From Camelus dromedarius (lineage: Eukaryota): DNA of 64,000 nucleotides. Location: positions 47,926,001 to 47,990,000 of the forward strand of contig NC_087451.1 of assembly GCF_036321535.1 (NCBI RefSeq). Reading direction: 5' to 3'. A program made the position numbers and the translations under genes. Positions 1 to 64,000 of the stretch are shown piece after piece; positions within the stretch are counted from its first letter, which is position 1, and every line of letters begins with the position of its first letter. Under the pieces are notes generated by a model. It worked only from the letters and a program-made list of their open reading frames with translations. It made no database searches and was not told the DNA's origin.

Positions 1-296
1 GAAAAGTTAATTGCAGGCGAGGGCTGGAAGAATGGGAACGGGGAGAAAGGGACAGGGGTCTTTCTTCCCAAGTGACAGCCTCTGAGCTTTAGTTTCCGGG
101 ATCTGTCAAATGGGGATAATGTGACTGCTTTGCCAGGCCTGCTGTGAAGCTAAAGAAGAATGTGCAAGTAGAGCACCCCTGGTGGACAGACGCATTATTA
201 AGTGAGTAGTTTGCAAACGACGGGCAACGAGGAAAGTTGCTCTGGAAGGCCTTCTTATAGCGGGGTCTCCACAGGGTAGTCCCCTGACTGGCTCAC

Positions 297-3200
297 CAGT
301 TAGGCAGGCTGTGAAGAGGTCCCCACAGGCCACATGCTTGATGGTCACACCTGACTGGCCCTCCAGGAAACGGGAGACGAACTGGGGATGCTGCTCAACT
401 GCTCCCGGAAGGAGGGAGCCCCCTGCGGCGCCTAGGGGCGGGGCCTGCGAGGGGAGACGAGAGGGCGTGGCCGGCGCCTGTGCGCCCGGCTCCTGACACG
501 CAGCCCCCAGCCCCCGGCCCCAGACCCGCGTCCCCCTCCCTCCAGGCACACTCCAGCCGGCTCACCTCCCACAGGATGAGGCGCCCAGAGCGCGTGACGC
601 CGGCCTTCTGCGTGCGCCCGGCTGCCACCTGGACCACCTCTGTGTTGAGCATTGGCAGCCGCAGGGGCGCGCTGAGCCCACCGCCCCACGCGTACACCGA
701 CGACAGCGGCGGCGGAATGGCAGGCCGTGTGGGTCCCCGAGGGACGCCTGCAGGGACAGCTCATCAGGCCTTTTAAACTGATGGGAATGCCATAGCGTCC
801 TTGGGAACCCGGGCGGTCGTCCCGACTTACCTCTGCAACGGGCGCTGGTGGTCCTGTTCCCTGTGCTGCCAGGGGCCATCGGTGGCCCGGTGGCTAGGGA
901 CTTTTCTGCCCTGCGGGACAGATGGGGACCTCAGGACAAGGACCCTCCTTGGCATTCCCACACGCAGCAATGGAGGGCTTGCCATGCGCGCCCCTCTGCC
1001 CCAGGCCTACTATGCTCCCCACCCTGCTGCTGCCCAGGGCCCCCTTCCCTGCTCCCTGCACCGGCCTCCGCATGCGGACGCTGCCCAGGTCGGTGTGGAG
1101 GTTGAGGAGCGCACGGATGCAGAGGGGCTGTGCCATGATGTGGCTGAGCGGTGGCCGCTGTGCGGGCTCCAGGCTGAGCAGACTCAGAACCAGCTGGCGA
1201 AGCTCAGGGCTGTACCGGTCAGAGATGGGCGCAAAGGTGCCACTCATGATCTTCAGCACCAGCGCTGGCAGGTTCTGTGAAGGCACCAATGTGGGACTGG
1301 CCAGAACCTCAGGCCAGGCTCTTAAACAGTAGCACCCCCAGCTCCAGCCCCAGCCCCAGCCCCTAGCCTTGGGTGGTCATAGCCCTGCAGTCAGAAGCCT
1401 TTTCTAGTGAGGGGATTCCCAGGAAGACAGGGAAGCCAAACCCTGCTTTTAAGAACCTGATAGGGGAGCTGCAGCTATGTCCTCAGAAATCCCAGGTTGT
1501 TGGGAGAACTCAAGTCTTGCCCTTCAGAGGTCCCTAATCTGATGGGAGGGCCCTGCCCTCGGGAGCCCTCAGTTTAATGGGGGGACCCAAGGCCCACCAT
1601 CAGGAACCCATAGTCTGAGGGAAGCCACAGACCCGGCGTGGGGTAACCCACTAATCTGATAAGAGAGAGATAACTCAGCCACAGAAGAAACACAGAAGTG
1701 GTTGGTGCCAAGCACTTCAGGGGGGAGGAGCTAGAGGTAGAGATTTCCCAGTTGTCTCCTTGGTGAAGCTTACTCACCGCAGCCTCAAAGGCCCTCTTAA
1801 GGCTGGCGAGCTCATAGAGGACACAGCCCAGGGCCCAGATGTCACTCTTCTGGTTGTAGGGCTTGCCCTCACACAGTTCAGGGGAGATGTAGCATGGAGT
1901 ACCCACCACCTGCAGGAGGGAAGCTAGTATTTCAGCCTGGAGGTGGGAGGACCAAGGCTCTGCCCACAAGCCTACTTAGAGATAGATTCTCCCTAAAGCA
2001 GACAAAAGTGCTTCCTTCTGCAGCCAGGAGCTAAGGGGCCAAGGTCCTGGGGGTGGGAATGAGGTGGGGATAGGGATGTAGAGTGGGCCTCAGCCCTCAA
2101 AACCTCCAGCACCGTTACGGTCCCCTCCATGCCCAGGCACCGTATAGGCCTTGCTCTTGCTGCTAAGGATCTTGGAGATGCCGAAGTCACCGATCTTGAC
2201 GACCATGCGGTGTTTGTCTAGAAGGATGTTTTGGGTCTTGAGGTCCCGGTGCAGGATAAGGTGGGTGTGTACATGATGCAGCGCCAGCAAAATCTGCACA
2301 AAGAAGTGCAGGATGGTCTCCTCCTCCAAAAGGGAATTACAACGCTTCTGGATGAACTCAGCCAGGGTGCCACCTGCAGTCACAAGAGACTAGTTAAGAT
2401 CGAGGTTTTCCATGCCTAAGACTCTCCTTTATATGAAATCAAAGGCCCAGACAGGGCAAGGCCCTACTAGTGACACACAACTGGGGTCGGAACTCTATAC
2501 CTCTGACCCTCAGCCAAGCCCATTCCAAGCTGATCAGTGCCTGCCCGTCCCAGAGGTGCAGCCAGGCCAGTGCAAGGAGGCTGGCCTACCTGGTGCATAT
2601 TCCATGGCGATCATGAGGGCCTTGTCCTCCAGGAAGTTCTCGTAGTACTCAATGACATTGGGGTGGTTGAGCAGCTTGAGGACCTGGCACTCGTTCTGGG
2701 CTGCCTGCCGCTCTTCTTTGGTCATTTGCTCCACTGGGATCTGCTTGATGATTACCAGCTTCTGGTCAGCCTTGCGCAGGCACAGGTGCACGATCCTGAG
2801 GACAGAGAGTATAGTAGTGGGTACCAGCTGAGCCTCCAACCACCTATCAGGCAGGGCAGACCTGGTGACTGGGTTTTCCTTAGGAGAGGGCAATGGGCAC
2901 CTAAACTAAGAGGTCATCTAAGTAAGTGCACAGAACGCTGAGTTTAGGAATGAGGAGAACTGACCACAAATTGTGTGACACTTTGGGCAAGTCATTTAAC
3001 TCATCTGGGACTGTTTCACCCCAGGCACAATGAGGTAAAGTTGTTTTGGGCTCTGTAAGTCCCCACAGACTCTGGATTTAACTGCCTGGGTTCAAATCCT
3101 GACTCCTCCTGTTACTAGTTATCTGGTCTTAAATTATGTAGCCTCAGGATCTGGAAAATAGGATCAATCTCACAAGGTTGTTGAGAAGATAGAACGAGAA

Positions 3201-4854
3201 AATGCATGGACTGCACTTAGCACAGTGCCTGGCACATCAAAATTACTCAGTGAGTGGAAGCCATTTATAGTATTATTTTCTTCCAACTCTGTAGTCAGTG
3301 TCTATTAAGAAGACTTTGGTTCTTTCTCATTCACCACTATAGCCCCACTGCATAGCCTAGTGCATACCCCAGCACATAGTAGGAGCTCAAGAAATATCTG
3401 CTGAATGATGTACTATAAGATGATCATCTATGTATTAAATGTATATCTCTAGCTCAGACCTCTCCTCTGAGCCTCAGACTTACATATCCAACTACCTGCA
3501 TTGCGTCTCTACCTGAATGGCTCGCAAGCATCCTAAATTTTAACAAGTTCAAAATAAAAACTCCTGATGCCTGCCTTCAAAACCTTTCCTTCCTCAGTTT
3601 CTTCCATATCAGTAAATGATACCACTGTCCCCCAGTTATTAAAGTCAGACATCTGGAAATTATGCCAGAATCTTTCCTCTATCTGACACTAACACATCAA
3701 TAAATCATGTTTCTACCTCCAAGATACTGTGAACCTACCCATTTTTCTCTGTATCTTGTACTATAACCCTTGCCCAAATCATTTCTTGCCTAGAATACTG
3801 CACTAGACTCTGAATGGTCGCTTTCACTCTTGTCACTCTCAAATCTAAATTCCACGCAGCAGCCAGAGTGACATTTTAAAAATGCAAATCAGGGGGAGGG
3901 TATAGCTCAAAGTGATACAGCACATGCTTAGCATGCATGAGGTCCTGGGTTGAATCCCTAGTACCTCCCCTAAAAAGTAAATAAACAAATAAATAAACAT
4001 AATTACCTCCCCCCTCAAAAAAAAACCTAAAAAAAAAATACAAATCATATCAAGATCATGCCTTTGCTTAAACCTGTTTCCTTTACACTGCAAATAAATC
4101 CAACTCCTTTACTCCAGCCTGCAAGGCCATAATCTGGTTCCCGCCCTTTGTGACAATCACATTCTATTCCATTCTTTACGTTGCTCGCTACTTTCCAACT
4201 ACATTGGACTTTTTCTCAATTCTTGAATACTCTGAATTCTTTCCCATGTGAGGACTTTCGCATAAGCTGTTTCCTCCGCCTGAAAAGCTCTGCCTTCTTC
4301 AGAATTCTGGTCCTCATTTCTCAAGTCTTGGCGTTAAATTTCACCTCTCAGAGAAATTTTCCCTGACCACCACAAACAAATGCTCCCTGGTGCCGTACTC
4401 TTTTCTCGCAGTTTCTTAATCACTTCTTTAACAATGTTCTGTTTCTTGTATAATTTTCCTATAGTCTGTAAGCTCCGAGAGGGAAAAGACCAAGCCTATT
4501 TTGGTCTTAGCTATATATCCAGCACAGAGAGCCAGACACATATAGTTGCCGCTCAGTATCTGTTGAATGAAGAAGTCAGGATCAAAGAACAGAACTCTGC
4601 CGTGGGCGCCAAAAGGCTGGCCGGGGGCGTGACCTCTTTGGGGGCGGAGTTTCCCGACCTCGACCAGGACCGGAAGCCTGGGCGGGGCTTCCCACCGTGG
4701 GCGCTCACGCCTCGGGGCGGGGCTAAGCGGGCAATGATTTCGCGGTCGGAGTTGGGGCTTATATTCTCTCTCCCCGAGCAATTTCCTCCCCCAGAGCCCT
4801 GGCTCACCCGAAGGCACCTCTCCCCACCACTCGGATCCGCTCGTACTTCTCCAT
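297..4854 (-). CDS. NEK8: NIMA-related kinase 8, exons 1-8 (kinase domain plus start of RCC1 repeats); 3' part lies outside the window
   Basis: Exons: 4808-4854, 2590-2795, 2141-2373, 1778-1909, 1066-1274, 831-910, 566-747, 297-444. Phases are consistent. Translation [49 protein letters not shown]. Intron 5 needs a GC donor. Confidence 0.97.
3070..3270 (+). mobile_element. MIR SINE remnant (approximate limits)
   Basis: Recognisable MIR motifs: ctgggttcaaatcctgactc ... gcacttagcacagtgcctggcaca. Confidence 0.65.
3290..4570 (+). mobile_element. L2 LINE remnants in NEK8 intron 1, interrupted by a SINE
   Basis: L2 3'-end motifs (cccagcacatagtaggagctcaagaaatatctgctgaatga; cagacacatatagttgccgctcagtatctgttgaatgaa) and L2-like body (agacctctcctctgagcctcagacttacatatccaactacctg). 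Confidence 0.6.
3892..4033 (+). mobile_element. tRNA-Ala-derived SINE (camelid vic-1-like)
   Basis: Head GGGGAGGGTATAGCTCA..GCTTAGCATGCATGAGGTCCTGGGTTGAATCCC, AT-rich linker, TAATTACCTCCCCC and A tail. TSD AAAAATGCAAATCA (3878-3891) / AAAAATACAAATCA (4034-4047) after TTTT (L1 endonuclease site). Confidence 0.85.
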
Positions 4855-5470
4855 CTCATTTCTCAGAGTCACATTTCCGGAACCCCGACGCCTAAACGCG
4901 GCGCGTGCGCGGACCCTCCCTCCCTGGAGCCACGCCCCCTGTACTGTAAAATAATTGCGGGGTGGAGCAAGTGGAGCTAGGTGTTGATTCCACCTCTCAT
5001 CTGTCTTGGCTGATTTGCACTGTTCTTGCAGCCCGAATCTGCAGTCAGTCTAACAGGGTTCAAGAAATGGGCGATATGCCATTTCTTGGCGCGCTCTGTA
5101 AAGGCCAACACGGTACCAGCCACTTAAATGTGGCCGCATCCGGCCCTCGCAAATCTCCCTTAGACCAGAAGGGTTCTCCGCGCAGACCGAGTAAGGGTGG
5201 GAAACGAGGATCGACTTCTCTCTTTCCCCTTCTTTGCCCACTAGTGACGCTGTTTCCGAAGGAGAGGGCAGATTCTCATTGGCACGCAAACGATAAACAC
5301 TACTAAAACAACCGAGAGCGTCGGCGCTCTCGGTCTGTGGGGGCAGGGTGCAGGATTAGTTTCGTGTTTGCCTAGGGAGGGACCGGGGAAACCCTGAGCT
5401 GCGCAAGTTGATTCACCTAGGGAGAACGTAACACGATCTCCAGGCTGTCCCGACTAGCGAGCACCGCGCT
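4590..5470. promoter_or_regulatory. CpG island around the NEK8 first exon and promoter
   Basis: High CpG density and GC boxes surrounding NEK8 exon 1. Confidence 0.7.
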
Positions 5471-6659
5471 CTTCAACACCCATAATTCCCCCGATGCACA
5501 CATACAACGCTGCCTCCTACAGCACTCAACTAGGGAGGAACTCCTTGGGGGACAATGGGAGGGAAGTGGACCACTATCTGAAAGCTTCGGGGAGAGGAGG
5601 AAAGACAGTCGTTTGGGTTATAGAGGTTCAAGGCTTCTGCCCAGAGGTTGGGGGCTGGTTAGTACCAATGTCTAAGATCTTGACCGGAAGTAGGTTTAAT
5701 TCCAGGTGTCTCCCGGCGCCTCCTGATCTTCACAAGTTCCATAAAAGCTTAGTTAAGGAAGCAGGAAGGATGGTGATTAGCGTCCCTATTTCTGAGTGGG
5801 TGAGGAATGTGAGGAAAGGGGTGTTTATCTTCCGCTCCCACCCTGTCCCTTGAAAGGGTGCCTATACTACCCGCGTGGAATGACTGCTGGAAGGGCCCTG
5901 TGAGGGCCCCTCGGTCGCTGGCTCAGACTGGTGTGGCTGGCGGACAAAGCTACCCTGTGAGCAAAGGGGAGCCTAGGGGGAGAAAGCTGCTCAGCCGGGA
6001 CACTCCGTGCTCTCACCTAGAAACCATAGTTGACCCAGTAGCCCCACAGCGGTTAATGTGTAAGCTTGGAGCCTTCGGGGAGGCAGAGCAAACACCCAAA
6101 CTGCTTGGCGCCTCAGGCTTCTGGCTTTTCCTCCCTTTTGTAGAACCTCCTCACCCCTCTGCCTCAACTACTCCCATCTCCTTTACCCCTGCCCTCGGTT
6201 CTTCACTGCCCTTCCGTTCGCGTAATCTGGCTAACTCCCCACAACCAACAACCTTGTTTCTTCGGCGGCGGGAGGGATTTGGCGCCACGGTGAGGACAGG
6301 CTGACACCTAGTGGCTGCGATCTGCAACTGCTCCAGGCCGCCGGCCTGCAGAGTGAGGGTCACTCCAGCAGCCTGGGCCCGCCCCAGCCTCCAGGGAGCA
6401 GGGAGAATAGACCTGGGGACTGTCTGAGGGAGGACTGCGACTGCCGCTCGGCCCCAGGAGCATAAGAGCTTGGGAGAAGGGGCGGTGATGGGTTAGTCGA
6501 CAGTTTCTAGGCACTGACTCGGTGCGGAACGCGGTAGAGGCAGGTAAACATACTCGTCTCTCGCCTGAAGAAACTAGTGATCCAATGCAAGAACAGGGTC
6601 CAAATGGAGATCACTGTCAGAAGCTGGGCACCGGCCCGTCCCCAGCACCAGGGATTAAA

Positions 6660-7400
6660 AGACGTGGGTGTGTGACGGGTCACGCCCAGCTCTGCCCAGA
6701 AGGGAGTTGAGGGCGGAGAGAAAGCTCTCTCAGTACCTGCCCAGGCAGAGGAGTCTGGACCCCCGGAAAAAGGTAGGGTGCGGGTTAACGAGACGAAGTG
6801 AGCGAGCAGGACTCCGTCGGCAGTCGGGAGGCGCCAGCGAGGGATGGCTCGGTGGCGGCGCCCCTAGGACAGCCGCCTTCCCCTTAAGTCCGCGAGAGCC
6901 CGGCAGGGCCCAGGGGCCCCCGGGAAACGCCGCTTGAGCCCTCTGAGCTACAGAGGCACTGGAGGGGCGGGGACAGGCGGAGGCGGGGCGGGGGCGCGGG
7001 CGGTTGGGGGCGGGGGCAGAGGCCGGCAGGGAGGGGACGGGAGGGGAGAAGGGGCCTACAGGGCTCCGCGGAAACCGTGTGTGAGGCTGGCGGCCGGCGG
7101 GAGAGGCGTCTGGGGTGAACTGGCCCGAGAGGGAGCCCCGTTCCCGAACAGCCCGCGGAGGCCGCCTAGAGGGCGGACAGGTAGAAGGCAGGGAGGGCCA
7201 GCATGCCCCCAGTGCCGCTCCCCGTCCTGCTGCTGCTCCTGGGCGCCACGCTGACCTTCCGGGCGCTCCGACACACGCTCTGTCGCCTGCCCCTGCCTGC
7301 ACACGTGCGCGCCGACCCCCTGCGCACCTGGCGCTGGCACAACCTGCTCGTCTCCTTCACTCATTCCATTGTGTCAGGGATCTGGGCACTGCTGTGGTGA
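6660..7400 (+). promoter_or_regulatory. CpG island and G-rich TLCD1 promoter
   Basis: Dense CpG and GGGGCGGGG runs at 6960-7060, directly upstream of the TLCD1 ATG. Confidence 0.7.
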
Positions 7401-8774
7401 GTGAAGGACTGGGGGAGTGAAGGAGGCTAGGGGATCCCGCATTACTTGCCGCATCACTCACCAGCGGGCTGAGGCCCAGGCAGTCTCACCTGATTCCCAG
7501 TTTAGAATGCTGTCCAACCAGGAACTGCAGCAGCCCCAGGGGAGGGGGGTGGTGTCTCACCTAGGAAATGGGAGACACCTGGGTTTAAGCCGAGCTCCTC
7601 CGAGCTCCGCAGTCAGCCAATAGCGTCAGCCCAGACTCCCCGAGGACTAGCAAGGGTAATGGGGGAAGTTGTGCGTCCTTGGGGATACCGAGATGATGAG
7701 AGCCTACCTTCTTCCCTCCCTTCCAGTATATGGCAGACCCCTGAGATGCTGGTGGAAATTGAGACAGCATGGTCGCTTTCTGGCTATCTGCTCGTTTGCT
7801 TCTCCACAGGTGGGTCTTGCCCAGGAAGCATTAAATAGGTGGGGGGACAGGGATAAGCTTGTTCAGTCCCCTTAATACCTCTTCCCCCACCCCTCCCCTA
7901 GGGTATTTCATCCACGACACCGTGGATATCTTGATTAGCCATCAGGCACGAGCTTCTTGGGAATACCTTGTCCATCATGTCATGGTAAGTGAGAAGCAGA
8001 GGATATTGTATAGGCTTAGTGCTAGCAACCTAGTCTCAGCCCTGTCTTTTTGAACCTGGGAGGTATAGGCCATCTTTCAACACCACTCCAATGACGCCCT
8101 GCATCTTCTCATGCTAGAATGCCTTAGGTTGACTGTCTGTGCCCTTGATTCACTATTTGAGGCCAGCAATCAAGGCCTCACCTTCTTAGACTGGAAACTC
8201 CACCCAGACCAAGGACCTCTGGGCAGGGATCAAAATGCAGTGTTGAATCCACTGTAAACTCTTCCCAGAAGAAAGCAAATAGGGGAGCATTTCCTAGCCC
8301 TTAAATCGGTAGCCTTGATATTCTCACCAACTTTCCAGTTAAAGTCTTGGCATGTGAATTCCCTAACACGTTCTCTCCCTTGCATTGTAGGCCATGGGTG
8401 CCTTCTTTTCAGGCATCTTTTGGAAAAGATTTGTTGGTGGGGGCGTCCTAACACTGCTGGTGGAGGTCAGCAACATCTTCCTCACTATACGAATGATGAT
8501 GAAGATCAACAATGCCCAGGATCTCCTCCTCTATCGGGTGAACAAATATGTCAACTTGGTCATGTACTTTCTCTTCCGCCTGGCCCCTCAGGCCTACCTT
8601 ACCCATTACTTCCTGGGTTATGCTGGCCAGAGGACCCTGGGAACCTTTCTGCTGAGCATCTTGCTCTTGCTGGATGTCATGATCCTCATCTACTTTTCCC
8701 GCCTTCTCCGCTCTGACTTTTGCCCTGACCGTGTTCCCAGCCAGCAACACAAAGACAAGTTCTTGACTGAATGA
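7203..8774 (+). CDS. TLCD1: TLC domain-containing protein 1, 247 aa
   Basis: Exons: 7203-7396, 7727-7809, 7902-7984, 8391-8774 (744 nt, all GT-AG). Motifs RTWRWHNLLVSF, GYFIHD, EYLVHH, EVSNIFL, FRLAPQ; ends KDKFLTE*. Confidence 0.96.
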
Positions 8775-9372
8775 AAAGCAGAGCTGGGAACTTGTGGCAA
8801 GGACAGCAAACACAGCCAAGAACAGCCCCACACATAAATGAAGACTTATCCCCTTGCCGGAGGCATCCTCTGGGGCCAGCCTCTTCACCCGCTATTGCAA
8901 ACCCTAATGAAAGCACTCCTCTGAAGTTCTTGTTCTTTCTTGGACAAGGGGTGAAGGAAGCAGACAGACTGGTTGGGCATGGTAGATGGGTGTGGGGGAA
9001 AGGTGCACCCAACCCACATTGCCCTGAATGGATGCTAATGAAGACTGCGGATCTCTTCCAGGGATAAAGGTGTTCTTGTAAAGCTTCTTGCTTGTTCTCT
9101 TTTTTACCTCTATGATGGAGACAAGTTGTAGTTGTCCTAGGACAACCAATCCTAATGTGGGTCATAAGTATCTCTGCTATAAATTTGGTGAAGTGATAGG
9201 GCTGAATGTTACAACACAATAAGCAAACCAAGAATCTTGCCCAAGCCCTGTTATTTACTTAGGTGTGTATATATCACAGTATGGCCTCCCCCAGACCAAC
9301 CAGAAATCAACATAAAGACAAGAAGCATACAGTAAAAATTTTTATATTTAGAATTAGCCAGCTGGACTGAGT

Positions 9373-12359
<2,987 letters not shown>

Positions 12360-12365
<6 letters not shown>

Positions 12366-12520
12366 CTTCGTGAAAAGGGTTTCGTAGTTCTGGTCCCGCA
12401 AGCTTATAGCGCCAAGTCTCACCGAAAACTCGCGACGCTTTTTATTTAAAGCTGATTGGATAACCTGCAGCCGCAGCGCCCGCCGGGAATGGTAGTTAGA
12501 TTTAGTTTCCTCGCGAGAGA
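12360..12520 (-). promoter_or_regulatory. RPL23A core promoter: 5'TOP tract, TATA-like box, YY1 site
   Basis: Minus strand: TATAAG (12403-12408) about 25-30 nt upstream of CCCTTTTC, AAGATGGCG (YY1 consensus) over the ATG, and TCTCGCGAGG near 12509-12518. Confidence 0.75.
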
Positions 12521-13637
12521 GCCTAAACTAGCACCACCCCTCGGCTTGTCAGATACTAAAGCTTCACGGGTGTTGTAGTTTTTTTGCGACACGTGTTTAT
12601 TTGCTGCGGCGGGTAGATGAAGTAGTCCGCTACTGCGCGGATCTGATCCTGAGTGTTTCGCATTTTGAGCAACTTAAGGGAAGAGGATTACAGTTCCAAG
12701 AGACAGTAACACTGCAAACTGGAATTAATATACTGTAGTTAGATTGGCTCAGGTAGAGTAAAGCAAAATTCTAGAACGGTAGAGCAGAATTTGTGCAGTC
12801 CAACTCCCTCAGACAACATCTGTGGAAACTGAGGTCGAAAGAGGGGACGGCTTATTAATAACACAGTGATTCCGGGGAAGAAAAAAGTCAGGCGGAGGAG
12901 AGGAGCAAAGTGTCAGAGAAGGTGGGTGGTGGTCACATCTGTCCCTCGTACCAGTGGCAGATTTCATGCGTTTTCCCTATTTCATGTGATTTCTCATGAA
13001 GAGATTCAACAGATATTCCAAACACCTAGGGCACAGATTTCTCCAGGATTCGCTCTTCTTGTGAATACTTTCATTCACAGTCCCCTCCCTTTAAGTAGTC
13101 TTCCCTGCCTTGCTCCAGGCATCTTTACATCCTCAAATTCAGTTCCTGACGCAGAGCAAAGTTTAGTAAATCTCAGGTTTGCTTCTCTGTGCTTTTCCCA
13201 CACCCACACGGCCTTTCTGCCATCTCCCTCCCCTCTTGGAATCAGGGTTCCCCTTTGAAGATGAGATTTGTTATGTGCTATCCCCTCTTCTATCTTGCAG
13301 ACTGCGAAAAGGAAAAGTTGTCCTTGAGGGGATGGAGATTTCCAGTGGGGACAGAGCGAAGAACGCCCACACTGGTGGGGCGTCCCCATGTCCCAGAGCA
13401 GTGAACTCTTCGAAGGGCCGAATTCTCGGTTCCCCTAGCCCTCTTTTATCCTCCATTGAGGGAGGCAGCTTGGTTTTTGGCCCTCCAACAATTCAATCTA
13501 CAGGGCAGCCTAGGAGGAAAAGGCACTGGAGTTCGGACATCTCTCTCCTTGGTGAGCACTTCGTTCCGACCCTACTACTCCCTCTAAGCTCTCTCCCACC
13601 ACCCCCCAGGGTAGAAGGGCGAGCGGGGGCAGACCCT

Positions 13638-13779
13638 ATGAGTCACGTCCTGGCCCTGGAGTTGAGGGAAGCGCCGCCTCTCCTAGAGCCCCTTCTCTCC
13701 CTCTTTCCCCTCCCGCTGGTTCCTGGCACAGCTAGATGCTGCGCAACAGCCACCGATTCCCCATCACCAATTCGTCTGG
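13638..13779 (+). other. RAB34: Upstream alternative RAB34 exon (orthologue of the long N-terminal isoform exon), frameshifted here
   Basis: ATG 13638 gives MSHVLALELREAPPLLEPLLSLFPLP, similar to the recalled human long isoform N-terminus. Donor GG|gtaagg at 13779/80; acceptor ttctcag|G at 14588/89. Confidence 0.6.
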
Positions 13780-14198
13780 GTAAGGGTCCCCATGGACGCG
13801 CCGCTCGGCACCGGCGGTGCAGAGGAGGGCGACCTGGGGGATGGATCCCCATCTTGGCAGGTTCCAGCCTGGGTGGCGGCGATCCTGGTCCCCGGTGAGG
13901 CGTCGGGCGGGGGAGCCTGAGCTGGGGCAGCGCCGGAGGGAGGAGAGGAGGGGGAGGCCGGGGCTGGCTGCGAGGCAGGGAGCTGCTGGGAGAGGGGCGG
14001 GGGGCGGCCCTTCTCCAGGAATTTCCGGGGATCAAGTTACAGCACTCGCCGAGAGAGAGCCGAGTGTGACGCGAGGCCCTGCAGTGGTCTGGGTCCCTCG
14101 CCCCCTCCTCCAGCAGTCCACCGGCCTTGCTGCGCGGTCCCTGCCCACACTGACCCCGAGTGGCGGGGCCGCGCCGCGCCCCCCCGGACCTCTCTGTT

Positions 14199-15830
14199 AT
14201 GGTGGGGTCGCCTCAACCCCGAGTTGTCGTCGGGTCTCCACGGCCTCGAGTTATTGTAGGAACTATCCGACCCCGAGTTATTGTAGGGTCTTCGAGGACC
14301 CGGGTGCCTCCAGACGGGACTCCCCGCCCGCATTTGGCGGCCGAGGGGTCTCCCCGACCCCGAGTCGTCTTCGGGACACCCCGGGCCCGAGTGATTGTGG
14401 GTTCACCTCGGCCCCAGGTGACTGTCTCATCCCCGTGGCCCGCGGTGGTCGTAGCATCCCCGAGGCCACGGGCTCCCGCAGGTTCTCCGTGGCCCCGAGT
14501 TATAGTCGGGACCCCTCGGTCGCGGGTGATTGTCGGGTCTCCGCGGGCCCGGATCGCTGGGGCGGATCAGGCCTCAGCGCCTTCTCAGGGCTCCCCGCAA
14601 GGCCGCAGGCAAGATGAACATTCTGGCGCCGGTGCGGAGGGACCGCGTCCTGGCGGAGCTGCCCCAGGTAGGTTGGCGCCAGGGCCACGTCGGGCTTCTG
14701 GCTGCGGTGGGTGTGGGCGGGGAGAAGGAGGCACCAGACGGGTTAGAAGCTTGGGCCCAGCCCTGCCGCCCAGCTAGGCCTGCTGCTTCTGGGTGGTCCC
14801 CTCCCCACCCCCGCCCCGGGCTGCTGGGCATCTGGACTAGGGCCAGGAATGGGTGAGTCCCATTCTCTTCCATCCCTTTCAGTGCCTGAGGAAGGAGGCC
14901 GCTTTGCACGTGCACAAAGACTTCCACCCCCGCGTCACCTGCGCCTGCCGGGAGCACCGGACAGGCACCGTGGGGTGAGTTAGAGACACCCGGAATAAAG
15001 AAAGGAAGTCCCAGAAAAGCTGTAGTCAAAGCAAGGGTACAGAGTCAACAACTTGGGGCTCCATTTCAGCCTCTACCAGCTATGTGGTTATTTCTCCTTT
15101 TCATGCCCCTGTGTTCTTCCCTTTCTTCCAGCAAGGTTGTGGAGAGTGCTCTGAGATGGGGTGGGGTAGAAGGGTGGCAGTTTAATTTCTGACACTGAGA
15201 AGGTGTCCAACACGAGGGTGTGGTCACCAACTCAGCTTCCCACATACCATCTATCTGGACTCCAGGGCAAGTGGTATTGCCTAGAGGGTTGAGTCCCATT
15301 GTAGGTGGAAAAAAAAGAAAGTAGTAGTTATAAAAGTTGGCCACCATTAACTGAGCATTTACTGTGTCCCAAGCTGTATGTTGGGTACTGTTATTGTCCG
15401 TTATTAAATGGAAAACATCTTCACTTTTAAGATGTATCTGATTTCAGAGTTGTTAAAATTGTGTGTGTGGGGGGGGCTATATCTCAGAATATAGGACATT
15501 TATCTCATTTTAACCTTTGCAACAACCCAGTAAAATATATGTTAAATCCCCAGTTAACAAATGTTGTAACTGAGGCTCAGAGAGATTAAGAAATGTGTCC
15601 TAAGTCACACAGCTAGTAAGTGTGAGAGCTGGAATTCAAATTCATGTCTCTCTGATACTGAAGCACAAAACACTCCTCTCCAGCACATCTGTCCAGGCCT
15701 GGTGTCTATGGTAACCTCAGCCTGGGTGCACCTAACTTTGTGGACCTACTATATAGGGAGCATTTGGACTCCTCTGGGTGAAACAGCTAGTGCTCACTCT
15801 TACTGCTCACTCTTGTGTCAGCAGATTTAA
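14199..15830 (+). CDS. NARR: NARR: nine-amino-acid-repeat protein in an alternative frame overlapping RAB34, 188 aa (189 with the proximal NAGNAG acceptor)
   Basis: ATG 14199; segments 14199-14667, 14883-14974, 15825-15830. Repeats of the type RVIVGSPRP, then QGRRQDEHSG..VPEEGGRFARAQRLPPPRHLRLPGAPDRHRGI*. Confidence 0.85.
14217..14546 (+). repeat. Degenerate 27-bp coding minisatellite (NARR repeats)
   Basis: Unit starts at 14217, 14244, 14271, 14298, then after a 33-nt unit 14358, 14385, 14412, 14439, 14466, 14493, 14520. Consensus approximately CCCCGAGTTATTGTAGGGTCTCCNCGG. Confidence 0.9.
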
Positions 15831-17276
15831 GATCTCCAAGGTCATTGTGGTGGGGGACCTGTCAGTGGGGAAGACTTGTCTCATAAATAGGTAAGAGTTT
15901 CCTGGAATGGAGCTGGATTGGGGTGGGCAGGGTGGGGCCAGGCCTAGCCAGGTAGGCTGGGCTAGGGCCAAGAGCATCTGGTGCCTCCTCAGGTTCTGCA
16001 AAGACACTTTTGATAAGAACTACAAAGCCACCATTGGAGTGGACTTTGAGATGGAACGATTTGAGGTTTTGGGCGTCCCCTTCAGTCTGCAGCTGTGAGT
16101 TCTTCCTCTGCCCCTTCCCACTGTTCCTTCCCCCAGCACCTATATTCCACCTCAGCCATCACCACCCCCCTGCCCCATATAAACCTGTGTTTCCCCCTTC
16201 CTTCCTTCCAGCTGGGATACCGCGGGACAGGAGAGGTTCAAATGCATTGCATCGACTTACTACCGAGGAGCTCAAGGTATGGGTCTGGGTGAAATGGGCT
16301 GGTTGGGTGCACCTGGTCTCTCATCTAGGGCTGGGGGAGGATTGTGGAAATGATCCCAACAACCTGGGGTTATTTCTGCCACTCTTCCAGCCATCATCAT
16401 TGTCTTCAACCTGAATGATGTGGCCTCCCTAGAACATACCAAGTACGTGGGGATGCTGAGCTATAATGGGGACTCTGGGGAGGAGAGGGTTCAGAAAAGA
16501 GGGGGGTTGGGGGCATGGTAGGGAACAAGAATGCATCCAGGACCAAAGAGCACCGGGTAATCGGGCATACGAGTATCAGCAGGAGAGCCTGGCCATCTCC
16601 CTCATCCCTCACTGTCTGTGGTCCACCGTCTATGGCAGGCAGTGGTTAGCTGATGCTCTCAAGGAGAATGACCCTTCCAGTGTGCTTCTCTTCCTCGTGG
16701 GTTCCAAGAAGGATCTGAGTGTGAGTGTGCCAGTGGGGGGACTTCCCGCCTTGGTGAGGGGAACCCCACCCTCAGCACCTGACTCTGACTTTCCTTCAGA
16801 CTCCTGCTCAGTATGTGCTGATGGAGAAAGACGCACTCAAGGTGGCCCAAGAGATGAAGGCCGAGTACTGGGCAGTCTCATCTCTCACTGGTGAGTCAGA
16901 GGCCTCCGACCTTCTGTGGCATTCCTGTCTATGTTGCCTCTCACTCCTACACCTCCAACTTTGCCCATTGATCCCAGGCCTGGAACTGCTCTGAGCACCT
17001 ATCTGCTCCCTGTGTCAGGTGAAAACGTCCGGGAATTCTTCTTCCGTGTGGCAGCACTAACCTTTGAGGCCAATGTTCTGGCTGAGCTGGAGAAATCGGG
17101 GTCCCGGCGCATTGGGGATGTTGTCCGTGAGTGCCTGCCTGGATGAGGGTGGCAGAGAGCACAAGGACCCTCCAATCCCTGCCTCACATATTTCCCCCTC
17201 TTCTTCAGGCATCAACAGTGATGACAGCAACCTCTACCTAACTGCCAGCAAGAAGAAGCCCACATGCTGCCCATGA
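14614..17276 (+). CDS. RAB34: Ras-related protein Rab-34, 259 aa
   Basis: Exons: 14614-14667, 14883-14974, 15825-15890, 15993-16094, 16212-16276, 16391-16442, 16639-16720, 16800-16890, 17019-17126, 17209-17276 (780 nt). Motifs GDLSVGKT, WDTAGQERF and C-terminal CCP*. Confidence 0.98.
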
Positions 17277-17608
17277 AGGGTGAGAGGACTGTCCAGAGAC
17301 TGCCCAGCCTTGGGGCATTGTGTCCTCTTGACTCCCCCAGAGCTCAACCCCTGAACATTTGCACTGACTGTTTTTCCAGACCAAAGAGCTGCCCCTTGGT
17401 GGCAGTATCCCCAGAGGGGTAGCTGGGACCATGCTAGTCACTTTTACTGCCCCCAGGCACTGTGCCAAAGACTGGATGCCCCTCTCCTCCAGGGGCTCTC
17501 CAGGGTGCCTAGTGTGGGGGAGGTGGGCTCTACTTCTCTTGCTCAGTCTGCTGGGCCCTTTGAGTATGAGGATGCTTAATGGTCCCAGCCTTACACTGTG
17601 CCTTATGC

Positions 17609-17614
17609 ATTAAA
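17609..17614 (+). terminator. Probable RAB34 polyadenylation signal ATTAAA
   Basis: First strong hexamer, about 330 nt after the stop codon. Confidence 0.6.
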
Positions 17615-18050
17615 ATCTCTGTTATTAGCAGGTTGAGGGCTGGAGTCCTTTATGGGGGGTGAGGGATGTGGAATGGGCACAGCTGTATGGTAATCTTGGG
17701 ACTGGAGTCTTCTGCTGCAATTCTGGCCATTCCTGGCTGCTGGGCAGGCCTCAGGTAGGTTGGAAACTCAGGGATAATGTTTGAGGGGATGCTATGGACC
17801 CTCACTGGGTGCATCTGAATGATCTTTGAGATCTTAGCCCTTTCCTTTGGTCCCTTCCCCCCCCCCCCCAAGTGGGTCCCCCTACTTGGTACTTATAACC
17901 AAATTTCCACCATTAGATAATATTTTTCCTTTTTTCACCTCTTGCCTTCCCTTTAAAAAATACTTCTCTGAGGGGAACACAGTGAGAAGTGATTGAATTT
18001 TCAGTGCTTTTTGGGGTTCACCAGATGGTAGGGGCAGGGCTCTTACTCAG

Positions 18051-18180
18051 AAGATGTGCTGATACATCTAACTATATTAGTGATATAAACATAAAATCAT
18101 AAGTAGTTTCTTTTTATATTTTAAAGCAAATAAGAAATGACATTTTTGTCTCAAAAAAAAAAAAAAAAAAGATGTGCTGA
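18051..18180 (+). mobile_element. Short poly(A)-tailed retro-insertion of unknown origin with a 12-bp TSD
   Basis: AAGATGTGCTGA at 18051-18062 and 18169-18180 flanks about 90 nt of AT-rich sequence plus an A run. Confidence 0.75.
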
Positions 18181-18196
18181 GTCAGGAGGACCTGCA

Positions 18197-18360
18197 TTTG
18201 AATCCTTGCTGTCCATCCTGGAACATTCAGGCATATTACTCACCCTCTGTGCTTCAGTTTCCTCATCTGTAAAATGAGGCTAATACTGATGAGGTTTCTT
18301 GGGTGAAATAAGATAAAGCACTAACACGTACATAGGAAGATCTCAAAAGCCTTAACTATT
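18197..18360 (+). mobile_element. MIR remnant
   Basis: ctctgtgcttcagtttcctcatctgtaaaatgagg MIR core. Confidence 0.75.
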
Positions 18361-19289
18361 ATAACAATTTGGGGGAAGAGTGACCAAGAACCTGCCTCAT
18401 TGTTGACATCTGACCCAGAGCCAGAGTTTGGCTGAAAGTATCTCAGACATCTGAGCCAACATTGGAGGGACACATGTGGTGGGTGTCATCCTGGGAGCCA
18501 TGGAGGATCAAGATGAGAACAGAGATCCTGGTTCTCAGTTGGCAAGTGTTCTGTCCATTGGTTCCACTCTTACCTGCTACTCTGTCCTGGAAGGGCTTGC
18601 TTTTCTGCACACTCCCCCTTCTCCTGGCTTCCCCTCTCCTGCTGTTCCTAGAGCTCTCAAAAGCTACAGTGGGTAAGAGGGTCTGGATGGTAGTCCTATC
18701 CACTCAGGCTATTGGGTCTAGAGGAAGGTGAAAGCTGGGATCACGCAGAGCAGCAGCAGGAGAGGCCCTTGATGACTCTGGAGAACACAAAGTTTAAACA
18801 CCATCCTTTTCCCTCCAAGAGTGTGTGGTGTGAGGGAAGTGTATAGTAGGTTACTATGCATGTGGCTGGCCCTGCTCCCAGCATGGGGCAAGCCAATGGA
18901 GATAAAACGACATGAGGTTGTATGATCGAAATAAAGTACTAACTAATAAAGTACATAGAAAAAGCTCGAAAACCTGAACTATTATAATAACTTTTGGGGG
19001 AAGATTGACCAAGACTCTTTATTTCTTTGTTGACATCTTTATTGGGCAGTATTGTCTCTGGGACAGGGGGCTAGGAGAGCAATCTAAGAGGGGGCACTGG
19101 GAGTAGGCGCCACAGAGAGGCTGGGAGCCCATATAACGTCTTTATCCGATGGGCTCCAGTGGAGGGGCAGGCAGGCGGGGAGAAAGAGAGCGAGCCTGGC
19201 CTCCCGCCTGGGCAGGAGGGACATTGGAAGAACTGGGATGGCGGGTTGGAGTTTGTAGGCAGTTGCTTCCCAGGCGGGCGGGCATGGGA

Positions 19290-20330
19290 CAGAGGGTAGA
19301 TTGGGGGCGGGGCTAAGGGTAGTGGCTGGGTTCCGAAGGATTGGGAGGGGCCAGGAGCAGCCCGAAGTGTGAGGTTGAGAGAATGCCTGGGGCGGGGCTA
19401 AGAACGGGGTTAGGGGCGGGGCTAGGGTCTAGGGGTAGGAGTAAGCTGGGAGCAGATCTGGAAAGGAACCAGGGATGGAGTGAGGGCTGGGCCTGAGCGG
19501 CCGAGCTCAAGTTTAGGCCTGAGATAAAGGGGGAGGTGCCAAGGTTAAAGTAGGACAAAGAGGGAGGGGCCCGGAAGGAGCTGGGAGGCCCCGGATGAAG
19601 AGCGCGGTTGAAGTTCTGACCTGGGCTAAAACAACGCAGCCTAGAGCAGGGGGAGGGGAGGGACTGGGCAAGCATGAGGCGGAGCTAAGGGCTGAACTGG
19701 GGCGAAGCTGAGATTGGGGTTTATGGTGGACTCCGTCAAGCTGAGGTTCAGGGTTGGACTTCTGCGAGGAAGAGTCTTGTAGAGACGAAGAACTGGGCTG
19801 AGAGCGATGTGGGTCAGGACGACACTGAGGATTGAAAGGTGGACCAAGGAAAAGACTGAGGACAATGCCAGCTCGTGGGACGAGAGCAGCACGGGTAAGG
19901 AGGGGGCGTGGTACGGGGGCTGGCTTGAGGACACAAGGAGGGTGTGGAACCTGAGAGATCGACGAAGGAGGCGGGGCCAAGGGCTGACAGGGGCGGAGTT
20001 AGGATCTGGGGGCGGGCTCACGTCGAGCCGTGGACCAATGATTGAGGACTAGGGTCCTGAAGTCCTGGAGAACCGCCTGCGGGTTCCGCTGGGGTTGTCC
20101 GGTGGACCCTGGTTGTAAGGCTGGAAGGCGTCTCTGTGCCACAACCAGGAGCCTGAGCCGCTGCCCAAGACGTGCGGGCCTAGGCTGGAGCCCATGGTCC
20201 GGTGATTAAGTCACCGAGGCTGCAGCGGGCGGTTCCATTGACTTTGAGGGCAGGAAGTAGTCTGGAGTTTCCATACGTGACATCACAATCGCCTCCAGAT
20301 GTGGGCGGGGCCAGGGCGGAATTTCCAAGG
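19290..20330 (+). promoter_or_regulatory. GC-box-rich PROCA1 promoter and first-exon CpG island
   Basis: Repeated GGGGCGGGGCTAAG-like motifs around the first coding exon. Confidence 0.55.
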
Positions 20331-23300
20331 AGATCGGAGCTGCCCTGCCTTGCTCCCTACTCTTCCCTCCCCTTTCTAAGTTACTCCCTTCCTTTGTCCC
20401 TTCCTCCCTCCCTTCCTCCCCTATTCAGCTGCTGGGGTGCCCAACCTGGAACCCCACCCCCTGTGCCGCAAGGGCAGGGGGAGCTCCGCAGCCCTGAAGA
20501 CTGGAAGGATTCCTTACAAATGAGCATCACCTGTGAGTTTTGAGTTAGGTCCCTGTGCCCCGATTAATGCCCTGTTGAGAAAGAGACCACAAGCCTCCTT
20601 CTTCCTTTTAAGCTATCACTCTTATTCATAATAAAGTCCCCCTAGTGTCCAACTTCAATCACTTCTGCTGCAGGAGCTCTAGACTGCTGCTTCAGTTAGA
20701 GCTCTCCTGTCGTGAAACTAGGGCAGATTGCCTCCCTCAGATCTGAGTTACTAAATCTCTCCCCTTGGCAAAGTTATGATTGTCAAAGATTCTTGGGGGT
20801 GTAGGGGGGAAGTTAGTCAGTGGACCCTGCTTATTAGCCTCTTCCATGATGACTCTGCAGAGAGCAAGCAGAGTTTGAATCCTGACCCTGGATCATGCTG
20901 CTCTGGCCTGACCTTAGGGTCCAGGCTGGATAAGAGAGGCTGTGGAGTAAGGACTGAGTAAAGCCAGAGGGTGACGAATTGGCTATGTTAGAGTTGAAAA
21001 GCAGGTGTAGTGGGAAGTAATAATTGGCAGGACAGGTTTTGGATAGGAACTGCAAGTAGACAGGGCTGAAAGAGCACAGACTATGGAGCCAAGAAAACTG
21101 AATTTGAATCCTACCGCCATCTATTAACTTGTGTCCTTGGACAAGTTACTTATCCTGAGTCTCTGTGTCCCCATCCACAGGATGGGCTGGGTTGATGATT
21201 TAGAATCAAAGGCATATTTTAAGAACCCAGCACAGTGCCTGACTTTGGGAAGATGCTCATCCAGGGTCAATTTTCTTTTCCTAGAGAAGTCCCCAGGTTT
21301 GAACCCTCCAATGCCAGGGTTTATTTGTGGCTCCAATACAGACTTTATTCTATTCTATTCATGTATTCATTCAATCAACCAACATTTACTGAGCATTTTC
21401 CATGTCTCAGGATCTGCAGACACAGAGACAGATGAAATATAAGCCTTGTTCTCAAGTTGCTATAAACACATGAAGTACCATGGTGCAGAGTAAAGGGGCA
21501 AAAGATGTGTGACCAATTCTATTTGGATAGCATTGTTCTTTCCAAGATGATCAGGTGTTCCTGGGGAGTGGGAGACAGAAGAGAAGGAATGGAAGGATGA
21601 GAGGAGCGATGGGTGGGAGGAACTTATAATTGAGGAAGGAACCAGGGCCCGGGTCCTGGGGGCCAATTATGTCATGATAAGGAGTTTACACTTTGTCCTG
21701 AAGGCAGTGGAATGCTATTAAAGAGGTGGACCAGTTGGGATTCTAGAAAACTCAGTTTGGTGTATTGTGAGGACTGGATGGGCCTAGTGAGACAGAAGTC
21801 AGGGAGGCCAGGCAGGAGGCCATGCCAGTTGTCTCCGTCAAGGATAATGAAGGAAAGTCCTAACCAAGACAGAGGCAGATGTGGAGGCAGGTAGGCATGG
21901 CAAGACTTCTTGGTGAGAAGTGAGGGAAAGGATGATCCCTAGATTTCTAGCTGAGGTGCCTGTTACTCTCTGAAAATGGAAGACACAAGAGGAGGTGGTT
22001 CATGGAAGATAGGGAGAAGATGGTGGGTTAGTGTGGGACATGCTGGTCTGATGTTTTTGGAATGTCCAAGAGGACACTGGCTTCATCCTCAGGAAAGCAG
22101 TCTGGATTGGAGACCCACCTTTGTGTCATTTTATTAGTGGATGTTGAAACCATGGAAGTGGATAACATTATCCAAGGTAAGCCTGTAGAGACTTTGGAGA
22201 ATGAAGCCAAAGACAGAACCCTGGTAATCACCAATTTAAAGGGTACAACAGAGGAAGAGGGGAGAACAGAGGAGTCAAGAAAGAACTAAAGAGCTAGTCA
22301 GAGAAGGAAGAGAGAGATGAGAGATCTGTCACGGGAGCCAAAGAAACAGTTTGCAGAAGAAAGAGATTGGTCAGCAGGGTCAAGTGAGATGAGACAAAAA
22401 GAAGGCCACTGGGTTTGGCTGTTAGCTCACTGGTGGCCTTTGCCTGGGCTATTCTGATACAGGGTCATGCTGTAGGTGGCTGGAATAGGAAAGAGAGGTA
22501 GAAACTCTGAACTCACTGAAGGTAGGGACTGGGCCTCCTTCACTGGTGCCTAGTGAAGCTATCCAATCTGTCTGTTAAATGAGTGAGTGAGTAAATTTGG
22601 ACTGAAAAGGAAGAGGGTGGGATATGAAGTGGCAGAGGGAGAAACAGAGTTCATAGAGTGTTTTGTTTAAAGATGTTAATAGCCTGTAGGAAAACAAAAA
22701 CCCAAAAACATTAAAGAGGGGGAAGGTGAGAATTCTTTCTGGGACCTAGAGTTCAGGTACTTGGGCAGAAGGAAGGACACTTCCCCAGGCTCGAGGAGAG
22801 TTGATGAGGGTAGAAGCAGCCACAGATAATGCTAGTGAAATGATGTGCTGAGAGGAACAGCAGCAGGGTAGGAGTTTCCAGGGAAGTGCTTGGAGTTTCA
22901 TTCATTCATTCCATTAATTTTGAATACTTACTGTACTGTGGAAAACAGAAGGAGCTGACCAGAGACCTGTAGGAGGCCTAGCTGAAGTCCTCAAGCAGTC
23001 AGCTACCTTCCTTAAGCAGGTCTCAGCTCCAATACCCGAAAGGATGAGGCTAATTGTAGGAAGAGAAGGAAAGTGGTGGATTCTACAGTGTAGTTCTGAT
23101 GGAGCTGCTGTCCTGTTAGGAGTTTTGTTTGGGGACACTCTCTGACCAGGCTCCACACACCCTGGGACAATTCCTGGGACTGTCCCTGCTTGCCTAGACC
23201 CTGGCTAATGCCTATTCATTACTTAACGCCGAGTCAGTTCCTATTACGCTTCTTCTGAGAAATCTTTCCTGACCACCCCCATCCCCCATCTCATCCTTGT

Positions 23301-26300
23301 TCCCTCCTCCCATAGCTCTTCCCACCATTCCCTCCCTGTCTGTGTCTGCTTCACACTACTGTCACCCACTGTTGCACATACCTCTTCTGGGTCCCCCTCC
23401 TCATCCCCTCCCCCAGTGAGGACTGTTGTGTTCTTTTCATCTCTGCATCTCCTGAGGCCTGACACCTTGAGCTTCTCAGGAAATGTGTTTTGAATGAATG
23501 GCATGGGGAGGGGGCTGCTGCTGCTACCACTCTGTGCTCTCTCAGATATAAACAGGTTACCCAGCTGGGAGAGAGGACATCTGTTGGCTGGTGTGGCTTC
23601 GAGCACTGATACATCTACCTTCTCCTCTGAAGGTGGGTCCAGGGGATCTCTGGCCCCAGAGGCCCCCACACTCCTCACCTGGGACGGAGGGAAGTGTTTG
23701 GTCCTGAAGGGGTTACCCAGCTGCTCCACCCACAACCCTTCTCACACCAGAGAGCGGCCCTTCCTGGAGGCCACAATCACTCCTTTCCTTTGTATGGCAG
23801 TTTATGGTACACAAATATCTTTGACATAGGTGAACTGAGCCCTCCCAACAACCCTGCAAAATAGATATTACCACCATCCCTATTTTGTGAATAAGGAAAT
23901 GAAGGCTCAGAGAAGTCATGTAACTTGTCCTAGGTTACCCAGATTGACTTGAAATCAGGCCTGTCTGACTACAAGTTCAGGGCACTTGCCACTCTGCTGC
24001 CCTTTGCCCCAGTTCAGCAGTGCTGAAGAAACCCGAGGTGGTGGTAGTGGTGTTCCAAGGTCCTGCCTCACATGCAGGACTCCTTCTGCCTCTTATTTCC
24101 CTGGGATGGAGAAAGGGAGGAAAGGGGGAGGGTCAGGGGTGTAGGGGGAACCCAGACCCTTCACAGCTGGGCAGGGAGAAGGGAAGGGAGGAGGAGGAAT
24201 GTGGGGAAGGCTCAGATCTGTCTCATCTCTCAAGTACTTTAAGGCCACCTGGACTAACACCACCCTGCCCTGCCACCAGCGTGAGTTAACTCCTGGTGGC
24301 CAGTATGAGGTCTTGCCCCAGTTTCACCCCTTGTAGAGGCTGGATAAATGCACAATCCCCCTGGCCTGTTTGGAGGGAGTCAGTCAGCCATAGTACCTCA
24401 AGCCAGGCTGCCCTGGAACCCATGAGTGCCCTTCCTCCTCAGACTGGGTGGGGCCAGACTCAGGGGAACCTGCAGGATGGTGCCTTGTTCTTTCTGCCTT
24501 GATGACACTTTGGGCACAAGGAGTCACTACGTGGGCTTTTAGATGGTGGTCCGAGGGGAGAGCCATTGGTACACTGAAGCTATAGGCAAGATCAGAGGTG
24601 AGACAGTGGGGGTGGAGGCTGGGAAACGCCAGTATGTGTCCAGGGCTTGTATTCAACTGAGCAGAGGTAGGAAACTTTCTCCAGGCTTTCCCCTAATTCT
24701 AAACCCTCTCCCCAGCAGCTTCTCCCCTGTGCCCTGGGAAAGGGGACACAGTATCTGTGCTACCTACAAGGGGTGGGCTGTTCAAGTCTGTGGCTCTAGG
24801 AACTAGGGAGAATGGATGGGGAACGGAAACTTGATGAGTAAAGAGTAGGGAAAGAATCAATAGAGAGCCTAGGAAAGGGGAAAGAAGTGAGAGAAAGGTG
24901 TCAGAAGGAGAAGAGGCTTGGAGAAGAGAGGAGGAGGGAAAGGGGAAGGAAGAGTCAGGAGGAGAAGCCAAGGAGCATGACGTGCTCCCCTCCAGACTTG
25001 AGCTGGCAGGCTGCAGCAGGCCTGGGGGCTGGAGTGGCTCCAGAGGCTGTGAGGGGTCAGATACAGGCCTCCTGGGCCTATGCAGGACAGGCATAGGAGC
25101 TGAGGATGTTGCTGCTTCTGCTGGCTTTAATCACTGGGGACTCTGAAGTGGTGCTCCCCTCTGCCATAGCAAGAGAGCCGTCCCCTACCCAGGCACTCTG
25201 TGCCGTGGGGTAGGTGACAACTCTGAACAGCCGGGTGAGGGGCTGGCGGGAGTCTGTGGAGGGCCCTGGGAAGGTAGGCTCCCACAGAAGGCAGGGAAGA
25301 GCAAGAGGAAGGTGTCCCAGGGCAGCAAGGGGGACTTGATGAGGACCTTGGTGAGTCTGAGGAGGGGCAGGCAGATTAACGCAGTGGACTGGGGAGAGGG
25401 GAGTCCTGAGAGGGACCGACTACTGGGCTGAGTTACTACTACTCAGCAGTAGAAACAGGTGTCAGGGAGGGCAGAGGTGGTAGCAGGTGAACTAGTGAAG
25501 CCTTTAGTTTGAGCCGTGGGAAGACCCAGGTGTGTTGCTGCTACTGCCTGGGTATGACCCAGACTCCTACCTGCTCAGGTGAATTCAAGGACACTGACAG
25601 GTGCTGCTGGAAACATAAAAAGTGCACCGGGCACATCATCCATCCCTTCACCTCTGACTATGGCCACTACAACCTGCACCTGCACTCTGTCAGCCACTGC
25701 GACTGTGATTCTAGGTAAGGGCCTACTCCTTGGGAAACCTACAGCCTAGGAGACTCCTGGGCAGAGCCAGGGGCAAATTTTCACTTTGGTTCCCCACTCT
25801 GGCTTTGACCTGGCACTGCCAGCCCAGCCCCAGCTTTATAAACGTGTCTTTGCTACAACAGCCATGGGGAGGTCTTTTGGCAGTCTGGGCTGAGCCCTGT
25901 GGAAGCCCGTTGTCCCTCAGCTTCTTGCTCTGGGCCCCTGGGGAGTCATGGAGTCATAGGAACCAGGCTGAGTCCCCTGTGTGGCAGGCTGAAGGACTGC
26001 TCAGAGAAGATAAATAGCAGCTCCCAAGATGTGGGCCCAACCTGCTCCCGAGATGTGGGCTCAGCCTGTTTCAACACCATCCAGTCCCCTTGCTTTGAGC
26101 TCATCCCAGAGGAAGAGTGTGTGGAGCAGTTCTGTTATGGCTGGTGAGTGTCGGCAGGCTGACGGTGGCACTATGGGGCACTTGCCCCCCCACTCTCTGT
26201 CAACCGTCTTTCCCTGTCCTCCTCCCTCCCAGGTGCAAAAGCTACAGGCCTATCTCCGTGGCAGTGATCCACCATCCCATCCACCATGAGTGTGGGGCAG

Positions 26301-26896
26301 ATGACCTCAATGAAGAAGAGGAAGAGGAGGAGGAGGAGGAGGAAGAAAGCAAGCCTCCCATCCCAACCCAGGTGGGGCCCACCACCACACCCACCGACAC
26401 AGGCATGGGCATGGTCACTGGCACCCTTGACTCAGCAGCTCCCATCACCATCTGGCGTTCTGAAAGCCCCACAGGGAAGTCCCAGGGCAACAAGGTGATC
26501 AAGAAGGTAAAGAAGAAAAAAGAAAAAGAGAAAGACAAGGAGGAGGAGATGGACGAAAAGGCAAAGCTGAAGAAAAAAGTCAAGAAGAGCAAGTTAACTA
26601 AGAAGAAAAGCCTGGTTAAATCAGAATCACCTCCAGACTTGATACGATCGTTAAGTCCAAGAGAGCTGGCCAGGATGTCAGAGTCCAGCCCAGACAGCCG
26701 GCCAGACCTGGAAAGTGAGGACAGTTACAATGATCCTGGCCGGGAGGAGCCCTCCAGCGGGGATATTGTGGAGTCATCATCGCCCAGGAAGAGAGAGAAC
26801 AGTAACAAGGCCAAGAAGCCTGGGATGAAGACCTCGCCGGCCAAGAAGGTCAACAAGAGGAAATCTCCCCCAGCATCAAACCCCAATCTCAGTTGA
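19807..26896 (+). CDS. PROCA1: Protein interacting with cyclin A1, 376 aa; degenerate group III PLA2-like core plus poly-Glu and Lys-rich tail
   Basis: Exons: 19807-19894, 23546-23632, 25579-25714, 25988-26143, 26233-26896 (1131 nt, phases consistent). MWVRTTL..NRLPSWERGHLLAGVASST..DRCCWKHKKC..HCDCD..PPASNPNLS*. Confidence 0.93.
21340..22700. mobile_element. L2 remnants in PROCA1 intron 1 (approximate limits)
   Basis: cattcaatcaaccaacatttactgagca L2 end and purine-rich L2 ORF2-like body (ggaggccaggcaggagg..., aagccaaagacagaaccctgg). Confidence 0.6.
23760..23990 (-). mobile_element. MIR remnant
   Basis: attttgtgaataaggaaatgaaggctcagagaagtcatgtaacttgtcctaggttacc. Confidence 0.7.
25106..25234 (+). 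pseudogene. Vestigial signal-peptide / Ca2+-loop exon of an ancestral secreted group III PLA2 form of PROCA1
   Basis: ATG 25106 gives MLLLLLALITG. A shifted frame from 25147 gives SGAPLCHSKRAVPYPGTLCRGVGDNSEQP, then G|gtgagg, a phase-1 donor matching exon 3 (G+GT GAA TTC). Confidence 0.75.
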
Positions 26897-26909
26897 AGCC
26901 AGGGTGAAG

Positions 26910-26915
26910 AATAAA
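26910..26915 (+). terminator. PROCA1 polyadenylation signal AATAAA
   Basis: Canonical hexamer 13 nt after the TGA. Confidence 0.65.
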
Positions 26916-27889
26916 TGCAATCAAGCCTATAGCTGACCCCCTGCTTCTCTCTCCCTCCAACCTGGCTCCTTCTGGGGGCGGGGGGGGGGGGGCAGGGCTC
27001 TGGGCAGAGCTGGAACCAAGGGGCTAAGGGGCTGCTGGGGTTTCTGGAGGGCAATCCATCTCAGAAGGCAGGTGGAAAGACATAGGAGGGGCACAGCCTG
27101 TTTCTTTGTAACATCCTAGGCCCAGGGCAGAAGAGCGCATCTGGGTGAGGTGGGAAAGAAGCTTCCTGTCAATTGGGAGATGAGTCTGAAATCCAGTTGG
27201 GAACAGGCAGTTCTGTCTGCAGTAATACCCCTAATAAATTGAAACTTTTAACCCAGTCTGTGCCACTGTGCCTGGCATTTCCCTGGGGAAGGTGCTGGTG
27301 GCATCAAAGGGTATATGATCTTCCCAGCTGGTGTGGCCCTGCTTCTGCTAGGCCCTTCTAGACCTTTTGTACTGAAGGGAACAGAACTGAGTTCCTGGGA
27401 GAAGGCCAGCCCTTTCCCCCAACACTTGCCAACAAACAACCAGAGAGATCTTGAATGAAGAACAGCAAGGTGGAGAACTCACCAAGTTCGGGCAGCAGAG
27501 GCCTTTTCTGACTTCTCTGATGAGCCCCAGAAGAAACGGAGGGGGAACCCTTACTTTCCTAGCACTGATAGGCAAAGTTGTCAGAGGAAGCCCTTGTGAA
27601 GAAACACAGTGAGATCAGGAGACCAGAACAGAAGAGGCAGTGGGGCTGGCAGAAGGGACTAGTGCCAGGGGACCGGCCTTCCCTGCAACATTCCAGTGTC
27701 CTTTGCCGAGGCTATGTGTGTGGCCCATCCTGGGGCAGACTCACGTAGAGGTACTGTCAGAGGCTAAGGCCCAGCCAGCACAAAGGAGAGAGGTGCGTGG
27801 ATTCAAGTGGAGAAACGCAGATTGACTTGTGGCCTTTCTTCCATGTGCCAGAGAAGATGAGCAGACACAGTGGATGGGGTGGCTGTGTG

Positions 27890-28110
27890 TGACTGTTATT
27901 ATAAACAGCAGGTCCCAAGCACTGGGCTTACCACTTCACACACTTCTATCTTAGTCCTCACAGCAGCCCTGCTGAGGTAGGTATCACCATCTCCGTTTTA
28001 CAGATGAGAAAGCTTGGCTTAGAAACAACAGGAGTTCGCTCAAGGTCACAGGGCTGGGAAGTGGAGCAGGGATGTGACCTCAGGCAGTCTGATGCAGGAG
28101 CCACCTGATC
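27890..28110 (-). mobile_element. MIR remnant
   Basis: ccatctccgttttacagatgagaaa..ctcaaggtcacagggct..ggatgtgacctcaggcagtctga. Confidence 0.7.
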
Positions 28111-28245
28111 CTCTATAAGTCATTGCCTCTGATGTCCTGGAAGAGGGAGTCAAGGGAGCCCTCAGAACTCCAAACACTGCTTTGAAAGCTACCCTTCAAG
28201 AGCTGGAGAGAGAGAGGCTTTTCAAAATGCTCTGTAGAAACACTG

Positions 28246-28251
28246 TTTATT
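28246..28251 (-). terminator. SUPT6H polyadenylation signal AATAAA
   Basis: tttatt on the plus strand, about 590 nt past the SUPT6H stop. Confidence 0.7.
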
Positions 28252-28838
28252 CAAATGACAGGCAGGAAGCGGTGGCAGCAGGGGGTGAGGGCAGCCAGGT
28301 GGGGGCTGGGCAGGTTAGCACTGCTCCCATGTCCTTTGCCATCCTCCTTTGACAGCCACCCAAGCTGTTGGCATCAGGGTCAAAAATACTTTCCCTCCTC
28401 TCCCTCCTGTCCCAAAGTGAATAAATAGCATCTCTCTCCCCACAAGAGCCGGGGGAGACTCATGTGCTGAGCTTGGTGCCCCATCATAGCCCAGAGTCAG
28501 GTGAGGGCAGAAGCTCAAAATGGCTTGTAGGGAGTAGAATACAAAACTGTTCCACTCTCATTCTCATCTTCCTCTTCTTCCTCCCTGCCACACTCCCCTA
28601 CCAGCCTGGTCCCAGGACAGGTGGTCCGTGAGGGCCTGAAGTGGGAGTATTGTCGCCTAGCGTACAATGAGCTCAAGTTTGCAAGGCCATCCAGCCTGTC
28701 ACCCATCCAGGCTGACCACCAAAGAGAACGTCAATTCACGCCACTTTATGGACAGAAAAGGAGGGGCAGGGAGTGAGGCAATGGGCAGCCAGGCCTTTCC
28801 CAGCCTCAGAGGTAACCAGAGTCCTAGGAGCAGGCCCC

Positions 28839-50128
<21,290 letters not shown>

Positions 50129-51410
50129 TCACCGTTTGCCTGAAGACTAGAGAAGGAAGGGAGATGGGGATAAAAAATGAGACAGAGTTCCCTTAAACAT
50201 TTCCACAAACAGCCTTCAGCTATGTGCCACTGCTCTGCCCAACCATTTCCATCTGGGAGGAGAGAGTAAGACTCAGATGGCTCCATCTCTTCTATTATCC
50301 ATACTTCCCATGGGTGCCCTTTCAGGTATATCTTTAAAAAAGCAATTATACTGCACTGCTCTGTATGTACTGTCTGGTTTGCCCAAGGAGTTTTACCTCA
50401 TGTTCCACTTGGGGGCAGAAATGGGTAGATGAAGAAAGAAATTAGGCAACAAACGTAAATGCAAAGACTGCTGGGCTTAAGAGTAGAGATCAAATCCTGG
50501 TCCCACCATCTACTATAAACCCTAGGAAATTATTTAATGTGCCTGAACATCAGTTTCTTCATCTGGAAAATGGCAACAGCACTCGCAAGATAGTTGAGAA
50601 TATTACATAACATAGAGAAAGGAAACTATTTACTATTTCAATAAATGTTAACTGAGTTTGAATTTGAATCCTGGGCCTAAATTTCCTTAGCATTCTGTAA
50701 CTTTGTACCAACCAATCCTAACTTTGTCTCTACTTCCCTGCTGTCAGATGCACCAAAAGCCTGGACATGGCAGGGGAGAACCACAGAACCATAATACGGA
50801 GTTTCCTGGGCTTTAAAACACAACACACATCCCACGAATCATAACATCAAGATTCTGTTCTGAAATCCTGAAGCTGGCTGCTGATAAACTCAGCACCACT
50901 CCTTATCCTGTCCTGAATTATCATGCTATTCTTTTCAAAGTGTATGACTGCCTACCCAGTACAAGCACTTGCTAGGAGCTGGGGATCTGAAGAGAAACAG
51001 GATGGTTTGTTTTCAAGGAGCTGACTTCTAGTAGAGGGCCAAATAAGGACCATGAGGTAATTTTATGTATTATGACATATATGTAGAGCAGACACAGGAA
51101 GATAACTGGAAAACAAACCCACAAAACCCAACCAAAACTAATACAGGCATTTCCTGGGTATTTTAAACAAATAGAAAAATGTGCCCTGAGGAATAATATT
51201 TATTGCACATCAAGTTCGAGACATTTAACAAATATCTTATTAACCCCTACATTGTCCAATGAGTTACAGCACACTCCTCTCTACTCAGCAAAGGAGGAAA
51301 TAGACTCAGAGATGAAGTCACTTGCTCAATGCGACACAACTCTTAACTGCAAGAGCTGAAATCTGAGTTAAGGCTTGTCTGACTCCAAAGTCACAACTGT
51401 TTCTATCATA

Positions 51411-52290
51411 CAGTAGTTCTCAGAGTGTGGTCCAGGGATCAACCCCCACCTTTCTCTCATGAATATACAGTGGAGTTTTCCAGAGGTCGTAAGACTTTAT
51501 CACAACAAACTGAAAGTAGAGGATATGAGAATCTAGCAGTACTCTGTTAAAGCAGACATTAAAATAGATTTGCAAAAAAAAGAAAAGAAAAAGAAAAACA
51601 ATGCCATTCTTTTCATTTTATTTTTTGTTTTGAAGATTACAGTTGTTTTTTTTATAAAATGTGTTATTTATTTTAAAATGTAGCAGGCTTATTTTTTTTT
51701 TTCTCAGCTTTATTGAGATACACAGTTGACCCTTGAACAACATGAGTTTAAACTGTGAGGATCTTTTTCTCAGTAAACATAGTACCTGTATTTTCATTTT
51801 ACAGATCTTTAAATTAAATGTGGGTAGTTTGTGTTCGATTAGAGATCACAATATTTGAAATCAAAGAACTAGGGTTTAAGTCTTAATTCTATCCAAACTG
51901 TTTTAGCTTCCTGCTGTTAGATGAGTCACTTATTAATTCGTTTGTTTTTGAGGCAGAAATAGCAGTATGCAGACTGTGGGAGGAGCAGAGAGTCAGCACC
52001 CTAACCCTTGTGTTGTTCAAGGGCCATCTGTAATTGATGCATAACACTGTGTAAGGTTAAGGTGTATAACGTGTTGATTTGATATACTTGTATGTTGCAA
52101 ACAGGCTTATTATTATGTTAAAATGAAGTAATATCTATTAGTTTTAATTTCTAATCTGGTAAACATCTATATATATATATCTCATAAATATCAATAGATA
52201 TAACTCACATGAACAAAATGTCTCTGAAATTTTAAATTATCTTTAAAGCATAAAGGGGTGCTCGGATCAAAAAGTTTAAGAGCCTCTACA
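51411..52290. mobile_element. hAT-Charlie-like DNA transposon remnant with nested L1 end and Tigger MITE
   Basis: Ends cagtagttctcagagtgtggtcc.. and ..ggggtgctcggatcaaaaagtttaagagcctct. Confidence 0.6.
51723..52030. mobile_element. Tigger2-like MITE
   Basis: 20-bp TIRs CAGTTGACCCTTGAACAACA and (reverse complement) CAGATGGCCCTTGAACAACA, 18/20 match, followed by TA. Confidence 0.8.
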
Positions 52291-54399
52291 CTGTATCTTT
52301 ATATAGGTCCCACAGGATGGTGACATAGGAGGCCTTGGGATAGATGAATGTCCCCTTTCCCCCCAAGATCTATACCCTTAAGGTCATTTAACTTAAGTAC
52401 AGCCAAAAATGAATATGTAAAACTTCTGTCAATTAAATGTGGTGCTCTGATTTTAATACCACTCCCCCTCAGCCCTGAACAGAGCCATTAAAAATAGATT
52501 TGGGTGCAGCAGCCCCCACACATAGCTTGCTTTAATTAGGCTATCAGACCCACAGACTCAGTTTTGTAAGGCCTCAACTTACTTCACACTAAATGCCAGC
52601 TCCTGCAGACCAGATGCCCTATAGCTTATCAGCAGAGAGAAACAGCCTACCTGATGAAAATAACAGCTTTCTTCTGTTTCGGGAGTGGCTGGTGCTCTGT
52701 GCTGCATGCAGCTTTCCTCCCATTCTCTAGATCAGCAATAAAGTACATGATGTGCTACAGCTGGGGAATGCCTCCAATCTAGCCCACTGGCAAGACTTCC
52801 AGTTAAAAGAGGTTGTGCCAGAAGCAATCCTGACTTGCTGCAACTTATGGGAGCTAGATGTACAGAGGGTGCTGCAGCAGCACTGCAGGCTGAGGTTGGC
52901 AAGCAGCAACTATTCCAGAACAAAAACACTACTTATTAGTATATGGTTGTTATTAATATTTGACATCTGAGATAAGTCTGATGTCTTTTGGGTTTTGTAT
53001 TTAGTACTTATGCTTTTGAATTTTCCCCATATTCAGACTGTAAGTTACATTTGCTACTGAAATAGGTCTAGAAAGGGAATGGGGTGCTGAAAGGAGGTTT
53101 CTCCAGGCAGAAGCACAGCTGCAGTACAAGATGTGGCTCAAAGGGAGAGGCTGGCAGTTACCATGACATTCTTGGGAAGAGGAATGGTGCTGGGATCAGA
53201 TTGCCACAGGGGAGGCCCTCCGCAGTCCCTCCCTTTGAACAAGATGATGTAGGAGGCAATTAAAAGGAGACCAGAGCAAAAAAGAGATGTCTGTTAATTC
53301 CCTCCACTGGCAGCTTTAATTAACATTTACTTTTTTTTTTAAGGGTCAAGCTCTGTGCTGGGACTTGAATATATAAAAATGAGTAAAACATGCTTTGGAC
53401 CCTGGTGTACACAATTCATCTCAAAAAACTTGTAAATAAAGTTATGACAAAGCATAAATGTTTTATGGTAGTTATATACAGGACTATGAAAGCAATATGA
53501 AAGAGGGAGGTCAGAGAATGCCTCAGAAGAGGTGAAGCCTGAGTTGAGAGGAGTTAAGAAGACAGACTGGTAAAAAGCAACACGAGCAAAGGCTTAGGTC
53601 TGAAAGGGCCTAGTGGTCTGGAAAATAGCCCCAGAAGTCTGGTGCGGAGTGTAAACTACAAGACATCCTGCATTTTATGAGCAAGGGCCTAAGGCTATTT
53701 CAAAGGTGTTCACTAGTGACTACCCAATTTAGAATCCAAAAATCTAAGAGTTTGAACTCTTTGGTATGAAAAATCCTAATCACATCAAGTCAAGATGTTA
53801 GAAGACAGCAAATGTTAATTCTACCTATAATCATTTTAATATGCTCACCATATTTATAAGAAATAACAGTCTTACAATCTTTTCAGTATCAGGGTATAAA
53901 AAACACTACTGTTAATAATGGCTAATGTAATAACTAATTTAAAATTATTAGTTATCCCTTTTCTTTCCATGTTTCCTTTGGGGACAAGGAAAGGGCACAA
54001 GAGGAAGAGAAACAACTGAAATAAGTAACCAGATTCAGAATCCCTGCAACACACAGAGGGAATAACAGTTACTGAGCTTTATGTAACACAATGGGGAGCA
54101 TATAGTTCCTTCTCTACAGAGGGCCAGATCTGCTGTTAAAGTACAAAAGCAAATGGAAAATACGTACATGAATGGGAGTGGCCTAATTTGGCTCAGGAGT
54201 CTTAGTTTGGTAACCCTCGATCTAGAAGTACAGAAAGTCTTTAAAGATTGATGGCAAAGGTACCAATGGGAGCTTGTAATAGAAGACTCTAACCCAATTT
54301 TGAGGAAGCGACTTAAGGACCTTAAAAGTGAGGAGGAATTAACTAAGTGAAGAAGTTGGTGTCTTTGGAGGTGGTTGGAGGAGTGATGTTGTTGGAGGC

Positions 54400-55930
54400 A
54401 AGTGCTCCCAGCACAAGGCCCAGGATACGCTGTGGCAGGAACCATGAGGGCCAGTTTGGGAAGAGGGAGAAGGGTTCATAATGAGTTGGAGGTGAGGTCA
54501 CAAGGATCTTGATAGGATAACTTAAGGATTTTTGATTCTATCTGAAAGGTGCTGAGAAGCCCCTACAGGGTTTTATACCAAGAACTGACTCAGTAATTTA
54601 CTTTCTGATTCTATAAATAATTACTTAATGAGTGCTTACTACACGCCAGGCATGTACAAGACAAAATCCCTGCCCCTAGCATACCTGTGTTCTGGGGCAG
54701 GAGACAAACCACAAACAGATAAAGCTTGCTGTAAGTGCTAGGAAGGAAATAATCATCCTCACCTCTGAGAGGGTTAGTTCAGACTGAGATGTCAAGAATG
54801 GGTAGGATGTGGTAGGCAGAACCAGGGGAAGAGGTTCCCGGCAGAAAAGGTGGGCAAGAACCTGGCATATGGTAGGCAATGTCCTAAGGCTAGTGTGACC
54901 AGAGAATGGTGACGGAAGCAGGATGTGAAAGGGAGGAGGGGTCTGCTCAAGCAGGTCTGTGAAGGTCATGGAAAGCCGCTGGAGTGTTTTAAGCAGGGAA
55001 ATGACATGTTCTGACCTGACCTGATCCTCCTATGTGGAAAATGGACTGGGAGAAGTTCTGGGTGGAAGCAGGGAAAACTGAGAACACTATTTCAGTAGCT
55101 TGGGAAAAAGAGATGGTGGCTTGCAACAGGGTGGTAGCAGCAGAGATGGAGAACAAAAAAAAAATTTGAAATATATTTTGGAAGTAGAAGTGACAGGACT
55201 AACTAAAAGACTTGGGGAGGTGAGTAGTAAGAAAGAATCCAATATGATTCTCAGAGGTCTGGCTTTGGTAACCATGTGGATGAGAGTATCACTTAGTAAG
55301 GCAGAGAAGATCAGGTTTGGAATGATAGGGAACCCAAAATGTTATGCCAGGTTTGGGATGTCTAAGAGACAACCAAATGGACCTATTAAGCAGGCATTTT
55401 GTATGAGTCTTAAACACAGAAGAAAGAAGGCTGGGCTAGAGAGTTTAACTTGGGAGTTGCCAGCTTTCAGATGCTGATTAAAGCCACAGGACTGGATCAC
55501 CTAAAGGAAGCACACAGAAAACCTAGGATTAAACTCTGAAGGAAATTCAACATTTAGACACTAAGTAGAGAGTAAAAGTAGCTAGCAAAGGAGACTGAGA
55601 AGGAGCAGCCATAAAAATGGAGAAAATCCAGGAGTGAAGTGTCAATGAAGCTAACAGAAGAGAGAACTTAAAGAGAGGAATAAACTGTGCTGAGTATTCC
55701 ATACTGAGAAAGATGAGAACAAAGTATCCACAGGATTTGACAAAATAGAAGTCACTGGTGACCTTGACAAAAGCAGTATCAATGGAGTGGTCAGAAGAGA
55801 AGCCAGACTGGTGTAGGCTGAAGAATGAAAAAAAACTGAGAAAGTTGACACAGTTGGAAATCTGGCTATGAAAGGAAATTTTAAGAAGTAGAATGCTAGC
55901 TAGATAGGGATGAGAGGAATGCCAGAACAT
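54400..55930. mobile_element. L2 remnants in SUPT6H intron 1 (approximate limits)
   Basis: ataattacttaatgagtgcttactacacgccagg; agaagtcactggtgaccttgacaaaagcagtatcaatggagtggt. Confidence 0.65.
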
Positions 55931-57229
55931 AATCTGTATGTTGATGGGAACAGATTTTTATGGAGAGGTAGGATTTGGTGATTGATTATATTGGAGAATA
56001 GTGGAAATAAAGAATCAAAGTATTACACTGTAGCATAATCTGACTGTGGTGCCTTAAGAACAGAGGAGCAGGAGCAAATTTATTTGCTTCCAAAGACCAT
56101 ATGTTTCCACCCTACTGGGGAGCCCTCCTTTCTTGTGAAGGTCTACTGAGGGAGGGAGAACTGTAAAATACGACTACACCACTTCTCGATGTGATTAATC
56201 CCATGATGAGATTTAAACCTCTTAGAGTAGTAATACTATGCTAATCTAATCTTGTAGCCAACCAAACCAACTAAATAAGCTTTCAGATGATTCAGATTTG
56301 TCCTCGTTGAAGGAACACAAGTCATGGAAAAGGGCTGTAAATTCACAACTGATGTGGGGAGCAATCATACTTCTGTAATCAATACATGGAAGACTTAAAA
56401 ATCAGTAACTTTTGGATAAACAGTCGAACTAAACTTTTTTCCAAAGAAATTAATTAATTTCAAAATTCTTTACATTCTCCATGATCATTAATAGCAGCAA
56501 TGTAATTTAATACTCCCTTGCTACTTCTGATATTACAGTGAATTTCTACGGAAGTATTTTCGGAGAGCTCAGGCCTCCTGTAACTGAAAAACAAGTATCA
56601 GTACTTGCAACAACCAAGGGAAATGAACTGCTCAAACGAGTGCCTAGACAGAGAGACAGAGAGACACAAACGGGAAGAAAATAAAGTTTTAACTTAATAT
56701 CGCATTCGTACGTGTATGGTAGACGTCTGATGGATGTAGCCATCTACACAAATTTCTAATTATATCATTTAACAACATGGAAAAAGAAGGAATTTGGCAT
56801 CGCCCCCTACTCTGATAGCCGAGTTGCTGAAAGCTCCGTAGGTTTCACATCCCCAGAACAAACAATTCGATCACCTGATCCTGACTCAGAAGCCCTAGGT
56901 CCCTTCCATTCCAAACCCTATCGCGTGGCCCAGTTTTCAGAAGCTGCGAGAGAGGGACGGCATCCCAGGAAGCCTGTTGATACAACAGGCCGCCCAATTC
57001 CTGGGTTCTGGGGTGGCACAGGATTGGGAAAAGACTTAAGACTCTAAGCAACTATCTTGCTTTCCTCCTCCTCCTCCTCCCTCATAGAGAAGGGAAGGTC
57101 GGAGGCCCCACTTCTTCCCGCATAACGGCTCCCCAGTGCCTCTTCCCTTACGGGACCAGGCCCTAAGAGCCTAGCTCCCCACCTGACCCATTCGAGGAAC
57201 ACACTTTCCAGTCCAAACTTTACCTGCTT

Positions 57230-57950
57230 GAGGCCCGTCCCTTCTCCAGTGCCCCCAGCCCCCACCGAGGAAAATGGAGTCGCCGAACCGAGACTGGGAA
57301 AGGATAGTACGAACCCACCGCACGGCCCCTCCGCCGCCACCGCCGCCGCTGCTGCGTCAACGTGCTACGTCACTTCCGGCCCCCTGTCACTGGGAGTGGG
57401 CGGGCCATTTCTTCTTCTCGGCTCCCTCCTGGCTCTCCTGGCTTGGTCGAAGGAGCGCGAAAACTGGCAGAAGCGGTTCAGAAAAGCAGCTGTCACAGGG
57501 CCCCGGGAACGGAACGAGGGAGTCGGAAGCAACTAGGCCTAGCTAGTTCCTTAGGCCTCTCTAGCCAAAGGAACCATAAAGACCAGATTGGGCTTCTTCC
57601 TTTCCTCCTCTCTGTGGTTCCGCTCGCAGCTTCCGGTTCCGGGGAGGGGCGAGTTTTCTTCGAAGATTAGGGGCTCTGCGCTACAGCCAGGATGGCTGTG
57701 GTGTCACTGCTGTTGTTTGGGGGTTTGTGGAGTGCTGTGGGAGCGTCCAATCTGGCTGTCGTTACATGCGGTTCTGTAGTGAAGCTGCTCAATACGCGCC
57801 ACAACGTCCGACTGCACTCACACGACGTGCGCTACGGGTCAGGTACTGCCACCCGGGTTCGGGTGGGCTGGGAAGGCCTGCTAGGCTCCGGAGGGGGTGG
57901 GGCCTAGAGAGAATCTGAGGGGTGTGGTCTGGGAAGGTTAGGGGAGCCGG
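57230..57950. promoter_or_regulatory. Bidirectional CpG-island promoter SUPT6H/SDF2
   Basis: Head-to-head genes about 300 bp apart; ETS motifs acttccgg (57372) and gcttccggttccgg (about 57629), CRE-like tacgtca, GC box. Confidence 0.8.
57319..57375 (-). other. SUPT6H: Probable non-coding exon 1 of SUPT6H (TSS approximate; alternative donor CAG|gtaaag at 57224/57223)
   Basis: GCC-rich leader and donor G|gtgggt at 57319/57318; the exon 2 acceptor (tctag|TCTTC, 50146) lies 30 nt upstream of the ATG, so a non-coding first exon is required. Confidence 0.55.
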
Positions 57951-60900
57951 GGGGAGGTTCCTGAGGTCTGGAGGCGGAGAGTCGGAGAATTCAGTGGTCC
58001 TAAGGCATCTTAATCGTAATACCAACTTGTATCTGGTGAGCTACGTGCCAGACATATTACATATTTACTTCTGAAGACTTATTCTTACGCGATATAGGCC
58101 ATTATTATCCTCATTTTACAGATGAGGAAACAGACTCAAATAAATCGCATGCTCAAATCCTTGGCAGCTAGTGAATGACAGAGACGGTTCGATCCAAATC
58201 TGTCCAGGTTAAAAGCCTGCGTTCAGTTACTGCAGGCTGGCACTACTCAGTGCGGGAGAGACAGACTTGTAGAAAATTACAGTAAGTCTTGTTATCTCTG
58301 AAATCTTCCAAGACTTCACTCTTTGACTACGACACTCTTGTCTAACTCTTTTGCATCTTACACTTAACTTCATCTCTTTTCTTTGGCCTCTTTTCACTCA
58401 AACCTTACCCTCGTAAAGAAAAACTGAAGCACTCAGTGGGATTGGAAGGGAAACTGTTCAGAGGGCTTTTTAACATATGAAAATAAAATACTTAGTTTGT
58501 GGTTCATTTATAATTGTAGCAGTTATTTGTGGGCCCATTCACTCAGTATAGATTTAATGAGTTCCTACTGTGTGCCTGATACTGTTCTAGATACAAGAGA
58601 CACCGTAGTGAACCAGTCAGCAAGTTACAAGAAAACAAAAACAGACAAAAAGAAGAGCGTAAGGTTCAGCTAGTAAGATGTGAGAGGCATCTAAGATGAC
58701 TGCTAGATGTCTGTCTTAGGTAACTGATGATGCTATTAGCTGAGAGAGGAAGGCGTTCTCCTAGATGGGGCTGGTGTGTGGTTCATGATCCCCAAAACCT
58801 GTCTGACCAGTTAGGCTAGGAAAGGGGCTGAATTTTCATTGTTGGCAGAAGCAGTTCAGGAAAGCAGCTGTCACAGAGCCCCGGGAACAGAAGCTAGAGG
58901 GGGTCAGAAGCAAGTTTGGAAAACACAGGGTTTCTTTATAGGAGGGTTTAATAATCTTAGTGGCCTTTCAGTGAATAACTACTATGTGTCAGACTTATAT
59001 TTTAATTTGATCTGGTTTCCTACTTTGGATCTACTAAATCAGAACATGGGTAAAGAGAGGCCTGCCAGTAAGAATCTGTAGGTTTGAAAAGCTCTTCAGG
59101 TGTTCCTGATGGGCAGCCACATTTGAGAACCAGGCTCAGTCTGAAGCTCAGAAGAGAGAGATCTGTGTTGAGCCTGAGACACAGAGTTAAGTACAATATC
59201 ATTGTACAGGTGGTGGTTGAAGATGTGGGGAGAGAAGATGAGATTGCTCAGGATGAACTGTGGTTCTCAATCTGTTGTCAATTTGAATCAGTTGAAAAAC
59301 TTGTTGAAGTACTTGTAAATGCTTTTGTCTTCATCTCCAACAAGTATTTAAGAGTGCATAAGGGCCAGGGATAGAACTCTGGGTAATCCCAAAGTTTAAG
59401 GACGGGAGAGGATGTGGAAGGCTGAATGACAGTGAAAAAGTAGGAGACAGAAAATGTACAACATGATTTAGTGAAGCATGACAGTGAGAACCAAGAGAAC
59501 TGTAAGGCAAAAGCTAGAAGTAAGAAGGTAGGTTGGTTTGCCCCCCCCCCCCCTTTTATAAGATAAAACAAAATCATTATGAGTTGAGTAGAAACAGCAA
59601 GAGTGAGAAGCTGGTAGTTTAGTTCTGAACATTCACACAGATAACTGTGGTACAAGGCATAATGTGTTAAGTGGTAAAAAGGAAAGTGTCATCAAAAGCT
59701 TGTGGTCAGGCAGGGCCAGAGGACTGAAGGCAAAGCTAAGAGAAATAGGCAAGAGTAACTGAGGAAAGTGGGAAATATGGAGTGCCTTCCAAGAATTGAC
59801 TAATGAATGAGGCCTAAGGAAGGGAAATCTCTGGAGTTTATATGAATGGCCTATTTGGAGGAAATTGACAGAAAATAAAGCTTTCTGGGAGGCCAGGTGG
59901 TAGAGTGGTTTAAGAATGCGAGTTGTAGAGTCAGGCCACCTAGGTTCAAACTCCAGCACTGCCTCTTGGGGTTGTGTGTGACCTTTGGCATATTATTAAG
60001 CCTTTCTAACACTCCAGTGTAAAATGGGGGAAATAGTAATACTTACTTTAGAGAATAGATGCATGTATCAAATAAGAATAATCAATCAAAAGGCTTGGAT
60101 TGGTAATTAGGTTCAGTACACATTACCTACCCGCCAATTATTGTTTGTATATTTCTTTTTTTCCCCCAAGTCTGTAGCTACATATTTAACCTAGTACCTT
60201 TTAACCTGCAGAATTGCACCATTTGTAAGCAGTGTTAACCAAATTTAGATGATTTAAGAATACTTTTACAATAGGTTGATAGATCACTTACAGGAATTGG
60301 GGAGCTGTAATGGCTTGTTGGATTAAAGTTGACAGGAATAACTGGTCTCACTTTAACTGTGAAATGTGGTAAAAATTTTTGATTGTAATACATAGTAAAC
60401 ATTGAATAACATTACAAACATGTTAATATATGATTAGACACCTGACATATATTAGGGGCCATCCAGGCTAGTATATATAGGTAAATGCTGCCTGTGCTTC
60501 AAAAAAACCGCATGTGTTCACTTATTTAGTGCTCTTGGATGCAAATTCTTGGAATTTTCTGATGTAATATACTCCTAAATATAGTTCATCATACAGTAAC
60601 TAATACTGTATAAATACATTTAGTATTTCTCATGCATACTTTAATGTTGTAGGAAAAAATATTACGAAGCATAGGATTTCCTTCCAACCCCTCCAAACCT
60701 ATTATGTAACACATGAAAGAGAAGGGTCAGGTTGAGCTCACCCTCTTCCTTTTCTTTCTTTTTTTTGACTGCAGGTAGTGGGCAGCAGTCGGTGACAGGT
60801 GTAACCTCCGTGGATGACAGCAATAGTTACTGGAGGATACGGGGGAAGACCGCCACCGTGTGTGAAAGGGGAACCCCCATCAGATGTGGTCAGCCCATCC

Positions 60901-60971
60901 GACTAACACATGTCAACACTGGCCGAAATCTCCATAGTCACCATTTCACCTCACCTCTTTCTGGAAACCAG
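57692..60971 (+). CDS. SDF2: Stromal cell-derived factor 2 (MIR-domain ER protein), exons 1-2; exon 3 lies beyond the window
   Basis: Exons 57692-57842 and 60775-60971. Signal peptide MAVVSLLLFGGLWSAVGA, then VVTCGSVVKLLN..RLHSHDVRYGSGSGQQSVTGV..YWRIRG..RLTHVNTGRNLHSHHF. Confidence 0.96.
58843..58913 (+). repeat. Diverged direct copy of promoter segment 57465-57532
   Basis: tggcagaagcagttcaggaaagcagctgtcacagagccccgggaacagaag versus tggcagaagcggttcagaaaagcagctgtcacagggccccgggaacggaac. Confidence 0.85.
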
Positions 60972-61369
60972 GTGAGGTGGCATCCCGTGGATCACTGCTG
61001 CTCTACCGAGGAGTACTCAGTTGAGTTGTTTGATACCTTAGTTCTTAACCCTTTCTTTTCCAGATGTAGGTGTTCTCTTTTGTGCAGACCTGGAGAATAT
61101 GCTTCTGTCCCATATGTGTGAAGGAAATTGTTTCTGGTCAAAATGGAGACTCTACGTCTAGATCAAATCAAGAAATGATGAGGGAAGAGAGACTAGGTAT
61201 ATGTTAGCATATCATAAGGTATCTTGATTAATCCTGCTATAAAGAAACCCTATGTTTTCCAAATTGCAAGAAAAATTATTACCATTATGATTTTTTTAAT
61301 GATGCTAACTAACCACATTAGGAAAATAAATTATGTATTGTGCCATTTTTTTAAGCCTTGAATTTTCGG

Positions 61370-63100
61370 ATGATGTGGACACCTTAATGACTGATTCCCT
61401 CCCACCCCTACTTTGTACATAGTTTTCCCTGTTAACATCTTAACATTAGTTTGGTAAATTTGCCACAGTTAATATAGCAATACTGATACACTATTATCAA
61501 CCGGAGTCCATAGTTCATTTTGGTTTCCTTAGTTTTTACCTACTAGCTCTTCTCTTTTCTGTTCCAGGATCCCATGCACGTCACATTTAGTTGTCATGCT
61601 TCTTTATGTCCCTATTTTTTTTTTAAACTTTTTTTATTGAATTATAGTCATTTTACAACGTTGTGTCAAATTCCAGTGTAGAGCACAATTTTTCAGTTAT
61701 ACGTGAACATACATATATTCATTGTCACTTTTTTTCGCTGTGAGTTACACAAGATCTTGTATATATTTCCCTGTGCTATACAGTATAATCCTGTCTATTC
61801 TACATATGCCTGTCAGTATCTACAAATTTTGAACTTCCAGTCTATCCCTTCCCACCCCCCACCCCCTATGTCCCTCTTGACTGTGACAGTTTCTCAGATT
61901 TTTCTTCTTTTTGTTGACCTTGACAGTTTTGAAAGGGGCTAGTTAGGTATATTATAGGGTGCTCATCTATTGGAATTTGTCTGATCTTCTTATGATTAGA
62001 CTGGATTTATAAAGGTTTGGGCGAGGAAGACCGCAGAGGTAAAGTGTAATTTTCATCATCTTTATCAAGGATACATAGTATCTGCATGATTAATGACTGT
62101 TGATATTGATTACCTGGCTGAGGTAGTGTTTTTCAGGTTTCTCTTGTAAAGTCAGTCTTTCCATTTTTCCCTTTTACATACTGTACTCTTTGGAAAGAAG
62201 TCACTATGCACAGCCCACACTTAAAGAGTTATGCTACCTTTAGGGTAGAAAAGCTGCATAATTTATTTGGAATTCTTCTGCATGTGTGATTTGTCTTTTC
62301 TCTATTTACTTAATCATTTATTTACATTGGTATGGACTCCTGGATATTTATTTTATACTTTAAGTTATAATCCAATAGCACTGTCTTTATTATGTTGCTC
62401 AGTTGTTCCAACTTTGGCTATTGGGAGCCCTTTCAGTTGTTTCCTGTATCCATATGACATATTTCCATCATTGTATATATTGTGTGGGTGTGTTTTAACA
62501 CTTCCTTACTTTCTGGCACTATGAGATATTCTAGGCTCATCTTGTATATTTCTTGTCCAGTCCTAGAATGAGCTATTTCCCTAAGGAGTCCTGCTTCCAT
62601 TTATTGGAGAATGGTACTCTTAGATGTAGGCCCTACATGAGCTTGTTGCTACTGGGATATTGTTTCTTTTAGGCCCTCTCACCTGACAGGGCTAAGAAAT
62701 ATCTGCATGTGAATGCATATACACATAACCATAAATGTTCATATGTGTAACCATCTGTGTCTATATTAAATGAAATAAGAGTTCTTACTGATGTCTCCAG
62801 CTCTAATCCATTGTCTCATAGATCATTTTAGCCTCCTCCCTTTGCTTATTTGTAAATTCCCACTCTTAACAGTGAGATACCTGGCTCCTACCACTGTTGT
62901 CCACTTACTTACTTGTTCAGTTCCAGTATAGTAATAGAATTGTTAATTATGTGCAGTTCCTTTTGCCTTTAGTCTTACAGACTATATTTCCAAATGACTG
63001 CCTTCTTATCTAAAATTTTATGGCTGTTAGTGTATATTTAAATTATATATGTTTTGTAGTGGTCATTTTGTAAAGTATAGAAAATTGAATCACTGTGTTG
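61370..63100 (-). mobile_element. Old L1M 3' region in SDF2 intron 2 (approximate limits)
   Basis: Motifs such as ttaacatcttaacattagtttggtaaatttgccacag, cacttccttactttctggcactatgagat and tctaggctcatcttgtata. Confidence 0.7.
61614..61866 (-). mobile_element. Young 5'-truncated L1 3' end inserted into the old L1
   Basis: T-run (poly-A on minus), tttattgaattatagtc.. L1 3' end, perfect 9-bp TSD TATGTCCCT at 61605-61613 and 61867-61875. Confidence 0.8.
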
Positions 63101-63174
63101 TGCACTTGGAACTAACAGTGTTGTAGGTTCACTATACTTCAATTAAAAAATATCTGTATGTCTGAAATAATCAG

Positions 63175-63283
63175 TAACTTATTTTTTAAATTAGTTAAAA
63201 AAAAATTTTAACAGAGATACCAGGAATTGATCCTGGGACCTTGCACTTGTTAAGCACACACTTTACCACTGAGCAATACCCCC
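63175..63283 (-). mobile_element. tRNA-Ala-derived SINE, older or shorter copy
   Basis: Minus strand GGGGGTATTGCTCAGTGGTAAAGTGTGTGCTTAACAAGTGCAAGGTCCCAGGATCAATTCC plus AT-rich tail. Confidence 0.7.
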
Positions 63284-63750
63284 ACCCCTTAGTAGCTTTT
63301 TATTATCATACAAACTGAATTCTTGGCCTTAAGGGGAATGAGATTAGAATACGAGTAGAAGATAGAACCTGCTATACTTTGCTCGGTTAATATATATTAT
63401 TTCATTTAATTCTCATAATTATTTTGTAAGATATTATTGTCATCATTTTATAGAGGAGAAGATGAAAGCCCAAAGGAGTCACACAGGAAGGGACAAAACT
63501 GAGATTTAAGGTTTGCCTGTTTCCAGAGCCCATCCCCTTTCCAACTTGTGTTTCTCACCAGGTCACTTAAAATCTAGTTGAGGGAATGAGGCAGGAATAG
63601 TTAAAAGTCAAATAATGAGGTAAAATATTTTTAAGACTATAATAGAAAATAAAAGGCAAATAGAGGATTACTTGTAAAATAAATGTTTGGGCCATAATCT
63701 TATGGCAATTGATTTCATGTCTTTTGTGTCTTTTTATTTTTTTCCCACAG

Positions 63751-63888
63751 TTTATTTTATTTATTTGTTTGTTTTGTCAGGGGGAGGTAATTAGATTTTT
63801 ATTTATTTTTAATGGAGGTACTAGGGATTGAGCCCAGGACCTTGTGCATGCTAAGCACGTGCTCTACCACTGAGCTATACACTCCCCC
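63751..63888 (-). mobile_element. tRNA-Ala-derived SINE (camelid vic-1-like)
   Basis: Same head and TAATTACCTCCCCC tail module as the 3892 copy. Confidence 0.85.
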
Positions 63889-64000
63889 CTATTTTATTTA
63901 TTTTTGAACAGTATTGGAAAACCTCTTATTTTTCACTTTTAGATAGCCTTATTTTTCTTCCCATTGCCTCCCTCTTTTTTCAAGCCTGTGTGTCAGCCAT

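Follow-up and report, generated by a model that had tools for sequence, protein, structure and literature searches.

Bee venom phospholipase A2 (PLA2) and mammalian PLA2G3 are the described group III secreted PLA2s (sPLA2s) to which the locus presented here is closest. The former (PDB 1poc, PF05826) is an invertebrate venom enzyme, while PROCA1 is an ordinary host gene; opossum PROCA1 matches residues 2 to 116 of the bee venom enzyme with an E value of 2.6e-23, and the match of alpaca PROCA1 starts at residue 19 (E value of 5.8e-6). PLA2G3 (sPLA2-III) is active in epididymal sperm maturation, and the accessible text of the review stating this, which lists 11 mammalian sPLA2s, leaves PROCA1 unmentioned (PMC7603386). 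PROCA1 itself is already assigned a PF05826 domain in databases, and the chicken protein is placed in a KEGG lipid pathway, according to two reports (PMC10379444, PMC13234239). Further studies locate human PROCA1 in the cytoplasm and report that it binds ZFP36L2 and cyclin A1-CDK2 (PMC9830831), and describe PROCA1 of boar sperm as a phosphoprotein of unknown function (PMC8322956). In the literature that is openly accessible, subscription papers excepted, nothing was found on PROCA1 as a paralogue of PLA2G3, on an exon swap in placentals, or on a relic exon. The PLA2 domain of PROCA1 is known, and pseudo-exons and pseudo-enzymes are known kinds; what the locus contributes is a history made visible, together with an intact, putative enzyme in non-placentals.

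The window, that is, the whole 64,000-nucleotide stretch of camelid DNA that was analyzed, contains five PROCA1 coding exons on the + strand, which splice into an intact open reading frame of 376 amino acids with 369 identities to alpaca PROCA1 (P0002). Exon 1 (19807 to 19894) is of the placental type and encodes a hydrophilic N terminus. Exon 2 (23546 to 23632) is likewise of the placental type, is phase 1-1, and lies upstream of exon 3 at the place of the ancestral first exon. Exon 3 (25579 to 25714), which is 100% identical to the corresponding region of alpaca PROCA1, covers positions 23 to 64 of PF05826 and retains the catalytic His, with the following Asp changed to Lys; exon 4 (25988 to 26143) provides the remainder of the PLA2 domain, and exon 5 (26233 to 26896) provides the final conserved Cys, an acidic run, and a Lys/Ser-rich tail. 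Since the Pfam match begins only at position 23 of the 97 profile positions, the spliced protein lacks the beginning of the group III PLA2 domain. Among the RNA contigs, the exon 2-3 junction was seen in two of three runs, as loose ends, the exon 3-4 junction was seen in two, and the exon 3-5 junction was seen in all three. In-frame skipping of exon 4, which is 156 nucleotides long, removes the second half of the PLA2 domain. All three RNA runs show it, as do many isoforms annotated in placentals, which argues against the whole fold being always needed. Just upstream of exon 2, positions 23380 to 23500 resemble what we take to be the 3' end of an L2 element.

Within intron 2 lies the stretch that the original prediction described as a fossil secretory exon. 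An ATG at 25106 with an A at -3 begins the run MLLLLLALITG, as claimed, in a frame that ends at a TAG at 25211 to 25213, and this start is the most hydrophobic among the 1,934 ATGs on both strands of the window; the hydrophobic, signal-peptide-like coding stretch spans positions 25106 to 25146 (+ strand). The neighboring frame, which is the downstream PLA2 frame of the relic, holds a TGA at 25144 to 25146 followed by 29 codons leading to the donor G/gtgagg after position 25234, and this part was borne out as well. The donor is canonical (CGG/GTGAGG), lies 344 bases before exon 3, and is in phase 1 and, as predicted, in frame with the exon 3 acceptor at 25579. This second part of the relic (25147 to 25234, + strand) encodes the end of a propeptide, a KR pair (25171 to 25176), and a PLA2 N terminus with a degenerate Ca loop (25201 to 25215), which reads C-R-G-V-G rather than W-C-G-x-G, the Trp-Cys pair having been lost. 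The N terminus of the spliced camelid protein is hydrophilic and the hydrophobic relic is out of frame, leaving no in-frame N-terminal signal peptide.

The lesions were identified only in part by the original prediction, which attributed the loss to a deletion near the G run at 25136 to 25139 and/or to the TGA. Both landmarks are present, but the break cannot be placed at the G run, as frameshift-aware alignment puts it at 25127, 25148, 25157, or 25172, depending on the template. The ATG at 25106, when compared with longer templates, falls within their hydrophobic region, which may place the ancestral start near 25073 to 25080. Opossum, tammar, and chicken peptides align, weakly, from positions 25073 to 25078, and the interval 25073 to 25105 (+ strand), which includes an ATG at 25080, is a possible decayed 5' part of the exon. 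A 3-codon gap before the donor is a feature absent from the original prediction. The relic thus carries a frame break, a TGA, the 3-codon gap, and, in another camelid haplotype, a second deletion, and its 5' part is more decayed than its 3' part. A duplication of this exon as the source of exon 2 was considered and rejected, with a profile comparison E value of 0.23 and an anchored score of 0; the DNA score between the two was equaled by 16 of 1,000 shuffles.

The search for group III relatives proposed in the original prediction led to an intact orthologous exon in the PROCA1 proteins of other vertebrates. A profile search returned 322 matches, of which the best 120 were listed, and a full HMMER search returned 115. 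By source name, intact PROCA1 is found in opossum, tammar, chicken, quail, sparrow, alligator, a snake, lungfish, and skate, with unnamed or generically named relatives in anole, tegu, frogs, newt, basking shark, and teleosts, including catfish; no monotreme entry is among the named matches listed. The names are those of NCBI, and the orthologues are known as gene models. All 13 picked non-placental proteins have a hydrophobic N-terminal stretch (hydropathy of 2.07 to 3.67, versus at most 0.62 in 52 placental proteins), and 11 of them have an R-x-K/R-R site, of which only the KR survives in the relic. Intact non-placental PROCA1 contains a complete PLA2 domain (PF05826 positions 2 to 96 of 97, at 126 to 133 bits), while alpaca, marmot, and tenrec PROCA1 score 39 to 56 bits with the start missing; the opossum, tammar, and chicken proteins have 10 cysteines. 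The ancestral layout that had been proposed, with a hydrophobic N terminus, a basic site, and a complete group III PLA2, is thus present in non-placental PROCA1 today, for example, in opossum (XP_007485661.1 and P0185), tammar (XP_072495896.1 and P0176), chicken (P0053), skate (XP_055514100.1 and P0179), and snake (P0187) proteins. From their hydrophobicity and motifs, these proteins are predicted to be secreted and to be active group III PLA2s; the AlphaFold model of opossum PROCA1 has a mean pLDDT of 50, with values below 50 in the Ca loop. The expectation that some mammals still express a secreted form holds at the level of gene models for two marsupials but for none of the 71 placental entries.

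With these proteins the relic shares the hydrophobic N terminus, the KR, and the pattern YPGT..G.G..EQ.G ending at the exon 3 junction, and camelid PROCA1 has the same downstream domain and basic tail. In non-placental PROCA1, the exon is unbroken and keeps its frame, the Ca loop has its Trp-Cys, and the His-Asp pair is present in the protein, whereas the camelid relic is broken, 3 codons shorter, and intronic. Between the KR and the donor, 12 of 21 residues are identical to those of opossum and tammar, in addition to the 3-codon gap, and at each of the nine differing positions, a single base change would give a codon for the marsupial residue. Such a match has a probability of 6e-6 by chance, before allowing for the gap having been set at its best position. 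This identity, the null tests described below, and the donor position together confirm that the relic corresponds to the first exon of non-placental PROCA1.

PLA2G3, which is present in the same genome (L008), offers a further view of the exon structure. Its first exon ends with a KR, the Ca loop, and a phase 1 donor (G/gtgag), so that the donor position is common to the relic, and in total three intron positions and phases are shared with PROCA1 (the relic donor, exon 3/4, and exon 4/5). These introns and the PF05826 match show that camelid and placental PROCA1 descends from the group III family. Like the relic, PLA2G3 has a KR before the domain; in contrast, it forms a separate clade (98/95), has long N- and C-terminal domains and MPGT instead of YPGT, and is intact in placentals. 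In the main tree, which comprised 26 rows and used only the domain downstream of the relic, support values were 99/95 for PROCA1, 98/95 for PLA2G3, 88/72 for therians, and 100/100 for placentals, whose stem is long (0.55). Placental PROCA1 falls within the PROCA1 clade beside the marsupials, in agreement with a 45-row tree; placental PROCA1 grouping with PLA2G3 was not rejected by the AU test (P = 0.075), and support for the therian node is not strong. Heloderma venom PLA2 was rejected as a PROCA1 orthologue, as it groups with PLA2G3 (99/88 with Elgaria); three bird PROCA1 fragments (P0128, P0061, and P0092) have been automatically named after this venom protein (PA23, PA4-like). In the 45-row tree, three teleost group III proteins (P0067, P0122, and P0125) belong to neither the PROCA1 clade nor that of tetrapod PLA2G3, and two consecutively numbered loci of the newt Lissotriton encode near-identical PROCA1-clade proteins (P0194 and P0287).

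A resemblance arising by chance within GC-rich intron sequence would be in keeping with some of the searches. The relic frame alone (29 to 40 amino acids) matched no Pfam family and no relevant PDB entry, and a word-based protein search with this frame plus 11 intronic codons, a weak search, gave one candidate and no match. A frame of 29 residues finds nothing on its own in Pfam, PDB, or the protein set, so that proper templates are needed for testing, and tests with single templates reach only a P value of about 0.001. The 26-residue exon end of the genome's own PLA2G3 scored 48 on intron 2, at the relic, which was the top of 64 window tiles and was equaled by 3 of 2,000 simulated introns, and an HMM built from 17 non-mammalian N termini scored 5.8 bits on intron 2, equaled by 4 of 3,000 nulls. 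Against chance stands the coincidence of independent features at one spot. In frameshift-aware alignments to intron 2, first-exon peptides from opossum, tammar, and chicken scored 70, 57, and 68, respectively, versus null maxima of 65, 55, and 55, with none of 1,500 nulls equaling any template, and the best phase 1 GT was that at 25234 with all three. The most hydrophobic ATG of the window lies at the same spot, the relic had an anchored score of 46.5 whereas the highest among 600 random ends was 24.5, the differences from the marsupial residues are all single-base changes, and the relic sits where the missing first 22 Pfam positions are expected. The marsupial comparison and the frameshift-aware null test have already refuted the chance explanation, to which we assign a negligible probability. 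The top ESM Atlas match (0.84) is a lead only, and two loci from a metagenome scan (L009 and L010) were dropped as chance matches in bacterial DNA.

It is very improbable, though slightly less so, that the exon is live in this animal, either through an assembly error or as a minor splice form, and gives rise to a secreted or extended PROCA1. In favor of this are the in-frame, canonical donor, three short cassettes that are formally open in frame when entered at an AG ending at 25177, 25192, or 25213, and RNA contigs of low depth over this region of intron 2. However, the candidate AGs are not preceded by pyrimidine tracts, and the cassettes have no signal peptide. The sampled window words were all present in 14 DNA or unlabeled runs, 12 of which are possible sources, and over the compared span of 24975 to 26225, run X8, which may itself be the source, was identical to the window. 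Another camelid haplotype is carried by three RNA runs, each from a different study. It differs from the window by substitutions at 25154 and 25180 and lacks one base at 25187 (+ strand, 3/3 runs), where the Tyr codon of YPGT is hit by a second frame break; upstream of 25187 it has no compensating indel, and both its reading frames are closed. No junction from 25234 to 25579 was seen in the contigs of these three runs; contigs drop rare forms, so a missing junction is not proof of absence. In run X19, a 1,006-nucleotide contig with a depth of 3.7 covers the part of intron 2 within 24975 to 25606 and extends about 375 nucleotides further upstream; no contig covers intron 3 in this run, and exon 3 has a depth of about 1,059. 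This contig may reflect a retained intron, an intronic start, or DNA.

The relic exon is not the sole loss in PROCA1, an addition to the original prediction, as exon 3 has also lost the Ca-binding Asp. We take the Ca-ligand and His-Asp dyad roles of these residues to be those of their counterparts in bee venom PLA2. The placental set comprised 71 entries, isoforms and 8 unnamed fragments included, from tenrec, xenarthrans, rodents, primates, bats, carnivores, whales, and camelids, and one of these entries is without the catalytic motif. Among the 70 entries with the motif, none has an Asp after the catalytic His (K in 59, R in 5, Q in 3, N in 2, and T in 1), versus 25 of 25 hand-picked non-placental proteins; the His itself is retained. 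The Ca loop motif PGTxWCG was found in 0 of the 71 placental entries. Of the 66 full placental entries, 52 share an MW[VM]RT start, and these 52, the ones scored, are all hydrophilic; the models of the remaining 14 begin differently. Nine cysteines, His69, Asp97, and Asp99 (CDCD) do not vary across an alignment of 11 proteins that includes 4 from placentals. Catalytically inactive sPLA2 homologues, namely, the Lys49 snake PLA2-like proteins, PLA2G12B, and otoconin-90, have the PLA2 fold minus a catalytic or Ca-binding residue, as does placental PROCA1 with mostly Lys at the Asp position. Those homologues belong to other sPLA2 groups and are still secreted, whereas placental PROCA1 has also lost the exon for the signal peptide and Ca loop and has no intact duplicate at the locus.

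The loss of the Asp in all placental entries with the motif, together with its retention in the non-placental proteins, suggests that the switch from the secreted form likely dates to the placental stem. This timing is based on protein annotations, the DNA having been read at a single placental locus and in one related haplotype. The relic and the marsupial exons are separated by a nonsynonymous distance of 0.22, with a wide interval (0.09 to 0.50), from nine changes in about 47 nonsynonymous sites where both marsupials are identical. The neutral distance since the placental ancestor is roughly 0.15 to 0.2; the observed distance fits neutral decay since about that ancestor and is also compatible with a later loss. 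In that case, the same exon would have worked as an alternative first exon into the placental radiation and broken separately by lineage, perhaps surviving somewhere. The relic is still recognizable and has a good donor, the lower bound of 0.09 permits a younger loss, and the deletion at 25187 is recent. We nevertheless regard a later death as unlikely, as the Ca-binding Asp is lost in entries from Afrotheria, Xenarthra, Laurasiatheria, and Euarchontoglires, no placental entry has the Ca loop motif, and the search with the relic frame, albeit weak, found no protein.

We therefore favor, with a probability of roughly 0.87, the explanation that the stretch is the frame-broken remnant of the ancestral first coding exon of PROCA1, likely abandoned on the placental stem for exons 1 and 2. 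The analysis shows its homology, position, splice phase, and lesions, and gene models of intact orthologues exist for marsupials, sauropsids, amphibians, and fishes. The ancestral first exon would have encoded the group III PLA2 calcium loop, preceded by a basic site and a predicted signal peptide. New upstream exons 1 and 2, ending in a phase 1 donor, would have taken over the same exon 3 acceptor, leaving the old exon inside intron 2 to decay about neutrally, and the exon 3 domain would meanwhile have lost its Ca-binding Asp. With the first exon swapped and the Asp lost, placental PROCA1 would be non-secreted and non-catalytic; it is likely that a secreted enzyme was turned into a non-catalytic intracellular protein in placentals by this first-exon swap, and the relic itself most likely does nothing. 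A broader reading, for which we put the odds slightly above even, is that PROCA1 is a second, unstudied group III sPLA2 of jawed vertebrates, active from sharks to marsupials, that, on the placental stem and with no duplicate left behind, was rewired in place to become a pseudo-enzyme inside sperm and other cells, its Cys skeleton and catalytic His being kept for a new binding role and the relic being the footprint of this event.

With the remnant in intron 2, the poorly understood human gene PROCA1 gains a concrete ancestry. Placental PROCA1 is predicted to be no phospholipase, despite its Pfam domain and its place in lipid metabolism gene lists, and the non-placental proteins point to an sPLA2 beyond the 11 given for mammals in the review (PMC7603386), intact in marsupials, birds, reptiles, amphibians, and fishes. 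The locus would also illustrate neatly how replacing a first exon can relocate a protein and abolish its catalysis, with the old exon still legible in the intron.

Two further observations concern the neighboring gene RAB34. A gene model from Scotinomys (P0175) fuses RAB34 to exon 3 of PROCA1, which is probably a modeling error, with read-through into the exon 3 acceptor being possible. Upstream of RAB34 in the window, positions 14199 to 14680 contain an open frame of nine-residue repeats with at least 160 codons without a stop, which resembles what we presume to be the NARR product.
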